Virus record (IMG/VR): IMGVR_UViG_3300011890_000001
Location: 205,066-269,065 of that record
Length of the DNA stretch: 64,000 bases
DNA from: a virus
Lineage: Duplodnaviria; Caudoviricetes
Strand: one strand, 5' to 3'
The notes beneath the pieces were generated by a model. It made no database searches, was not told the DNA's origin, and worked only from the letters and a program-made list of their open reading frames with translations. The position numbers and the translations under genes were made by a program. Below, piece after piece: positions 1 through 64,000 of the stretch. Position 1 is the stretch's first letter. Every line of letters starts with the position of its first letter.

Positions 1-3000
1 ACCAATCCAACGCGCCATCGAATCGGCATTCTCCTTGATGAAGCACGCACCCATCAACGCGTTTGCACGCGCATCAGTACGATTCGCATTCAAAGAGACA
101 CCGAACTTGGGACCATACTTCGTCAGCATGCTTGCCCAAGTGGAGCGGATGAACTGGAACAGACCAGTAGCGCTGGACGTGCTGGCAGAGACACCTGCGT
201 GGAAGGACGATTCCAACGCACACATGCGCATCATCATGCCAGGATCCACACCCACCATTCGGGCCGCAGCCACGATCAGCGGTTTGTAGATCTTAGCGCG
301 TTCGTCACCCTTACGGATGGCGCTCACCTCGAAGTTCGGCGGAGGGGTAGGCAGACTATTGATGTCGCCGCCCGAACCACCGCCCGGATGCACCACCGGT
401 GCCAGACTACCGTGCGTGGCACTGAAGGTGTTGAGACCCGAAGTACCAACGTTCATAGCGGCCTGACCCACACCGGCCCAATCGCCTTCCTTAGCTGCTT
501 CGTAACCGCTCGTCAAGGCATTACCAATAGCACGGAAGCCAGCAACTGCACCGTCCACGGTTCGACCTGCGAAGTTACGATTCCCCTTAGCGCCCAGGAG
601 CCAGTCAGAAGCGGCGCGTGCGCCACTCCTCATGGAATCCATCATGCTGCCGAGAATACCGCGATCCTTCTTAACGGCAGCCGCTTGTCCATCCACTGCG
701 TCCTCACGTACGGTTTCCTTCTCGACCTTCTGCTTCAGCACCAGCAAGGAGCCGGCTACCGCATTGGAATCGGAATTCAACTGTTCACGTGCAGACCAGG
801 GCGAACTCCGCCAGTTCCAGATCGATTCGCCATTTCCGTTTTTCGCCGCCATCACTGCCTGTGAGACCTGGACAAGATCAGACGGTTTGAGCGTACGCTC
901 GGGAGTGGCGAAGTCAGCAGAGCTGTTGGCAGCTCTTACGGCACCCAAGTACGCCGCCAGCGTCGGCTGGAAGCGATTGATGTACCACTGACACCAGCGT
1001 GCACGATCTTCCGTAGAGTTCGGCGTGAGGCCAAACAGGCCCGCTACGTTGCTATAGACTTGGTCGGCATCCAGCAGGAAGTGTACCCGACCACTGGAGC
1101 TAACGCCCACATTCTTCAGAACGTGTTGTTCCGTAGCCAGCAATGCACGCACGCGATCTTGATCCAAATTACCTAGACCGTAAGCACGTACACGAATTGC
1201 CTGAGTGGCAGTGAGCTTGCCCAGACGAACCAACGTGGAGGGCAGCAGGTTGTCTGCTCCCTTCGTGTTGATGATCGTGCCGGTCGTGGCGGCCAGGGGC
1301 TGGCCCGTTTCCTTCTCAATGTTTTCGGCGGTTGCTTGCGCGGCGCGCTCCTCATCCTTCTTACGCTGGTGTCGATCCCACAGTTTGACGCCCACCAAAC
1401 CCACAGGTGTGAACATGGCCATTGTGCGTATCGCACCTAGGGCCTTACTGCGGTTCTTCTCTTCTGGCGTTTTACCAATCTCCTTCAGTGCCAGATTGAA
1501 TGCATCTTCAATCTCATTGACGGAGGTAACTGCCGGATCGCCAAACGGTCCATCGGGGTGACTATAAGTCTCATGACTCATAGCCCAAGCCTTACGGATC
1601 AGTTGTTCCATCTGGTCAGCCGGAAGCTTTTCCTCAGCCTCCATCAGATTGACGTTTGGAGCAATAGCGCGCAGTTCCTTAACCCAGGTCAAGAAGACCG
1701 GCTTGAAGCGATTGGTAAACCAGCGGTTGAACGAGATACGTTCTTCACGACGACTAAAGACCCAACCAGCCTCCACACCAGCGATCTCGTAGACTTGCTC
1801 CATCGAGATCTCTTTACCGTTCGTACCCTTGGGCACCAGGTCCAGACTACCGTTCTTTTCACCAACGTGATTGACCAGCAACTCTTCCAGCTTGAAGATC
1901 TTCTTGTTGGTGTCAGCACCGCTGTCGGGCACACCGTACTGCATGTGACGGAAACGACGGATTGGCGTGAGGCGACCGTACTTGTACTGCTTGTAGCCCA
2001 GGTAGGCAATGCCGCCAACGACGGCAGCTGCTGCAAGACCGATGCCCACTACAGGCGCACCGAGCGTTGCAACTACACCACCGGCAATTTTAGCAGTCAA
2101 TGCAGCACCAGCGGCACCGCCAGCTACACCCCCGGTAACGCCTACAGCAGTGCGGGCGGCCGAGCCTTCTTCAAGACCAGCCTTACCCGCAGCCCAGTCA
2201 GCAGCCTTATAGCCACCTACACCGCCGATCAAACCACCGCCAGTACTTGCAGCCGCAGCTGCAAGACCACCGCCGGCCGCAAGGCCAGCACCGGTGATAC
2301 CGGCCGTACGTATTCCGCCCGCAGCGCGTGCGGCGCCAATGCTCCTCGAGATATCGGCACTGCGTGCAGCACTAGCGGCAGCACCGCCGCCGCGACCCAT
2401 ACCGAACAAACGACCCAGACGGCCGCCGCGACCACCGGCCCCGCGTGCGGCACGTTGACGGCGCAGACGTCGCGCAGCGCGATTGCGACGGTAGCGATTC
2501 CAACGACCACCGCCACGCTTCAGACCAGAACGACCACGACGACGTTCGTTAGCGTCACCAACAGCATCGTAGATGTCTGCTGCGTCAGCTGCGTCGCTCA
2601 AGAGCGATCCGTCATCGTCTTCGTCTTCCATGTCCTCTTCGTCATCGCCTCGTCCAAAGAGACCGCCCAGCTTCGACATCATCGAACCCAGACCCCAACG
2701 GCTTTCGCGTTGCTCTTCTTCTTCCTGGCGCTTTTCTTCTTCTTCCAGCTTTTCCTTCAGAATGTTCTGTTCCTGCCAGGAGCCCTTACGGGGACCCTTA
2801 CCCGGCATGCGGTCTTCCAGAATCTTCAGGATGCTTTCCAGCAGCTGGACTTGGCGTTCGCCGTGCTTCTCAAACGGATTGAGGATGGCGCCCAGCATCT
2901 TGAACGGAGCACCCAAGATAGCACCGATGGTATTACCACCAATGCCCATGATGCCGCCGAACAGTTTACCATAACCCTTCAGCGCGCCGCCGAACAGAGC

Positions 3001-6000
3001 ACCCACACCTTGCAGCGTGCGGACAGCTGCACCACCGACCGCACCCAAGATGCGAGCAAACGGCGTGGTCAACTTCATGCCCCAGCGATTGCAAAGACCC
3101 GGGTCGTGGATCTCTTCCTCATGCAGGACGGTGATGTCCTCCTTGGACGGTTTGGACGAACCCGGCGCCAGTTCCTTGATCTCGCCGTGGATATCGTCGT
3201 AAGTTTCTACGATCCAGCCAGGGCGCTTGCCCCCGACGTTATAGTAACGGCGGGTCTTCATCTTCGAGGCTTTCAGTCGCGGAGTTTTCTCGCCCTTGAC
3301 GTAGACGTCGACTTGTTTCTCAAACAGCCACTTGCCGGCGCCGGTTACAGCCTTGAGACCCAAGTTGGCCAGTTTGAACGGAAGAGCCGCCACGTTACCG
3401 TAGAAGCGAGCCGCCGCACCCAGCAGTGCCGAAGCGCCACCGACCAAACCGCCGGCCAAACGCTGGAGACCTTGCGGTCCCTTGACGTAGATGCCCTTGT
3501 CGAAGTCCTCCTGGTCGATCACGTACTCGCCAGTGGACACGTCAATCACAGGTCCAGTGATGTCGCGCCAACGGGTGATCTTCTTACCGGTCTTCTCGTC
3601 CTTATAGTGACCGAGGTTGATCTTCTGCTTGGTCAACGCAGGTTCGCGCTTACCGTTGACGTAGATGTCCTTCATGCCGCGCATGATATTGGAAACGCGC
3701 TGACCGATAAAGCTACCGGTACCGCGTGCCGCCCCTACACCAACAGAACCGATGGCGCCTACTGCACCGCCCACCTTCTTCGCCCACCACCAGGCGCCCT
3801 TACCGATACCGCCGGCAACAGCACCAACGCCCTTCAGACCCGTCCAGGCAATGCGATCCAGAAAGCCCATCGAACCCCACTTACCGCCGCCTTCGCCTGC
3901 GTTGCGCGACGAAGATGCTTCAGCGTAGGCTGCAAACATTTCTGCAATCGTTCGCAGTGCGGACAACTGTTCGACGTTTACTTCAAGGAGCTGACCGCTG
4001 ATCGAGTCGAGCGTTGCTACGTCCTGGTTACCGATTTCTCCCAGTCGCTGACTTGCCGACTGGTTCGGTCCCACGTTCAGCGTATTGGCAGTGGTCTGCG
4101 CGTGTCCACGCATACGTTCCACCAGATGCTCGTAGGTACCGCCCTTACTGTCGGTCAGGACGTTAGCGATATCACGTGCCGTAACAATCACATTGCCGTG
4201 CTCGTCTACCACCGGACCGGCGATGTCGGAAGGCTTGTAGATTGCGTTACCGGTGAGCTGGTCACGATAACGACCCAGACGCATCATCCAGGCGGACATA
4301 ACAACCTGACCGCCAGAGAGGATGTCGTAGACACCGTCGTCGATAGGTGCGCGACGGCCAGCCGGTGCTGCCGGACCAACGGAACCCAAGTTCTCAAACG
4401 CAGCAGACTTGGTTGCATCCGACTTCAGACGGAAACTAACGCGCTTGCCTTCTTTATTGAAGAAACCGCGTCGCATCGCATCTTCGTCGGCCACGATAGC
4501 GTTAAGGACATTGTCATGGATTGCGCCATGGCAATCGCTCCAGTAGTAGAACGGCTTACCGTCGGAGGTATCGATGTACCGACCTGCCAGCAAGTGTTCG
4601 CCCTTCAGGACAGCCTGACCGCCCGGGGTGACGTACAAGTCGTCATCGGAAGGATCCTTCCTGCCGTTAATAAACTCACCGATCTTCCCAGTGACGCCGC
4701 CGGGACTGGCGCGCTTCTTGCCGAACTTACCGGCGCCGCCAGAGGCGTTGAGGATACGGTCGGTAAAGTTAGCGTAGTCGATGTGCTGTTGACCATCTAC
4801 TTCGCCCGCGGCATTGCGCTCACTCAGGATGCCTGCCTTGTGGAGCAATTCGCCCTGACCGATGTGCTGGAAGAAATCCGTGGTGGCAGTAGGCAGACTC
4901 TTGCCAATGTCCATCGCATGGAAATCATGAATGCGATCGGTCTTCCACTTCTGCGTACGTCCAGACAGATTGATCAACCGACTCAGGATGACCTTGGAAC
5001 CAGCCGACAAGTACTTGGACGACTTCAGTGGATCGGTGTAGTTTTCGATACGGAAACCACGGCCGTCTGCACTGTCCCACATCAACTCACGGATCAGCTC
5101 GTTACGTACCGTCGAATCCAGATCTGCACCACCGACCAAAGAGTCCACCAGATCGTTCAACTGTTGACGCGACGCCACAGCCTTGTCGTCAGACATCGCC
5201 GCCTTGGCAATGCTACCCATAACGCGACTTTCAGTGTCGAACTGACCCTTAATGAAGTCATACGCGATCGGTGTGGCGTTTGGATCGTTGATGCGTTCAA
5301 CGGAGTGATGGATACGCTGCAACCAACCCGGGATGATTTCCGTGATGCTGCGCTGGGTCAGGTTGTTAAAGGCAGCAACCTTGTTGATGTCGGCAAGGTC
5401 ACGGCGATTAACGGTCGTGTTGAGCTTAGACGGGGCCAGGAAGTCCTTGACGCCGGATACGACCGTACCCTTCCAACCGTCTTGTGCGGTGCCCGAGCGG
5501 GCCCACTCGTTAATGAAGTACGGCAGGTTCTCAATGGAACCGCCCATCTTCTCAAACCACTCATCAAAGCCCGGCCACTTACGGCTGATCAGCTTGACAG
5601 CCTTTCGACCTGCAGCTTCGCCACCCTTGGTGATAGCAAAGCGAACAGCCTGCTGGGTGACCATGTCGAACATCGAGATGCCCATGCCGTCGTCTTGCGA
5701 CGGATCAGCCATCCCGATTGCGCTCGCCAACCCGCCAGCCATTTCCTTGGCCTTGGCCTTCAGCTTGGTACCGGCACGACCAAAGATATTCCCAGCCAGT
5801 CGAGCGGCCGAGTCATGCATACCGCCAATGAACTTGGTTCGAATGGTCTGCGTGGCAGTGTGGGACAGATCCTGTTTGAGGATGTCCGGCATCGCCGTGT
5901 TCTTGGTGATCGCTTCCAAGAATCCGTTAAAGCGTCGGGTGGTTTCCACCTGAAGCTTCAGGGAGTCTCGCATCATGAACAACTGACGCGTCTGGATCTC

Positions 6001-6648
6001 TAGGTTGCGACGCTGGTAACGCTGAGTGATCTCATCGTTACTGGCCACCATGCGAGTCAGGTTGCGATTGATACCCGTCAGCAGTTGCAACTGCGTCCGG
6101 TTGGCAGACAGTACCTGCGCATGGCGGATACTGCCCTCAATCGACGCCTTCTCATCAGCCTGTGCCTGAGCACGCATCTGAACACCGAAGACTTCGCTAA
6201 GCGAGGCCTTCAGACTTTCTTCATCGCGCTGCTGCTCCGTCTTGACTTCAAACACCGGTTCGGGCTTGGCGAACTCCGCCAGACGATCTGCGATGTTCTT
6301 CGGCAGATGGTCTTTGACCTTACCCAGGTGCTGCTCTGTCAGACGCTTTGCCACCGGCATTGCCGGCTTCAGCTCGTTCTGAACGATACTATGTAGATCG
6401 CTCATCTCCGACTTAACTGAATCGGCCATTGACAGGGCACGTCCGTAAGAGGACGGTAGAATGTTTTCGGTAATCTTTCGCAGTGTGTCAGGTGACGTGA
6501 AAGCGTCCCGGGCACCCGCCTTGGCATTACCGAAGACGCGGGCAATTACGCCCCGCTTCTCGTCTTTCGGATTTGGTGCAAATGGATCGTCGAAATCGAG
6601 ATCCAACGACTTGTCGAGATCGAAGTCGTCATCTTTGAAATTTGCCAT
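1..6648 (-). CDS. Giant tail-associated protein with lytic transglycosylase (SLT) domain, phiKZ gp181-like; runs off the window start (partial)
   Basis: ATG at 6648 (minus) preceded by AGGAG-type RBS. Segments translated by hand at ~40-300, ~1970-2500 and ~3060-4650 are open and in phase. It is missing from the ORF track, consistent with no stop in the window. Translation near 40-300 gives SSATGLFQFIRSTWASMLTKYG...RTDARANALMGACFI (SLT motif). Divergent from the vRNAP subunit gene as in phiKZ. Confidence 0.85.
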   Translation of the reverse strand, partial: MANFKDDDFDLDKSLDLDFDDPFAPNPKDEKRGVIARVFGNAKAGARDAFTSPDTLRKITENILPSSYGRALSMADSVKSEMSDLHSIVQNELKPAMPVAKRLTEQHLGKVKDHLPKNIADRLAEFAKPEPVFEVKTEQQRDEESLKASLSEVFGVQMRAQAQADEKASIEGSIRHAQVLSANRTQLQLLTGINRNLTRMVASNDEITQRYQRRNLEIQTRQLFMMRDSLKLQVETTRRFNGFLEAITKNTAMPDILKQDLSHTATQTIRTKFIGGMHDSAARLAGNIFGRAGTKLKAKAKEMAGGLASAIGMADPSQDDGMGISMFDMVTQQAVRFAITKGGEAAGRKAVKLISRKWPGFDEWFEKMGGSIENLPYFINEWARSGTAQDGWKGTVVSGVKDFLAPSKLNTTVNRRDLADINKVAAFNNLTQRSITEIIPGWLQRIHHSVERINDPNATPIAYDFIKGQFDTESRVMGSIAKAAMSDDKAVASRQQLNDLVDSLVGGADLDSTVRNELIRELMWDSADGRGFRIENYTDPLKSSKYLSAGSKVILSRLINLSGRTQKWKTDRIHDFHAMDIGKSLPTATTDFFQHIGQGELLHKAGILSERNAAGEVDGQQHIDYANFTDRILNASGGAGKFGKKRASPGGVTGKIGEFINGRKDPSDDDLYVTPGGQAVLKGEHLLAGRYIDTSDGKPFYYWSDCHGAIHDNVLNAIVADEDAMRRGFFNKEGKRVSFRLKSDATKSAAFENLGSVGPAAPAGRRAPIDDGVYDILSGGQVVMSAWMMRLGRYRDQLTGNAIYKPSDIAGPVVDEHGNVIVTARDIANVLTDSKGGTYEHLVERMRGHAQTTANTLNVGPNQSASQRLGEIGNQDVATLDSISGQLLEVNVEQLSALRTIAEMFAAYAEASSSRNAGEGGGKWGSMGFLDRIAWTGLKGVGAVAGGIGKGAWWWAKKVGGAVGAIGSVGVGAARGTGSFIGQRVSNIMRGMKDIYVNGKREPALTKQKINLGHYKDEKTGKKITRWRDITGPVIDVSTGEYVIDQEDFDKGIYVKGPQGLQRLAGGLVGGASALLGAAARFYGNVAALPFKLANLGLKAVTGAGKWLFEKQVDVYVKGEKTPRLKASKMKTRRYYNVGGKRPGWIVETYDDIHGEIKELAPGSSKPSKEDITVLHEEEIHDPGLCNRWGMKLTTPFARILGAVGGAAVRTLQGVGALFGGALKGYGKLFGGIMGIGGNTIGAILGAPFKMLGAILNPFEKHGERQVQLLESILKILEDRMPGKGPRKGSWQEQNILKEKLEEEEKRQEEEEQRESRWGLGSMMSKLGGLFGRGDDEEDMEDEDDDGSLLSDAADAADIYDAVGDANERRRGRSGLKRGGGRWNRYRRNRAARRLRRQRAARGAGGRGGRLGRLFGMGRGGGAAASAARSADISRSIGAARAAGGIRTAGITGAGLAAGGGLAAAAASTGGGLIGGVGGYKAADWAAGKAGLEEGSAARTAVGVTGGVAGGAAGAALTAKIAGGVVATLGAPVVGIGLAAAAVVGGIAYLGYKQYKYGRLTPIRRFRHMQYGVPDSGADTNKKIFKLEELLVNHVGEKNGSLDLVPKGTNGKEISMEQVYEIAGVEAGWVFSRREERISFNRWFTNRFKPVFLTWVKELRAIAPNVNLMEAEEKLPADQMEQLIRKAWAMSHETYSHPDGPFGDPAVTSVNEIEDAFNLALKEIGKTPEEKNRSKALGAIRTMAMFTPVGLVGVKLWDRHQRKKDEERAAQATAENIEKETGQPLAATTGTIINTKGADNLLPSTLVRLGKLTATQAIRVRAYGLGNLDQDRVRALLATEQHVLKNVGVSSSGRVHFLLDADQVYSNVAGLFGLTPNSTEDRARWCQWYINRFQPTLAAYLGAVRAANSSADFATPERTLKPSDLVQVSQAVMAAKNGNGESIWNWRSSPWSAREQLNSDSNAVAGSLLVLKQKVEKETVREDAVDGQAAAVKKDRGILGSMMDSMRSGARAASDWLLGAKGNRNFAGRTVDGAVAGFRAIGNALTSGYEAAKEGDWAGVGQAAMNVGTSGLNTFSATHGSLAPVVHPGGGSGGDINSLPTPPPNFEVSAIRKGDERAKIYKPLIVAAARMVGVDPGMMMRMCALESSFHAGVSASTSSATGLFQFIRSTWASMLTKYGPKFGVSLNANRTDARANALMGACFIKENADSMARWIG

Positions 6649-6722
6649 TTTTTATCTCCTAACCTGTTACGTAATAGGAACAGGCCATGGGCCCTTATTC
6701 ATAGTTTAGAGGTATCTGCCCC

Positions 6723-8456
6723 ATGATTATCGAAGATGTGGCACAGGGCTGGCCCACCATTGCCACAGAGGAAGGTTTGTCTCTGGCACTGGAAAGTCTG
6801 GCTCACGCCGGGGTTGTCTCAGAGCACCTCAGCCGGCCCTTCAACATCGCCATCTTTCGTCCCGAAGGTAACATGCTGCGCAATATGCGGCAGGTCACCA
6901 GTTCTGACATCCATGAAAACACCAAGGGTGACCTCCACCCAGACGGTTTGTTCTCCGTGGAGATCTTCGGCCGAGCCGGTTCTGCGGAGCGCGATAAGCG
7001 TTTTGCTTACATCGATATCAAGACCGAAATCTTCCACCCACTGATCTATCAGGTGATCAGTCGCGTTCGTCGTCTTTATGCTGGCATTATCAACGGTGAG
7101 CTTTACGCCACTTGGGATGAGGCCAAAAAGGACTTTGTACCGGCAAATGAACTGGATGGCGAAACCGGTTTCTCTTTCTTCTGTCGCCATTGGCGCGATA
7201 TCGAGTTCTCTCGTAATCGCTCCTTTGTTCGTGACGCACGCATTGATCTGCTGGAGAAGTTCAAGGATGTCGCATTGACGTCCAAGATCCTCGTTATGCC
7301 GGCAGGTATGCGCGACCTGGATTACGATGAGAACGGTCGCCCCAGTTTCCACGAGATCAATAACCTCTACATGAAGCTGATCTCGACCTCGCGTCTGATC
7401 GGCATGCACGATGAGGTCTCCAACGACCCGGCACATGACCTTCAGCGTCGGCTGCTCCAGTCGTACTTCAACGATATCTTCAACAACATCGAATCTATGA
7501 TCGGTGGTAAGGAAGGTTTCTTCCTGAAGAAGTGGAGCTCGCGCACGGTAGTGAACTCTACCCGAAACGTCATCACAGCGTTGGACTCCTCCGCACCTGT
7601 CCTGGGCGCACCTAACACGGTGCGGTTCACTGACACCATGGTAGGTATCTGGCAGCTGTCACGTGGTTTGCTGCCGTTGACCATTCACCTTCTGCGCAAC
7701 GGTTTTATCAGTAAGGTGTTTGACGGCTCCAACACCGCACGTCTAGTTGACCCCAAGACCTTGCGTTCCAGTTACGTCAGCTTGTCGGCTGATGCGCGTG
7801 ACCGTTGGACTACGGTTGAAGGACTTGAGAAAGTAGTGTTCGGTTACAAGGCGTTTCGACTCCGTAATCGTCCGCTGATGGTGGACGGTCATTACCTGGG
7901 TCTGATCTACGCGCCGCCGGAGAACAAGGTCTTCAAGCTCTTCCACGACATCGACGAGCTCCCGCAGGGCGCGAACCGTAAACATGTTCGGCCGATCAAC
8001 CTGATGGAGTTGATCTATCTGTCGGGTTATAAGGTCTGGAACGATCAGGTTGGTACTGTCACGCGTTACCCGATCGCAGGTACCGGTAGTTGTTACCCGA
8101 CCACGGTCTATGTCAAGACCACCGTGGAAGGTGAGGTACGTCGGGAGTTGGACGACCTGTGGCAACCGATGGACGGGAATGAAAACCTGGCTATCGAATT
8201 CCCAACGTATTCGCCTCTGGCGTACTACGATACCTTGGGTATTGCCTCGGCACGCCTTGCCGGTCTTTCTGCTGACTTCGACGGCGACACCGGCAGTTTC
8301 ATTCCGCTCTACACCGACGCACGAAAAGACTTCAAAGCCTACTTGGCCAGTAAGATGGCGTACGTGGACCCCATCGGTGGTCTGCGCACTAGCGGCGAAG
8401 TGTTGACCACTGAACTTTTCCTCCGTAGCTTTACTGGCCCCGTTAAGGTTAGCTGA
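6723..8456 (+). CDS. Virion RNA polymerase beta'-like subunit (phiKZ gp180-like)
   Basis: DGLFSVEIFG motif near the N-terminus; catalytic ADFDGD at 8271-8288; synteny with the gp178-like gene. Confidence 0.92.
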   Translation: MIIEDVAQGWPTIATEEGLSLALESLAHAGVVSEHLSRPFNIAIFRPEGNMLRNMRQVTSSDIHENTKGDLHPDGLFSVEIFGRAGSAERDKRFAYIDIKTEIFHPLIYQVISRVRRLYAGIINGELYATWDEAKKDFVPANELDGETGFSFFCRHWRDIEFSRNRSFVRDARIDLLEKFKDVALTSKILVMPAGMRDLDYDENGRPSFHEINNLYMKLISTSRLIGMHDEVSNDPAHDLQRRLLQSYFNDIFNNIESMIGGKEGFFLKKWSSRTVVNSTRNVITALDSSAPVLGAPNTVRFTDTMVGIWQLSRGLLPLTIHLLRNGFISKVFDGSNTARLVDPKTLRSSYVSLSADARDRWTTVEGLEKVVFGYKAFRLRNRPLMVDGHYLGLIYAPPENKVFKLFHDIDELPQGANRKHVRPINLMELIYLSGYKVWNDQVGTVTRYPIAGTGSCYPTTVYVKTTVEGEVRRELDDLWQPMDGNENLAIEFPTYSPLAYYDTLGIASARLAGLSADFDGDTGSFIPLYTDARKDFKAYLASKMAYVDPIGGLRTSGEVLTTELFLRSFTGPVKVS

Positions 8457-8457
8457 G

Positions 8458-9780
8458 ATGAACTTTTCTCCTGAAGAAGAAAAACTGGCGCAATTGGGAG
8501 ACACCCTGATTGCACTGGAAGAGCTGTCCGACCAAGTGGCTGACTTCGACGAAGACGACACGTCCGACCACAGTACCGATTCGGCCAATCTGTATCTGCT
8601 GGAGCGCGCGCTCCAAGAACAGCCCGGGATCAGTATGGAAGAATTCAACTTCCAGACCATCAAAGACGCCGCTGCTGCTGCTGGTCGATTGACCGTTGCC
8701 ACCGGTAAGGCCTTCATGGGTTTCCTCGATCAAGTCCACAAGACTGTCGACGGAACCTATCTGGTCAATGCGCGCCTGCTGGGTGAGCGCATCGGCAAGA
8801 TCCGCGAGGATCGCAAGACTGCCAACTTTGGCAAGATGGAACGACGCGATCTGGCCCGTGCTATGTCGGTGAACGGTACGATCGAATTCGACCATGCCGC
8901 AATTGCCGATACGTTGTTGGAGACTTCAAACGGTATCTGCCGTCAGACCCTGCCGCAACAGGCGGCTGTTGTCCGAGCCCTGGCCGAGAAGCTGAAGGAA
9001 AACCGCAAGGACGGTCTGGGCGCCTACACTTCGGCCGTCGATCAGATGGTCAAGATCATTGCATCGGCTCGCCAGCCGATTGACATGTTCGACAGTCGAC
9101 ACATTGAGGCTGTTTGGCCGGGCAACCGACGCATCTTCCAGAAGGTCCGACCGGCGGCCCCGCGCCGCGCACCAGTGAGCCAAGACGGCGGTGTGCGCAA
9201 GCTGGTGCTGGCTGTCTCGTCCACCTCGGTAGGTATCCGCGGTAAGGTCGAAGTCACCGGACCGAACGTCAACGACACGCTACCGATCCTGACGCCCGAG
9301 CAGATGGTTCGTTGTCTGGACTCTGCCCGCAAGTTGTTGGAAGAGGCTGTCAATGTCTCCAAGATCGCCAAGTCGTTTGCCAAGGACAAAACACCCAGTG
9401 CCGCCGGCCTGATGCTTTCCGGCATCGTCAATGGACTGCGCCAACAGATCGCCGACATCACTAGCGCCCAAGAGGACGGTTATGATGTGATCGAAGGCCC
9501 GTCCGGTGGCGGCATCGCGCCTGTCCGACACAAGCCTGGCACGCGCGGTTTCGACCCCACCAAGACAATGCCGACTTTTGGTTTTGAATCCCGCAAGGAA
9601 ATGAGTGACGAAGAGATTCGTGACCGCATCCTTCAAGGTGTCTGGGTGGCCCGTTACACCAAAATCTCCCTGATCGACCACCAGCGCACTGCGCGCGCTT
9701 TGGTGATGTTGCTGATGGGTGTGGGTCGTACCTACCTCAAGTATGTCGAAGAAAGCTTGAAGTACTACGAGCAACGATAA
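8458..9780 (+). CDS. Virion (inner head) protein, gp179-like position
   Basis: 440 aa between the two vRNAP subunit genes; acidic N-terminus ending in an SMEE protease-type site. Confidence 0.6.
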   Translation: MNFSPEEEKLAQLGDTLIALEELSDQVADFDEDDTSDHSTDSANLYLLERALQEQPGISMEEFNFQTIKDAAAAAGRLTVATGKAFMGFLDQVHKTVDGTYLVNARLLGERIGKIREDRKTANFGKMERRDLARAMSVNGTIEFDHAAIADTLLETSNGICRQTLPQQAAVVRALAEKLKENRKDGLGAYTSAVDQMVKIIASARQPIDMFDSRHIEAVWPGNRRIFQKVRPAAPRRAPVSQDGGVRKLVLAVSSTSVGIRGKVEVTGPNVNDTLPILTPEQMVRCLDSARKLLEEAVNVSKIAKSFAKDKTPSAAGLMLSGIVNGLRQQIADITSAQEDGYDVIEGPSGGGIAPVRHKPGTRGFDPTKTMPTFGFESRKEMSDEEIRDRILQGVWVARYTKISLIDHQRTARALVMLLMGVGRTYLKYVEESLKYYEQR

Positions 9781-9789
9781 ACACCAAGG

Positions 9790-9816
9790 ACTGGGCGAGG
9801 CTTGTCCTCGCCCAGT
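9790..9816 (+). terminator. Stem-loop (actgggcgagg/cctcgcccagt)
   Basis: 11-bp perfect inverted repeat just after the stop codon; weak U-tract. Confidence 0.55.
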
Positions 9817-9837
9817 TATCCTGCCCCGAGGTAACTG

Positions 9838-12800
9838 ATGCTCACTTTTAACGCGCCCGAATCGAACGGCCTGACCGCGAGTATGGAGGCGATGGCGCCG
9901 CTTTATGACATGTACTTTCGAAAGTACGGCATTCTGCGACCCGTCCAACTTGTACAGCCGAAGGCACAGAAACTGGAAGAGTTGATTCTTCCGCAAAACA
10001 GCCTACTGCATTATCTGCCGGAAGACGAAATCGAAGTCTGTATTCCGCAGACCCATCCGTTGCTGGCACAAACCGAACGCCTTACCCTGATCCGTCATCT
10101 CGACCGACTGACCAGCGAGGAAGGCAAACCGCGACTGCTGCCTGTACCGGTGGCTTCGATCAAGACCCAGTTCCATCGGCGCAATCGCCGCACCCGCGAG
10201 ATGCTCACGCCCGACGTGACGCTGCGCGAAATGGAAACTGACGAGAAAAAGGTCGCCGCTGGTCCGGTCGGCACCTCACCGCTTCAGGTGAAGGTCTACA
10301 ACTACGGACTGCTCAACCAGCTTTATCGCTACCCCACTAATTTCTTCCGTGCCTACAATCGTTGGCGTAATCTTCAACACACTCTTTGGACCCACGTCGG
10401 TGACGTCGGTCGCAATTACCCGAACGTGAATCAGTTCATGTTTGCGCGATTGCCGACTGTACTGCCGACTATCGCGTACTTGCTGCGTGGCGAAAAGGAA
10501 ATGACGCGCGACCTGATGGGTCGTTTCGCACAGCCTGAATCCCTGTTCATTCTTGAACTGTGGAAGTGGTTGGGTGATAAGCGCGACAGCTCTATCATCG
10601 CCAGGGCGACGCCTGAAGAGCTGCGCCGCATGAACATCATTTTCCAGGAGCAGGATCGCTGGATCATGGTGAACATGGGTCGGTTGAATGACTGGCGCAA
10701 GCGTCCGGACTCTGAAGACGGTCCAGTGCAGGTAGGCGGGGCGGTGGAGACCAAGCAGATTCAGCGCCGCTTCCTGCGTATGCTGATGGCGCTGATGGAG
10801 GTTCGCACTGGTATCAGCGGCGAAGCACCGCAACCGATCGCCAAGTCCATTGATGCCGTGCCTGAAGTTTCCGTCGACGGCGAAGGGGAAGTTGAGGTTA
10901 AGACGGTAGTCAAGCCCGACCCCATCCAGCTGAAGGTGACGGACGATGAAGGCAAGACCAGCAAAGTCCGTTTGACCGCTCATCTGAATTTGGACAGGCT
11001 GCCCAGCAACCTGGCTGAAGAGACCGACGAGAACCAGGCTTTGATTGACGAAGCCATCACGATGGACCTGAAGGCTTTGGATCATCTGGCAGCACAGTAC
11101 GAGGAGTCGTTGGTGGACGGCGAGGAAGATTCGCCCCAAGATACCTACGACAACGAAATCAGTGCGATGGTCAAGTACGTCCCTGAGGAAACCACCCCTG
11201 AGAAGGGTGTGATGGATGCAGTGGATCAGCTGGCCGATGCGGGTATGATCTCCGGTGCGGAGTATCGTCGCATGCAGGCGCTCTCCACGGCCTATACTCG
11301 AATCCCGAATCCGTTCGGTGAGGGCGCACTCGCAGATCTGTTGGTGATCAACCCAGAAGATCGTTCGCTGGATAATCCGCAGCAGTTCCCGGATAATCCT
11401 CAGGTGCCGGATAAGTCGTTGCTCAAGAGCACGATCGTTGACTTCACCCCGAAGTACCTGAAGGAGCTCTACCCGAAGGACGTGGCACGCACACTGATGT
11501 CCTTCCAGAAGGCCGGCATTGCTGTCACCTCGGTGGAACACGAAGAAGTGCGTAACGCATTGAACCATTTCGAACGGTTCTCCGTGCAGTTGACGCCGAC
11601 CCAAGGTCGTGCCTCGACCATTCACATGCGCGTACCTAAGATCAAGGACGACGGCACTTACATCGACAACGGTTCGCGTTACCGCCGCCGTATCCAACGT
11701 GGTGATCTTCCGATCCGTAAGATCAATCCGCGCGTGGTGGCACTGTCCAGCTATTACGATCGCACCACGATCAGTCGTTCCGAAAAGATGGTAGACAACC
11801 TGCACGTCTGGTTGACTAACCTGATCGTTTCGATGGCAATGAAGCCGGACAATGACAAGGTCACTGAACCTGCCCTGAGTAACGTCTTTGTTTCCGACAA
11901 CCGCACGCCGCGCATCTACTCGATGTTGGCGCATCGTTTCTTGTCTTTCAAGAGCGGTGATCTGTTCTTCTATTTCGACTACGCTACTCGCCATCAGAAG
12001 TTTGGTGCTGAACGCGTGGATCAGATCGAGAAGGGCGAGCTGACGGTCATCGGCAGTAAAGGTGAGAACCTGTTGGTGGTAGACGAAGGTAATACCATCT
12101 ACGAAGCCGTTGGGTTGGAGCTGAAGGTGCTGGGCACGATGCTCGAGATCCTCGACATCACGGCGATCCCGCCGGTGGAAGTGGCGGAGATGAAGATCTT
12201 CCGTAAGCAGCTTCCGGTCGGTGTGTTCCTGGCTTATCACCTCGGCATCACTGAACTGTTCCGACTGTTGGGTGTCGTACCGCGCCGCGTACCGACCGGT
12301 ACTCGTCTGAACATGGCCGACGACGAAATGGCTATTCGTTTCCAAGACGAGTCGTGGGTGATTCCCAACGATGGCGGGAAGGCAGGTCTGATTCTGACCG
12401 GCCTGGTCAAGTACGAGAAGATCACCAAGGATTACAGCTCGCATCTGTTTGACCGTAAGGACGTGTACTTTAACGTTCTGGAGCGGGCAGGCATGGGCGT
12501 GCGCTATATCCGTGAGATGACACTGATCGAACAGATGTTTGTCGATCCGATGACCGAGGACGTATTGAAGGAGATGGGCGAACCCACTGACTTCATCGGC
12601 CTGTGTTTCCGAGCCTGCGAACTGCTGGTCACCGACTGGTCGCCGCAGGAGACCGACATGGCCTACATGCGCCTGAAGGGGTATGAAGGTATCGTTGGAG
12701 CCATGTACAGCGAGATGATCAAGTCGCTGCGACAGTTCAACGCACGTGGTGCTATTGCCAATCGTAAGATTGACATGCATCCCGAAGCCGTGTGGGTTAA

Positions 12801-14253
12801 CATCGCCACCGACTCCGTCAAGAAGGCGGTGGAAGAAGCCAACCCCGTGCACTGTATGCGTGAGCGTGAGGAAGTGACCTTCTCTGGTCACGGTGGTCGT
12901 TCCGGTCGTTCAATGGTTGAGCGTTCACGAATCTACCATCCCAACGACATGGGTGTGATCTCCGAATCGACTAAGGACTCGGCGGACGTTTCGGTGACTA
13001 CGTTCACCACCGCCAACCCGACGCTGACTTCGCTTCGCGGTATCACTCGCCGTATCGACATCGAGAAGGACGGCCCTGCGTCAATCTTGTCGTCACCAGC
13101 ATTGTTGTCGCCGGCAGCCGATCGCGACGACGGTAAGCGTGTAGGCTTTATTCCGATTCAGCATTCGTCGGGCACGTTCACCAAGGGTTACCGCACCACG
13201 CCGCTGCGTACTGGTTTTGAACACGTCATCGCGCATCGCGTGGACGACATGTTTGCAAGCTCGGCTACCGATGACGGTAAGATCATTGCACTGAGCAACT
13301 CGGTACTGACTGTCGAATACGCCAACGGCGCGAAGCAGTCTATTCAAATCGGTCGCCGCTTCGGTAAGGCTGCCGGTAAGAACATTCCGCAGATGCTGGT
13401 CACTGACTTCAAGCTGGGGGAGACGGTTAAGAAGGGTGACGTTCTTGCTTACAACAGCAATTACTTTGCACCCGACCTGCTGGTACCGAAGCAAGTAGTT
13501 TGGAAGGCTGGTGTGATGGCCATGGTTGCTTTCATGGAACACGCCGATACGCTGGAAGACTCCTCGGTTATTTCCGAGAAACTCGCTAAGGAACTGGAGA
13601 CCTCTGTCACGACCATTCGCGATATCACGGTAGCGTTCTCCGACACCGTCCACGGTCTTGTACAAGTGGGAGATGAGGTCGAAGATGACACAATCCTATG
13701 TACGATCGAAGACGCCGTAACGGCTGAGAGTAATCTGTTCAGTGAGAAATCACTCGACATGCTCCAGTTGTTGGCTGCCAATACGCCTCGCGCTAAACAG
13801 CGTGGCGTCGTGGAAAAGATCGAGGTACTGTACCATGGCGATCTGGAAGACATGTCCGAATCGCTGGGCCTGATCGCTGGACAAAGTGATCGGGCGCGCA
13901 AGCGCCTGTGTCGCGAGATGGGTGAACCGCCCATCACCGGTCTGGTTGACGCCACCGCACGTATTCAGAGCCAGCCCCTGGTGGCTGACCATGCTGTTAT
14001 TCGCGTTTACATCACTGGTCCCGTCGCCGCTGGCGTTGGTGACAAGGTGGTATTCGCTAGCCAGCTGAAGAGTGTGGTTGGTCGACTGATGGCCGGTCGC
14101 AATGAGACTAAGGACGGGCAAGAGATCGATGCTATCTTTAGCTATCAGTCTGTCGCCAACCGAATCGTGCGTAGTCCCGAGATCATAGGCATGGCCAATC
14201 TGCTCCTGCTGAAGCTTAGCGAACGCATGGCCGACACGTACTTCAACGAATGA
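9838..14253 (+). CDS. Virion RNA polymerase beta-like subunit (phiKZ gp178-like)
   Basis: 1471 aa; beta-type motifs (TFSGHGGRS, SESTKDS, EDSSVIS, GDKVVFASQLKSVV, IDAIF). Confidence 0.92.
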   Translation: MLTFNAPESNGLTASMEAMAPLYDMYFRKYGILRPVQLVQPKAQKLEELILPQNSLLHYLPEDEIEVCIPQTHPLLAQTERLTLIRHLDRLTSEEGKPRLLPVPVASIKTQFHRRNRRTREMLTPDVTLREMETDEKKVAAGPVGTSPLQVKVYNYGLLNQLYRYPTNFFRAYNRWRNLQHTLWTHVGDVGRNYPNVNQFMFARLPTVLPTIAYLLRGEKEMTRDLMGRFAQPESLFILELWKWLGDKRDSSIIARATPEELRRMNIIFQEQDRWIMVNMGRLNDWRKRPDSEDGPVQVGGAVETKQIQRRFLRMLMALMEVRTGISGEAPQPIAKSIDAVPEVSVDGEGEVEVKTVVKPDPIQLKVTDDEGKTSKVRLTAHLNLDRLPSNLAEETDENQALIDEAITMDLKALDHLAAQYEESLVDGEEDSPQDTYDNEISAMVKYVPEETTPEKGVMDAVDQLADAGMISGAEYRRMQALSTAYTRIPNPFGEGALADLLVINPEDRSLDNPQQFPDNPQVPDKSLLKSTIVDFTPKYLKELYPKDVARTLMSFQKAGIAVTSVEHEEVRNALNHFERFSVQLTPTQGRASTIHMRVPKIKDDGTYIDNGSRYRRRIQRGDLPIRKINPRVVALSSYYDRTTISRSEKMVDNLHVWLTNLIVSMAMKPDNDKVTEPALSNVFVSDNRTPRIYSMLAHRFLSFKSGDLFFYFDYATRHQKFGAERVDQIEKGELTVIGSKGENLLVVDEGNTIYEAVGLELKVLGTMLEILDITAIPPVEVAEMKIFRKQLPVGVFLAYHLGITELFRLLGVVPRRVPTGTRLNMADDEMAIRFQDESWVIPNDGGKAGLILTGLVKYEKITKDYSSHLFDRKDVYFNVLERAGMGVRYIREMTLIEQMFVDPMTEDVLKEMGEPTDFIGLCFRACELLVTDWSPQETDMAYMRLKGYEGIVGAMYSEMIKSLRQFNARGAIANRKIDMHPEAVWVNIATDSVKKAVEEANPVHCMREREEVTFSGHGGRSGRSMVERSRIYHPNDMGVISESTKDSADVSVTTFTTANPTLTSLRGITRRIDIEKDGPASILSSPALLSPAADRDDGKRVGFIPIQHSSGTFTKGYRTTPLRTGFEHVIAHRVDDMFASSATDDGKIIALSNSVLTVEYANGAKQSIQIGRRFGKAAGKNIPQMLVTDFKLGETVKKGDVLAYNSNYFAPDLLVPKQVVWKAGVMAMVAFMEHADTLEDSSVISEKLAKELETSVTTIRDITVAFSDTVHGLVQVGDEVEDDTILCTIEDAVTAESNLFSEKSLDMLQLLAANTPRAKQRGVVEKIEVLYHGDLEDMSESLGLIAGQSDRARKRLCREMGEPPITGLVDATARIQSQPLVADHAVIRVYITGPVAAGVGDKVVFASQLKSVVGRLMAGRNETKDGQEIDAIFSYQSVANRIVRSPEIIGMANLLLLKLSERMADTYFNE

Positions 14254-14255
14254 TG

Positions 14256-14283
14256 AGTGGGGGCCTTCGGGCCCCCACTTTTC
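14256..14283 (+). terminator. Intrinsic terminator
   Basis: agtgggggcc-TTCG-ggcccccact followed by a T run. Confidence 0.85.
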
Positions 14284-14318
14284 TAACCCGCCACCGCACT
14301 CAGGAAACTGAAAAGAAA

Positions 14319-14531
14319 ATGAGCACCATTTCCAAAGAAAGCGCGATCGAGCAGAGCACTGTTCCGACGCTGGCCAATGCCATCCACATGGGTGCCGAAG
14401 CCATTCTGCGTGTCGCAGGCAATGAAATCGCCAACACCATTCGTGGTAAGGCCCTCACTGTCTCCGCACTCCACTCGGCGCTGGCTACCCGTATCCGTAG
14501 CCGCACTCCCGCCATCCAGAAGAAGGGCTGA
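14319..14531 (+). CDS. Small hypothetical protein (70 aa)
   Basis: ATG 14319 downstream of the terminator with a purine-rich RBS; typical codon usage. Confidence 0.65.
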   Translation: MSTISKESAIEQSTVPTLANAIHMGAEAILRVAGNEIANTIRGKALTVSALHSALATRIRSRTPAIQKKG

Positions 14532-14534
14532 ATC

Positions 14535-15953
14535 ATGCTGCACGCCACTGCCGTAGGTATGAGCCAGATCGTCAATCAGGATCTGACTCTCAAAAATGTC
14601 AAGATCGAAGCACGTCCGGGCACCGCACTGGAAGCGCTGACTGATCTGTCCACTGCCGACATCCAAGTCCAAAAACACATCAAGGTCGATGGAGCGTCGC
14701 TTCCCATCGATCTGGCCGCTTCCCTGGAATCGGCAGCCAACGTTCCGGAAGAAGGCGCCAGCATGACTGAACATGACGTCGTCATGGATCAGGCTGTCGA
14801 GATGCTGGCCACCCAGCTGGCCGGTCTGCTGGATACCGCCCAGAACGTCGTCAATCCGACCATTCGTCGCGTCCATGATTTCGTCGATGCTGAACTGCTG
14901 CGCTGCATCGTTCCGAAGGCTTCTCCTTTCACCATCGTCAAGAAGCGCCCGCCGGCCGTCCTGCGTAGCGTACTGCTGCGGGAGTCTGTCGCACGTTTCG
15001 CCGCCGGTCCGACGACCGACTTTATGACCCGTGATGTCGGCGCCGTGGCCCCGGGCGATCTGAAGACCACTATGGTCACCGGCCACCAGAGCATGGACGA
15101 GCTGCTGGATGGCGTTATTCAGGACGTCGGCTACGACGCACTGATGGCCACCTGGAACCAGCTGTTCAATGTGAACTCCAGTCTGCGCGTCGGGTTCTCC
15201 TCCGACGAAACGGCCACGATGGCTGTTGCTGCATTCTTCATGGCTTCGCATGCACACGTCAATGTGCCGGCTGGCGTTCAGATCAACCTGGCCGAATGGC
15301 GCGCCTACACCTCGGGCCTGATCGCCACCCTGGGCTGTCTGATTCTGGAACACATCGACCGCGCCGATAAGTCGGCTCAGTTCGGCTCCATGATCCTCCG
15401 CACTCCGGTTCCGGGTAACCGCGAGGGTGAGATCATCGTCGATGGTGCACGCTTTGACAACTGGTGCGCACGCGGTGGTTCGGAAGAGATCCTGCTGGGT
15501 GCCTTTATCGGCGACAACCGACTGGGTGATCCGGAATCCCTGCTGGAGAACGCCGCTGCCCACCGTAAGGCCTGGGCCGTCCACTGCGGCATGTTCCAAG
15601 CCCACCGTACCGCCGATCGTCTGACCGTGGTACAGCAGGCGCTTCAGCGCGCACTGGCTGCTGAAGTGGTCGGTCAGCTGGCTGAAGAAGACCGACCGGC
15701 TGCACACGACAAGCTGAACGCATTCTGCTACGCGATCACCATGTACGACATGGAGAAACTGTGGGAAACCTGCCGCGCGGGCGTCTGCTCTGTGCTTTTC
15801 CCCAACAGTGATGCTGCACGACTGCTGATCAACATCGACGCCCAGACCAAGAACAATCCGGATCTGGAACCGCGCGAACTGGCACTGCTGGCTTCGATCG
15901 ACCTCGTGGCCGACTGGGTGTGCAGTTCGATGGTGGTGTGCGACAACCCCTGA
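14535..15953 (+). CDS. Conserved virion/head protein (gp177-like position)
   Basis: 472 aa, strong codon bias, within the head-assembly operon. Confidence 0.6.
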   Translation: MLHATAVGMSQIVNQDLTLKNVKIEARPGTALEALTDLSTADIQVQKHIKVDGASLPIDLAASLESAANVPEEGASMTEHDVVMDQAVEMLATQLAGLLDTAQNVVNPTIRRVHDFVDAELLRCIVPKASPFTIVKKRPPAVLRSVLLRESVARFAAGPTTDFMTRDVGAVAPGDLKTTMVTGHQSMDELLDGVIQDVGYDALMATWNQLFNVNSSLRVGFSSDETATMAVAAFFMASHAHVNVPAGVQINLAEWRAYTSGLIATLGCLILEHIDRADKSAQFGSMILRTPVPGNREGEIIVDGARFDNWCARGGSEEILLGAFIGDNRLGDPESLLENAAAHRKAWAVHCGMFQAHRTADRLTVVQQALQRALAAEVVGQLAEEDRPAAHDKLNAFCYAITMYDMEKLWETCRAGVCSVLFPNSDAARLLINIDAQTKNNPDLEPRELALLASIDLVADWVCSSMVVCDNP

Positions 15954-15961
15954 GGTAAACC

Positions 15962-16696
15962 ATGGACTTCTCAGCATTGATCCGCGACCCCCAAAAGGTC
16001 TACGAGGCGCTCTCTCTCCAAGAGGACGGTTCGATCATCTGCCTCAAGCCTGTTAAGGTGATCATCCCCACTCGCTATCTAGAAAGTTCGCTAGCTGAGA
16101 TTGGTGCCACTGTTTCGACTCTGGCCGTCTATGCAATTGTGGTGGACGATAAGCATTACGCCGTCAGCAAGACGCTGGCGATGATGACGCTTACGCCCAC
16201 CGCAGTTGCTACCCGCAAATACGACGAGACGAGTTACGAAGAACTCTTCATGGATGTAGGCTCAGTGTTTACCCCCACCACTGACCTGGTGATAACCGAC
16301 ACACTGGTCTACTACGCTTTGGAGAACTTTGTTAACCGAGGACGCATTCCGTGGTTCCTCGATTACGAAGACGTAGTGACCCTGACCTACACGGCAGAGA
16401 AACACGCCAACGTGAACCTGACTTCGTCTCATGCGGTATTGGCAATCATCGCATCGGCTGTTGCGCGCGATGTCAATGACAACCGCAAGTATTTCCGGCA
16501 GACACTTGTAGGGGCCGACAAGAAGCGAGGTCGTAACGGTAGAGACGTGACATTTGTCCCGCTCAGCAGCGTCATCATGGGCGCTACCAACACCACCTCG
16601 CGACTGCAAGGTTCCCATCGAACCGACGGTACCATCTCGGCACTCATTAACCCGAGTACCCGACTGGAACGTGTCGAACAACTTCTGCGCATGTAA
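15962..16696 (+). CDS. Conserved virion protein (gp176-like)
   Basis: 244 aa, GAGG RBS, immediately upstream of the prohead protease. Confidence 0.6.
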   Translation: MDFSALIRDPQKVYEALSLQEDGSIICLKPVKVIIPTRYLESSLAEIGATVSTLAVYAIVVDDKHYAVSKTLAMMTLTPTAVATRKYDETSYEELFMDVGSVFTPTTDLVITDTLVYYALENFVNRGRIPWFLDYEDVVTLTYTAEKHANVNLTSSHAVLAIIASAVARDVNDNRKYFRQTLVGADKKRGRNGRDVTFVPLSSVIMGATNTTSRLQGSHRTDGTISALINPSTRLERVEQLLRM

Positions 16697-16708
16697 CAAG
16701 GAAAACAG

Positions 16709-17476
16709 ATGAGCAGTTTCTCTCTTTCCTGCACGGCGCTGATGGGTACCAACAAAGCTGGAACCCTCAAGCCCGATGCAGACGGGTATTACACAGTCGT
16801 ACTGGGCGCACTTGACGTCTACAACTCCATTGGTGCTTTCTATCCGGAAGCATCGGCGCGTGAGCTATTTGAGCGCTCCTCCTCGCTGATGCGGCGCGTC
16901 GCCTCGGGTAACCTACGGGGCGAGTACGGACATCCGCGTAAGGACCCGGGCATGTCCGACGATCAGTTCTTGGCGCGCGTTCGCGATATCGTGGAACAAT
17001 GTGTCAGTCACCACATCCGTAAGGTAACGGTTGACTACACCACGCATCGCAACAAGCACGGTCAGCCAGTTATCACCATTGTGGGTGAGGTCAAGCCGGC
17101 AGGTCCGTTTGGTCCGGCGCTACAGAAGCAGTTGGACAATCCGTCGGAGGACGTTTGTTTCTCGATTCGTTCGCTGACCAACGACCGCTATGAAGGCGGT
17201 CGTCTGATGAAACACCTGAAGGTCATCGTGACCTGGGACTACGTCAATGAGCCCGGACTGGACGTTGCGCGCAAGTGGAATGCTCCTGGCCTGGAAAGCA
17301 TTGTCGACCTGCCGGGCAGCGAAATCAAGTTCACCTTCGACGACTTCAAGACCAAGATGAAGAATCCTGGTCGTGTGGGCGTCGGACTGGAATCTTCCGG
17401 CGGTGTCAGTCACGAAGAGTTTGCGGCTGCCGTCGCTGGATGCTCCAACGTCGCACCGGCTTCTTCGCGCTGGTAA
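16709..17476 (+). CDS. Prohead (head maturation) protease, phiKZ gp175-like
   Basis: GEYGHP (His), FSIRS (Ser) and TWDYVNEPG motifs; C-terminal GLES self-cleavage-type sites. Confidence 0.9.
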   Translation: MSSFSLSCTALMGTNKAGTLKPDADGYYTVVLGALDVYNSIGAFYPEASARELFERSSSLMRRVASGNLRGEYGHPRKDPGMSDDQFLARVRDIVEQCVSHHIRKVTVDYTTHRNKHGQPVITIVGEVKPAGPFGPALQKQLDNPSEDVCFSIRSLTNDRYEGGRLMKHLKVIVTWDYVNEPGLDVARKWNAPGLESIVDLPGSEIKFTFDDFKTKMKNPGRVGVGLESSGGVSHEEFAAAVAGCSNVAPASSRW

Positions 17477-17497
17477 AAACTATTTCAGGACCGTATC
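17475..17497 (+). promoter_or_regulatory. Putative phage promoter (AAA..ATTTCA.GACC motif)
   Basis: aaaaactatttcaggaccgtatc; similar motifs at 37244, 38936, 49869 and 59899. Confidence 0.45.
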
Positions 17498-17516
17498 ATC
17501 GGACTGCAATGGAAAC

Positions 17517-17551
17517 CATAAAACCCCCACCCTTCGGGGTGGGGGCTTATG
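17517..17551. terminator. Stem-loop with CATAA...TTATG flanks
   Basis: cataaaacccccacc-cttcgg-ggtgggggcttatg. Confidence 0.7.
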
Positions 17552-17586
17552 TCATCGTCAATCGAGACAAAGGGTTAGGTGTTTTA

Positions 17587-18063
17587 ATGAATGCTGAAGA
17601 AATCATCACGAATGTCCTGCAGTTTCGTCGCGACCACCATGAACCGAAGACACCCATTGTTTTGAGCGCGGGGTGTGCACTGGTGATTTATGGCGTAAGG
17701 GAGACTTGCGGCGACATCGATGCCGATGTAAACGAATCGGTCTATCGGCGACTTCGCAGTAAGGTCGATCCGACTGCAATTCAAAAGTTTGGAGATGTGG
17801 AATATTTTGCCGTCAATAACGCTATTGATCTCCACATCCTCAATCGCAACCGTAAATACATTGATGCCAGCGCGTGCTTCAGTACCGCACATCCGTTGTA
17901 CGAGCAGGCAAAGGGCGTGCAGCTTTATACACTTGCCGATATGTATGAGCAGAAGCTTGCATTGATTAAGAACCCGCTCCGCAATCCTGCCAAACTCGAA
18001 CAAGATAAAGCTGACCTGGACGGCATCAAGCTCCTTCGAACAATTGGCCTGAAGCGCCGTTGA
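17587..18063 (+). CDS. Pol-beta-superfamily nucleotidyltransferase-like protein (copy 1)
   Basis: SAGCALVIYGVRETCGDIDAD motif (G..A...G.R...DID) and C-terminal K...D..D helix. Confidence 0.6.
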   Translation: MNAEEIITNVLQFRRDHHEPKTPIVLSAGCALVIYGVRETCGDIDADVNESVYRRLRSKVDPTAIQKFGDVEYFAVNNAIDLHILNRNRKYIDASACFSTAHPLYEQAKGVQLYTLADMYEQKLALIKNPLRNPAKLEQDKADLDGIKLLRTIGLKRR

Positions 18064-18074
18064 AGAACACCCCC

Positions 18075-18107
18075 CCCCCCACCCTCGAAGGGTGGGGGCT
18101 TATGCCG
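18075..18107. terminator. Stem-loop followed by TTATGCCG
   Basis: cccccaccct-cga-agggtggggg. Confidence 0.65.
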
Positions 18108-18169
18108 TAAAGTTTAACAGTGATGTACGACACATGTGTATTACCCAACACCCACACCGGAGTTAAGCA

Positions 18170-18520
18170 ATGGGCTACATGACTCGCGCCGAGTACAACG
18201 AACTGGTCGAAAAGCTGCGCAAGCGCGCAGCCGCACTGAACACTGAACCGTACCCTCACTTCAGTCAAACCGTCAACGCCCCTGCCGGTAACGGACCGCT
18301 GACCGTTGTTGAGAAGAACGTCGGCCGTACGATCCGCATCGTGCTGACCGAGATCAAGCCCACCGACCCTGTCGACGCTGTGATCATCGCCGATCACCTT
18401 CTGGGTCGCGTACAGCGGGATAACGTCGAACCCGGCACCGCTGTGAAGAAGATGCGCAGTCTTCTGAACCTGGAAGAAGCCCGCAAGGAATATACCCGCC
18501 GCCTGAAGAAGTCGGCCTAA
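18170..18520 (+). CDS. Hypothetical protein
   Basis: GGAG RBS, 116 aa, biased codons. Confidence 0.7.
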   Translation: MGYMTRAEYNELVEKLRKRAAALNTEPYPHFSQTVNAPAGNGPLTVVEKNVGRTIRIVLTEIKPTDPVDAVIIADHLLGRVQRDNVEPGTAVKKMRSLLNLEEARKEYTRRLKKSA

Positions 18521-18535
18521 ACTCAAGGAGTCGTC

Positions 18536-18961
18536 GTGAATAAAGAGCAGATCATCGCCCGTCTGGAATACTTCCGGAATCTGTTTGGGTTGGACAAGGA
18601 TAGTTTCGCCATCAACTCCGGCACCGCCATGGTCATGCATGGCCTGCGCGATGAGACCACCGACATCGACATTGAAATGGGCCGCTGCACCATTCAGGTG
18701 CTCGGACGCCCGATCAGCGCCGATGGCAAGTACCGTTTCCAGGGCGACTTCGACATCGGTCTGGCGCCGGGCGATGCCACCGTCTGCCGTATCGACGGTT
18801 ACCTGGTTTACACGCTTGAAGAACTGCTGGAACAGAAGCGTCGACTCCTGCACGAATCCAACCGGGCGCCGTATAAGCGTACTCGCGACCAGTCAGACAT
18901 CGACGCCATTCTGAACCATATCGCCGAGCGCGACAAGCAGCTGGAACTGGCCGATGCCTAA
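18536..18961 (+). CDS. Nucleotidyltransferase-like protein (copy 2)
   Basis: AAGGAG RBS; SGTAMVMHGLRDETTDIDIE and LLEQKRRL...KRTRDQSDIDAI parallel copy 1. Confidence 0.6.
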   Translation: MNKEQIIARLEYFRNLFGLDKDSFAINSGTAMVMHGLRDETTDIDIEMGRCTIQVLGRPISADGKYRFQGDFDIGLAPGDATVCRIDGYLVYTLEELLEQKRRLLHESNRAPYKRTRDQSDIDAILNHIAERDKQLELADA

Positions 18962-19226
18962 CCAACCTCCAGGCGCTTGGCCGTGGCCCAGTCGGACTTT
19001 CAATAAGCCGGAACCTGGGACCACCACGATCAAGGTCAGCGGGCTCAAGAAGTCGCCGCTCTTTACCGACAACAAGCCGCATGTGTTTGAAGACGTGATC
19101 GTCTCAACTGAAGACGCGCCTGCACACGCCGCAGCCGTAACCGAGTGGTTGGATGCATACGACCGCCACTATGGTTGCAGTGGATGGCGCTATATGGTCA
19201 ACGTAAAAGACCATATCGCCAAGTAA
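18954..19226 (+). CDS. Hypothetical protein
   Basis: Overlaps the upstream stop (translational coupling), 90 aa. Confidence 0.55.
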   Translation: MPNQPPGAWPWPSRTFNKPEPGTTTIKVSGLKKSPLFTDNKPHVFEDVIVSTEDAPAHAAAVTEWLDAYDRHYGCSGWRYMVNVKDHIAK

Positions 19227-19404
19227 CCTGAGGATTTAAAATCCTTTGAGTTACTTACTATAGCCTTGTCATGGATCCCATAAAGAACCGTGGCAGCGCT
19301 GCTACACCGTTAAACTGGCCGAGGCGTAAAACAATACGCCTCCGTCGGATTCTGTGGGTCACCAAGCCCAACCCCTTTCATACGTTTTAAATCGAGGAAT
19401 CATC

Positions 19405-19911
19405 ATGTCCGCTGCAACCGCCGAAAAGAAGACCGAAGCCAAGCCCGAGATCAAGGCACCGTCCGACGCCATCCTGGCCCTGGCCAAGGCCATCGGTTCG
19501 ACCATGACCGCCACCGTGGAAAAGGGCGCCACCGAAGCCCAGGTCACCCTGTCGGCCGACCCGACCGATGCGAACATGCCCGAAGATCTGACCATGGCGC
19601 AGATCAAGCGCACCCAGGACTACCGCACCCACCTGGTCGCCGCTGGCTCCCTGGCCAATGCCGAAGCCGGCCTGAAGCTGATGGACAAGAACAAGGACCT
19701 GAACTCGGTTACCTCCTCGTTCAAGTTCGGCAACGACACCATCGAAACCACCGTCCATCGCCAGAAGGAATTCAACGACGGCAAGGGCGGCAAGCTGGTC
19801 AAGCAGGGCTACGTCTCGGCCAGCGTCACCGCCAAGGGCGTCAGCAACACCGGCGAATTGGCCAAGGTGCGCAACCAGGTCAGCAACGAAGCCAAGAAGC
19901 TGTTCGGTTAA
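19405..19911 (+). CDS. Highly expressed hypothetical protein (168 aa)
   Basis: GAGG RBS, extreme GC3 codon bias, own promoter-like region (~19238-19268) and terminator. Confidence 0.8.
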   Translation: MSAATAEKKTEAKPEIKAPSDAILALAKAIGSTMTATVEKGATEAQVTLSADPTDANMPEDLTMAQIKRTQDYRTHLVAAGSLANAEAGLKLMDKNKDLNSVTSSFKFGNDTIETTVHRQKEFNDGKGGKLVKQGYVSASVTAKGVSNTGELAKVRNQVSNEAKKLFG

Positions 19912-19936
19912 TCCGGCCGGCGTCTCCGCGCTTTTC

Positions 19937-19985
19937 TAAATGGCGGGCCTACGGGCCCGCCATTTATGCAGTCTCTGTTTTTTTA
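19937..19985 (+). terminator. Intrinsic terminator
   Basis: taaatggcgggcc-tacg-ggcccgccattta with a downstream T run. Confidence 0.8.
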
Positions 19986-19997
19986 GGAAATGCCGTT

Positions 19998-20135
19998 ATG
20001 ACCAAACCCGCCAATCCGGAGCTTCTCATCCATTTGGTGAGGATGCTCAAGCAACGCGGCTACAGCGATGCGAGCATTGCAAGTCAACTCAGGGTTGATC
20101 TAGCCACTGTGCGCAAACACACTGAAACCAATTAA
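19998..20135 (+). CDS. Small helix-turn-helix protein (45 aa; below the ORF-track cutoff)
   Basis: MTKPANPELLIHLVRMLKQRGYSDASIASQLRVDLATVRKHTETN; G-Y-S...IA..L.V...TV HTH pattern; AGGA RBS. Confidence 0.6.
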   Translation: MTKPANPELLIHLVRMLKQRGYSDASIASQLRVDLATVRKHTETN

Positions 20136-20154
20136 CCGACTACCTTAGGCCAAT

Positions 20155-20643
20155 ATGAAGAAGCGAAAGACTACCACCTCGATCGATTACAGCAAGCTTA
20201 CCGGCGTCAAACGCGGTCGTCTCACTTTTGTGAGCCTTGTTGGCGAAGTCGCAGGTGAGGATACTCGCTGGCTTGTTCACTGTTCTTGTGGACTTGTAGT
20301 TGAACGCCGTGCGGCTGCCATCTACTTTGGGCGCGTCAAGTCCTGTGGTTGCTTTAAGACCGAGAGTTTGATCCGGCGGATGACCACGCACGGTGACTGT
20401 AGGTCGCCGGAGTGGCGCTGCTGGAGTAACATCCTGAATATCCAGAAAGCTATACGAGCCGGGAAGATCCACGGTAGCGACTTCACTATCTGTCGACGTT
20501 GGCAGCACAGTTATTCTGCCTTCCTCGAAGACATGGGTCGACGCCCTCATCCGAAATCCCGCCTCCGCAGGATTGACCTGAAGAAGGGCTTCAGTAAGGA
20601 CAATTGCTTTTGGATGGCGCCAGGACCAAAAGCCAAAATCTAA
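20155..20643 (+). CDS. Free-standing HNH-type homing-endonuclease-like protein, possibly degenerate
   Basis: GRLT...WLVHCSCG...KSCGC...THG...ICRRW..Y.AFLEDMG.RP...RID...NCFW architecture typical of phage HNH/AP2-associated proteins. Confidence 0.7.
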   Translation: MKKRKTTTSIDYSKLTGVKRGRLTFVSLVGEVAGEDTRWLVHCSCGLVVERRAAAIYFGRVKSCGCFKTESLIRRMTTHGDCRSPEWRCWSNILNIQKAIRAGKIHGSDFTICRRWQHSYSAFLEDMGRRPHPKSRLRRIDLKKGFSKDNCFWMAPGPKAKI

Positions 20644-20655
20644 GGAGTAGACGCC

Positions 20656-21126
20656 ATGCGCGCCTTCACTATCCAAGTAGCCAAATGGCGACTGGCTAAG
20701 CAGCACAATGTTGAGTTTATCGACACGACCGTGAAAGGCGGCTACAGTCCGTTCGCACCGACCTGGGATATGGTCATGGGGCACAAGAACGGTACGATGT
20801 CAGATGAAGAATACAAGGACCTGTACTGGCACAAGCTGGTCCAGTCCTGGAAGTCTCGCCGCGAAGACTGGATGAAGATCATCCAGGATCCCACACCGGT
20901 CGCCCTGGCTTGCTATTGCAAGGAGGGTACCTTCTGTCATCGCTTGCTGTTGGTTGAGTTTCTTCAGAAGCTGTGCAAGCAACTGAACGTCGAGTTTGAA
21001 TACTACGGCGAACTTACCAACACCCCCACTGAAAAGAAAGAGAACAAAGACCATGTCCAATCTGATCAAGGAACTGTTCAGTCGCCGACTGCAGAGCATC
21101 GTGGGAACGAACCAGACGGAGCTTGA
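20656..21126 (+). CDS. DUF488-like protein
   Basis: FAPTWDMV...EEY...LACYC...FCHR motif set; AAGGAG RBS. Confidence 0.65.
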   Translation: MRAFTIQVAKWRLAKQHNVEFIDTTVKGGYSPFAPTWDMVMGHKNGTMSDEEYKDLYWHKLVQSWKSRREDWMKIIQDPTPVALACYCKEGTFCHRLLLVEFLQKLCKQLNVEFEYYGELTNTPTEKKENKDHVQSDQGTVQSPTAEHRGNEPDGA

Positions 21127-21502
21127 TGCTTCCGACATCAAGCCGGATAGCCCGATCCAGGCGGAAGAAGAACATCCGACGTATTTCAAGTTGTTGGATG
21201 CTTTCGCCTATATTCGCGATATCCTTCAGCCCCACCTGCATGCAACGCATATCGAGTCCATGCTTCGCAATCTCTACGCCATGAGCGATGAGGAGCTGGA
21301 CGAGCAGATCGAGATCGGGCGCAACAACGTACCGGACGAACTGGCGCGTTGGGTGCGTGAGAAGAAGATCCCGCAAAAGTACCGCGAGCAGTGTGTGGAT
21401 TTCTATCTCAAGGTACAGCAGCTGGATCAGTCTGCAATTTCCACTTTGTCCCAGCGGCGTTGGGAGGAGTTCTCTTACTGGGTGACACACAATGTCGAAT
21501 AA
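21053..21502 (+). CDS. Hypothetical protein
   Basis: ATG 21053 overlapping the previous gene, 149 aa. Confidence 0.6.
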   Translation: MSNLIKELFSRRLQSIVGTNQTELDASDIKPDSPIQAEEEHPTYFKLLDAFAYIRDILQPHLHATHIESMLRNLYAMSDEELDEQIEIGRNNVPDELARWVREKKIPQKYREQCVDFYLKVQQLDQSAISTLSQRRWEEFSYWVTHNVE

Positions 21503-21881
21503 CGAGGTATTGATCGGCATTCCTGAAATCACGGACGTCTTCCCCAACAATCCGTTCGATCACTCCGTCATCGATGGCATCTGGAAAGCACACCTGCCTG
21601 AGCTGGTTCACACGACCGTGCGCTTTATCAACGGCGATTGTAGTCGTAGTGAAAATGCGACTGCGCTGAGTCTGCTGGTTGCCGAGGGCGATAGCCTCTT
21701 TGAAAAGTTCCGTAATCCGGAACACAGCGAGTACTACGTGATCTATCAGGTTTTGGTAACCAAGGGATTCTTCGACGACTCCGAGCTGGCACCGGAAATG
21801 CTGCGTTTGCTCAATGAACCCTCTATCATGAAGCAGGGTTATTTGAAGAGCCTGCGGGCCGCTGCTGAGAAAACCCAGTAA
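21492..21881 (+). CDS. Hypothetical protein
   Basis: Coupled to the upstream gene, 129 aa, followed by a terminator. Confidence 0.6.
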   Translation: MSNNEVLIGIPEITDVFPNNPFDHSVIDGIWKAHLPELVHTTVRFINGDCSRSENATALSLLVAEGDSLFEKFRNPEHSEYYVIYQVLVTKGFFDDSELAPEMLRLLNEPSIMKQGYLKSLRAAAEKTQ

Positions 21882-21885
21882 CATC

Positions 21886-21985
21886 CATAAGCCCTCCGTC
21901 CCTTATCGGGACGGAGGGCGCTATGCTGTCTTTTTTTTTTTGCTTAACGGCATAACGCGGGAGGTTTCCCTCCCGCGCATGCTTT
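21886..21985. terminator. Back-to-back terminators between convergent operons
   Basis: gccctccgtccc/gggacggagggc plus T11, and gcgggagg/cctcccgc with a CGGCATAA flank. Confidence 0.8.
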
Positions 21986-21990
21986 GAACC

Positions 21991-22875
21991 TTACGGCTGA
22001 CGGATCGGCTGACCGATCGTAGCGGCGTTGCGCAGCTGCTCCACGTAACCGTTCTCGGTATCCCGCACGTACGGGTCGATCTGGTTGGTGAAGGCATTGA
22101 ACAGGTTCGGGTTGGCACCGGCCAGGTTCATACCGTCCAGACGGGACTGGGCGAACTCGTCGACGCGACGACCCACCATGGTCAGAGCGGTGAACTCGAT
22201 GTTGTAGTCCACCGACTCGCCACCCTGGGTCAGGTCACGACGACCGTCCACGGTTGCGATCTGGTTGGTCGGACGCATGTTGGTGATCAGCCATGCCTTA
22301 CCGGTCTGAACCTTGGTGTAGGTCGGATCGGGTTCGAAGAACAGCATGGTGGCACCGGTGTAGTCCGGCAGCAGGTCAGCCGGCTTACGGCCGGTAGCGA
22401 TGATGCCCGGGGCCTTGGAGGCCGGATCCATCATCAGCATCTGCACCCAGCCTTCCAGGAAGTGGCGGATGGGCATGCCGTACTTTTCGGTCCAGGTGAA
22501 GGACGGGTTGGAACGAGCACGGGTCACATTGCTCAGATCCTGCTGCATTTCACCGGCACCGCCAACGGCGTTTTCGATGTGTTCCACGGTCAGAGTGGAG
22601 TTCAGACCTTCGATGGACTTGGGGTGCAGTTCCACCAGGTTCTTCAGCGCCTTCTCCCACATTTCCGGATTGTCCAGATCGCGGAAACCGCGCGGCGGAC
22701 GCACCAGGAGGCAGATGATGTTACGGCGAACGTAAGCGGAGTTACCAACGTAACCGCTCAAGTCCGGCGCAAAGCCCTGAAGGCCGCCGATGCTCAGATC
22801 CACCATCGGGGTGGCAGCATTCTTGCCGTAGGCGACCTTTTGCAGGATGGTACCCTGCAGTCGAGTGTTGCTCAT
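21991..22875 (-). CDS. Tail tube protein (phiKZ gp30-like)
   Basis: 294 aa directly downstream of the sheath; YVRRNIIC, FFEPDP motifs; high codon bias. Confidence 0.8.
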   Translation of the reverse strand: MSNTRLQGTILQKVAYGKNAATPMVDLSIGGLQGFAPDLSGYVGNSAYVRRNIICLLVRPPRGFRDLDNPEMWEKALKNLVELHPKSIEGLNSTLTVEHIENAVGGAGEMQQDLSNVTRARSNPSFTWTEKYGMPIRHFLEGWVQMLMMDPASKAPGIIATGRKPADLLPDYTGATMLFFEPDPTYTKVQTGKAWLITNMRPTNQIATVDGRRDLTQGGESVDYNIEFTALTMVGRRVDEFAQSRLDGMNLAGANPNLFNAFTNQIDPYVRDTENGYVEQLRNAATIGQPIRQP

Positions 22876-22928
22876 TTTCTATTTCCTCGGTTAAACAAAT
22901 GGTCGGGAAGAGGGTGAAGCCGCGGAGG

Positions 22929-25040
22929 TTAGTCCGCGGTCACGATATCTTCGCTACGGGCCGCTTCGATGGTGTACACGCCCACGGTGGACATGTTCTG
23001 ACCGGCCATGGTGATCACAGTGCGCCAGCTGTAACCGCGATCCTGGTCGGCCTTGGTGTAGTAGGTCCGGCAGCTGATCTGTGCGCGACCATCGTAGCAA
23101 CCTTCGACATCGGCCATGATCATTTCGTCCGAACGAGCGGCGAACTGGGCCTTGGTCAGACGACCGCTGATGCCGGTCAGGTTGCGGTAGGCGCGCTGAG
23201 CAACCTTCTCCAGGTCCGTGATGATACGGGCGTTGAAGTAGGAGTTCAGCACCGAGGTGTCGTCATCATAGACGGTCTGGATGCCCGGGTAGTACATGCT
23301 GCGCATGTCGTAGGACTGTGCGCTGATCATACCGGCAGCCCAGTCTGCTCGGCGAGCCGAGTAGGGCAGGAACTTGACGTTGTGATCGCGGTAACCTTCG
23401 ATCTGGTTGTTCGGCGACTCGTCGAAAGCAGCGGCGCGATTCCAGATGCGGTTGCCGGCACCCATGTAGCTGGCGGCCTTCTTGGCGAAGCCGTGGATGA
23501 AGGGCAGGTGCTTATGGCCATTCACGCCGCGGTACTTCGAACCCAGACGGATACCGGCATGCGGGTGCACCGACACGCGGCAGGCACCGGTACCGTAGAT
23601 TTCCGATTCCGGGTACAGGCGTGCGGCATTACGCAGCGACTGAGCGATCGAGGTATCCTGGGCCGGGGTGTTCAGCGGCTTCGACACGTCCTGGGTGCAG
23701 ACGTTGATGAACACGTCCTTACGGTGTGCGAGCGGGGTGAAGAACGCCAGCTTGGTATCCAGGGTGAAACCCGAGTCGTAGTAGTCCGACAGCGGGAAAC
23801 GTGCCAGATCCAGGACATCGGTACCGGTCGAACCGTAGTTCAGCATTTCATTGCGAACCAGGGCATCGAACGAATCGAAGGTCATGGTACCGTCCGAACC
23901 GCCAGCTGCCCAGTGGGCAGTGTTCTCGGACAGTCGGATACCGCCTTCAGCCACACCACCCAGCTCGAAGCTGTAGTACGGAACACCATCGGCCGACATA
24001 GCGGAGAACGGGTTCACGGCGTACAGGTATTCACTGTCAGCGTCGATTTCCGGAACCGGCAGGGTGCCCAGCGGTGCTTCGGTTTCGCCGATCATCGCCA
24101 GAACCATTTCCAGGTTATCGGTGTAGATCTTCACGCGGCCGAACTGACCGTACTGTGCAACCACGCCCGGGGTGTCCAGATCCTGGTAGCTGTTGACGAA
24201 AATATCGCCCAGGAACAGTTCCGAGTCGGACGTGGTGTCGATGGCGCCCGGCTTCAGGGAGAAGTCGATGCTCTGCACACCCGACAGGGTTTCGTCGACA
24301 TTCACGGTGGAGGTGGCGTCCATACGGGAGACCACGGCCAGTCGATAAATGTGCGACTTGGTGCTGTTGTACATGGCCGAATTCATCGGCTGGTTCGACG
24401 CGAAGGTCGGAGCAACCAGACGGATACCGGAGTTGTTACCCTTGGCACCGAAGAAGTTGTGTTCGAACTCCAGGATCGGGATGACCTGCGACTGGGTCTG
24501 ATCGGTAGCAACCAGACCGCCAGCCTTGACGGCGACTTCGCCGAACGGCTGTGCGACACCGCCGACTTCCCAGTCGTTCAGCACCCAACGTGCACGGTGA
24601 CCCGGGATCGTAGCCGGACCGGTGGTGACCGGGATCTTGTTGCCGGCCTGGTTCAGGGCGAAAGTGCCGTCGGCATTGCGCTCGTACTGCGGGACGGCGT
24701 CAGCGACGATATCCAGCGACAGCAGGACGCGCGGCTTCGGGCCGGCATCGGCCGGAATCACACGCTGGACGAAAATCTGGTTACCTTCGCCCAGAACTTC
24801 CATAGCCAGTTCGGTCTGGTGATTGTAGTAGTCCGAACGCGGGTCGAAGGTCTTCTGACCGAACACCACCGAGGCCGAGGAACCGACCAGGGTCGGGCCT
24901 ACCGGACCGGTTTCTGCGAACAGAAAGACGTGCGGAAGATGGGTAGGGGTCTGCTCCGGCTCACGGGCCGGAGTGCGACGGCTGAGGTCCCGGGTGCCCT
25001 CCAGGATCAGGTTGGGCGTTGCGGAAGTGATAATGCTCAT
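22929..25040 (-). CDS. Contractile tail sheath protein (phiKZ gp29-like)
   Basis: 703 aa; PTHLPH.F.FAE.GP, YDSGFTLDTK, YPESEIYGT, TVYDDDTSVLNS motifs. Confidence 0.88.
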   Translation of the reverse strand: MSIITSATPNLILEGTRDLSRRTPAREPEQTPTHLPHVFLFAETGPVGPTLVGSSASVVFGQKTFDPRSDYYNHQTELAMEVLGEGNQIFVQRVIPADAGPKPRVLLSLDIVADAVPQYERNADGTFALNQAGNKIPVTTGPATIPGHRARWVLNDWEVGGVAQPFGEVAVKAGGLVATDQTQSQVIPILEFEHNFFGAKGNNSGIRLVAPTFASNQPMNSAMYNSTKSHIYRLAVVSRMDATSTVNVDETLSGVQSIDFSLKPGAIDTTSDSELFLGDIFVNSYQDLDTPGVVAQYGQFGRVKIYTDNLEMVLAMIGETEAPLGTLPVPEIDADSEYLYAVNPFSAMSADGVPYYSFELGGVAEGGIRLSENTAHWAAGGSDGTMTFDSFDALVRNEMLNYGSTGTDVLDLARFPLSDYYDSGFTLDTKLAFFTPLAHRKDVFINVCTQDVSKPLNTPAQDTSIAQSLRNAARLYPESEIYGTGACRVSVHPHAGIRLGSKYRGVNGHKHLPFIHGFAKKAASYMGAGNRIWNRAAAFDESPNNQIEGYRDHNVKFLPYSARRADWAAGMISAQSYDMRSMYYPGIQTVYDDDTSVLNSYFNARIITDLEKVAQRAYRNLTGISGRLTKAQFAARSDEMIMADVEGCYDGRAQISCRTYYTKADQDRGYSWRTVITMAGQNMSTVGVYTIEAARSEDIVTAD

Positions 25041-25253
25041 TTGTTGAAGCTCCTAGGAACTGTTGGACAGTTTGAATCCATCATGCGGTTACCAAAATCG
25101 GGAACGCGACTCCCAATTTGAGACGGTACACGCAATCGTATGCTGACTAATGCTATAGCAATGGAGTGATGTCGCGCATCATAGTAATAGGCGTAGAAAA
25201 AAACACACATTGACTTCTTTTCTTCCCTACTCATTTCGCTGCAGGAGTGCATA

Positions 25254-26174
25254 ATGTTTAAAACCCCTTATCAAACCACGGTGGGCAGCTCCTACGCACA
25301 CCTCGTACCGACCGTTTCGTCTGCTCTCCAGCGCGCCCACATCCACGGTGATCTCCATGAAGCCAAGCTGCTTGATGGTCGACGTGTCGAAGGTGTGGTG
25401 ATGGTGGGTGGCAATATCACCGACATCAAACCGTTTCCTTTCCCGATCGAATTCGAAGTCAGCGGCGAGAAGCTGATTGCTGTGGACGTACGTATGTGTA
25501 CCCGCTATAACCGAGGGGAAGACCTCAAGGTTGTGGCTGGTGGCGACTACGAAGGTCTGCTCCTTCGTGCATCGTTGATGCGCTATTGGAGTGCCGGCGG
25601 AAATCGCGAGATGCGCCGCTGGAACGAGATCGCTGTCAAGGCATTTGTACGCATCACCTCTGAAGCTCTGATTCGCCGACTGAACCTGCCTCCTGCCGAC
25701 CAGCAGGCCGTGATCGCCATGTGCGGTTATTTCTATTTTGCCGGTTTTATCGGAGCTGAGATTTCGGCTGTCGAAAAGGAAGTGATTGCAGTGGCGGTGG
25801 CTCGCGCTACCCGTCTGCCGATTGCTACGGCAACTGACGTCATCATGCGCGAAGGTCCGGTTCCGGTTTCGCTTCAGGACTTCACCGACGCACTGCGAGG
25901 CGCCATCAATAGCCCGCGTCTGGAACACCTGGACGCTGCTACCATCATCAGCCTGATGGGCGGTATCTGGTTTGGCGCCAATGCCAAGGCCGTGATCGCC
26001 GTTGCTCTGGAATACCGTCCGTTCTGGATGGCGCTCATTTTCCAGGCACTGCAAGATCGCACCTTCGGAAACTCCAACCTCACCAAGATTGTGGAGCAGG
26101 AAAATCGCAACCGTGCCGCAACGGCATTTGTGCGTGAGCTTTCCTATGCTCTGGAGATTGAATCGGATGACTGA
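25254..26174 (+). CDS. Virion structural protein (gp28-like)
   Basis: AGGAG RBS; MFKTPYQTT start; divergent from the sheath gene as in phiKZ. Confidence 0.65.
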   Translation: MFKTPYQTTVGSSYAHLVPTVSSALQRAHIHGDLHEAKLLDGRRVEGVVMVGGNITDIKPFPFPIEFEVSGEKLIAVDVRMCTRYNRGEDLKVVAGGDYEGLLLRASLMRYWSAGGNREMRRWNEIAVKAFVRITSEALIRRLNLPPADQQAVIAMCGYFYFAGFIGAEISAVEKEVIAVAVARATRLPIATATDVIMREGPVPVSLQDFTDALRGAINSPRLEHLDAATIISLMGGIWFGANAKAVIAVALEYRPFWMALIFQALQDRTFGNSNLTKIVEQENRNRAATAFVRELSYALEIESDD

Positions 26175-28743
26175 CGTACTCACCGACCACGCGATCAAAC
26201 ACGTGTGGTGCACGCCCAATCAGGACTTGCAGGTGATCTACGAACCGCAGCGGATTACGAAGCCGCGGGGAAGCCGTGGTGAGATTTCCTACAACTGGCA
26301 TGTGTACCCCATGCCGACGCCTACGGAAGTCTTCCACGTTTTTGTGATTGGCCAGTACCCGCCCGAGTTTGTCGGGCTGGACACAACGCGCAACCTCTGG
26401 CGTACTCTGGGCTCGATCATGGAATCTGAACGACTTTACGCCGACATCTACACGGCCACTGGCCGTCAGTTGGTTCGACGTGACGTTTACGTTCTGGTTA
26501 CCCAAGACCGTAATCTGCTAGTGGCTGTCCGCGCGCAAGATCGCGTGGTCAATGCCCGCGAGGAGCAGATCTTCCTGCGTCTGTATTCCAATGCCTTCTA
26601 TTACTCCAATCAGGGGCGGCTGGGCGATTATGAAATCGTCTGTCGCGCTAAGGAAGTGCGATCCGCACAGGAAGCGTTGGACTTCCAGCGTCTCTACCAC
26701 AGCTATCGTGACCGTACTGTAGGGGCAACCCTGCTCTTCGTCAATGGTTTCTACACCGACGATTACCGACCCAATGACTACGTCGTTGGCGACAAGCTGG
26801 AGTTTGTCTACGACAGCAGCATCAAGATGGTGAAGGAGTTCGCTCTGCGCCGCACACCTACCTTCGAGTCTAACAAGGATGACAAGCGTAAGTATCTGCT
26901 CTGCTGGGACGGCGATCAGATCCCCGAGGCGATGATCGACTATCGTGATGACATTGATGTCTACCTGACCAAGAAAACCGGCAACCGTCACAAGGGTCTG
27001 TACTACCACAAGAACAACGACGACGCACTGCGTCAAGTCACTCATCGCGACTACAGTATTGTTGTCGATTACGTGGCTAGCTACCAGTCCAGTATGTTGG
27101 ACCGTGGGTGGGATACGCTCGATGACGTTTGGGTCAAGTTGTTTATTCGTCACTCTGGCTATCAGCGCCCATTGGCGGATGAAAACAACCGCATCAAGGA
27201 ACTGTATAAGCTCCCCTACACCGATCGCGTAAAGGCGATGGTGGGTGTGGACGCCACGCTGGAGAACTGGCGTGCTGAAACGCTGGAGGCTTCCCCGTAC
27301 ATCAACTTGATGGATCTGCGTCGACGCTATATCACCAATGACTTGGTGCGTGACGCCTACGGATACAATGCTGTCTCTGCCATTGTGGGCAATACACCCC
27401 AACCGATCGTGGTACAGGGCGACTGGCGTTATGTCGAACTGCCTTTCGGTTTGCAGAATCTGTCGACAGCTTTTGAGATCGACAGCGCTGGCAAGCTGAT
27501 TTCCAGCTACCTCCACACCTCTGGCTTTTTCTACACTGCGTTCAATCCTAATTGTGCGATGGTGGAGATGATCGGCGGTCGGGGTGGTCGGCAGTTGGAT
27601 ATGCGTTTTGCTGAACAGAACGTGACGATCGACCAAACGCGCAGCTACCGCTTCTACGTGGCTGAGATCAATCAAGGACTGGTGCTTAATCACACGTGGC
27701 AGGACGTCACTGGGGACGACACCAAGTACGCAATCATCGACGAAAAGGTGGTGTGGTTTGTCGACCTTAATCTCTTTGCGGTCTGCGTCGCTTCAGACGC
27801 CTACTTCCTCAATTACGAGGAAACCCTACCGGCACGCGATGGACTCTACCGATTCTCTGTCAATGCCACCACCAAGTGGGCCGGGGAAGATCGTACTGGC
27901 GTTGCTGTCATTCCTCCTGGTCGCCTCGATCTTTGGCTCAATGATGAATGCTTGATTGAAGGGCTGGACTACTTCGTCAAGTGGCCCGAAATCGTCATCA
28001 CCAATAAGCGTTACCTAAACGCCGCTGGTCGACAAAAGGTACGCGTGCGTTGCTCGGGGTTCTGCGACTCCGATATGCAGCGCCCTGAACCTGCCGATTA
28101 CGGATTTGTCCGCTACGGTCGACTGTCGCGCAATAGCCGCTTTGACATCCGCGATGATCGCGTGATGCGCTTCGTGGTAAATGGTCGCACGTATGACCGC
28201 AGTGTTCTGGAGTTCATTGAAGATGACCCGTCGCTCTACATGCAGAACGTACCCAACGGTGCACCTTATGTGATTGACGATGTCGTCGTACCGCTGCGTC
28301 GGGTTACTGATGCAGACACGTATGAGTTCCGGGATAAGTCACGGGAGATCGACAAGAAGGTTTCCGATTACCTCACCATGAAACTGCCGGAGCCGGTCGA
28401 ACCGAATCCGGATCAGATTCTGGAACGGTATGAGATCTTCAGTCCGTTTGCAGCTACGGTGATGCACGATCTGGTAAACGGGGTGCTCTCCACCGACCAG
28501 TTCTTGGGCCACTACAGCGACATGGACGTGAGGCGCGTTTTGGAACCGCTCTACGGGTGGCTTCTGGAGTACGACCCCACCACCCATGAGTTGGACCTGG
28601 AGCACGTGCACGTCCATCCGCATGAACGTTACACTGAAGTCGAACTGGACATTTGGCAGTACAATCTGCTGAATCGGGCTATCAAGGTATTCCTGGATGA
28701 TAAGGTGGACATCACCCGCTTTGTCCGGATTCGTGGCGCCTGA
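26167..28743 (+). CDS. Virion structural protein (gp27-like, probable baseplate)
   Basis: ATG 26167 overlaps the upstream stop (GGAG RBS); HVWC.P.QD motif; 858 aa. Confidence 0.7.
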   Translation: MTDVLTDHAIKHVWCTPNQDLQVIYEPQRITKPRGSRGEISYNWHVYPMPTPTEVFHVFVIGQYPPEFVGLDTTRNLWRTLGSIMESERLYADIYTATGRQLVRRDVYVLVTQDRNLLVAVRAQDRVVNAREEQIFLRLYSNAFYYSNQGRLGDYEIVCRAKEVRSAQEALDFQRLYHSYRDRTVGATLLFVNGFYTDDYRPNDYVVGDKLEFVYDSSIKMVKEFALRRTPTFESNKDDKRKYLLCWDGDQIPEAMIDYRDDIDVYLTKKTGNRHKGLYYHKNNDDALRQVTHRDYSIVVDYVASYQSSMLDRGWDTLDDVWVKLFIRHSGYQRPLADENNRIKELYKLPYTDRVKAMVGVDATLENWRAETLEASPYINLMDLRRRYITNDLVRDAYGYNAVSAIVGNTPQPIVVQGDWRYVELPFGLQNLSTAFEIDSAGKLISSYLHTSGFFYTAFNPNCAMVEMIGGRGGRQLDMRFAEQNVTIDQTRSYRFYVAEINQGLVLNHTWQDVTGDDTKYAIIDEKVVWFVDLNLFAVCVASDAYFLNYEETLPARDGLYRFSVNATTKWAGEDRTGVAVIPPGRLDLWLNDECLIEGLDYFVKWPEIVITNKRYLNAAGRQKVRVRCSGFCDSDMQRPEPADYGFVRYGRLSRNSRFDIRDDRVMRFVVNGRTYDRSVLEFIEDDPSLYMQNVPNGAPYVIDDVVVPLRRVTDADTYEFRDKSREIDKKVSDYLTMKLPEPVEPNPDQILERYEIFSPFAATVMHDLVNGVLSTDQFLGHYSDMDVRRVLEPLYGWLLEYDPTTHELDLEHVHVHPHERYTEVELDIWQYNLLNRAIKVFLDDKVDITRFVRIRGA

Positions 28744-28755
28744 CACAGTTATTCG

Positions 28756-28786
28756 TAGCAGGGGGTAGGTTCACTACCCCCTGCTG
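28756..28786. terminator. Stem-loop
   Basis: agcagggggtag/ctaccccctgct. Confidence 0.65.
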
Positions 28787-28816
28787 TCACGCACTACAAA
28801 ACTTTGGGAATGACAA

Positions 28817-30532
28817 ATGCCAACCAACACTCCGTCGGCCCTGCCGACTCTCATCATTGACCCGAATCGAGGTTATCGCGAGTGGCACATTCGCGAGATC
28901 TACGATCCGGGCAATCCGAACAGCGGGCAGTACGTCCCCAATAAGGACGATGCTGTACGTGACTGGACTCAAGGTATTCTGCGCGTCATCGCAGTCGACT
29001 ACACCACTGGTATCTCGCAGCTTCAGCGCTGGGAAGAGCCAGCCAACAGCAACGACAGTGTCTATGAAGACATTCTGATCGGCAGTGGTCCGGGCTATCA
29101 GTCTGAGTCGTTCCGGGCTTTCCTGGACACCAGTGTTTTCCCGCACACCCTGTCGCTGGACTCTCGTCTGCACTTTAAGGGAACCACCGTCAACTCGGTG
29201 AAGATCTTCCTGGGCTACGATGTTTCGGCACGCGGCACTGTGATCTCCTCGCTGTACGACACTGCAGGTAATCTGCTGGGCGAGAACATCCCGGTCGAAC
29301 CGGTGGCCACTTATGACCTGGAAGTCACCCTGCCTGGTGAAGCTTCCAATGTCGTGAACCTGGCCGTTAAGGCACCGCGTGTGGCCCACACCACCCACCG
29401 GATGCCTGACAACGAAGTCCTCACCGTCGTGGCCTACGACGTGCAAGGCGAGCCGCGTAGCAAGACCACGGTTCTGGTAAAGAACACCAGCTTCGTGCGG
29501 CGCATCGACGACTCCCTGAAGTACGTCCGCAGTATCCACGTGGAAACGCCGTTCCTGTTGCCGACCGACGACAAGACGATTGAGTATCCGATCAACATGC
29601 CGGTGCAGGGTCTGAACCTGTTTGGTGTGGCCACCTTCAGCGACGGCTCGACTGTACGCCTGCCGGTGGACGGTACCAAGTTCGAAATGGCTGGTCTGAG
29701 TAACTACGTCGCCACGATCCAGGGTCAGTCGGTTCCGCTGATGCTGACCTACCAGCTCAACGCCAACGAGTCGTCCTACCTCCTGCCTGCTGGTCCGAAC
29801 CGCCGTATCGCAGTTCCTTACTTTGCACGCACCCGAGAAACTGACGGTGCTTACTCGGTGAAGATCTTCGTCAATCCGGTGTGGGATGGTCTGCTCAACG
29901 GTTATAAGCTGGAGTTCCTGCTTTATAACCTGAACCGTCAGGCGGTCTATGATGTGACCCACCTCGTGACCTTCGCGTCCAACTCGGCTGTTTATGATCC
30001 GCTGAGCTACAACGTGAAACAACGCCTGGTGTTTGGCGTCAACATGCAGGACGTCGATCCGCAGTTCGCCGCATGGCGTCACACGCAGATCGTCGAACTC
30101 ACCCTGATCCGTGCCGGTAACTGGGGCGGCGTGGGCGACGCATGGCGCATCAGCTACACTCCGGGCCAGGCACCTGAGTACGGTACCGATGTCAAGGCGC
30201 GTTGCGAGTTCGTGAACACGAACCTGTATCGTTACGACATCTCCACCGGTGCAGCCACCCTGACCGAATGGTTGAGTAAGGTCTACGAACCGCTCAAGCC
30301 ACTGTTTGACTCCCGCGCTGAATCCGCACCGCCCGAACCGAACTTCTTCGTTCTGGTGGCCGGTGGTACGCGCACCGAATACCCGATCGAAAACTGGAAC
30401 CAGGTACTCACCGTTCCGGGTGGTGAAGCTGAAGGGCATCCCACCTGCGTTGAGTTTATTCGTAAGACTGCCAACAATGATCTCCAGTTGGCCGTCGCCG
30501 GTATGTTTACTCGACGGGTACAGTCCCTGTAA
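28817..30532 (+). CDS. Virion structural protein (gp26-like)
   Basis: 571 aa beta-rich protein between the gp27-like gene and terminase. Confidence 0.65.
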   Translation: MPTNTPSALPTLIIDPNRGYREWHIREIYDPGNPNSGQYVPNKDDAVRDWTQGILRVIAVDYTTGISQLQRWEEPANSNDSVYEDILIGSGPGYQSESFRAFLDTSVFPHTLSLDSRLHFKGTTVNSVKIFLGYDVSARGTVISSLYDTAGNLLGENIPVEPVATYDLEVTLPGEASNVVNLAVKAPRVAHTTHRMPDNEVLTVVAYDVQGEPRSKTTVLVKNTSFVRRIDDSLKYVRSIHVETPFLLPTDDKTIEYPINMPVQGLNLFGVATFSDGSTVRLPVDGTKFEMAGLSNYVATIQGQSVPLMLTYQLNANESSYLLPAGPNRRIAVPYFARTRETDGAYSVKIFVNPVWDGLLNGYKLEFLLYNLNRQAVYDVTHLVTFASNSAVYDPLSYNVKQRLVFGVNMQDVDPQFAAWRHTQIVELTLIRAGNWGGVGDAWRISYTPGQAPEYGTDVKARCEFVNTNLYRYDISTGAATLTEWLSKVYEPLKPLFDSRAESAPPEPNFFVLVAGGTRTEYPIENWNQVLTVPGGEAEGHPTCVEFIRKTANNDLQLAVAGMFTRRVQSL

Positions 30533-30537
30533 AACCA

Positions 30538-30571
30538 GCCTGGCTACAGCCCTCTCGGGCTGTAGCCAGGC
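30538..30571. terminator. Stem-loop
   Basis: gcctggctacagccc/gggctgtagccaggc. Confidence 0.65.
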
Positions 30572-30598
30572 GTGGTCTGACCCTTAGGAACATATGCC

Positions 30599-32875
30599 GT
30601 GATTCTCTTTCTAGACGACTGGAAAAAATACCCTACCGCTATCGCTGACTTCAAGACGACCAATACTTCATTCCTACGGCTTTCCCAGCTTTACAAATCC
30701 CTGGGTGTTGCAAACAACGTATTCCATCTCTCGCTCATGAACCCTGACCTTCAGGGCATTGATCCGTTCTCGGACAAGCTGACGCGAGACCAGATGGTGG
30801 CCATCGCAGTCGAGTGTGCTGTTAACCCTTGGTACTTCTTCCGCGAAGTTGTTCGAGTCCCCCCACAGGCAGGTCCGAAGCCGGTTCGTCTGGAGGGCAA
30901 CCGTGGCAATATCGGGTTGTTCTGGTCTTTCTTCAATCACATCGACGTTGCGTTGATCCAGCCGCGACAGACCGGTAAGTCGGTATCGACCGACTGCCTG
31001 ATGACCAACATCACCTACATGTCCACCGACAATACCACGGTGACCATGATTACCAAGGATAACGATCTGCGTCGTAAGAACGTGGAACGTTTGAAGAAGA
31101 TTCGCGACATTCTGCCGAAGTACCTGATCAACCTGGGGCCGGATGATGCGGACAACCAAGTCGAGCTTACCTACAAGGCACGTTCGAACTCCTACATGAC
31201 GGCTGTGGCTCAGAACTCCGAGTCGGGCGCAAATAACGTGGGTCGTGGTTTGACCTCCCCGATCCTCCACTCTGACGAAACGCCATTCACGTACTTCATC
31301 AACATCATTCTGCCGGCAGCACTGGCAGCCGGTACCGCTGCTCGTAACGAAGCCCGAGCCAATGGTCGCCCCTACGGCAATATCTTCACTACGACGGCTG
31401 GTAAGCGCGACACCCGTGAAGGTGCTTACGCATACGACCTGATCTTTGGCGGTGCAGTGTGGGATGAACGCCTGGCGTTTGACAGTAAAAACGAGGCTGA
31501 TCTGCGCGAACGTGTCATCATGAACTGCGCTGGTGAGAACAAAGGCAAGAAGACAGCCAAGCGTGCGTTGTTCAACATCACGCTGTCCCATAAGCAGTTG
31601 GGTAAAACCGACGAATGGCTGATGGACGCTATCTCCAACGCCGGCGGTACGCCCGACTCGATCAACCGAGACTTCTTCAACGTTTGGACGTCTGGTTCTC
31701 TACGTTCCCCTCTGTCTACGGCGCTGAATGAAACCATTCAGAAAGCTGTGAAGAACCCTGCATTCATTGATGTCCGAAGTGGTAACTACTGCATCAACTG
31801 GTACATCAATGAAAAGGAACTTCACAAGAAACTGGCGGCTGGCCGCTACGTGGCTGGCCTGGATACCTCCGAAGCGGTTGGTCGAGACACCATCGCAATG
31901 GTTATCGTGGACGTCGAGACGTTGGAAGTTGTGGGTACGGGTACCTACAATGAAACCAACCTGATTCGTTTCTCCAAGTTCCTTGGTGAAGTCCTGCTGG
32001 AGTTCCCGACCATCACCCTGGTACCGGAACGCAAGTCGACCGGTCAGATGATCGTGGACTATCTGATCTTGCAGCTGGCTGCCGCAAGTGTAGATCCGTT
32101 TAAACGCATCTACAACAAGATCGTTGACGAGGCCGACAGTAATCCGGAAGCCTACCGTGAACTGAATCGTCCGGTGAACATGCGTAACGAGGCCTTCTAC
32201 GATACTCGAAAGAGTACGTTCGGTTTCGTAACCACTGGACCGTCGCGTACACTGCTTTACACTACCGTACTTCAGAATGCTGCCAAGAACGGCGGCAGCG
32301 GTGTGTACAGTGATCGACTCTCCTCCGAGATCCGTCAGCTGGTTGTAAAGAACGATCGCATCGACCACCAGTCGTCTGGACACGATGACCACGTGATCGC
32401 ATGGCTGTTGGCTCACTGGTTCATGAACCATGCACGCAACCTCTCGCACTATGGCATTGACCATACTCGTGTGATGTCGGCATTGTCTGTGATTGAGACC
32501 AAGCAACTCGATCCAGTTCAGTCGTACAAAGATCGCTATCAGAAACAGCTCTTAAACGAAATCTCCGACCTTCTGGAGCAGTTGGATAACGAGTCTGATA
32601 GTTGGGTAGTCAACAAGCTAGAAGCGCGCTTAAAATCGCTCTCAGGGCGTTTGACGAACCAAGACTCTATCGACTATGCGCGCAGTATCGACGGTGCGAT
32701 CAATAGTTCTCGTGAGAATCGAGAAAAGCAACGCATGTTGGGACGACATAGTGCCAACCGCACTGCTCCTAACGGCGGTAATCCGTACAGGTCAGTTGAA
32801 CTAAACCAAGGCCCGCGCGCCAACTATGGTGGCGGGTACGGAAACAACAACCGTAGCTTTGTGACTTACCACTAA
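30599..32875 (+). CDS. terL: Terminase large subunit (phiKZ gp25-like)
   Basis: NPWYFFRE, Walker A PRQTGKS, Walker B HSDE, TTTAG coupling motif, nuclease GLDTSE...HDDHV. Confidence 0.93.
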   Translation: MILFLDDWKKYPTAIADFKTTNTSFLRLSQLYKSLGVANNVFHLSLMNPDLQGIDPFSDKLTRDQMVAIAVECAVNPWYFFREVVRVPPQAGPKPVRLEGNRGNIGLFWSFFNHIDVALIQPRQTGKSVSTDCLMTNITYMSTDNTTVTMITKDNDLRRKNVERLKKIRDILPKYLINLGPDDADNQVELTYKARSNSYMTAVAQNSESGANNVGRGLTSPILHSDETPFTYFINIILPAALAAGTAARNEARANGRPYGNIFTTTAGKRDTREGAYAYDLIFGGAVWDERLAFDSKNEADLRERVIMNCAGENKGKKTAKRALFNITLSHKQLGKTDEWLMDAISNAGGTPDSINRDFFNVWTSGSLRSPLSTALNETIQKAVKNPAFIDVRSGNYCINWYINEKELHKKLAAGRYVAGLDTSEAVGRDTIAMVIVDVETLEVVGTGTYNETNLIRFSKFLGEVLLEFPTITLVPERKSTGQMIVDYLILQLAAASVDPFKRIYNKIVDEADSNPEAYRELNRPVNMRNEAFYDTRKSTFGFVTTGPSRTLLYTTVLQNAAKNGGSGVYSDRLSSEIRQLVVKNDRIDHQSSGHDDHVIAWLLAHWFMNHARNLSHYGIDHTRVMSALSVIETKQLDPVQSYKDRYQKQLLNEISDLLEQLDNESDSWVVNKLEARLKSLSGRLTNQDSIDYARSIDGAINSSRENREKQRMLGRHSANRTAPNGGNPYRSVELNQGPRANYGGGYGNNNRSFVTYH

Positions 32876-32877
32876 AC

Positions 32878-32916
32878 GGCATAAGCCCCCTCCCTTTTAC
32901 GGGAGGGGGCGTTATG
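32878..32916. terminator. Bidirectional terminator with GGCATAA/TTATG flanks
   Basis: gccccctccc/gggagggggc between convergent genes. Confidence 0.75.
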
Positions 32917-32932
32917 TTCGCCATACTACGAA

Positions 32933-33361
32933 TCAGACTTCGATGTCGTAGCGAATGTACGATTCCTTGAATTCGTTCAAGAACGCATGGAGCGCGTACA
33001 TGTGGGGAAGGGTCGTGCGTCGGAGCAGTGGATTGCAAAGCAGCGGGTAATGCTTGGGTACAAACAGCTGCTCTGGAAGACGTGCCCGGGTTTCGTCATC
33101 AGCAGCCGCCGTCACCTCATAGACTGCATGGGTGATGTCTGGCATCCAGCAAGCTTTATGTCGCGTCCGGTAAAGCGTCTTGTTGATCGTGATGGTGATG
33201 TTCTTACCTGCACGGTCTTCGTCAGACTTTACCGTCACTACTTTGTGCTTAACTGTACCTTTGATTTCCCGAGTAATTCGATCGCCCACCATCCAGTCAA
33301 TGACATGACCGAGGCGTTCTGTCAGATACCTGGCCAGTCGTTCAAAACGCGAAGTAGACAT
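32933..33361 (-). CDS. Hypothetical protein
   Basis: 142 aa, part of a minus-strand accessory run. Confidence 0.6.
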   Translation of the reverse strand: MSTSRFERLARYLTERLGHVIDWMVGDRITREIKGTVKHKVVTVKSDEDRAGKNITITINKTLYRTRHKACWMPDITHAVYEVTAAADDETRARLPEQLFVPKHYPLLCNPLLRRTTLPHMYALHAFLNEFKESYIRYDIEV

Positions 33362-33446
33362 GGCTTTTCTCTAAGGACAAGTAAGTGCCTAACCTCAGAA
33401 AGGTTAGTTCACTGTACATGATAGTCCGACGGTATCGACTGTATTG

Positions 33447-33962
33447 TTACGCTTCGTGTTCGTGCATCACGACAGCGGCGATCAGATCCGGCGGCAGGCT
33501 GGCCATTTCAACCGCACCTCGACTGAGCAACATCAGAACAGTCAAGACTTGATGGCGCTTGAAAGCCTCACACATCTCGGGAAACCCGCGGGTACTGTGA
33601 GACAACTCGTCCAGATTTTCCAGGCCAATAAACGACGGCAGCCTGAGGTAGCCGTTAAAGATGGACGGATCCAATAGCGGATCCAGTCGAGAGACCTCAC
33701 GATCTACCAGCAACTGAAGCTGCCATTCCATCTCGCAGACGACTTCGTCAGGGAACAGGAACTTGTACCTGGTAACCATTTTCCTCACTGCGGCCTCAGG
33801 TATAAAGATATCCCCGGTGTCCGGATAGATGGCTGCTGCACGCCAGTCTTCCTGGAATGGTACGGTGTGCTGAGTGGTGGCGGTGTCGACAAAAAGCCAC
33901 TTTTTCAACCGCTGGATCATGAAGTCCCAAATGAGACGGAGAAGATATTGCATTTGGATCAA
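33447..33962 (-). CDS. Hypothetical protein
   Basis: ~170 aa; overlaps the upstream gene; start uncertain. Confidence 0.6.
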   Translation of the reverse strand: MIQMQYLLRLIWDFMIQRLKKWLFVDTATTQHTVPFQEDWRAAAIYPDTGDIFIPEAAVRKMVTRYKFLFPDEVVCEMEWQLQLLVDREVSRLDPLLDPSIFNGYLRLPSFIGLENLDELSHSTRGFPEMCEAFKRHQVLTVLMLLSRGAVEMASLPPDLIAAVVMHEHEA

Positions 33963-34438
33963 TCCTGATGGGCGATAAAGGAAGGGGGGTAGGTGTTAGA
34001 GACGCGATCCATTTCAAAGATCAGGTCCTGGGGATAGCCTGCGCACGAATCGAGTTCGTATTCGACAAGGTCGTCGAAGTAATAGGCCTGCTTCAGACGA
34101 ATGTCTTCCCTGATTTGGTTCCACAGACCGGCATGAATGGGAATGAACAACCCATCCACCTGCTCGACCTGCAACCGGTAGGTGGTGTCATGGTAGCACG
34201 GCATCCCAAACAGCTGATGGTCTGCAAACTTGACGGTTATGACCAATTCGTGGTAGTATTCGTAGGGAAGGAAGTAATACCGTTTCAGTATTGACTCGAC
34301 TTCCCAACTCAGTTTCACTGCCGGGTGAGTGGGCATGAACAGGAAGGACTTGGGGTCCCAGTCGCCGTTCTTGGACCTACAGACGGCGCCGGCGACAACG
34401 GTGCTTTTCAGTAGCTTTGACTTCAGGAACTTCCACAT
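33959..34438 (-). CDS. Hypothetical protein
   Basis: 159 aa, AGGA RBS. Confidence 0.6.
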   Translation of the reverse strand: MWKFLKSKLLKSTVVAGAVCRSKNGDWDPKSFLFMPTHPAVKLSWEVESILKRYYFLPYEYYHELVITVKFADHQLFGMPCYHDTTYRLQVEQVDGLFIPIHAGLWNQIREDIRLKQAYYFDDLVEYELDSCAGYPQDLIFEMDRVSNTYPPSFIAHQD

Positions 34439-34456
34439 GGGTACAAAATCCTAACG

Positions 34457-34930
34457 TTAGGGGCTTTGATTCAAGGTGAGGTCCAACTTAAGCAGACCGT
34501 GAATGTACTTCTCAACACTCTGGAGACTTTCTAGTCGGTCGTCAGGAGAGGCGTAGATGAATCGACCCGAAGTGTGATCCATTACCACCCTACACTGTTT
34601 CAACAACAGCACTTCCTTTGAGAAGCGACTGACGACATGTGTCGGATACCCATCGCGCGACATCTTGCTCAGGTTGAGTGACAGGCGTCCTGAGTAAAAG
34701 ACGTCATTGGCCTCAGAACCGTCGATATAGAACGTTTGATGGTCAGTGTGGGTGAAGGTAGATTCCACGTACCGGAGGATCTTACCGCGCCGCAGGTGCG
34801 CTTCTAGGTACAGTCCAGCCGGGTAGTCACGGTGATTGATGACCGAACGACTTCTGACGATTGACGGTGGTGGTTCAGGGGTTGGCAGGATCCCGAGGAT
34901 TTCTGCCATTTCTTTCAGAATCTTAAACAA
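34457..34930 (-). CDS. Hypothetical protein
   Basis: 157 aa, TTG start with AAGGA RBS. Confidence 0.55.
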   Translation of the reverse strand: MFKILKEMAEILGILPTPEPPPSIVRSRSVINHRDYPAGLYLEAHLRRGKILRYVESTFTHTDHQTFYIDGSEANDVFYSGRLSLNLSKMSRDGYPTHVVSRFSKEVLLLKQCRVVMDHTSGRFIYASPDDRLESLQSVEKYIHGLLKLDLTLNQSP

Positions 34931-35084
34931 CTTTGTGTCCTTCGATTAAGCGCTTGACTTTCAGAACATAGTCAACCACCTCGTCATTGTAGGTGGCCGC
35001 TATTTCCGGCTCTACAAAAACATACTTACCAGCAGCCAGCTGAAGAACCTGAGTAGCATTTTGTCACCTCTCAGGGTTATAAAA

Positions 35085-35112
35085 AGAGGGAGGCCTATCT
35101 AGGCCTCCCTCT
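35085..35112 (-). terminator. Intrinsic terminator
   Basis: agagggaggcct/aggcctccctct with an A run on the left (U-tract on the minus strand). Confidence 0.75.
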
Positions 35113-35115
35113 GCA

Positions 35116-36348
35116 TTACTTCTGACTTTGGTAGAAGTCCATGGACATAGCCCGCAGGACCAGGTAAAGCTGCAACCCAGTGCGCACCGAGGCCACCATC
35201 GAGCTGTTCCGCGTACCGGTGGCCAGTACGACGATCTTCTCGGAGATCTCCTTGGTTTTGAGCAGTACCGGGTCAGACATGCGCGAGGCGGTGTACAGAC
35301 CACGCAGTCGAGTGATGATATTCCCCAGACCGGAGCGGCTGTTGTAGAGATCACGATCCGCCACAATCAGACCAAAGGCATAGATCAGGGTCTCATCGAC
35401 CAGTTCGGTGATCATGTCCTTATCCCGCTTGGAGTGGCGGTTGATGGACATCCACTCCAAACTGCTGACCAGCAGCTTCGGGTTCATCGTGTGGACCGCA
35501 TCGGCCACGACGTCAATCAGGTCATCGCGAACGAAACTGTTCTTGTCATCCAATACTTCGTGTGCGTAACGAATTAATGACGTGAACTGACGCTGCTTGT
35601 CGTTGAGCACGGCCTGCCCGTTGATCTCACGAACGCTGGTATCCACGCCGAAAGAAACACCGCGACCGTGCAGGTCGTAGAAGATCGTGGCAATGCCCTT
35701 GATCATTTTCTTCAGGCGGCTCTGCACGTCGTTGATGAAGCGGATCACTTCCAGGTCGTCGTCCATCTTGGTGAACGCTCGACGGTGGGTACTGCGCGGA
35801 GAGACCAGCTCTTCGGAACGCACCTTGATCATCTGGTACCAGTTTTCATGGGTCTTAATCATGAACTTACGGCTCATGGCCGCCAGCGTGGCCTGAGCCA
35901 CACCGATGTCGGCCGGGTAGCGCCAGTTGCGGTGCAGCAGACTTCCCAGGTACTTGTACTGGAAGATCTGCATCGTTAGACATTTGCCTTCATCTTTCAA
36001 TTTCGGACTGAGATTGGAAGTCTCAATCCGGTAGAGCAACCAGACGCAGGACTGGTTGAACACGTCGTTGGCTCGAATCCAGTCCTGGTTGTGTGGCAGT
36101 CGCCGGGTCTGTTCGGCGATCAGGTCTTCATCGACGTTGAGGATCTCATCGAACCAGAGCGTTCGATGATGGGGAGTAAAGCGCATCGGATGCGGGCCAG
36201 TGAGCTGCCCGCCGAAGAAGGCGATGTGGTTTTCGTTGTAGTTGACGAAGGCACGCTCAAATTGCCGTAGTCGTTTAATCAGGCTTTCGTCGACGGTAAA
36301 GCCCACGGCTGCTCCGTTGAAGATAGACTTGAAGTTCTCTTTGGACAC
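35116..36348 (-). CDS. Conserved chimallivirus protein (phiKZ gp32-like)
   Basis: 410 aa, GGAG RBS; N..HI.FFGG.L.G and RTGL.LY..LRA motifs as recalled for the family. Confidence 0.6.
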   Translation of the reverse strand: MSKENFKSIFNGAAVGFTVDESLIKRLRQFERAFVNYNENHIAFFGGQLTGPHPMRFTPHHRTLWFDEILNVDEDLIAEQTRRLPHNQDWIRANDVFNQSCVWLLYRIETSNLSPKLKDEGKCLTMQIFQYKYLGSLLHRNWRYPADIGVAQATLAAMSRKFMIKTHENWYQMIKVRSEELVSPRSTHRRAFTKMDDDLEVIRFINDVQSRLKKMIKGIATIFYDLHGRGVSFGVDTSVREINGQAVLNDKQRQFTSLIRYAHEVLDDKNSFVRDDLIDVVADAVHTMNPKLLVSSLEWMSINRHSKRDKDMITELVDETLIYAFGLIVADRDLYNSRSGLGNIITRLRGLYTASRMSDPVLLKTKEISEKIVVLATGTRNSSMVASVRTGLQLYLVLRAMSMDFYQSQK

Positions 36349-36486
36349 GGTAGTCTCCGAGGGGTCTGTAAGGGGCGATGATGAACTATAGGATGGGTCT
36401 TTTTACCCCATTCTGACCCCTCGAAATAGCGTACGTATTTTTTGAAATATTCGCCTAAGCTTGTAAGATACGTTTAATTACTTAGC

Positions 36487-36516
36487 GTAGTAGTATTACT
36501 TAAGTAATACTACTAC
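36487..36516. repeat. Perfect 30-bp AT-rich palindrome in a divergent intergenic region (candidate origin/regulatory site)
   Basis: gtagtagtattactt-aagtaatactactac is its own reverse complement. Confidence 0.85.
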
Positions 36517-36723
36517 TTAACTACTAGTAACTATTAGTAGCTTTTATGACAAGTGGTTTTTTCGAAAAATCGAAAAAAGTAGAAAAGTGGTGAAAAAATC
36601 ACCAGACCTGAAGGGTCTGGATGAATTTCACCCTAGGGTTATCGAGGATAGGTCGAGTGAGTTTTGAGACTCACTCTCCCGTTAACCTATGAGAACACTT
36701 CCATTTCCGAAGGAACCACCGAA

Positions 36724-37206
36724 ATGACTACTAACGCCTCGACCGCGCTTCAGATCGCGATCTACGGTCATCCGACTCAGACGAAACGAATCCTGTCACT
36801 TGACGTGCCAGTTTCGTTTCTGAACCATACCCACACGGGTATGGAAACGCTTCAGCTCGATGAGCACCACGCTAACAAGTCACTGGTCGAACACCTGAAG
36901 GCTCAAGAGGAACTTCAGCGTGGTGCCCAGAAGACCGGCGCCGCTGAGATCTACATCATCGACCCGACTGACCTGGCTCACGGGGGCGCCGGCAGTCATG
37001 CGCTCTACAAGGCGCTGCTGGCGCGCGATCTGAACGGCGACGATAAGCGCGCCGTCGGTCTGATCCCTCTGTCCGATAAGTCGACCGAGGCGGGCGCGCT
37101 GGCAAGCGATCTGGTACGTGAATCCCTGGGCGATCAGATCGCCACCTTCGAAAGCTACGACGAACTGGAGAACTGGCTCACCTGGCAGGCCAACGGGTGC
37201 CAGTGA
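36724..37206 (+). CDS. Hypothetical protein
   Basis: ATG 36724 with AAGGA RBS, 160 aa. Confidence 0.65.
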   Translation: MTTNASTALQIAIYGHPTQTKRILSLDVPVSFLNHTHTGMETLQLDEHHANKSLVEHLKAQEELQRGAQKTGAAEIYIIDPTDLAHGGAGSHALYKALLARDLNGDDKRAVGLIPLSDKSTEAGALASDLVRESLGDQIATFESYDELENWLTWQANGCQ

Positions 37207-37243
37207 GCCTTTCTTGGTAGGTAGCGTGGAGAAATGTGTATTG

Positions 37244-37265
37244 AAAAACATTTCAAGACCATACT
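37244..37265 (+). promoter_or_regulatory. Putative phage promoter motif
   Basis: aaaaacatttcaagaccatact. Confidence 0.45.
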
Positions 37266-37349
37266 GTGTCTGTGACGGCAGCTCCGTAAAATCTGTTTTA
37301 CGACTGGCCAGATGCGTCACAGACCTCTACCTCCTACCGAGAAATTCAA

Positions 37350-38012
37350 ATGTCGATCAAGCACGCTATCGCCGCAATCCTCCACCCTGTCCGTGATGGA
37401 CTGTTCCAGTGGGGAACGGCGTTGCTCCCGAAGGATCGCCGTAACCCCCATCGGGTCTACAAGGACCCGAAGCACCTGGACGACGTTTACCGTCGGGTGT
37501 TCACCTCCAGCTACCAAGCAGCTGCGCTCTACCAGCAGATGCTGATGAGCGACCCGTACTTCGAAAAGCTCTTCCGTGAAAAAGAAGGACGCTACGTTGT
37601 CCGTGTGGCAGTCGTGGCCGAAGAGCTGGTGGCCAATATCTACCAGCTGGGTTACTTCCGCACTTCGGCCCCACTCGACCCCTACAACGACAACTGGGAC
37701 AAGGAAGGCGTTGCCAACCTGTTCGTGCATCGCAAGCTGTCGGAAGGTACTGAACCGGAAATGATCACGTCCTCAATGGTCGTGACCCGCCACATTGGCG
37801 TGGATCCGGAACTGGACTACTTCGGCGACATGAAGTACGACTTCTATGAACCGCTGGAGTCCTACAGCCGCCTGCTCACCAACGAAGAACTGCAGCAGCT
37901 GGCGCCCGTCTGCCGGATCAACCGTCCGGCCATGGAGCGTTACTACGCAGAGCAGGAACACCAGGTCAAGGCCGAGAAGGAACGCCTGAAGCTGGTTTGG
38001 AAAAAGGCATAA
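37350..38012 (+). CDS. Hypothetical protein
   Basis: 220 aa, strong codon bias. Confidence 0.7.
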   Translation: MSIKHAIAAILHPVRDGLFQWGTALLPKDRRNPHRVYKDPKHLDDVYRRVFTSSYQAAALYQQMLMSDPYFEKLFREKEGRYVVRVAVVAEELVANIYQLGYFRTSAPLDPYNDNWDKEGVANLFVHRKLSEGTEPEMITSSMVVTRHIGVDPELDYFGDMKYDFYEPLESYSRLLTNEELQQLAPVCRINRPAMERYYAEQEHQVKAEKERLKLVWKKA

Positions 38013-38019
38013 AGCCCAT

Positions 38020-38053
38020 AGGCCCCCTCACCCGTTAACGGGTGAGGGGGCCG
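38020..38053. terminator. Bidirectional terminator
   Basis: ggccccctcacccg-ttaa-cgggtgagggggcc. Confidence 0.8.
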
Positions 38054-38071
38054 TTATGGTGCCGTTTCTTT

Positions 38072-38884
38072 TTACCAATTACCGCCGACCAGCATGCGCA
38101 GATGGCGCTCGCGAGACTTGGGATCGTCCATCAGGGCAACCTTGGTCCAGATATCGCGCACGTACTCCTGGTACATTTGGTTGGCATCGGCAAACCCATC
38201 GACGATCTCGCGATAGCGACCCAGGTCCATACCGCCAGACAGCTGACCCATACCCATCGGGATGATCTGATGGTTGTAGATATAGGCCTTGACTGCCAGT
38301 TCGACCAGCTTGGAGAAATGCGGGTAGGTCATGTGACCCATCGTCGACAGTTCGTCGTCGTACTCCAGGATGCAGCTCAGGTACGAGCGCCGCGGAATCG
38401 ACACGTAGTCGCTGACCAACACGACGTTCTCACCAATCAGTCGGATATAGGCAGAGGACACCACGGGGATGTTGGCGTGGGAGTTCAGCATACCCTGTGT
38501 GGCTTCGATGATCTGGCTGTAGCCGGCCATACCTGCATGATTCTGATTGGCCACACTGGTGGGGCCAAAGATAATCGACAGCACCTTGCTGATCGGACGG
38601 TTCTGGGTAGCCGCCATCGGAACACGGTAGATGAACCGGTTGACATCGACCTGCTCGACCGGTACGTTGTCCAGGGGGATCTCCACCTGGGTACCACCAA
38701 CGAGCTTACAATCTTCGAGCACGCGTGCATTGATGACCTTTTCACGGATCAATGCGTCGACGCTAATGGGCGTGCTGCGACGCCCAAAGGACCGCCGAGC
38801 TTCAGAGGCCATAAAGGTCTCCTCAAGAACCTCCTTGGGGATGGCCCACTTGACGTCTCGGATAGCTTTTTGAATAACACCCAT
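38072..38884 (-). CDS. Conserved virion structural protein (gp35-like position)
   Basis: ATG 38884 with GGAG RBS; IPKEVL, LAVKAYIYN motifs. Confidence 0.6.
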   Translation of the reverse strand: MGVIQKAIRDVKWAIPKEVLEETFMASEARRSFGRRSTPISVDALIREKVINARVLEDCKLVGGTQVEIPLDNVPVEQVDVNRFIYRVPMAATQNRPISKVLSIIFGPTSVANQNHAGMAGYSQIIEATQGMLNSHANIPVVSSAYIRLIGENVVLVSDYVSIPRRSYLSCILEYDDELSTMGHMTYPHFSKLVELAVKAYIYNHQIIPMGMGQLSGGMDLGRYREIVDGFADANQMYQEYVRDIWTKVALMDDPKSRERHLRMLVGGNW

Positions 38885-39053
38885 TTTTAGGGCTCCCGTT
38901 GAATACTCATATCCATCATACCCCCTTAACCAACGAAATTTCACAACCTCAATATTAACTTGAGTATGGGATCCAGCTTATGTAAAAAAAGCTAGGCCAG
39001 TACTCATTGTTTGGGATATCACCGCAACTTACCCTAAACTGGAGCTAAGTCCA

Positions 39054-39596
39054 ATGGCCTCGCGTTCACCACTAGGAAGTAACTATGGCTGGTACGTTAC
39101 CAGCGATCACATGTACTCGCCACGTGATGTCAATGCAGAGATCCATTCGACGATCGCCCTGACGGCTGTGTCCATGGACACGAAGTTGAAGGCCCTGCGC
39201 AAGTCGCTTGGTCATCCGGTGGCGTTGGGTGTCACTGTGGGCAAAACAACGATGCACATTCGCGTCTATGACTTTTCCGCCGCGAAGTCTAGATCCGATC
39301 AGCTGGCCTCTCGGCTGGCCTTGGCAGGTTCTGAGACAATCACTTACATGACCTTCAATGAACTCGGGGGCTTGGAAGTGCTTGTCGGAAAAGAGCGACT
39401 TGACGTGGCGGGGCACTCGCCCTTGTTCCACGCCACACGCGTCTTGAATCCTGCGATTGCGCAAGCGTTGAACAATCTTCAGGGCCAGTTTACCGGTCAA
39501 CCGGTTACTCGACTGGGCACCCCTGAAACCCAAACCCCCTTGGTTACCGAAGAGATCGTTGATCTCTACGCTACCGAACCTCCTACCCTTGAATAA
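39054..39596 (+). CDS. Hypothetical protein upstream of PhuZ
   Basis: GGAG RBS, 180 aa. Confidence 0.65.
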   Translation: MASRSPLGSNYGWYVTSDHMYSPRDVNAEIHSTIALTAVSMDTKLKALRKSLGHPVALGVTVGKTTMHIRVYDFSAAKSRSDQLASRLALAGSETITYMTFNELGGLEVLVGKERLDVAGHSPLFHATRVLNPAIAQALNNLQGQFTGQPVTRLGTPETQTPLVTEEIVDLYATEPPTLE

Positions 39597-39617
39597 TCGA
39601 ACCAAAAGGAAATACTC

Positions 39618-40601
39618 GTGAGCGCAAACAACAAGAAGCAGAAGACCGTCCGCCTGTACGGCTGTGGTGGTACTGGCATCAACCTGCTTTCGGTGTGGGA
39701 AGCTGACCATGATCGTCTGCTGCCGGCCGGTGGTCTGATCCAGATCTCCTACGTCGATACCTCCGACTCCAACCTGCCGCGTGACCTGAACAAGGATCGC
39801 GTCTACCTGCTGGAAGGCAAGGACGGTTCGGGCAAGGTGCGTTCGGAAAACTCCGAAGAGATCTCCCGCTCCCTGCTGAACCTGCTCCAGAAGATGCCGG
39901 AAGGCGATTTCAACATCGTCCTGTTCTCGGCCTCCGGTGGTTCGGGTTCGGTCTTCGGTCCCCTGCTGATGGCTGAGCTGGCCAAGCGTGGCGTCCCGAC
40001 CGTGGGTATCGTGGTGGGTACCGAAGAATCGGTCATCACCTGCGACAACACCCTGAAGACCCTGAAGACCCTGGAAAACCTGGCCGAACGTACCAGCACC
40101 CCGATGGTCATCAGCTACCACCACAACAAGACCGGCAAGCCGCGTTCGCAGGTTGACATCGAGGCCCGCGAAGTGATGTCCTCCGTTGCCCTGCTGGGCG
40201 GCGGCAACTTTCACTCGCTGGATACCCGCGACATCAGCAACTGGATCACCTACCGTACCACCAACCTGCGTCCGCAGCTGTCGCTGCTGCACGTATACGA
40301 CGACCCGGCAGTTCTGGACGAGAAGGCTTCCGATCCGATCTCCATCGCCTCGCTGCGCAAGGATCCGGACCAGGCCACCTACTCGATCCTGCCGATGTAC
40401 CCGTGCGAAGGCTTCGTGGAGACCCAGATCGAAGGTTTCGATCAGCTCCACTACGTCATCAACACCGCCGGCGTTGCGGTCATCCACCAGATGATCGACG
40501 AGCGCGTGCAGTCCAGCAACAAGATGGCTGCCGGCCGCGTTGAACGCGAAAGCTTGGTCTCCAAGGCCGACGTCGTCTCCGACAGCGGCCTGGTGTTCTA
40601 A
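39618..40601 (+). CDS. phuZ: Phage tubulin PhuZ
   Basis: GCGGTGIN, VDTS, GSGK.R, tubulin signature SASGGSGS, LD..D, and a conserved-type C-terminal tail (VVSDSGLVF). Confidence 0.95.
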   Translation: MSANNKKQKTVRLYGCGGTGINLLSVWEADHDRLLPAGGLIQISYVDTSDSNLPRDLNKDRVYLLEGKDGSGKVRSENSEEISRSLLNLLQKMPEGDFNIVLFSASGGSGSVFGPLLMAELAKRGVPTVGIVVGTEESVITCDNTLKTLKTLENLAERTSTPMVISYHHNKTGKPRSQVDIEAREVMSSVALLGGGNFHSLDTRDISNWITYRTTNLRPQLSLLHVYDDPAVLDEKASDPISIASLRKDPDQATYSILPMYPCEGFVETQIEGFDQLHYVINTAGVAVIHQMIDERVQSSNKMAAGRVERESLVSKADVVSDSGLVF

Positions 40602-40606
40602 TCCAC

Positions 40607-40640
40607 CAGTCGTGGGGGCAGCGCAAGCTGCCCCCACTGG
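40607..40640 (+). terminator. Stem-loop
   Basis: gtgggggcagc-gcaa-gctgcccccac. Confidence 0.7.
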
Positions 40641-40647
40641 AGCCTTT

Positions 40648-40866
40648 ATGTCCAACGATTATTTTGCCTGCGACGTATGTCAGACGGTAGACACGATTGA
40701 ATTTGCCTACCAAAACGACCACCCTGGCGCAGGAGGTTACAAATGTACCCGTTGTCAAACAGGTCAGTGGCACGACAACATGCCCGCCAAAAGCGCCGCC
40801 AACTGGAACGGCCCAAGCTTGATCAACCGGCCGACATCCAAGGGCGATCTATCGCCCTCCTGGTAA
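40648..40866 (+). CDS. Small zinc-ribbon protein (72 aa)
   Basis: GGAG RBS; CDVC...CTRC..GQWH. Confidence 0.6.
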   Translation: MSNDYFACDVCQTVDTIEFAYQNDHPGAGGYKCTRCQTGQWHDNMPAKSAANWNGPSLINRPTSKGDLSPSW

Positions 40867-41333
40867 AGGAAGATTTCTTTTTTCCCCGATTGTCTGACAG
40901 TCTGGATCTTTTTGACCAATACCCTTATCTTCGTGGGGTATACATTACCGCTGCCTTCATTACACCAATCAGCGAGTTGAGTAGTTGGGGACACCTGGCG
41001 GAGTTTAAGAGTGAATCCATCAGCGACTACCTCATGTCGGAGTTTTACTCCATGGCCGTGGAGTTCATCGAAAGTCTCTGTGATGGGTGCGATGAGGAAG
41101 AAGTACTCCGCCACCACGAAGTATTCGGCGATGCCTACGCCACGTCAGCCGACCTTTTGTACTGGTCGACCGACGAGTTAGTGCGGCGCATGATCAAGAT
41201 CGAAGAAGGACTAGAGAACCGAAATCCGGATATCTGGGTGCCTGGGAAAATGGCAGTGGAGTGCTTCATGGATAACGAAGGCGATTACCGCCTAGTTTAT
41301 TATCGGTATCGTGAGCTGAGTACTACCCGATGA
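40743..41333 (+). CDS. Hypothetical acidic protein (true start probably near 40860)
   Basis: Open frame coupled to the next gene by an ATGA overlap. Confidence 0.55.
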   Translation: MYPLSNRSVARQHARQKRRQLERPKLDQPADIQGRSIALLVKEDFFFPRLSDSLDLFDQYPYLRGVYITAAFITPISELSSWGHLAEFKSESISDYLMSEFYSMAVEFIESLCDGCDEEEVLRHHEVFGDAYATSADLLYWSTDELVRRMIKIEEGLENRNPDIWVPGKMAVECFMDNEGDYRLVYYRYRELSTTR

Positions 41334-41755
41334 GCGTATGCTACTTACTCCGGTTCGAGTACGCGAGGTTCTTTAACGACTCCTCGCTGCCCATAATTGA
41401 GCGCTGTGGGTTAACCGACGCCAGGGCGATTGAACTGGCCCTTGAACATTGGGACACGTTACAGCATTCGTCCTCCACCGCATACGACCTGATCTTGGAC
41501 GACATCATTGATCGGGCAGAAAGTAGGAACGAGAACGAGCTCCGTCAGACCGACATTGCTTTCATCGAGGATGCGGGCGACGTACTGGTGGGTCTAATCA
41601 GCGCCATCCACTCCTACTTCTGGATTCAGCTGGATCCGCTTCCAACGCTCTGGGCTAAAAACGCCATTGAGAATTGCGAGTGGACGTTCATCAAGGTACT
41701 CAAAGTCCTCCCCAGTGCCGATACGGTAATTCTCCGTGTTACATGTCAAAATTAA
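41330..41755 (+). CDS. Hypothetical protein
   Basis: ATGA overlap, 141 aa, followed by a hairpin. Confidence 0.6.
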   Translation: MSVCYLLRFEYARFFNDSSLPIIERCGLTDARAIELALEHWDTLQHSSSTAYDLILDDIIDRAESRNENELRQTDIAFIEDAGDVLVGLISAIHSYFWIQLDPLPTLWAKNAIENCEWTFIKVLKVLPSADTVILRVTCQN

Positions 41756-41787
41756 AGCCCCCCGCTTCGGCGGGGGTTTATGCCGCC
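41754..41787 (+). terminator. Stem-loop followed by TTTATGCCGCC
   Basis: gcccccgc-ttcg-gcgggggt. Confidence 0.7.
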
Positions 41788-41899
41788 ATGCCCCTGAGCG
41801 TCGCTGTGGGCCTCGTCTGTCTAATTATACGGCGATGGTACATCTATGTAGCTGAACGCTCCTCAGGAGCCCGTACAGGGCCAATCAAAAATGAGGTAA

Positions 41900-42253
41900 G
41901 TGAAAATGGTCACCGAGTTCATCATCAATATCTCCGATCTGGTCGACGTGCTGAAAGAGCAGGTCGATGAGTGTCTAAAGGTCAACCAACACGTCGGTGG
42001 AGATTTCAACGCCGACGTTATCGTCGCGTGCTGGTTGTCCTTGACGCTGGCCGACAACGATATTCGCACGGAGTTTAACCGCCCGGCAATGAGATGGGAG
42101 ACCTACAGCTGTATCCTGAACATCAAAAACGACTACGCGTCCCGACTGGTTAGCGAAATCGTTGTTCCTCCGATTCTTGATGTTTTCCCGAGCGGCACGT
42201 GGCTGATTGCGCAGATGCGCGTTGACGGCCGCAATCTCTACTTGAAATTTTAA
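41900..42253 (+). CDS. Hypothetical protein
   Basis: GAGGT RBS, ~116 aa. Confidence 0.6.
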   Translation: MKMVTEFIINISDLVDVLKEQVDECLKVNQHVGGDFNADVIVACWLSLTLADNDIRTEFNRPAMRWETYSCILNIKNDYASRLVSEIVVPPILDVFPSGTWLIAQMRVDGRNLYLKF

Positions 42254-42269
42254 TAGAACGAGTACTAAA

Positions 42270-42989
42270 ATGTCCATTGTCAAATTCGGTAATCCCGTCG
42301 TCCTCATTCCGGGGAAGGAACTCTACGAGCACGTCAACGTTGGGTTTACCTGCCTGGCTCAGGACATCGATCATCTGACCATGGGGGCCGCCGCCCGAGA
42401 TCACCTCAAGTCCGCAATTCAAGTTGGTGAGCTCGAAAATCCGACCAGACATCGTGATGAGTTTGTTCGCGATTTCCTGACCGCAGCGCTGCTGGATACC
42501 ATGGAAGCAAACAGTAGTTGGGTTAAGTTGCATGGAAGTCAGGATCGCGTGGGTAGTGGTATCTGGAGCTATTTTGAGCTGGAGCACCTGGACAGCGAAA
42601 CGGCCGACGAGGTCGCCATAACTGCGATAAAGTATCTGATCGGAAACAACGTCAACGAACTGCTGTGTCAATACGCCATTGCGATTGACGGCGGTCACGA
42701 GAACTGGCGCGTGTGGGGCGTTCGTCCCCTGGGTGCTGATTTCATCATCGAAGACATCGGCGACTACCGTGTGATCGACTGGATGCGTCAGCGCGAACTG
42801 AAGAACGAAAAAGCCTTGGAGCGTGCCGAGACGGGCGAGACAGCCGAAGTAGTTGACGAAGATCAGCGCTTCATCGAGCTGCTGCGCAAGGTACAGTTTT
42901 CCGACAAACCTTTGATCGACTCCAACCTGTCGCGACTGTCGGCAGCAACTCTGAAGAAAAAGCGGGTGAATCGTGGCAGTCGCGGATAA
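42270..42989 (+). CDS. Conserved chimallivirus hypothetical protein
   Basis: 239 aa with the W.VW....G...IED.GDYR..DW motif. Confidence 0.65.
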   Translation: MSIVKFGNPVVLIPGKELYEHVNVGFTCLAQDIDHLTMGAAARDHLKSAIQVGELENPTRHRDEFVRDFLTAALLDTMEANSSWVKLHGSQDRVGSGIWSYFELEHLDSETADEVAITAIKYLIGNNVNELLCQYAIAIDGGHENWRVWGVRPLGADFIIEDIGDYRVIDWMRQRELKNEKALERAETGETAEVVDEDQRFIELLRKVQFSDKPLIDSNLSRLSAATLKKKRVNRGSRG

Positions 42990-43368
42990 AGATCGCTACA
43001 CTCCAAAGAACGGGCGACGGTCGGTGATCCTCGCCCTTAACGATATCGACGTGGCCGTTGAGAAAGCTCTCACCGTCCGCATGGGTCAAGCCGGCACTGT
43101 CATTCCACGACTGCCGATTATTGAAATCCTGCTGGATGAGTTCTTCTACGGGGTGTCCCTTGGAAAGACGCTTACGGAGGAACTCCAGTTCTATCGGATT
43201 CCGAGTGACGTTTTACTCGACCTCCGTAGCGAGCTGCGTTCATCGGTGGGCAGGCAGATTGACTCGGCGCTGTGCGGCATTCGCCCGTATGCCCACTACA
43301 GTTTCAAGGTCGTGCGCGGTACGGTGGTGCTGACCGAGTTGGTCAATATCCGTCAGCTGGATAACTAA
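42973..43368 (+). CDS. Hypothetical protein
   Basis: Overlapping operon gene, 131 aa. Confidence 0.6.
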   Translation: MAVADKDRYTPKNGRRSVILALNDIDVAVEKALTVRMGQAGTVIPRLPIIEILLDEFFYGVSLGKTLTEELQFYRIPSDVLLDLRSELRSSVGRQIDSALCGIRPYAHYSFKVVRGTVVLTELVNIRQLDN

Positions 43369-43381
43369 CGAAGGAGGTCAT

Positions 43382-43804
43382 GTGGCGAGGTACATTCTAG
43401 ATATCGTTGAGGTAGTCGAATTCCTCGACACGCGACTGGACATCCTACGTGACCTTGGTTTCAGTAAGAGTAGCATCATTGTTCGCGCGTTTGGGCCAAT
43501 GTTGCTCTCGATCCAACGTGAACCACCTAGTGGGTTTTCACGGATGCAGGCCGGTCGTGTGTATTCAGGGTGGCCCTGCCCGGCCACCGAAATAACCGAA
43601 GTCATTAATCGACACTTAGAAAGTCGACGTTCGCATCATCTGGTGCGTGTCCGACCTTCCGATCCAGAGGTGGGTGAAATCATCCGGATAATTTCTGATA
43701 CGTCGGTATTATTGGGAGAGGCAGTGCTGCGTCAAATCGGAACCCTGCCACCCCATGCTGTGGCGCACGTCGTGCTAGCCAACGGCCTAATTATCACTGT
43801 TTGA
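43382..43804 (+). CDS. Hypothetical protein
   Basis: AAGGAGG RBS, 140 aa. Confidence 0.6.
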   Translation: MARYILDIVEVVEFLDTRLDILRDLGFSKSSIIVRAFGPMLLSIQREPPSGFSRMQAGRVYSGWPCPATEITEVINRHLESRRSHHLVRVRPSDPEVGEIIRIISDTSVLLGEAVLRQIGTLPPHAVAHVVLANGLIITV

Positions 43805-43813
43805 GGATTATCC

Positions 43814-44188
43814 ATGTCAATCGATTCTAAGTTCCCACGTCGCCTGTTGCTGCCTGGGCTCCTGCCCGAAGAGCGCGTGCTGGCACCTATCGCGGGTGAA
43901 ATCGTCGAACAGGTCTACCGTCATCCGAATATCTACAACGATTCCTACGGTGCCAAACACGAGCTCGAAAATACCGTCGCGGCGATGATCGATGTGGAGC
44001 GCGAGCTGGACTTCGAAGAGTACATCGCCGTGTTGAAGAAGGTGACCGACCTGGCAATTTCCTTTGCCGAGCGGTACCAGGTGTTGATGACATCCCTACC
44101 GCCTGCAATGCGCAGTGAGTGTACCATGATCTTCGAACGACTGGTCGGTCAAGACATGTTGGTGCGCATCGTACCGCCGGAGAACTAA
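43814..44188 (+). CDS. Hypothetical protein
   Basis: GAGG RBS, 124 aa. Confidence 0.65.
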   Translation: MSIDSKFPRRLLLPGLLPEERVLAPIAGEIVEQVYRHPNIYNDSYGAKHELENTVAAMIDVERELDFEEYIAVLKKVTDLAISFAERYQVLMTSLPPAMRSECTMIFERLVGQDMLVRIVPPEN

Positions 44189-44193
44189 AACCT

Positions 44194-44694
44194 ATGGATC
44201 GTGAACTGACGCGCGTCTGGCGCCCTGACGGGAAACGCGGACTGAAACATGTCCGCGTGATCTTGCCGTTCAGCGAAATCATGTCCGAGTTGGAAACCTC
44301 CTCCGTTTTCTTGGAGGAGATGTCGGGCATGGGCGCCAAGGAACTGGTGGAGTACTTCCTGACCAGTTGGGAGCGCGCTATTGACGAACCTACCGGTAAG
44401 GTCGATTGCGATAACCCCGACGAATGGCGCATGCGCAATATTCGACTGATGGCGCTGGACATCCTGATGGCCAATTTGGAGAAACTGCCGCCCGGTCAAA
44501 CGGACCGCGTGCAAAAGCATCGGGAATGGGAGATTGGGTTCCGACACGTTTGGAATCTGCTGTCCAGTGAAATCATCATCATGGTCAACACCATCGCTAA
44601 CAATCCAAGCGACATTCTACCGGAGGTAAAGTTCTATGGGTGGATCGGTAACGATTTGGTCCTCGAACTCCCTGGGCGCTACCTGGGCCAGTGA
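44194..44694 (+). CDS. Hypothetical protein
   Basis: ATG 44194 after a GGAG RBS, 166 aa. Confidence 0.6.
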   Translation: MDRELTRVWRPDGKRGLKHVRVILPFSEIMSELETSSVFLEEMSGMGAKELVEYFLTSWERAIDEPTGKVDCDNPDEWRMRNIRLMALDILMANLEKLPPGQTDRVQKHREWEIGFRHVWNLLSSEIIIMVNTIANNPSDILPEVKFYGWIGNDLVLELPGRYLGQ

Positions 44695-45115
44695 GAGATT
44701 GCGGTATTATCCAACCCCTCTGTCAAACCTTTACTGTGATGCACCCTGGTGCGTCGTCAGGCAGATGCCCCTACTGCCGTCGTTGTTTGTAGCCGAGTGC
44801 TGGCAGGCGTTCTTGGATAACCCACTGAGGAATCAACGAGAGCGTTACGTGACCGCTGCGCTGGATCGTGTAGCCTATCACTGCGATCGTAAGATGTCCT
44901 TCAGGGAGATCAGATATCGCCTGTCGCCGACCATCCTGGTGCTCTACTCCACCCTCGGGAAAATCTACGACGACCTCACGTCCCGCCAAGTCGGCGTAAA
45001 TGAGGTGTCCATTCAAGTCGAGGCAGAATACATCTGCGTGGATTTCCTCAAGTTCGTAGAAGCGTTTCCACATTTACCGGAGGTTACGAGTGAGTCGAAA
45101 AACACTCATCTTTGA
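44636..45115 (+). CDS. Hypothetical protein (start uncertain, possibly TTG 44699)
   Basis: Fills the operon gap on the same strand. Confidence 0.45.
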   Translation: MGGSVTIWSSNSLGATWASERLRYYPTPLSNLYCDAPWCVVRQMPLLPSLFVAECWQAFLDNPLRNQRERYVTAALDRVAYHCDRKMSFREIRYRLSPTILVLYSTLGKIYDDLTSRQVGVNEVSIQVEAEYICVDFLKFVEAFPHLPEVTSESKNTHL

Positions 45116-45470
45116 TGGGTCGACGATTCTGGGGCGCGGTAAGCGCATGCTGTTGGGTATGGCCAACGCATGTGATGACGAGATGGCATATGGGCATGCG
45201 GTCGTGGACGCCCTGATGATGGGAAACGATCGCAGCCGTCTTGCGTCCATTGTGCAACGCCTAGTCCGTAGACTTCCCGCCGGTCAGATGCCCACCGACC
45301 AGATCGAAACAGCACTGCATGACGATATCCGCACAGCCATTGACGCCGTGTGCTTTAGTGCGGATGAACTAAAGATGATGCTGAACCGCGCCAATATCGA
45401 CTGGCAGGGAAAACGTCTACGTTTCGGCGGTTGGATCAGGGCAGACTTTTATGTCCTCATGGAAGACTAA
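45090..45470 (+). CDS. Hypothetical protein
   Basis: GGAGG RBS, 126 aa. Confidence 0.6.
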   Translation: MSRKTLIFDGSTILGRGKRMLLGMANACDDEMAYGHAVVDALMMGNDRSRLASIVQRLVRRLPAGQMPTDQIETALHDDIRTAIDAVCFSADELKMMLNRANIDWQGKRLRFGGWIRADFYVLMED

Positions 45471-45500
45471 ATGCTATGATCCCTTTGACGGTACTTTCTA

Positions 45501-45929
45501 ATGCTCATCTCTAGCCAAATCACCCTTGGTTCGATCGTTTCATTCGATCTCTATCCGGCGCAAGTCTTCGGCACTTCGATCAAGCGTGTCAAGGTGCTGG
45601 GTATTGTCAGTGCGGCCATTGCACAGTCGGCAGGGTTCGATGCTCCTGCCTACCACACGATGGTTTTCCCGACACTGCCTGCCGGCACGCCCAATCGTTA
45701 TAACGGGTATGACTACCTCTGCTACGAAAAGCTGGACTCCAGTTCAGCCAGCCCGAACGAGCGTGTTGGTTATATCGGTCTGCCCTGGATCCGCGAAGAA
45801 ACCTTCCAGGTACACCAGAACACCACGCTCCGCTTCACTTTTGAGGACGTCACTCCGGAGGCCCAGAACCTCATCGCGCTCGCAGTAGCCGGTGTCGGTT
45901 TTACTCCTGATTTGGTCGAAGTCCTTTGA
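45501..45929 (+). CDS. Conserved chimallivirus protein (gp49-like position)
   Basis: SFDLYP, H..VFP.LP.GTP, IG.PWI motifs; precedes the DNA polymerase. Confidence 0.6.
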   Translation: MLISSQITLGSIVSFDLYPAQVFGTSIKRVKVLGIVSAAIAQSAGFDAPAYHTMVFPTLPAGTPNRYNGYDYLCYEKLDSSSASPNERVGYIGLPWIREETFQVHQNTTLRFTFEDVTPEAQNLIALAVAGVGFTPDLVEVL

Positions 45930-45972
45930 CGCCTGATGTTTTTTCTTACTACAGTACTAATTCTGTGGTAGA

Positions 45973-46145
45973 TGCCGGCGGGCGTTCTCCAAGATAATCA
46001 CGACCGTAGTCGGCGGACGGTGTCGTGGTTTAGCTGTTGGCGATGGTTCTCGATTCCCCAAACCAACAGCGACCTTGTCGATGTGCGCATTCGGTAATCC
46101 GGCCATGACCGGGCGCACCGAACTTAAGTGCAGCACTCGACGGCG
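45973..46145 (+). ncRNA. Candidate structured non-coding RNA
   Basis: Three internal hairpins enclosed by a terminal stem, followed by a strong terminator; no credible ORF. Confidence 0.4.
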
Positions 46146-46194
46146 AGGGAGGGCTCCGAAAGGAGCCCTCCCTTTATGCCGCCTTTTTTTTTTT
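46146..46194 (+). terminator. Intrinsic terminator
   Basis: agggagggctcc-gaaa-ggagccctccct, then tttatgccgcc and a long T run. Confidence 0.85.
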
Positions 46195-46267
46195 GCCGAC
46201 TTCAAACTTTACACGGTCGAGCTTATCTATAAGTCCCTCGGGATCGTCAAACAGGAAAGCGTGAACC

Positions 46268-48529
46268 ATGGATCATTTTGTTAATCCGTCAACTGAGTAC
46301 CGCCGCCAATACAACCTGACGGATACATACCTGCATGACGCCGCCCGCTATCTCAGCACCATGCGCGATATCTCCTTCGAGGAAGCGCTGGCTGAAGTGA
46401 AGGCCATTACCTCCGAACCTGAGTACGCGCTCAAAGATCCGGAAGTACTGGCCCTGTACCGCGGTGAGAACGGTGATCGTACCCAAACGGTAACTACCTT
46501 TAATGGTTTCATCAATGACGTCTTTGACGGCAGCGAAATGCTCGCGCCGAATCTGACGTCTTTCGTACCGCCGGAAAAGGAAGTATCCCTTCTGGCGTTG
46601 TACATTGACGGCAACTTGACACTGCGCAAGAAGGCCAAGCACCAGATGTTCACGTACAAAATGGCGGGTGACGACGCCATGGCGAACATCTACAACTCGA
46701 TGCAGACGACGTACAAGATCAAGAACAATGCGCTGTCGGGTGCACACAGTTCCCCTTATACGCCGCTGTGGAACAAGTCGAGTCATAGCACCCTGACCTC
46801 CACCTGCCGTGTGGCTACTTCCTACGGCAATGCCAATAATGAGAAGTTCCTTTACGGGAATCGTCATTACTACACTCCAGACATTGCAAGACAAAACATC
46901 ATTTCGATCGTCAACCACAGCGATCTGGAGAAGATGTCTGAAGTCATGTTGAAGTACGGGCTGGTTCCGCCCAATGACGGCCACTTGCGTCAGCTGTTGG
47001 TGCGCTGCACCGAAAATTACTGGAACGATATCAAGGAGATGGATCGCCTTGTGGAGCTCGTCAGTCGACTCACTCCGATGGAAAAGGCGGCTTTCGCTTA
47101 CACCTCCGACCTCTACCATCTGTCAGTTGTCAACGACGGATTCGTTCGTGAGTTCCTGGGGCGACTGTCTAAACACGTCTCCGAACCGCTCCCGCTTGAA
47201 GAGGCGGACGTGTGGGTAAAGAAGATGGACGGCAACATGGAGGCCTTCATCTTCATGCTTTGCTCTAAGGAACTGGCAGGTGGTACGATGTCCGATGCCC
47301 TGGGGGATAAGTCCAACCAGAAGCTTCGTGACGTTCGTCCGGCAGACTACGGCCGCATTGCTGCGACCGCCAAGAACGCCATCGAAACCCTGGACCATTA
47401 CGCTGACTTCATCCGTACGTTCTGGGTGACGGATAACCTGCCATCCTCGGTGTTCTCACTGCCGAGTATTGTCCGTAAGTCCGCTGTAACCTCCGATACT
47501 GACTCGACCATCTTCACCGTGCAGCACTGGACCACCTGGTATCGTGGTCAATTGGACTTCAGTAAGGAATCCGAAGACATTGCCTCGACCATGTTCTATT
47601 TGGCAGGTCAGCTGATTCGACATATCCTCGCCACTACGTCCGGTACCATGGGCGTTTCGACTAAGCACGTTAATCGCTTGTCGATGAAGAACGAGTACTA
47701 CTTCCCGGTGTTCAGCCTGACCAGCCGAGCCAAGCACTATTACGCCTTCCGTGCAGCACAGGAAGGTAACGTGCTGAAGGAACTCGAACTGGAAGTGAAG
47801 GGTGTGGCTCTGCGCAGTTCGAAGGTACCGCCGAGCATTACGGCCCGCGCGCACGAACTCATCAAGTTCATCATGCGTGAGGTCATGGCTGGTCGAAAGC
47901 TGAAGTTGCGTGAACTGCTAGCCTTCGTTGGCGAGACTGAGGAGATGATCATCAAGGGTGTCTTTGATGGTAAATCCGAACTGCTGTCGCGCGTACAGGT
48001 CAAGGAAGCAGCAGCCTATAAGGTGCCCGAGTCCTCACCGCTTGTCCATTACGACATGTGGGAAACTGTATTTGCTCCCAACTACGGCAATGCTCCGTCT
48101 CCGCCGTACGGTGCCGTCAAGGTGCCCGTGGATCTGGGTAACAAGCGATCCGTGCGTAAATGGTTGGACACCATGGACAGCCCTGCTATCTCCGACCGCA
48201 TGGAGAAGTGGATGGAGGCCAAGGGTAAGGATGGCTTCAGCATGATGATCCTTCCTGACGAAGTGATGTCCGTCCACGGTATCCCACGCGAAATCCAACA
48301 GATCGTTAACATCCGCCCGCACGTTGCGGAAATGATGGAGTCGTTCTACCTCATTCTGGAATCAGTGGGGTATTTCTTGCGTAATGCAAATAACACCCGC
48401 CTGGTCTCTGATGAGAAGGATGCCTACGCAGGTGTTAAGATTCCGGAAGCGTTGCGTAAAGCGACGAATAAGGATAACCTTACCCCGGGAGATCTGGAGC
48501 TGGAAGACGAGGAAGAGGAAGAGATGTAA
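46268..48529 (+). CDS. Divergent family-B DNA polymerase, polymerase part (phiKZ gp50-like)
   Basis: K..NNALSG (motif B), SDTDSTIF (motif C), MKNEYYF, KHY, LEVKGV; acidic C-terminal tail. Confidence 0.88.
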   Translation: MDHFVNPSTEYRRQYNLTDTYLHDAARYLSTMRDISFEEALAEVKAITSEPEYALKDPEVLALYRGENGDRTQTVTTFNGFINDVFDGSEMLAPNLTSFVPPEKEVSLLALYIDGNLTLRKKAKHQMFTYKMAGDDAMANIYNSMQTTYKIKNNALSGAHSSPYTPLWNKSSHSTLTSTCRVATSYGNANNEKFLYGNRHYYTPDIARQNIISIVNHSDLEKMSEVMLKYGLVPPNDGHLRQLLVRCTENYWNDIKEMDRLVELVSRLTPMEKAAFAYTSDLYHLSVVNDGFVREFLGRLSKHVSEPLPLEEADVWVKKMDGNMEAFIFMLCSKELAGGTMSDALGDKSNQKLRDVRPADYGRIAATAKNAIETLDHYADFIRTFWVTDNLPSSVFSLPSIVRKSAVTSDTDSTIFTVQHWTTWYRGQLDFSKESEDIASTMFYLAGQLIRHILATTSGTMGVSTKHVNRLSMKNEYYFPVFSLTSRAKHYYAFRAAQEGNVLKELELEVKGVALRSSKVPPSITARAHELIKFIMREVMAGRKLKLRELLAFVGETEEMIIKGVFDGKSELLSRVQVKEAAAYKVPESSPLVHYDMWETVFAPNYGNAPSPPYGAVKVPVDLGNKRSVRKWLDTMDSPAISDRMEKWMEAKGKDGFSMMILPDEVMSVHGIPREIQQIVNIRPHVAEMMESFYLILESVGYFLRNANNTRLVSDEKDAYAGVKIPEALRKATNKDNLTPGDLELEDEEEEEM

Positions 48530-48543
48530 GTTCGACGACATAA

Positions 48544-48584
48544 GCGCAGCAGCCGAGCCCCTGGGGCTCGGCTGCTGCGCTGCT
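48544..48584. terminator. Bidirectional terminator
   Basis: gcgcagcagccgagccc/gggctcggctgctgcgc between convergent genes. Confidence 0.8.
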
Positions 48585-48585
48585 G

Positions 48586-49671
48586 TTACAGCAAAGGTCG
48601 AATACCTTGATTGATTCTGACGGTGACCGCATTGTAGAGATCCGACGGCAGTCGGCTCACCAACGCCCTATTGCTGTCCAAGTAATCCAGCTGGCGGCTG
48701 AGGTAGTTGAGGTACTTGCCGTTGACTTGATTGTCGGTTTCGTGGTTGTAGTTTACTAGCCACTCAACCCAATCCAACCGGGCCATCAGTACAGCCCATT
48801 GTAGTTGAACCGTGTACGCCATTTCCGGCAACCGCAGGACGTGGTGCATGTTCTCGGCAAACACAGTCGGGATGTTCTGAATGGTAGTATCGAACGTCCA
48901 ACGGCGATTCTGTCCGTAATAGAGAAAGCGCTCCATTACGCGATCAACCTCATTTTCCCAGTTAGTGATGAAGAACGTATGCTTGTAGTCCTCACGAACA
49001 TTGGGTGCGCGGTTGTAGATATTGAGCATCCGATTAAACAGCGCGATGTCCACATAGCTATCCAGCATGTTGGGGATAGCGTACATCTGAAGGAACTGTC
49101 CGATGTTCTGGGGTGAGTCATCTACGATGTTTTGCGATTTTCTCCACTGGCGGTACTGTACCGCCAGCATGGGAATGTTGACCGTAATGACAGAAACGCC
49201 CGGAGTCTTCGCTTTATAGATACCATCGGCCAGCGGATAAGTCAGGGAGCTCATTGGATGCCAGAGATACCGGATCGGCGAAAGTTCTTGCCAATTCGTC
49301 TCAGCCTGAGAAACGTCCCAGTCGTCACTGGTAGCAACTAGAATCTCGTTAGAACTGGAGCCTAGAAAAGCACCAGGTTGCCAGAGCTTGCCGCGACTCA
49401 TCGCTGATGTCATTTGTAGCGACTGTGTAAAAAGCAACGCCTGCGACCCAATGATGTAGTTAAACCGCTCCAAGTCCATTGACGTAGAAATGGGCAGCGA
49501 ATTTACAAGACGGTGCAGGAAGTGCCCACCGATCAACCAGCGGGGATTAGCCCTGCGGTGATCCTTGATCTTTCTGACGGTCTGGCGGATACCGTCTTGA
49601 ATGCGCCTGAACTCTGGGAAGGTGATACCTCCCCCAAAGTTCATTGGCGATTCGTGGATGAGTTGATGCAT
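48586..49671 (-). CDS. Conserved hypothetical protein (gp52-like position)
   Basis: 361 aa, GAGG RBS, between the DNA polymerase and ChmA as in phiKZ. Confidence 0.6.
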   Translation of the reverse strand: MHQLIHESPMNFGGGITFPEFRRIQDGIRQTVRKIKDHRRANPRWLIGGHFLHRLVNSLPISTSMDLERFNYIIGSQALLFTQSLQMTSAMSRGKLWQPGAFLGSSSNEILVATSDDWDVSQAETNWQELSPIRYLWHPMSSLTYPLADGIYKAKTPGVSVITVNIPMLAVQYRQWRKSQNIVDDSPQNIGQFLQMYAIPNMLDSYVDIALFNRMLNIYNRAPNVREDYKHTFFITNWENEVDRVMERFLYYGQNRRWTFDTTIQNIPTVFAENMHHVLRLPEMAYTVQLQWAVLMARLDWVEWLVNYNHETDNQVNGKYLNYLSRQLDYLDSNRALVSRLPSDLYNAVTVRINQGIRPLL

Positions 49672-49868
49672 GGCTTCCTCGATTAAGGTTTTCGGGATCG
49701 AAAGAATTAGTCATAGTATTTCAAGGCTAGAGTCAGGTTGATGTAATTTTTAACTAGACTCGCCTTATCGTGTAGAACTCGTCCCCCGTCGCATCGAAAG
49801 ATGCACGGTTTCATTTGGGATGTATAATTTCCGTCCAGCTGAAGAGCTGGCTTTTGGAAATGGGATTG

Positions 49869-49893
49869 AAAGAAATTTCAAGACCAAACTATA
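49869..49893 (+). promoter_or_regulatory. Putative phage promoter of chmA
   Basis: aaagaaatttcaagaccaaactata; motif shared with other intergenic sites. Confidence 0.5.
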
Positions 49894-49970
49894 ACCCTGG
49901 TAAGTAAGGACTAAATAAAGATCCCTCTGCTACCTAACCACCCCAAAGTTGTATTCAAGGAACAAATCTC

Positions 49971-51923
49971 ATGTCGAACGTCAATCGCGGCAACAACAAC
50001 ACCGGCTCCATCGGCGACCAGATCTCCCAGAGCTTCGGTACCACCTTCAACAACACCACCGGCGCCCAGACTGCCGAAGGTAACGAGCGCGCCGGCCGTG
50101 GCGATCGCAGCCGCGTCAGCGACCGCGGTGGCTCCAACGTGCTGATGCGCCTGGCCACCGGCCAGAACCGTACCCGCCCGCAGGCTGACCTGGAAGCCTT
50201 CCGTCAGCGCCTGGAAGAGTCCATCGGCCGCGGCTTCGCCAAAAGCGCCGTAGTGTCCAATGCTTCGGATGTCAAGGTGATCCTGCTGGATCGCGGCAAC
50301 ACCAAGTACAAGCTGGACCTGATCGCCGCCATCCTGCCGGTGTCCGCCGACGGCAAGGACCACATGGTGGTCCACACCCTGCTGGTCGCCGACGCCTCGG
50401 ATCGCTACGACAACGCCACCTGGTCTGTTGCCGGCGAGCGCTTCGAGTACACCCGCGTGGTGGGCGATGCCTACAGCGAAGAACTGACCGGCCGCCTGGA
50501 AGCCCGCATCGCCGCCATCAGCGGCAACACCAAGGCCGTCTTCGTTGACGCCGGCCACCAGTCGATCCCGGGTGGTGTCGATCTGAAGAACGAAGCCATG
50601 GTCGACAAGCTGGCGTTCTTCGTCACCGAAGCCCTGACCCGTACCGCCAAGGCGCAGGTCCTGGACGAAGTCGACGACATCATCACCCTCGGCCTGCTGA
50701 AGCAGGTGGGTACCCCGACCCTGGACATGACCTTCAGCGGCACCCCGCTGGAAAACGTCCTGGAACTGCCGGTTCGCGCCGACATCGTCACCACCCTGCG
50801 CTACATCGAGGGTAACGGCGACCGCAACGACAACCAGCAGAACCGCGCCTTCGAAGACGGCACGGACATGTCGATGGGCCTGGTGGGTGCCTACGTGGAC
50901 CTGTCGTTCGAAGCACCGGAATCGGCCGGCTTCGGTCATCAGCAGCGCACCCAGCACTACTGGGCGCACTACGTGATCACCAAGTTCGACACCGATCAGC
51001 AGTTCGTGACTCCCGAGTCGCTGATGCTGAACCTGGTCACCGCCGTCTACGGTACCCGTGACATGAACTGGGCCCGTGGTTGGTCCCAGCGCTATCGCGG
51101 CATGGGCCCGGTGTCCCACGACATCGGTGCAATCGGCTGGGAACTGCCGGGCGTTGACGGCAAGCCGGGCGTGGCGATCGATACCAGCTCCTCGAACTTC
51201 GACGACAAGGCCCTGGCCCAGCTGGTGCACGCCACCATCCGTCCGGAAATCCAGGTCGAAATCGACATCGAAGAGTCGGGCGAGCTGTCCTGGATCCACC
51301 GCACCCTGCTGGCTGAAGCTCAGGGCGACATCTCGGCCCGCAACATGCTGGTCGACGTGTTCGACAACCTGACCGATGGCGAGTTCTCGAAGATCTACTC
51401 CGGCGGCCCGTTCGCCCGCGACACCGAAAACCGAATCCACCTGGGTTACTACACCCACGAAAATTCGGACAAGCCGCGTGACATCCGCGACCTGGACTAC
51501 CTGGCAATCCTGGGTAGCTACGGCGAGGACGATCCGGAACTGGTGGTGCGCTGGCAGGAAACCTTCGACGGCACCCTGGGTGCTGAAGAGCGTCTGGCCA
51601 ACCGCGAGGAAATCATCCGCGCCCTGCTGGGCCCGACCGTCAAGATCACCGGCTATGCACGCCGCGTGCGCCTGATGCCGGATGCCCTGAGCGACGTCCT
51701 GGAAGCCTTCGAGCGTGCCGGTCTGCGCATCAAGCCGGCCGACATCCGTCACGACTTCGGTCGTGCTTCGGCTCGCGGTGCTGGCTCGCGTCTGAGCGAC
51801 ACCGGTTTCTCCGGTGGCAACCGCGTCGTGTTCTCGGGTGGCTCCGGCCAGGGTTCGGACCGTCGCACCGGTCGTACCTACACCGGCCTGAGCAACAGCT
51901 GGCGTGGTCGCGGCGGCCGTTAA
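49971..51923 (+). CDS. chmA: Chimallin, major phage nuclear shell protein (phiKZ gp54-like)
   Basis: 650 aa, extreme codon bias, disordered N- and C-termini, PVRADI, NRIHLGYY, RDIRDLDYL, TGYARR motifs; directly upstream of nvRNAP beta'-N. Confidence 0.88.
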   Translation: MSNVNRGNNNTGSIGDQISQSFGTTFNNTTGAQTAEGNERAGRGDRSRVSDRGGSNVLMRLATGQNRTRPQADLEAFRQRLEESIGRGFAKSAVVSNASDVKVILLDRGNTKYKLDLIAAILPVSADGKDHMVVHTLLVADASDRYDNATWSVAGERFEYTRVVGDAYSEELTGRLEARIAAISGNTKAVFVDAGHQSIPGGVDLKNEAMVDKLAFFVTEALTRTAKAQVLDEVDDIITLGLLKQVGTPTLDMTFSGTPLENVLELPVRADIVTTLRYIEGNGDRNDNQQNRAFEDGTDMSMGLVGAYVDLSFEAPESAGFGHQQRTQHYWAHYVITKFDTDQQFVTPESLMLNLVTAVYGTRDMNWARGWSQRYRGMGPVSHDIGAIGWELPGVDGKPGVAIDTSSSNFDDKALAQLVHATIRPEIQVEIDIEESGELSWIHRTLLAEAQGDISARNMLVDVFDNLTDGEFSKIYSGGPFARDTENRIHLGYYTHENSDKPRDIRDLDYLAILGSYGEDDPELVVRWQETFDGTLGAEERLANREEIIRALLGPTVKITGYARRVRLMPDALSDVLEAFERAGLRIKPADIRHDFGRASARGAGSRLSDTGFSGGNRVVFSGGSGQGSDRRTGRTYTGLSNSWRGRGGR

Positions 51924-51959
51924 TCGGCAGTCGCAGTGAAGCAATGACCGAAAGGTCAC

Positions 51960-51994
51960 GGAAAGGACGCCCTTCGGGGCGTCCTTTCTTTTTT
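51960..51994 (+). terminator. Intrinsic terminator
   Basis: gaaaggacgccc-ttcg-gggcgtcctttc plus a T run. Confidence 0.9.
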
Positions 51995-52130
51995 GCCGTC
52001 GTACGGATTTTTATCTGACCATACGTCAAATTTGAAGTAGGTGAGTGGTAATATGTTCTATGCTCGTTGGGTAGTCAGGACAAGTAATAGACGCCACCTA
52101 ATCGAAATCACTGACTAAAGGAGTTTAAAG

Positions 52131-54414
52131 ATGTCCTCCGAAAACATCGGGATCGTTCCGCCGCGATTGCCCGAGGAAAGCCCCTTCCGTGTCGTGCGTC
52201 GACCCGGACCGAATCATCTCCGCAAATACGATGGTATTGCGATGCGTCTGGTCGACTTCGATCGACTGTTCGAAACATCGCCCATCACTCCCGCCATTGC
52301 AAACCACTTTGACGTTTCCCAGGAAAGCGAACGAAAGATCCTGGATAGTCTGATCTATACCCACTTTGAAGGCGATAGCCTGAACTCGGTTCCCGAGTGC
52401 CAGTGCGGGTTCACTCGCGGTGCTGGTAAGGCGTACTCGATTTGTTCACGCTGTCATTGTCAGGTGGTGCCTGTCAGCGAAAACAAGCTGGTCCCGTTGC
52501 TTTGGTTGGCACCCCCGGAAGGTGTGGATGTCTTCATCCATCCTCAAATGTGGTCGATGCTCTCCAAGGCACTCACTCACGGTAACGTGAACGGCCTCCA
52601 GTGGATGACCGACCCGAATATGGTGGTCAGTCGGGAACCCCACGCCAACATTCGTACTATCCAGTCCATCCTCCATGAACTGGGTGTGCCGCGAGGGATC
52701 AATCACTTCCACAAGCGTTTCGATGAAATCGTTGAGCATCTGTTCAACAACAATGTCGTATCGGCAAACACGAAGCAGCAGAAAGAAGACCTCTACCAGT
52801 TTATCCAGTTTAACCGTTCTAAGATCTTCTGTCACTATCTCCCGATGCCGTCCCGTACGGCATTCGTGACTGAGCGTTCGGCCACTGGTTCGTTTGCCGA
52901 CATGACGATCCGACCGGCAATTGATGCGGTGCGTACGATCAGTTCAACGATCAATCCCCTGGTGCCCTACAACGAGAAGAAACTCCAATCGTTGTCGGTG
53001 CAGGCTAACCGCTTGATGGCCCAGTACCATCAGGACTTCATGAGTAAGACCCTGACGGGCAAGTCTGGTTTCTTGCGTCATCGTACGTTCGGTTCGCCAC
53101 TGCGTTTCACTTTCCGTGCAGTGATCTCAGCACTGGCCCACGCCCATAACCCCAATGAAATCCACATTCCGTGGGGCGTTGCGGTATCGACGTACCAGTA
53201 CCACATCCAGGCCCATCTGTCACGTATGACCAACCCGGACACGGGGAGGCCGTACTCGGTCAATGAAATGATCGGCCTGTTGCGTGCCCACACCCATGTC
53301 TACCATCCGGTGATTGCTGAGATCTTCCAAAAGATGATCGACGAGTCGCCGTACATGGGTTTGCCGATGTTGCTCAACCGTAACCCGACGCTGGATCGCG
53401 GTTCCATCCAGCGTTTCTATATCACCAAGATCTTCGACGATCCCAGCATCAATGCAATTGCAATGTCGGTGCTGTGCTTAGTTGCGCCAAACGCGGATTG
53501 AATAATCATCCAAGGTATTTGACTTTGGATGATTAAGTCCCGTCTACCGGTAACGGTAGACTGAAATCTCTCTAATTGCTGGAAACCCCTTAGAGCCTCA
53601 CTACCACTGCGAGACGAAAGTCAAAGCCAAGGTTTGAAAAGTGTGAGGATTGGGCAATCAGCAGCGAAGCTCCCTGTCTGGGAGAACGTTCAACGACTAT
53701 GGCAGGCATGCCAGTACGCTCAAGCGGGCGGAAATGGGAGACCCCTAATTAAAGGGTGAAGATATAGTCTGGCCTGTAGGGAAATCCTACAGCTGCGCGT
53801 AATGGCGCGGATACCTCAGTAGCGCGAGGTATTGACCAAAGCGTTCGACGGTAGTACTGCCGTCATTAAAACCTCTCTAATTGCTGGAAACTCTCGAAGG
53901 GTCACTAACCACAACGTGGACCGCAAGGTCGAGCGTGACGGTTTGAAAATAGTGACTTATGAGACAATCAGCAGCGAAGCTCCCCATGTGGGAGAACGTT
54001 CAACGACTAGCCGAAAGGCGTAGGCGATCAAGTGATTGCCGAAACGGGAGGTCCTTCGCATAGAAGGAAAGATATAGTCTCATCTGCACGGTGACGTGCA
54101 GACACCAGAGGCTGGAACCAATGGTGGTCGGCCTAACGAGCCGATAGATATACAGGCTAGACGATGTAGAGTTGTTGAATAGAACCTAAATAGGATTCCA
54201 GTCCTGGTTCGAAATAAATCACCTGTATGTCGATAAGATAATGGACGCACTCAACGGCGCACCACTGCTCGATCACAAGTTGGCACGTGGTTTCGAATGT
54301 CTGGCCCCTTACATGGGGTTGAGCGATCTTGAAAAGCCCAGGAGCTTCTCGGGTAATCAGAAGTTCCCTGTGCAGGTAGCAGCAGCAGTCGCTAACTGGC
54401 TCAGGCACGGGTAA
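52131..54414 (+). CDS. Non-virion RNA polymerase beta'-N subunit (phiKZ gp55/gp56.1-like), spliced: join(52131..53498, 53844..53852, 54244..54414), 515 aa
   Basis: Exon 1 has a zinc-binding CQCG..CSRC, RAVI and NRNPTL and ends PNAD. Exon 2 (TTCGACGGT) encodes FDG. Exon 3 reads DALNGAPLLD...LAPY...ANWLRHG*. Joining restores NADFDGD in frame. Confidence 0.92.
53499..53843 (+). mobile_element. Group I intron 1 (IA2-like, ORF-less, 345 nt)
   Basis: 5' exon ends in U pairing with IGS GUCCCGU; P AAUUGCUGGAAA, Q AAUCAGCAG, R GUUCAACGACUA, S AAGAUAUAGUCU; P7.1/P7.2 hairpins; terminal G at 53843. Confidence 0.92.
53853..54243 (+). mobile_element. Group I intron 2 (IA2-like, ORF-less, 391 nt)
   Basis: P1 GACGGU/GCCGUC with a U.G wobble at the splice site; same P/Q/R/S elements; extended P9 region; terminal G at 54243. 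Confidence 0.92.
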
Positions 54415-54420
54415 AAGGTC

Positions 54421-54447
54421 AGAGGCTCACCTTCGGGTGAGCCTCTA
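54421..54447 (+). terminator. Terminator after exon 3
   Basis: agaggctcacc-ttcg-ggtgagcctct, 7 nt after the exon 3 stop, supporting exon 3 as the true gene end. Confidence 0.8.
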
Positions 54448-54566
54448 TGCCCACAACCCAATAGTTTTGGAGAACGTACTATAGTTACGAATGGAAAACC
54501 AAAGGAGTTAGTCTCCGTTGATTTTTACTCCTGCGGCTAACCATATGTGACCAGAGGAATCTTGTA

Positions 54567-55199
54567 ATGGCAAAAATAATCGATGGGTCGATGCATGAGT
54601 TTCGCATCATGACCTACGGGAGACCTAGCGAGAGAACGATGAGTTTTCTTCGCGATCAATATGAGTCACCCACATCGTCGTTGGCCCGTGCATCTGATGC
54701 GTTTCGCAAGCGCGTCTCTGATATGTACGAATCTAACTACGGTGAAGAAGCCTTGGCCAAGATTGACCGCGTTCGTCGACAGCTGGGCTCGATCTGGAAT
54801 TTGGATGAAGTGCGCGAACTGCGCACGGCTGAAGAGTTCCAGTGCGCAGGCCCAACCCTGCGTCGTTACCTGATGGGCAACCCGACCTTGCGTCGCCTGC
54901 ATCGCCAGGGACGTATCGAAGGTTATGGGTCGCTCTACCAGGATCCGGATCCATACTCGGAAGGCAGGAACCATTATACTTGGCGTCAGGTGATGTCGGG
55001 TATGGTGGAAGTCAACGAAGATCCGAACGCCGAGTACGAGTGGACCGCCACCACCTACTACGACGAACTGCTGGAAGGTGATGTTGAGTTGACTCATGTC
55101 CAGCAAGAAATCATCCGCGACAACTGGGAACGTCAGGAAGCCATGCTGCTCTTTGGGCAGGATGACTTGACCTCCCCCAGTAACAATCGCTGGGGCTGA
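54567..55199 (+). CDS. Conserved chimallivirus protein (possibly gp59/Imp3-like by position)
   Basis: GAGG RBS; RYLM.NP..R......I.GY...Y.D, D.TS motifs. Confidence 0.55.
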   Translation: MAKIIDGSMHEFRIMTYGRPSERTMSFLRDQYESPTSSLARASDAFRKRVSDMYESNYGEEALAKIDRVRRQLGSIWNLDEVRELRTAEEFQCAGPTLRRYLMGNPTLRRLHRQGRIEGYGSLYQDPDPYSEGRNHYTWRQVMSGMVEVNEDPNAEYEWTATTYYDELLEGDVELTHVQQEIIRDNWERQEAMLLFGQDDLTSPSNNRWG

Positions 55200-55207
55200 T
55201 CATATAG

Positions 55208-55228
55208 CCGGGCCCTTCGGGGCCCGGC
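55208..55228 (+). terminator. Stem-loop
   Basis: gccgggccc-ttc-ggggcccggc. Confidence 0.7.
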
Positions 55229-55267
55229 AATCGTGTCTACTTTTCTTTTCCCAAGGAGCGCCTTTTA

Positions 55268-55684
55268 ATGAGCACCCCTGTCGTTCCTAGCCTGGGCCTT
55301 GGCGGGTTTATCCGCGATGTTCCGGCAGCAGCAGATAAGATCTTCTCTTATTATCTGACCACCGATAAGTCCCAATCGAACCTCTTCAGAGGCTCAGTGT
55401 TTTCGCTACAATCCCAAATCCAAGCATATCAAAACGACCCTACCCAACTCGTCGCCCGCGTGCGTGACGAGTTACGTGACCTTATGCTGACGGTATCGGA
55501 TCAAGTCAACGTTGAAGTCACTACCCAGTACCCGGCGCCTCATGACCCCAATCGACTGAATCTGACGGTGCGTGTGGACATCGGCGTCGGCGGAAAGATT
55601 GAATCCTTGGGTCGAATCATCGAAACCCACAACGGCCAAGTCAAGCAAATCATGGACTACGCCAATAACGGCGTGGTCTCTTAA
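55268..55684 (+). CDS. Conserved hypothetical protein
   Basis: AAGGAG RBS; VPSL...G, SQSNLF.G...SL motifs. Confidence 0.6.
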   Translation: MSTPVVPSLGLGGFIRDVPAAADKIFSYYLTTDKSQSNLFRGSVFSLQSQIQAYQNDPTQLVARVRDELRDLMLTVSDQVNVEVTTQYPAPHDPNRLNLTVRVDIGVGGKIESLGRIIETHNGQVKQIMDYANNGVVS

Positions 55685-55698
55685 CCGGAGAATCGAAA

Positions 55699-56244
55699 AT
55701 GTCCCAGCCGAGTCCGACCGCCCAGCTGAACGCCGTGCTGCAAGAAATGCGCCGCACGATCCATACGCAGACCCAGACCATCCTGCAGACGCGTTCCGAA
55801 CTCATCCAGGCACAGCAGCAGATTGCTGAACTGTTCCACATCCTGGAAGAACACGGGATTCATCACCATCACCACGCACGGCCCACCGGCCCACAAACTG
55901 TGGTGAATTTTGAAGTCGCCAACACCCTGGACGGTTTTAAAACCGCGTTCATCGCCCACGACGTGCTCCAAAAGGTAATCTACGGCGTTGAGTCGGAAGC
56001 ACCGGTGGCGGTGTTGGAGATCAATCCGGACGGCTCGCTCCGTACTGAACTGGTCGAGTTGAAGGACCCCGAGCACTACCAGAATCTGCTGGACCGTTTC
56101 AGCGATGCATTTGCTGAGCATACGCGCGAATTGGAAGTGGCTGAAGGTACGGTCTTCTACGTTCGCGCACGGGCGTACACCATCAGCCAGGAACCGATCA
56201 GCCAAGATTCGGTGCGCGTAGAGGTAGCTCCAAATGAGCACTGA
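55699..56244 (+). CDS. Hypothetical protein with N-terminal coiled coil and His run
   Basis: GGAG RBS, 181 aa. Confidence 0.6.
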   Translation: MSQPSPTAQLNAVLQEMRRTIHTQTQTILQTRSELIQAQQQIAELFHILEEHGIHHHHHARPTGPQTVVNFEVANTLDGFKTAFIAHDVLQKVIYGVESEAPVAVLEINPDGSLRTELVELKDPEHYQNLLDRFSDAFAEHTRELEVAEGTVFYVRARAYTISQEPISQDSVRVEVAPNEH

Positions 56245-56830
56245 TCCCAAACCCCTACCGCCGGTTCAGGTGCGTAAGGAATACTCGGACGCCGCCAATA
56301 TTTTGTCCCAGCTGGACAAGACCGATATCCCGAGTGTCCCAGAATCTTACTTCAAGACTAAGATTCTTCCGATCCTGGCAGTCCCGGCACTACAGCCGAC
56401 CGACCTGACCTTCTGGGCTGATATCGCCGGTCATCCGATGCGAGCCATTCGCGTTGTTGACGACGTCACCGGCGAAGAACTGTTCGTGGCCCCCGCACTG
56501 ATGCGCACGCTGAACTCCCCAAACTCAGATGGCGTGTCGCTCAACGCAGTGATCCACGAGTCCAAACTCCGCATCGACAATCACCCGGCGGCCGGTGAGG
56601 CGTACTTGGCTCAGCAGTTGAGTAAAGTTCGACACGGCTCCACGTTGTATGACGTGGAATCTGCCAAAACCTGGAATGCCATTCGTGTCCGTTACGGTTA
56701 CGAAGCGCAATCGGTAGGCAGCGCCGGAAAGCTTGTCGGATCGCTCAACGGTTCTCCGTCTGGCGAGGTGAGTACCTCTAAGGCAACCAGCAGTATCAAT
56801 CTGAACGTAGACGACGATTCATTCTTTTAA
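56234..56830 (+). CDS. Conserved hypothetical protein
   Basis: GAGG RBS; PE..F....LP, W..IAG, W..I..RYG motifs. Confidence 0.6.
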   Translation: MSTDPKPLPPVQVRKEYSDAANILSQLDKTDIPSVPESYFKTKILPILAVPALQPTDLTFWADIAGHPMRAIRVVDDVTGEELFVAPALMRTLNSPNSDGVSLNAVIHESKLRIDNHPAAGEAYLAQQLSKVRHGSTLYDVESAKTWNAIRVRYGYEAQSVGSAGKLVGSLNGSPSGEVSTSKATSSINLNVDDDSFF

Positions 56831-56843
56831 GGTGTAAGTAGCA

Positions 56844-57959
56844 ATGAAGCCCGACTTGTATTTGGCATCCATTTCCGACGTTCATCTGGGGCACCCCAAA
56901 ACCCCGACGCAGCACATTACGTCGAATTTGGCTCGTGCCTTTCCGGACGGGCCGTCTACCCATGCTTTGGATATGATCGTTATCGGCGGCGATCTGTTCG
57001 ATCGCTTGTTGTCAGCCGACCAGCCTGAAGTTCTCCAGATTCTGGAATGGGCTGCCGGTATGGTGATGATGTGCGAGCGGGAGAAGATCCATCTGGTGAT
57101 GATGGAAGGTACCCCCTCGCACGACCGAAGTCAGTGTAAGATGTTCGACGTCTTTAAGACGATGGGCATTACGAAGAAGTACTTCCACTATATCACTGAC
57201 CTCTCGGTAGTGCGCTTCGATGACTTGGGGGTGGACATCTTGTTTGTCCCCGACGAATGGCGCCCAGAACCAGACGACACCTGGAAAGAAGTAGTTCAGC
57301 TGCTTCACGAACAAAACCTGACTCAGGTGGATTTTACCATCTTGCACGGTACGTTTGATTTCCAGTTGCCTGAACACATCAAAACGGCCAGACACACCCT
57401 GAGTCGGTATGAGGAAATTACGCGCCACTACATCTTTGGTGCCCACATCCACATTCCGTCCGTACGCGGTAAGCTCCGTGTCAATGGGTCGTTCGATCGT
57501 CTCTGTCACAACGAGGAACACGACAAGGGTCACTGGCGTGTGAAGTTCAGTCCCTCGGCAAAGACGGAGGAGCGTTTCATCGTCAATGAAAACGCCATGG
57601 TCTACAAAACCATCGACTGCTCCGGATTGGACGTCGAAGCAGCACTCGCTAAGGTGCGCGGCGAAGCCAGTGCGCTTCGTAGCGGTAGTCATCTACGCAT
57701 CAAGGCCAACACCGGCGAAGCGGTCCTGAGCAATTTGGACGTTCTTCGTAAGGAGTTCCCTGAGTTGCACTGGACTACCAAGGGTGTGGAGTTGGAGCAG
57801 GTTCAGAAGAATCTGCTGGTGGACATGCGTGGCGTGTATGAAAGCATCCAAATCACCCCGAGCAATATCGTCGAGTTGGTTTTGAACAAAATGAAGACCC
57901 AGGGCATCGATGACGTTGATGCGCAGCGCAGCGTTGGGTACCTGACGGAGTTTGTATAA
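56844..57959 (+). CDS. SbcD/Mre11-like metallophosphoesterase nuclease (gp65-like)
   Basis: SDVHLGH, GGDLFD, GTPSHD, HGTF, HIH motifs. Confidence 0.85.
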   Translation: MKPDLYLASISDVHLGHPKTPTQHITSNLARAFPDGPSTHALDMIVIGGDLFDRLLSADQPEVLQILEWAAGMVMMCEREKIHLVMMEGTPSHDRSQCKMFDVFKTMGITKKYFHYITDLSVVRFDDLGVDILFVPDEWRPEPDDTWKEVVQLLHEQNLTQVDFTILHGTFDFQLPEHIKTARHTLSRYEEITRHYIFGAHIHIPSVRGKLRVNGSFDRLCHNEEHDKGHWRVKFSPSAKTEERFIVNENAMVYKTIDCSGLDVEAALAKVRGEASALRSGSHLRIKANTGEAVLSNLDVLRKEFPELHWTTKGVELEQVQKNLLVDMRGVYESIQITPSNIVELVLNKMKTQGIDDVDAQRSVGYLTEFV

Positions 57960-58801
57960 TGGTTTCTTTGGCCAACCAGATCGTAGAGCGCGAAACAGGT
58001 CAATACCCATTGACCATTGGTACCTCACTGGCGCTGGAAGGCGCCATTGGTATCCACCCAGAGAACTCAGACCCCAACCCTGCCATCGGCAGCGTGAAGG
58101 CTGTTTGGGTAAATGTGCGAACGGTTATTCGTAATCTGATCAATGCGCTGCCCACCGAGCTCCGTGCTCGGTCGCTCCCCCAGGATCTCTGGGAAGTCGT
58201 TTACGAAGATCTGATGGTTATCCCCAACGTCGTCACCGACGCCACCGGCGGACGCGTGGGTGTTCATTTCTACTACACGACCCATCGCTCACTAAGGCAG
58301 CGGTATCCGGGCGCGCAGTTGAAGGAGCCGAAAACCGAACTCCAGTTCTTCCTGCAGAACTTGGAGAACAATACCCTTAAGCTGGTGCTGGAAAACAATC
58401 AGCATTTGCAGATCGGTGAGTTTGATGTGGAGTTGTCAGGCCGCTGGTCGGCTTCGTTGATCATGACGCATCAGCCTATCGACCTGCTCTCCCGTTACAA
58501 CTTCGAAAGTCTTCGCCTGCTGGAATCGCACACCGGTAAAGTGAAGGGTCCGGGCGACTGGAATACGAAGTTGCACAACGGTAAGGAGCTTGTGAACATT
58601 CCGTTCAACAAGCTTACCCTTCAGATCTTCGGTGATTCTGGCGGGACTTTTGTAGGCCTACGTAGCGCCATCAGGAAGGAAGTCATTGCGCTTGCTACCC
58701 GCTGGGGTTGGACGTCGGTCACCACTGTAGAAAAGGTAAGGACGGATCTCTCCAAGATTGCCAACGACAGCGTTCGTGGTGAAATCTTGAAGATTACGTA
58801 A
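57959..58801 (+). CDS. Conserved hypothetical protein (gp66-like)
   Basis: Coupled to the nuclease gene; IGTSLALE, TH..IDLL, LLESHTG motifs. Confidence 0.6.
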   Translation: MVSLANQIVERETGQYPLTIGTSLALEGAIGIHPENSDPNPAIGSVKAVWVNVRTVIRNLINALPTELRARSLPQDLWEVVYEDLMVIPNVVTDATGGRVGVHFYYTTHRSLRQRYPGAQLKEPKTELQFFLQNLENNTLKLVLENNQHLQIGEFDVELSGRWSASLIMTHQPIDLLSRYNFESLRLLESHTGKVKGPGDWNTKLHNGKELVNIPFNKLTLQIFGDSGGTFVGLRSAIRKEVIALATRWGWTSVTTVEKVRTDLSKIANDSVRGEILKIT

Positions 58802-58868
58802 AAAATGGCACACGTGCTTCATTCTTTGACCTTCTGCGTATCACACACTTTTCCTGGAAACACAGACC

Positions 58869-59690
58869 ATGTCTGACAACAAACAGTTCAACAATCCGCC
58901 GCGCCAGATGAAGGTTCTGGGCGAAAACTCCCTGCGTCTTTCGGGTAACCCGATTCAGGGTTCGAAGCGTCCGCCGACCCTGGGCTTCTCCGTCAAGCGT
59001 GACGGTAAGCAGGGACCGTGGATGGTCTTCCTGGAAGTCCGCACCAACCTGGAAGGTGACAAGGACTACGGTCGTGTTCAGTTCGCACTGGACCTGCCGA
59101 CCGCAATGTCCCTGCTGGCTCGCATCGAAATGGCGGCCAAGGAAGAGAACTTCGAAGGCTTCCGCATGGAGCTGCTGAACCGCCGCTTCATTCGCCAGCA
59201 GAACGCCTGGTCCAAGGAACCGATGCGCGATGGCTTCATCGGTCTGTTCATGGACGCCAGCCGTCGCATCTGCATCGGCGTGAGCAGCTGGGACGAAGCC
59301 CGTCCGAAGACCGAGTTCCCGCTGGTGCCGGTCAACGACTTCCGTCGCGCCGTTCGTTTCATCAATGGTCGCGGCGAAGCAATGGACGACGGTGCAGCCA
59401 CCCGTCTGTACGCCGTGGGTTGGGCACGCGCCATGATGGCACTGCTGTCCGAACGCTTCGCCAACGAGTACGTTCCGCCGGAACCGCGTCCGGAAGGACA
59501 GCAAGGCGGTAACGGCGGTGGTGGTTACGGCGGTGGCAACCGCGGTGGTAACGGTGGCGGTTACGGTGGTAACGGTGGTGGCGGTGGCTACGGCGGTGGC
59601 AACCGCGGTGGTGGCTACGGCGGCCAGCAGCAGTCCGCCCCGAGCCCGGCCAGCGCCGGCGGTTGGAGTGACGACGAAATCCCGATGTAA
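58869..59690 (+). CDS. chmC: Nucleus-associated nucleic-acid-binding protein ChmC (gp67-like)
   Basis: 273 aa; folded N-terminal domain plus a G/N/Y/R low-complexity tail; first gene of the conserved ChmC-gp68-PicA block. Confidence 0.65.
   Translation: MSDNKQFNNPPRQMKVLGENSLRLSGNPIQGSKRPPTLGFSVKRDGKQGPWMVFLEVRTNLEGDKDYGRVQFALDLPTAMSLLARIEMAAKEENFEGFRMELLNRRFIRQQNAWSKEPMRDGFIGLFMDASRRICIGVSSWDEARPKTEFPLVPVNDFRRAVRFINGRGEAMDDGAATRLYAVGWARAMMALLSERFANEYVPPEPRPEGQQGGNGGGGYGGGNRGGNGGGYGGNGGGGGYGGGNRGGGYGGQQQSAPSPASAGGWSDDEIPM
59504..59624 (+). repeat. Imperfect tandem repeats encoding GGNGGGGYGGGNR units
   Basis: Repeated ggcggtaac/ggtggctacggc codon blocks. Confidence 0.8.
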
Positions 59691-59709
59691 TCGGGAAAGT
59701 CAATCAAAA

Positions 59710-59733
59710 GCAGGGGCCTTCGGGCCCCTGTTT
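59710..59733 (+). terminator. Terminator
   Basis: caggggcc-ttcg-ggcccctg-ttt. Confidence 0.8.
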
Positions 59734-59793
59734 CCCACCCTTTTGATTTAGGCGAAAACACGCCTAATCTTATTTAGTAAGGAGAATCACCCC

Positions 59794-59832
59794 ATGGATT
59801 ACCCTAACTGCGTCTACAATCACCACGAATAA
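59794..59832 (+). CDS. Candidate 12-aa mini-ORF (MDYPNCVYNHHE)
   Basis: TAAGGAG RBS 10 nt upstream of the ATG; stop followed by a 14-bp hairpin. Confidence 0.35.
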   Translation: MDYPNCVYNHHE

Positions 59833-59833
59833 C

Positions 59834-59868
59834 CTGTCACCACTCCCCAACGCGGGGAGTGGTGACAG
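59834..59868. terminator. Stem-loop
   Basis: ctgtcaccactccc/gggagtggtgacag. Confidence 0.7.
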
Positions 59869-59898
59869 TAGCCCTTTCAGGGATGTTGTGGCATCAGT

Positions 59899-59923
59899 AA
59901 ACATTTTTCAGAACCTTAGTATA
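59899..59923 (+). promoter_or_regulatory. Putative phage promoter
   Basis: aaacatttttcagaaccttagtata. Confidence 0.45.
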
Positions 59924-60025
59924 ACCTTGCAGTACCGTCTACCAATTTCGGTACTAACTCACTCAGCAGTGTTCGCAGCGCTGTGTAACAACAAAAGCCT
60001 CCGCCGGCCTTAGGGTTAATAAAAA

Positions 60026-61606
60026 ATGAAAATCGAAGCTGATAAGGCCGCCACCGGCCAAAGTCTTTCTGTCGTACGCATCACCCATCGTGGCGAAACG
60101 CTGACGTGGGATGTCTATAAAACCTACAAGGGCGGCAGCAACAAGAACAACAACGATGAAGGCGATGCGCTGAGCAGCGGTCTGTTCGACGAAATCAACG
60201 AATACCTGGCCACGCTCTCGAAGAGCGACCAGGACCGTCTGTGGAACGTGTATCGCCAGTCCAAGCACGTGCTGAACACAGGTGACGACACCGCTAGCAT
60301 TTCCACCCAGCTTCGCGCCCTGGTCAAGGAAATGTACGAGATCATCGATTTCGACGACCTGCGCGAATTCGTACTGAAGAACATCAAGTTCCCCTACCCC
60401 AGTTCCGTGCGCGAAACCCTTTCGGAGAACTACGCGTCCCGTCCCGCTGACACGACGTACATCGCTGAAGATTTCCGCGGCCTGGTAGTTTTGACCATCG
60501 CTTTCCGTCCCATGGTTCCGATCTGGGGCGAGTTCGTGCAGATCGCCATCAAGGACCCACCGCCGAACAACCGCGAAGCTCAGGCATTCCGCCTGCTGCG
60601 CGACAGCTCCATCATCCAGCGCCCGGAATTGAAGCGTCTTCAGCGTTACGTGGAAGCCGCCACGGAAAAGACCGCAACCAGTGATCGCTTCATCATCCCG
60701 ACCCTGCGCGGCCTGGGCAGTGCCGAAGTGGGTATCTGGTTGACCGCCACGGTTTGCGTGCGTCGCTTGCCGACTGCGCCGATCCTGCGCGCCACCGAGA
60801 AAGATCACGTCATTGCGCGTGTGCACTTCTCGTTGGACAACAAGCTGAGTTCCTTGGATCGCGACATGGGCGGCATGTTCGGTTCCAAGATGAAGGAAAA
60901 GCGCAGCACCGGCGGCAACGGGGATGAAAACTCCTCGCTGGTCGATGCGTACAAGATGAAGCCGGACATTACCGACGGCGACATCGCAATGTTGAACGAG
61001 TACGCCAAAGACCCGTACAAGCTGCTGGCCATCCGCTGCCCTGATGTGCCGGTCGCTTACTTGGATGAAGCACTGAAGATCGCACGCACCGTCCAACACG
61101 ATGAGTATGATCAGACGTACCTGACCAAGATTGTGATTCATCGCGCATTGTCACATCAGGCGGTTGACCTGCTGCTGATCGAACCACTGCGTAACTGCAT
61201 GGCCGTGGCCCAAGCATGCCTGTGGCACTGGGGCTTCCCGCAACTGGCCGCTTTGGTCACTTCAATCCCGCGTCAGATCGACAATGGCTACTTTGTCGGC
61301 GCGGCACACGAAACACGTGCTCGCCTGCTGCGCGTTCAGATGGAAGCGATGGAAAAGATCTACACCCATTCGTTTGCCACCCGAAAGTCAGCAGAGCCGA
61401 ATGTGCGACAGACCAACGTCGCCGCACGAGCAACAGACCGCCTGGCCGAAATCCTGTCGTCAACCGACTGGGAGCTGCGTGCTCCGCCGGAACTGCTTGC
61501 AAAACTGGATCGCCGGTCCAACAGTGTGACTTATAGTGTCCCGCCGGACATTCGCATTGTTATCGGCAATCTGTATCTCCACCCTGAAATTAGCGAAAGC
61601 GAGTAA
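60026..61606 (+). CDS. nvRNAP promoter-specificity subunit (phiKZ gp68-like)
   Basis: 526 aa; TY...D...L......R...PIWGEF, S..D.YK and Q..LWHWGF motifs; synteny. Confidence 0.75.
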   Translation: MKIEADKAATGQSLSVVRITHRGETLTWDVYKTYKGGSNKNNNDEGDALSSGLFDEINEYLATLSKSDQDRLWNVYRQSKHVLNTGDDTASISTQLRALVKEMYEIIDFDDLREFVLKNIKFPYPSSVRETLSENYASRPADTTYIAEDFRGLVVLTIAFRPMVPIWGEFVQIAIKDPPPNNREAQAFRLLRDSSIIQRPELKRLQRYVEAATEKTATSDRFIIPTLRGLGSAEVGIWLTATVCVRRLPTAPILRATEKDHVIARVHFSLDNKLSSLDRDMGGMFGSKMKEKRSTGGNGDENSSLVDAYKMKPDITDGDIAMLNEYAKDPYKLLAIRCPDVPVAYLDEALKIARTVQHDEYDQTYLTKIVIHRALSHQAVDLLLIEPLRNCMAVAQACLWHWGFPQLAALVTSIPRQIDNGYFVGAAHETRARLLRVQMEAMEKIYTHSFATRKSAEPNVRQTNVAARATDRLAEILSSTDWELRAPPELLAKLDRRSNSVTYSVPPDIRIVIGNLYLHPEISESE

Positions 61607-61611
61607 TCGAC

Positions 61612-63147
61612 ATGTTTGGAAATACCTTCACTGTCACGCGCATGCTCATGTGCGAAGTGGGCAGCTACAACGACGTGTTCCTGCGTCCGTTGCAGGCTGA
61701 CCTGAACTCCACCCTTCTGATGGACCGTTTGCGTGATGTGGGCGAAGGTGCTCACAGCTTCAATGCGGTTGCATTGAATTCCGTCAGCAGTGAAATGCTC
61801 CGTCTTTCCAGCACCCATCAGGGTAACGTCCGCATCGACAACGGTCTGGACACCCGCCGCCTGGTCTTCATGATGGAAGTCGTGTTCCCGGGTATGGGCG
61901 GTGCCGAACAGGTCGAGTGGTTCACGGGCTGGACTGACCAAGTCGGCGTGACCGAACGCAATGGTCGCTGTCTGTTTGACCGCAATATGCGTTTGTACTT
62001 CAACACCGCCACTTCGGGTCGTCGTTCCACCGTGGGGTTCGGTCGCCGTAGTGCGAAGGTCATCCAGACCGCACAGCTGCTGACCGGTGACTTCAATGCG
62101 GTCGATCGTTCGTTCTCGCAAAATGAACACCTGCTGCGCCCGGGCGACGTGCTCAACAACCTGTCGGCCAAGGCAGTCCAGGAGATCGTCGACTTCGCTG
62201 ACGACGGCGACGGCCATGTCTCGGCGTATGACCTGCGTAACAACTTCGCTTCCAGTCGCGTCATGCCGTCGTTCCGTGACAACGTCATCCCGGCCCATTA
62301 CCTGTCGCGCATCATGCGTGCATGGGACAAGGTCAGTTCGTCGGCCGAAGACATCAGCCCGCAGACCTCCTACTCCGACATGGCGCAGGCGGCGAGCGAG
62401 TCCTCGCTCGGCAATTCTTTCCGCACGCTGGGTTTCATCTCGCGTGCTTCTGAATTGCAGGCCGGTGGTCGCCTCACCTGGGGCGAGCTGTGCGACTGTG
62501 ACGATACCGGAACGTTGGAAGACCGCGTCATCGTGAACCTGGCACGCTCTGACCGCACCCGTGGTCTGCTTGCGGTGCGTGGTGAGGACGACAACAACGA
62601 CGGTAACGATCACCACACCTCGTTGGCAATGCAGGCGGCCCAGGTCGTTCCTGCGTTGATGATGCGTTACTTCCTGACCCACTGTGCCTTCAATGCGTCC
62701 AACTGCGAAGTCGCCGGTTCTTCCGAATGGGTAATCGGCATGGGTTCGACCGCCAGTTTCATGGAGGCGGACGGTTCCCAGACCGACCTGACCGATAACC
62801 TGCGGCGCTTCATGGCAGAGCTTTCCGATTACGTGCTCCCGGGCCTGGCCTACGGCGACACCATCGAAGTCGATCTGGACATCGATGTCGACGTGATGGG
62901 TGACTGCATCATCGAAATCCGCCTGTGGGGTGAACGCCACGGCCGCCGTTATCGACTGCCCAGCTTCTGTGACTCCACTTTCACCTCAGTCCGCAGTCGC
63001 GACGACGAACCGCTGCGCATGTTGGGTACGGCGTTTGATACCGTATTCACCAATGTGTACGCTGACCATTCGGTCCCGTCGAGCAGCTACGACCTCACTT
63101 CTTCGATCATGGATAAATACAGCAATGGAAATTCTGGAGCTCTATAA
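61612..63147 (+). CDS. picA: Nuclear import factor PicA/Imp1 (phiKZ gp69-like)
   Basis: 511 aa; E.G.Y....RP, I.NG....R..F, G.TD, D..M....N, LRP.DV, P.F.DS motifs; immediately after the gp68-like gene. Confidence 0.72.
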   Translation: MFGNTFTVTRMLMCEVGSYNDVFLRPLQADLNSTLLMDRLRDVGEGAHSFNAVALNSVSSEMLRLSSTHQGNVRIDNGLDTRRLVFMMEVVFPGMGGAEQVEWFTGWTDQVGVTERNGRCLFDRNMRLYFNTATSGRRSTVGFGRRSAKVIQTAQLLTGDFNAVDRSFSQNEHLLRPGDVLNNLSAKAVQEIVDFADDGDGHVSAYDLRNNFASSRVMPSFRDNVIPAHYLSRIMRAWDKVSSSAEDISPQTSYSDMAQAASESSLGNSFRTLGFISRASELQAGGRLTWGELCDCDDTGTLEDRVIVNLARSDRTRGLLAVRGEDDNNDGNDHHTSLAMQAAQVVPALMMRYFLTHCAFNASNCEVAGSSEWVIGMGSTASFMEADGSQTDLTDNLRRFMAELSDYVLPGLAYGDTIEVDLDIDVDVMGDCIIEIRLWGERHGRRYRLPSFCDSTFTSVRSRDDEPLRMLGTAFDTVFTNVYADHSVPSSSYDLTSSIMDKYSNGNSGAL

Positions 63148-64000
63148 GAGCATTCTGGCATCGGGCAACGCCACCGTTGGCGAGGAAGGTCACGTCAGCG
63201 TGACCATCGCTGACGATGATCCGATCCCGTTCCGCATCGACGGTGCTCGCCTGACCCTGCCGACCGAAGAACATCTGCGCGCCGGCTCCTTCAACCCCGA
63301 ATCCGGGATGATTGCATTTCATCCCATCTGCGAAAGCGTTGCGCTGGAACAATCGACTGTCTATCGCAAGTTCGAAGACCTTCTGCAATTCCGCCTCTCC
63401 GCGGTTCTGCGCGAGCTGATCCTTCAGCTCGCACTGATCGCCCAGGACAAGAAGGCTCACGCCAAGCTGTCCTCCGGCGAGCGCGGGCTGCTGATGGCCA
63501 TGCCCAACGCCGACACCGATACCTACGAAACGATCCGCAAGATCGTGTCGCGCGCATCGGCACAAGGCAACCGCAAGATCTGTTCGCTGTACGTACGTCG
63601 TGGTGGCACCTACGCCGGCGCTGATGTGTCCCGCCTGGGCCGCTTCGTACCGTCGATTGCAATGGACCTGGACGAAACCGCCCGCGAACTCTGGGGCGTC
63701 ACGATCCGCAAGCAAGATCTGCCGGCGGTCATGGAGCTGTTCGAATACATCCTTCCGGACTACAAGGATGTTGAGACCTACTCCCGACCCTCCAACTCGC
63801 AGATTGCACCGAACCTCCATGCTTTGCTGCGTACCTTCTCGGTGGTGGCCAAGCGTCTGAACCGGGTGATCGAGCTGCATCGCGATAACCTGGACGGTGC
63901 TGACGACCTGCTGATCCCGCTGGCTTGGATTGACGAGATCAATGATCTGTCGATCTACCGTGCACGGATCCCCACCTTGCCGGGCAACGATGGTCAGCCC
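63125..64000 (+). CDS. Conserved protein (gp70-like), partial at the window end
   Basis: ATG 63125 overlapping the PicA stop; MEILELYKSIL...RLTLPT...FHPICES; no in-window stop. Confidence 0.65.
   Translation, partial: MEILELYKSILASGNATVGEEGHVSVTIADDDPIPFRIDGARLTLPTEEHLRAGSFNPESGMIAFHPICESVALEQSTVYRKFEDLLQFRLSAVLRELILQLALIAQDKKAHAKLSSGERGLLMAMPNADTDTYETIRKIVSRASAQGNRKICSLYVRRGGTYAGADVSRLGRFVPSIAMDLDETARELWGVTIRKQDLPAVMELFEYILPDYKDVETYSRPSNSQIAPNLHALLRTFSVVAKRLNRVIELHRDNLDGADDLLIPLAWIDEINDLSIYRARIPTLPGNDGQP

Follow-up and report, generated by a model that had tools for sequence, protein, structure and literature searches.

The beta'-N locus and its predicted spliced product

The window analysed here, a stretch of 64,000 nucleotides (64 kb) from a 269-kb viral record, carries on its plus strand a chimallin gene (49971-51923; PF25677, E 6e-38), which marks the context of a nucleus-forming phage, and directly downstream of it a beta'-N gene that is broken at NAD/FDG/D by two introns. 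Exon 1 (52131-53498, plus strand) encodes residues 1-456 and ends in N-A-D (AAC GCG GAT), with the first catalytic Asp. Exon 2 (53844-53852, plus strand) comprises 9 nt, TTC GAC GGT, which encode F-D-G with the second catalytic Asp. Exon 3 (54244-54414, plus strand) encodes 56 amino acids, starts with GAC GCA CTC AAC, so that the third catalytic Asp is its first residue, ends in TAA, and is a homolog of phiKZ gp56.1. The catalytic aspartates D456, D458 and D460 are thus distributed over exons 1, 2 and 3, respectively, as an earlier note on this sequence had described; its exon and intron coordinates, lengths and splice-edge bases agreed with the sequence base for base.

A phmmer search aligned exon 1 with residues 21-437 of the phiKZ gp55 chain (7ogp_A, E 3e-72), the alignment reaching N-A-D, and exon 1 matched the protein of Xanthomonas phage RTH11 at 57%. 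The sole match of exon 3 was 7ogp_A 443-493, weak by itself (E 0.57), and exon 3 is contiguous within the 58% alignment to RTH11. Joining the three exons by script yielded a protein of 515 amino acids that was 58% identical over 497 amino acids to the intron-free RTH11 protein, from end to end and across the motif without a gap; the expected homology to phiKZ gp55-56.1 was borne out. Homology along the whole subunit, including NADFDGD, the position after chimallin and the presence of a separate virion beta' paralog all correspond to the phiKZ-type beta'-N subunit of the non-virion RNA polymerase (nvRNAP). On these grounds the gene is identified as encoding the beta'-N subunit of a phage nvRNAP, homologous to phiKZ gp55-56.1, from an uncultured nucleus-forming giant phage.

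Translation by script showed that retention of intron 1 stops the protein at residue 456 and that retention of intron 2 removes the third Asp. ORF calling yielded the 456-amino-acid product, and this is the form stored in the databases, in line with the prediction that the gene would be annotated as a truncated protein. The 269-kb record held no second intact copy of the beta'-N gene, and the single intact DFDGD found elsewhere in it is flanked by sequence like that of the virion paralog. At another place in the phage's own genome (L009:1510-1856, about positions 112280-112625), an intein-like start follows an N-L-C motif in the gene located there.

Architecture of the two introns

Intron 1 (53499-53843, plus strand; 345 nt) has no ORF, intron 2 (53853-54243, plus strand; 391 nt) has no intact ORF, and the last base of each is a G. 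Rfam model RF00028 matched intron 1 with 76.8 bits (53501-53792, E 9e-18) and intron 2 with 80.9 bits (53843-54101, E 6e-19), both above its gathering score of 50; exactly two RNA families were found by Rfam in the 64-kb window, both of them group I introns. The covariance-model check thus confirmed the group I identity that had been proposed.

The guide in the P1 of intron 1 (53537-53540) sits at the base of a long hairpin, the P1 extension (53502-53536, plus strand), whose loop is occupied by an HNH gene in relatives; in site-1 introns the guide lies at a fixed 35-36 nt before the P motif. The remaining helices of intron 1 were mapped as P2 (53542-53561), P3 (53567-53572/53736-53741), P7 (53693-53699/53765-53770) and P9-P9.2 (53774-53832). 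Intron 2, which lacks P2, folds with its P1 guide (53859-53864) paired to the last six bases of exon 2, followed by P3 (53872-53877/54046-54051), P7 (54003-54009/54075-54080), P9 (54084-54101) and a closing stem (54148-54156/54222-54230). All core helices from P3 to P9 were present in both introns. In both P1 folds (z -7.6 and -3.2 relative to shuffled sequences) the predicted 5' splice site carries a U.G pair, and the guanosine site was complete in both introns, with intact P7 strands and terminal G53843 and G54243; the U.G-containing P1 and terminal G proposed for the two introns therefore stood. In both introns, P7 is separated from the 3' strand of P3 by two hairpins, P7.1 and P7.2 (53700-53735 and 54010-54045), which on inspection of the Rfam alignment mark them as IA2-like.

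Between the two cores there are four candidates for a G followed by a 9-nt exon ending in T, only one of which reads FDG. Placing the terminal G of intron 2 at 54244 was rejected, since the one-base shift breaks the frame. A nested arrangement (twintron) was also rejected, because the introns stand in series around coding bases and each site is occupied singly in relatives.

We infer that in vivo each ribozyme excises itself with its own guide, using the U.G pair in P1, the guanosine site in P7 and the terminal G. The P1 of intron 2 uses six of the nine bases of exon 2 and none of exon 1, so either order should work; the 3' splice site of intron 1 would need only the first bases of exon 2, and the splicing order is probably free. 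An enzyme with all three aspartates would require both introns to splice. Two runs guessed to be RNA contained only short pieces of exon 1 and unrelated intron cores, none of them spanning a junction, and a promoter and terminator scan stayed at chance level.

Neither intron contains an endonuclease gene. A remnant of an HNH homing endonuclease, consisting of its last ten codons and stop, was found in intron 2 only (54157-54189, plus strand). A search of the record, which is about 90% complete, revealed no HNH_3 or GIY-YIG domain and no free-standing helper nuclease.

Intron history and the distribution of alleles

Exon 1 falls in a 90% cluster of five members, and comparison with close relatives (88-96% identical) fixes the predicted intron boundaries and their likely history. 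In L185 (89% identical) intron 1 is absent and N-A-D-F-D-G is uninterrupted, and intron 2, an element of 1362 nt, carries an HNH gene of 325 aa in the 3' loop. Without the HNH gene this element is 97.7% identical to intron 2 of the window, in which 953 nt are deleted just before the ten-codon remnant. L010 (89%) has intron 1 with an HNH_3 ORF in the P1 loop and the same 5' arm as in the window, and L183 has intron 1 without a nuclease. In L184 (96%) both introns are present around the same exon 2; there, intron 2 keeps the start of the HNH gene, and intron 1 a longer leftover or leader of the lost ORF, including a ribosome-binding-like sequence. With endonuclease genes present in introns of L185, L010 and L024, the series reads as the standard homing life cycle, run twice side by side by two separate HNH homing introns whose nucleases have since been lost.

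The record is a metagenomic assembly and splicing is deduced from its sequence, so the locus might be a pseudogene or an assembly artefact. We regard this as highly improbable, since the independent contig L184 shows both introns around the same exon, the catalytic elements are all intact and no further intact copy occurs in the record. The window and L184 are 97.7% identical in their introns (intron 1 alone, 97.7%) versus 87% in exon 1 DNA (13% diverged), as would be expected of functional ribozymes or of recent transfer.

The earlier note had called the introns twins, which holds for two introns in tandem and fails for kinship: their cores are about 75% identical and belong to different lineages. 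The core of intron 1 is nearest to a site-1 intron, that of L024 (85%), and the core of intron 2 to a site-2 intron, that of L167 (75%, support 98), in a tree that is poorly resolved and in which insertion sites do not form clades overall. Tandem duplication in this lineage, with one intron derived from the other and its guide retargeted, would explain why the two cores are among each other's better matches and would have parallels in L025, L030 and L126, where neighbouring introns group together, and in the common P6a segment of the L184 introns. However, for each intron a closer match than its neighbour is found at the corresponding site of other phages, which argues against local duplication; the architectures differ (P2 present versus absent, HNH gene in L1 versus the 3' loop); and close relatives carry each intron together with a nuclease of its own, intron 2 standing alone in L185 and the distant AR9 using site 2. 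A duplication is thus largely refuted and, in our judgement, quite unlikely. The P6a segment is long and near-identical in both L184 introns (L184:1720-1760 and 2045-2085) and short in intron 1 of the window and of L024, which suggests gene conversion between neighbouring introns.

Anatomy, homology, the allele series and the nuclease deletion can all be read directly from the sequences, and we consider it likely that the locus holds two unrelated HNH-type homing introns nine bases apart, with nucleases lost by deletion, both ribozymes intact and both splices needed. The two introns would have invaded the NADFDGD codons because a catalytic motif that does not vary offers a stable target and because losing an intron from it imprecisely is lethal; each nuclease gene would later have been deleted within a loop, leaving two intact ribozymes. 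According to reviews, introns favour active-site codons (PMC12908238). We infer that the introns persist because their imprecise loss is lethal.

For the wider distribution, about 170 loci were collected with an alignment query, a single-sequence locus search having returned nothing, and splice points were placed by script under a T/...G/ rule (slashes marking splice points). A pattern scan (0 matches with a TTC exon, 3 with a TTT exon) was too strict for counting tandem pairs. Dereplication at 95% left 101 alleles, in counts that omit L011, L142 and L157, which the script could not place, AR9, and loci cut off by contig ends. Rfam supported most of the multi-intron loci checked, some predicted introns (the second of L032, and others in L140, L169 and L171) falling below the cut-off. 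Of the 101 alleles, 60 were intron-free; in the other 41, introns occupied ten sites in a stretch of 24 nt. Two or three introns were present in 13 alleles, with up to three in the loop.

Sites 1 and 2 were the commonest (20/101 and 17/101), and the pair with its 9-nt exon proved recurrent, not singular: it occurred in 8/101 alleles against 3.4 expected under independence (Fisher p 0.005; p 0.02 and 0.04 at looser dereplication of 85% and 70%), an association that is suggestive only, as the eight include the window itself and one clade of three. The 9-nt F-D-G exon was also seen in L025, L032, L132, L140, L169, L171, L174, L180, L182 and L184. On the host tree the site pair required 6 changes, 5 of them forced by strong branches (about six places), and has therefore been gained or lost repeatedly. 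The 750 nt upstream are identical in L160 and L156, but the two loci differ in two nuclease-free introns and in splice-site codons, which would fit exchange of the pair as one block and not clean cDNA-mediated loss.

The guide at site 2 covaried with the exon, GACGGT exons being matched by GCCGTC or GCTGTC and GATGGT exons (L067, L140) by GCCATC. The location of the nuclease varied with the site: every site up to +10 places it in the 5' loop, and sites +15 to +21 mostly in the 3' loop, with L025 and AR9 as exceptions. The first Asp was encoded by GAC rather than GAT in 70/82 intron-free alleles, which thus lack the U needed at site 1; this preference may reflect either codon bias or resistance.

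Several loci were more elaborate. L180 (2694-4215) has four group I introns in the beta'-N gene, three of them in the loop with exons of 12 and 9 nt, and L174 has three introns with exons of 11 and 9 nt. The site-2 introns of L169, L171 and L174 lack the usual IA2 motifs and had no Rfam match, and each is preceded by a site-1 intron whose 3' end is very short; they probably represent another subgroup at the same site. In L181 (3141-3150), a 9-nt F-D-G exon lies between two introns of an apparent virion beta' paralog that continues D-T-S, and the same two sites may be used in both polymerases.

Independent selfish homing alone leaves the positive association of the two sites unexplained, as well as the scarcity of nucleases in multi-intron alleles (7/29 introns nuclease-bearing versus 19/30 other introns, p 0.004), and it does not account for an intron homing to a site nine bases from another while leaving that neighbour in place. 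Some phage HNH nickases also cut intron-bearing alleles. It is nevertheless conceivable that nuclease-free introns are kept as a shield, breaking the target of HNH enzymes from co-infecting nucleus-forming phages, two introns covering both common sites; both the association and the nuclease scarcity are consistent with this, and the HNH enzyme of a PhiPA3 intron is a weapon against phiKZ (PMC11620839). The same patterns would be produced by hitch-hiking or by lineage differences in intron load, the lethality of imprecise loss already accounts for persistence, and most alleles are intron-free. We therefore propose only tentatively that NADFDGD is an arms-race hot spot, in which the intron pair and its micro-exon travel as a cassette kept as a shield, and in which exon skipping could add a dead subunit as a cost or control.

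The earlier note had also made middle and late transcription depend on two splicing events. Such dependence follows if the gene is essential, as in phiKZ, given that there is no other intact copy; as a function it is unsupported, because 60/101 alleles are intron-free, the closest relatives vary and both introns derive from HNH homing introns by deletion of the nuclease. In a regulatory gate, the level of active nvRNAP, and with it the timing of middle and late transcription, would be set by splicing of both introns or by skipping of the 9-nt exon; in favour of such a gate, skipping of exon 2 stays in frame and would give a dead 512-aa subunit without F-D-G. The cores, with their cross-compatible P3 and P7 strands, are alike enough (75%) to form one chimeric ribozyme, which is how exon skipping has been proposed to occur in Twort orf142 (PMC10136302), and an on-switch role of phage introns has been suggested, as a proposal only (PMC11878797). 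However, the guides are specific, with cross-pairing of about 3 bp versus 4-7 at the right site on sequence inspection; intron state varies among close relatives; and Rfam detected no riboswitch-like or other added element in the 64-kb window. A gate of this kind has no positive support and appears unlikely.

Significance and comparison with known systems

For this gene and motif, group I introns are already known from phiKZ and AR9; tandem introns with short exons are known from Twort. Within the literature accessible without subscription, we found no paper on multiple introns within the NADFDGD codons or on a micro-exon with a catalytic Asp. Rather than a new system, the locus represents a known selfish element in an exceptionally crowded arrangement. 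Its interest lies in the density of selfish ribozymes in the most conserved RNA polymerase motif. The four allele states among close relatives offer a ready test of coexistence, co-movement or mutual protection of homing elements a few bases apart, in phages whose genomes occupy separate nuclei, and the locus is a natural minimal system for exon inclusion versus skipping by tandem ribozymes. In practice, about four of ten sampled alleles of this marker gene are cut short by gene callers, and their catalytic motif is missed.

The closest counterpart is g270 of Bacillus phage AR9, the same gene, with an intron at the site of intron 2 (after D-Y/F-D-G) and the same GCCGTC guide; GenBank annotates it as joined from two pieces. 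Unlike the window, AR9 has one intron, with the HNH gene (g271) inside the core region, and no micro-exon. Phage Goe21 (L178) carries the AR9 gene without the intron, which provides a cultured intron-plus/minus pair for site 2 (PDB 7s00_d / 7s01_d). In phiKZ the orthologous gene (gp55/gp56/gp56.1, gp56 being the HNH gene) has a group I intron in the same motif, and the spliced fusion is an nvRNAP subunit with the DFDGD loop; however, its single intron follows the Asn codon, at a position six bases ahead of that of intron 1, so that the three Asp codons share one exon, and its nuclease is intact. The DFDGD aspartates of the phiKZ subunit bind catalytic Mg (PMC7618050), and the phiKZ nvRNAP, which contains the spliced gp55-56.1 fusion, is essential (bioRxiv 10.64898/2026.09.21.753271). 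Under the conditions of one long-read study, the phiKZ introns were not seen to be spliced (PMC10914365); the spliced protein is nonetheless established. The phiKZ sister phage PA7 has its intron after the last Asp, and phiKZ, PA7 and LucasX have one intron each, at sites other than those of the window.

One exon of orf142 of Staphylococcus phage Twort is reportedly about as short as 9 nt. Its tandem IA2 introns resemble the pair in their close spacing and short exons, and in a similar intron pair an exon of 23 nt is skipped (PMC10136302), but the Twort introns interrupt a tail gene and not a catalytic motif. The intron in the virion RNA polymerase beta gene of PhiPA3 (gp210) likewise carries an HNH gene and interrupts a chimallivirus RNA polymerase at conserved aspartates (PMC11620839), although it is a single intron in a different subunit and its nuclease is active. 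Two homing elements at adjacent sites of a conserved gene are also found in the haloarchaeal inteins MCM-a and MCM-d, whose double alleles arise mostly via invasion of single alleles (PMC10643990); those elements use protein splicing, whereas the pair in the window is spaced by nine bases and has lost its nucleases.
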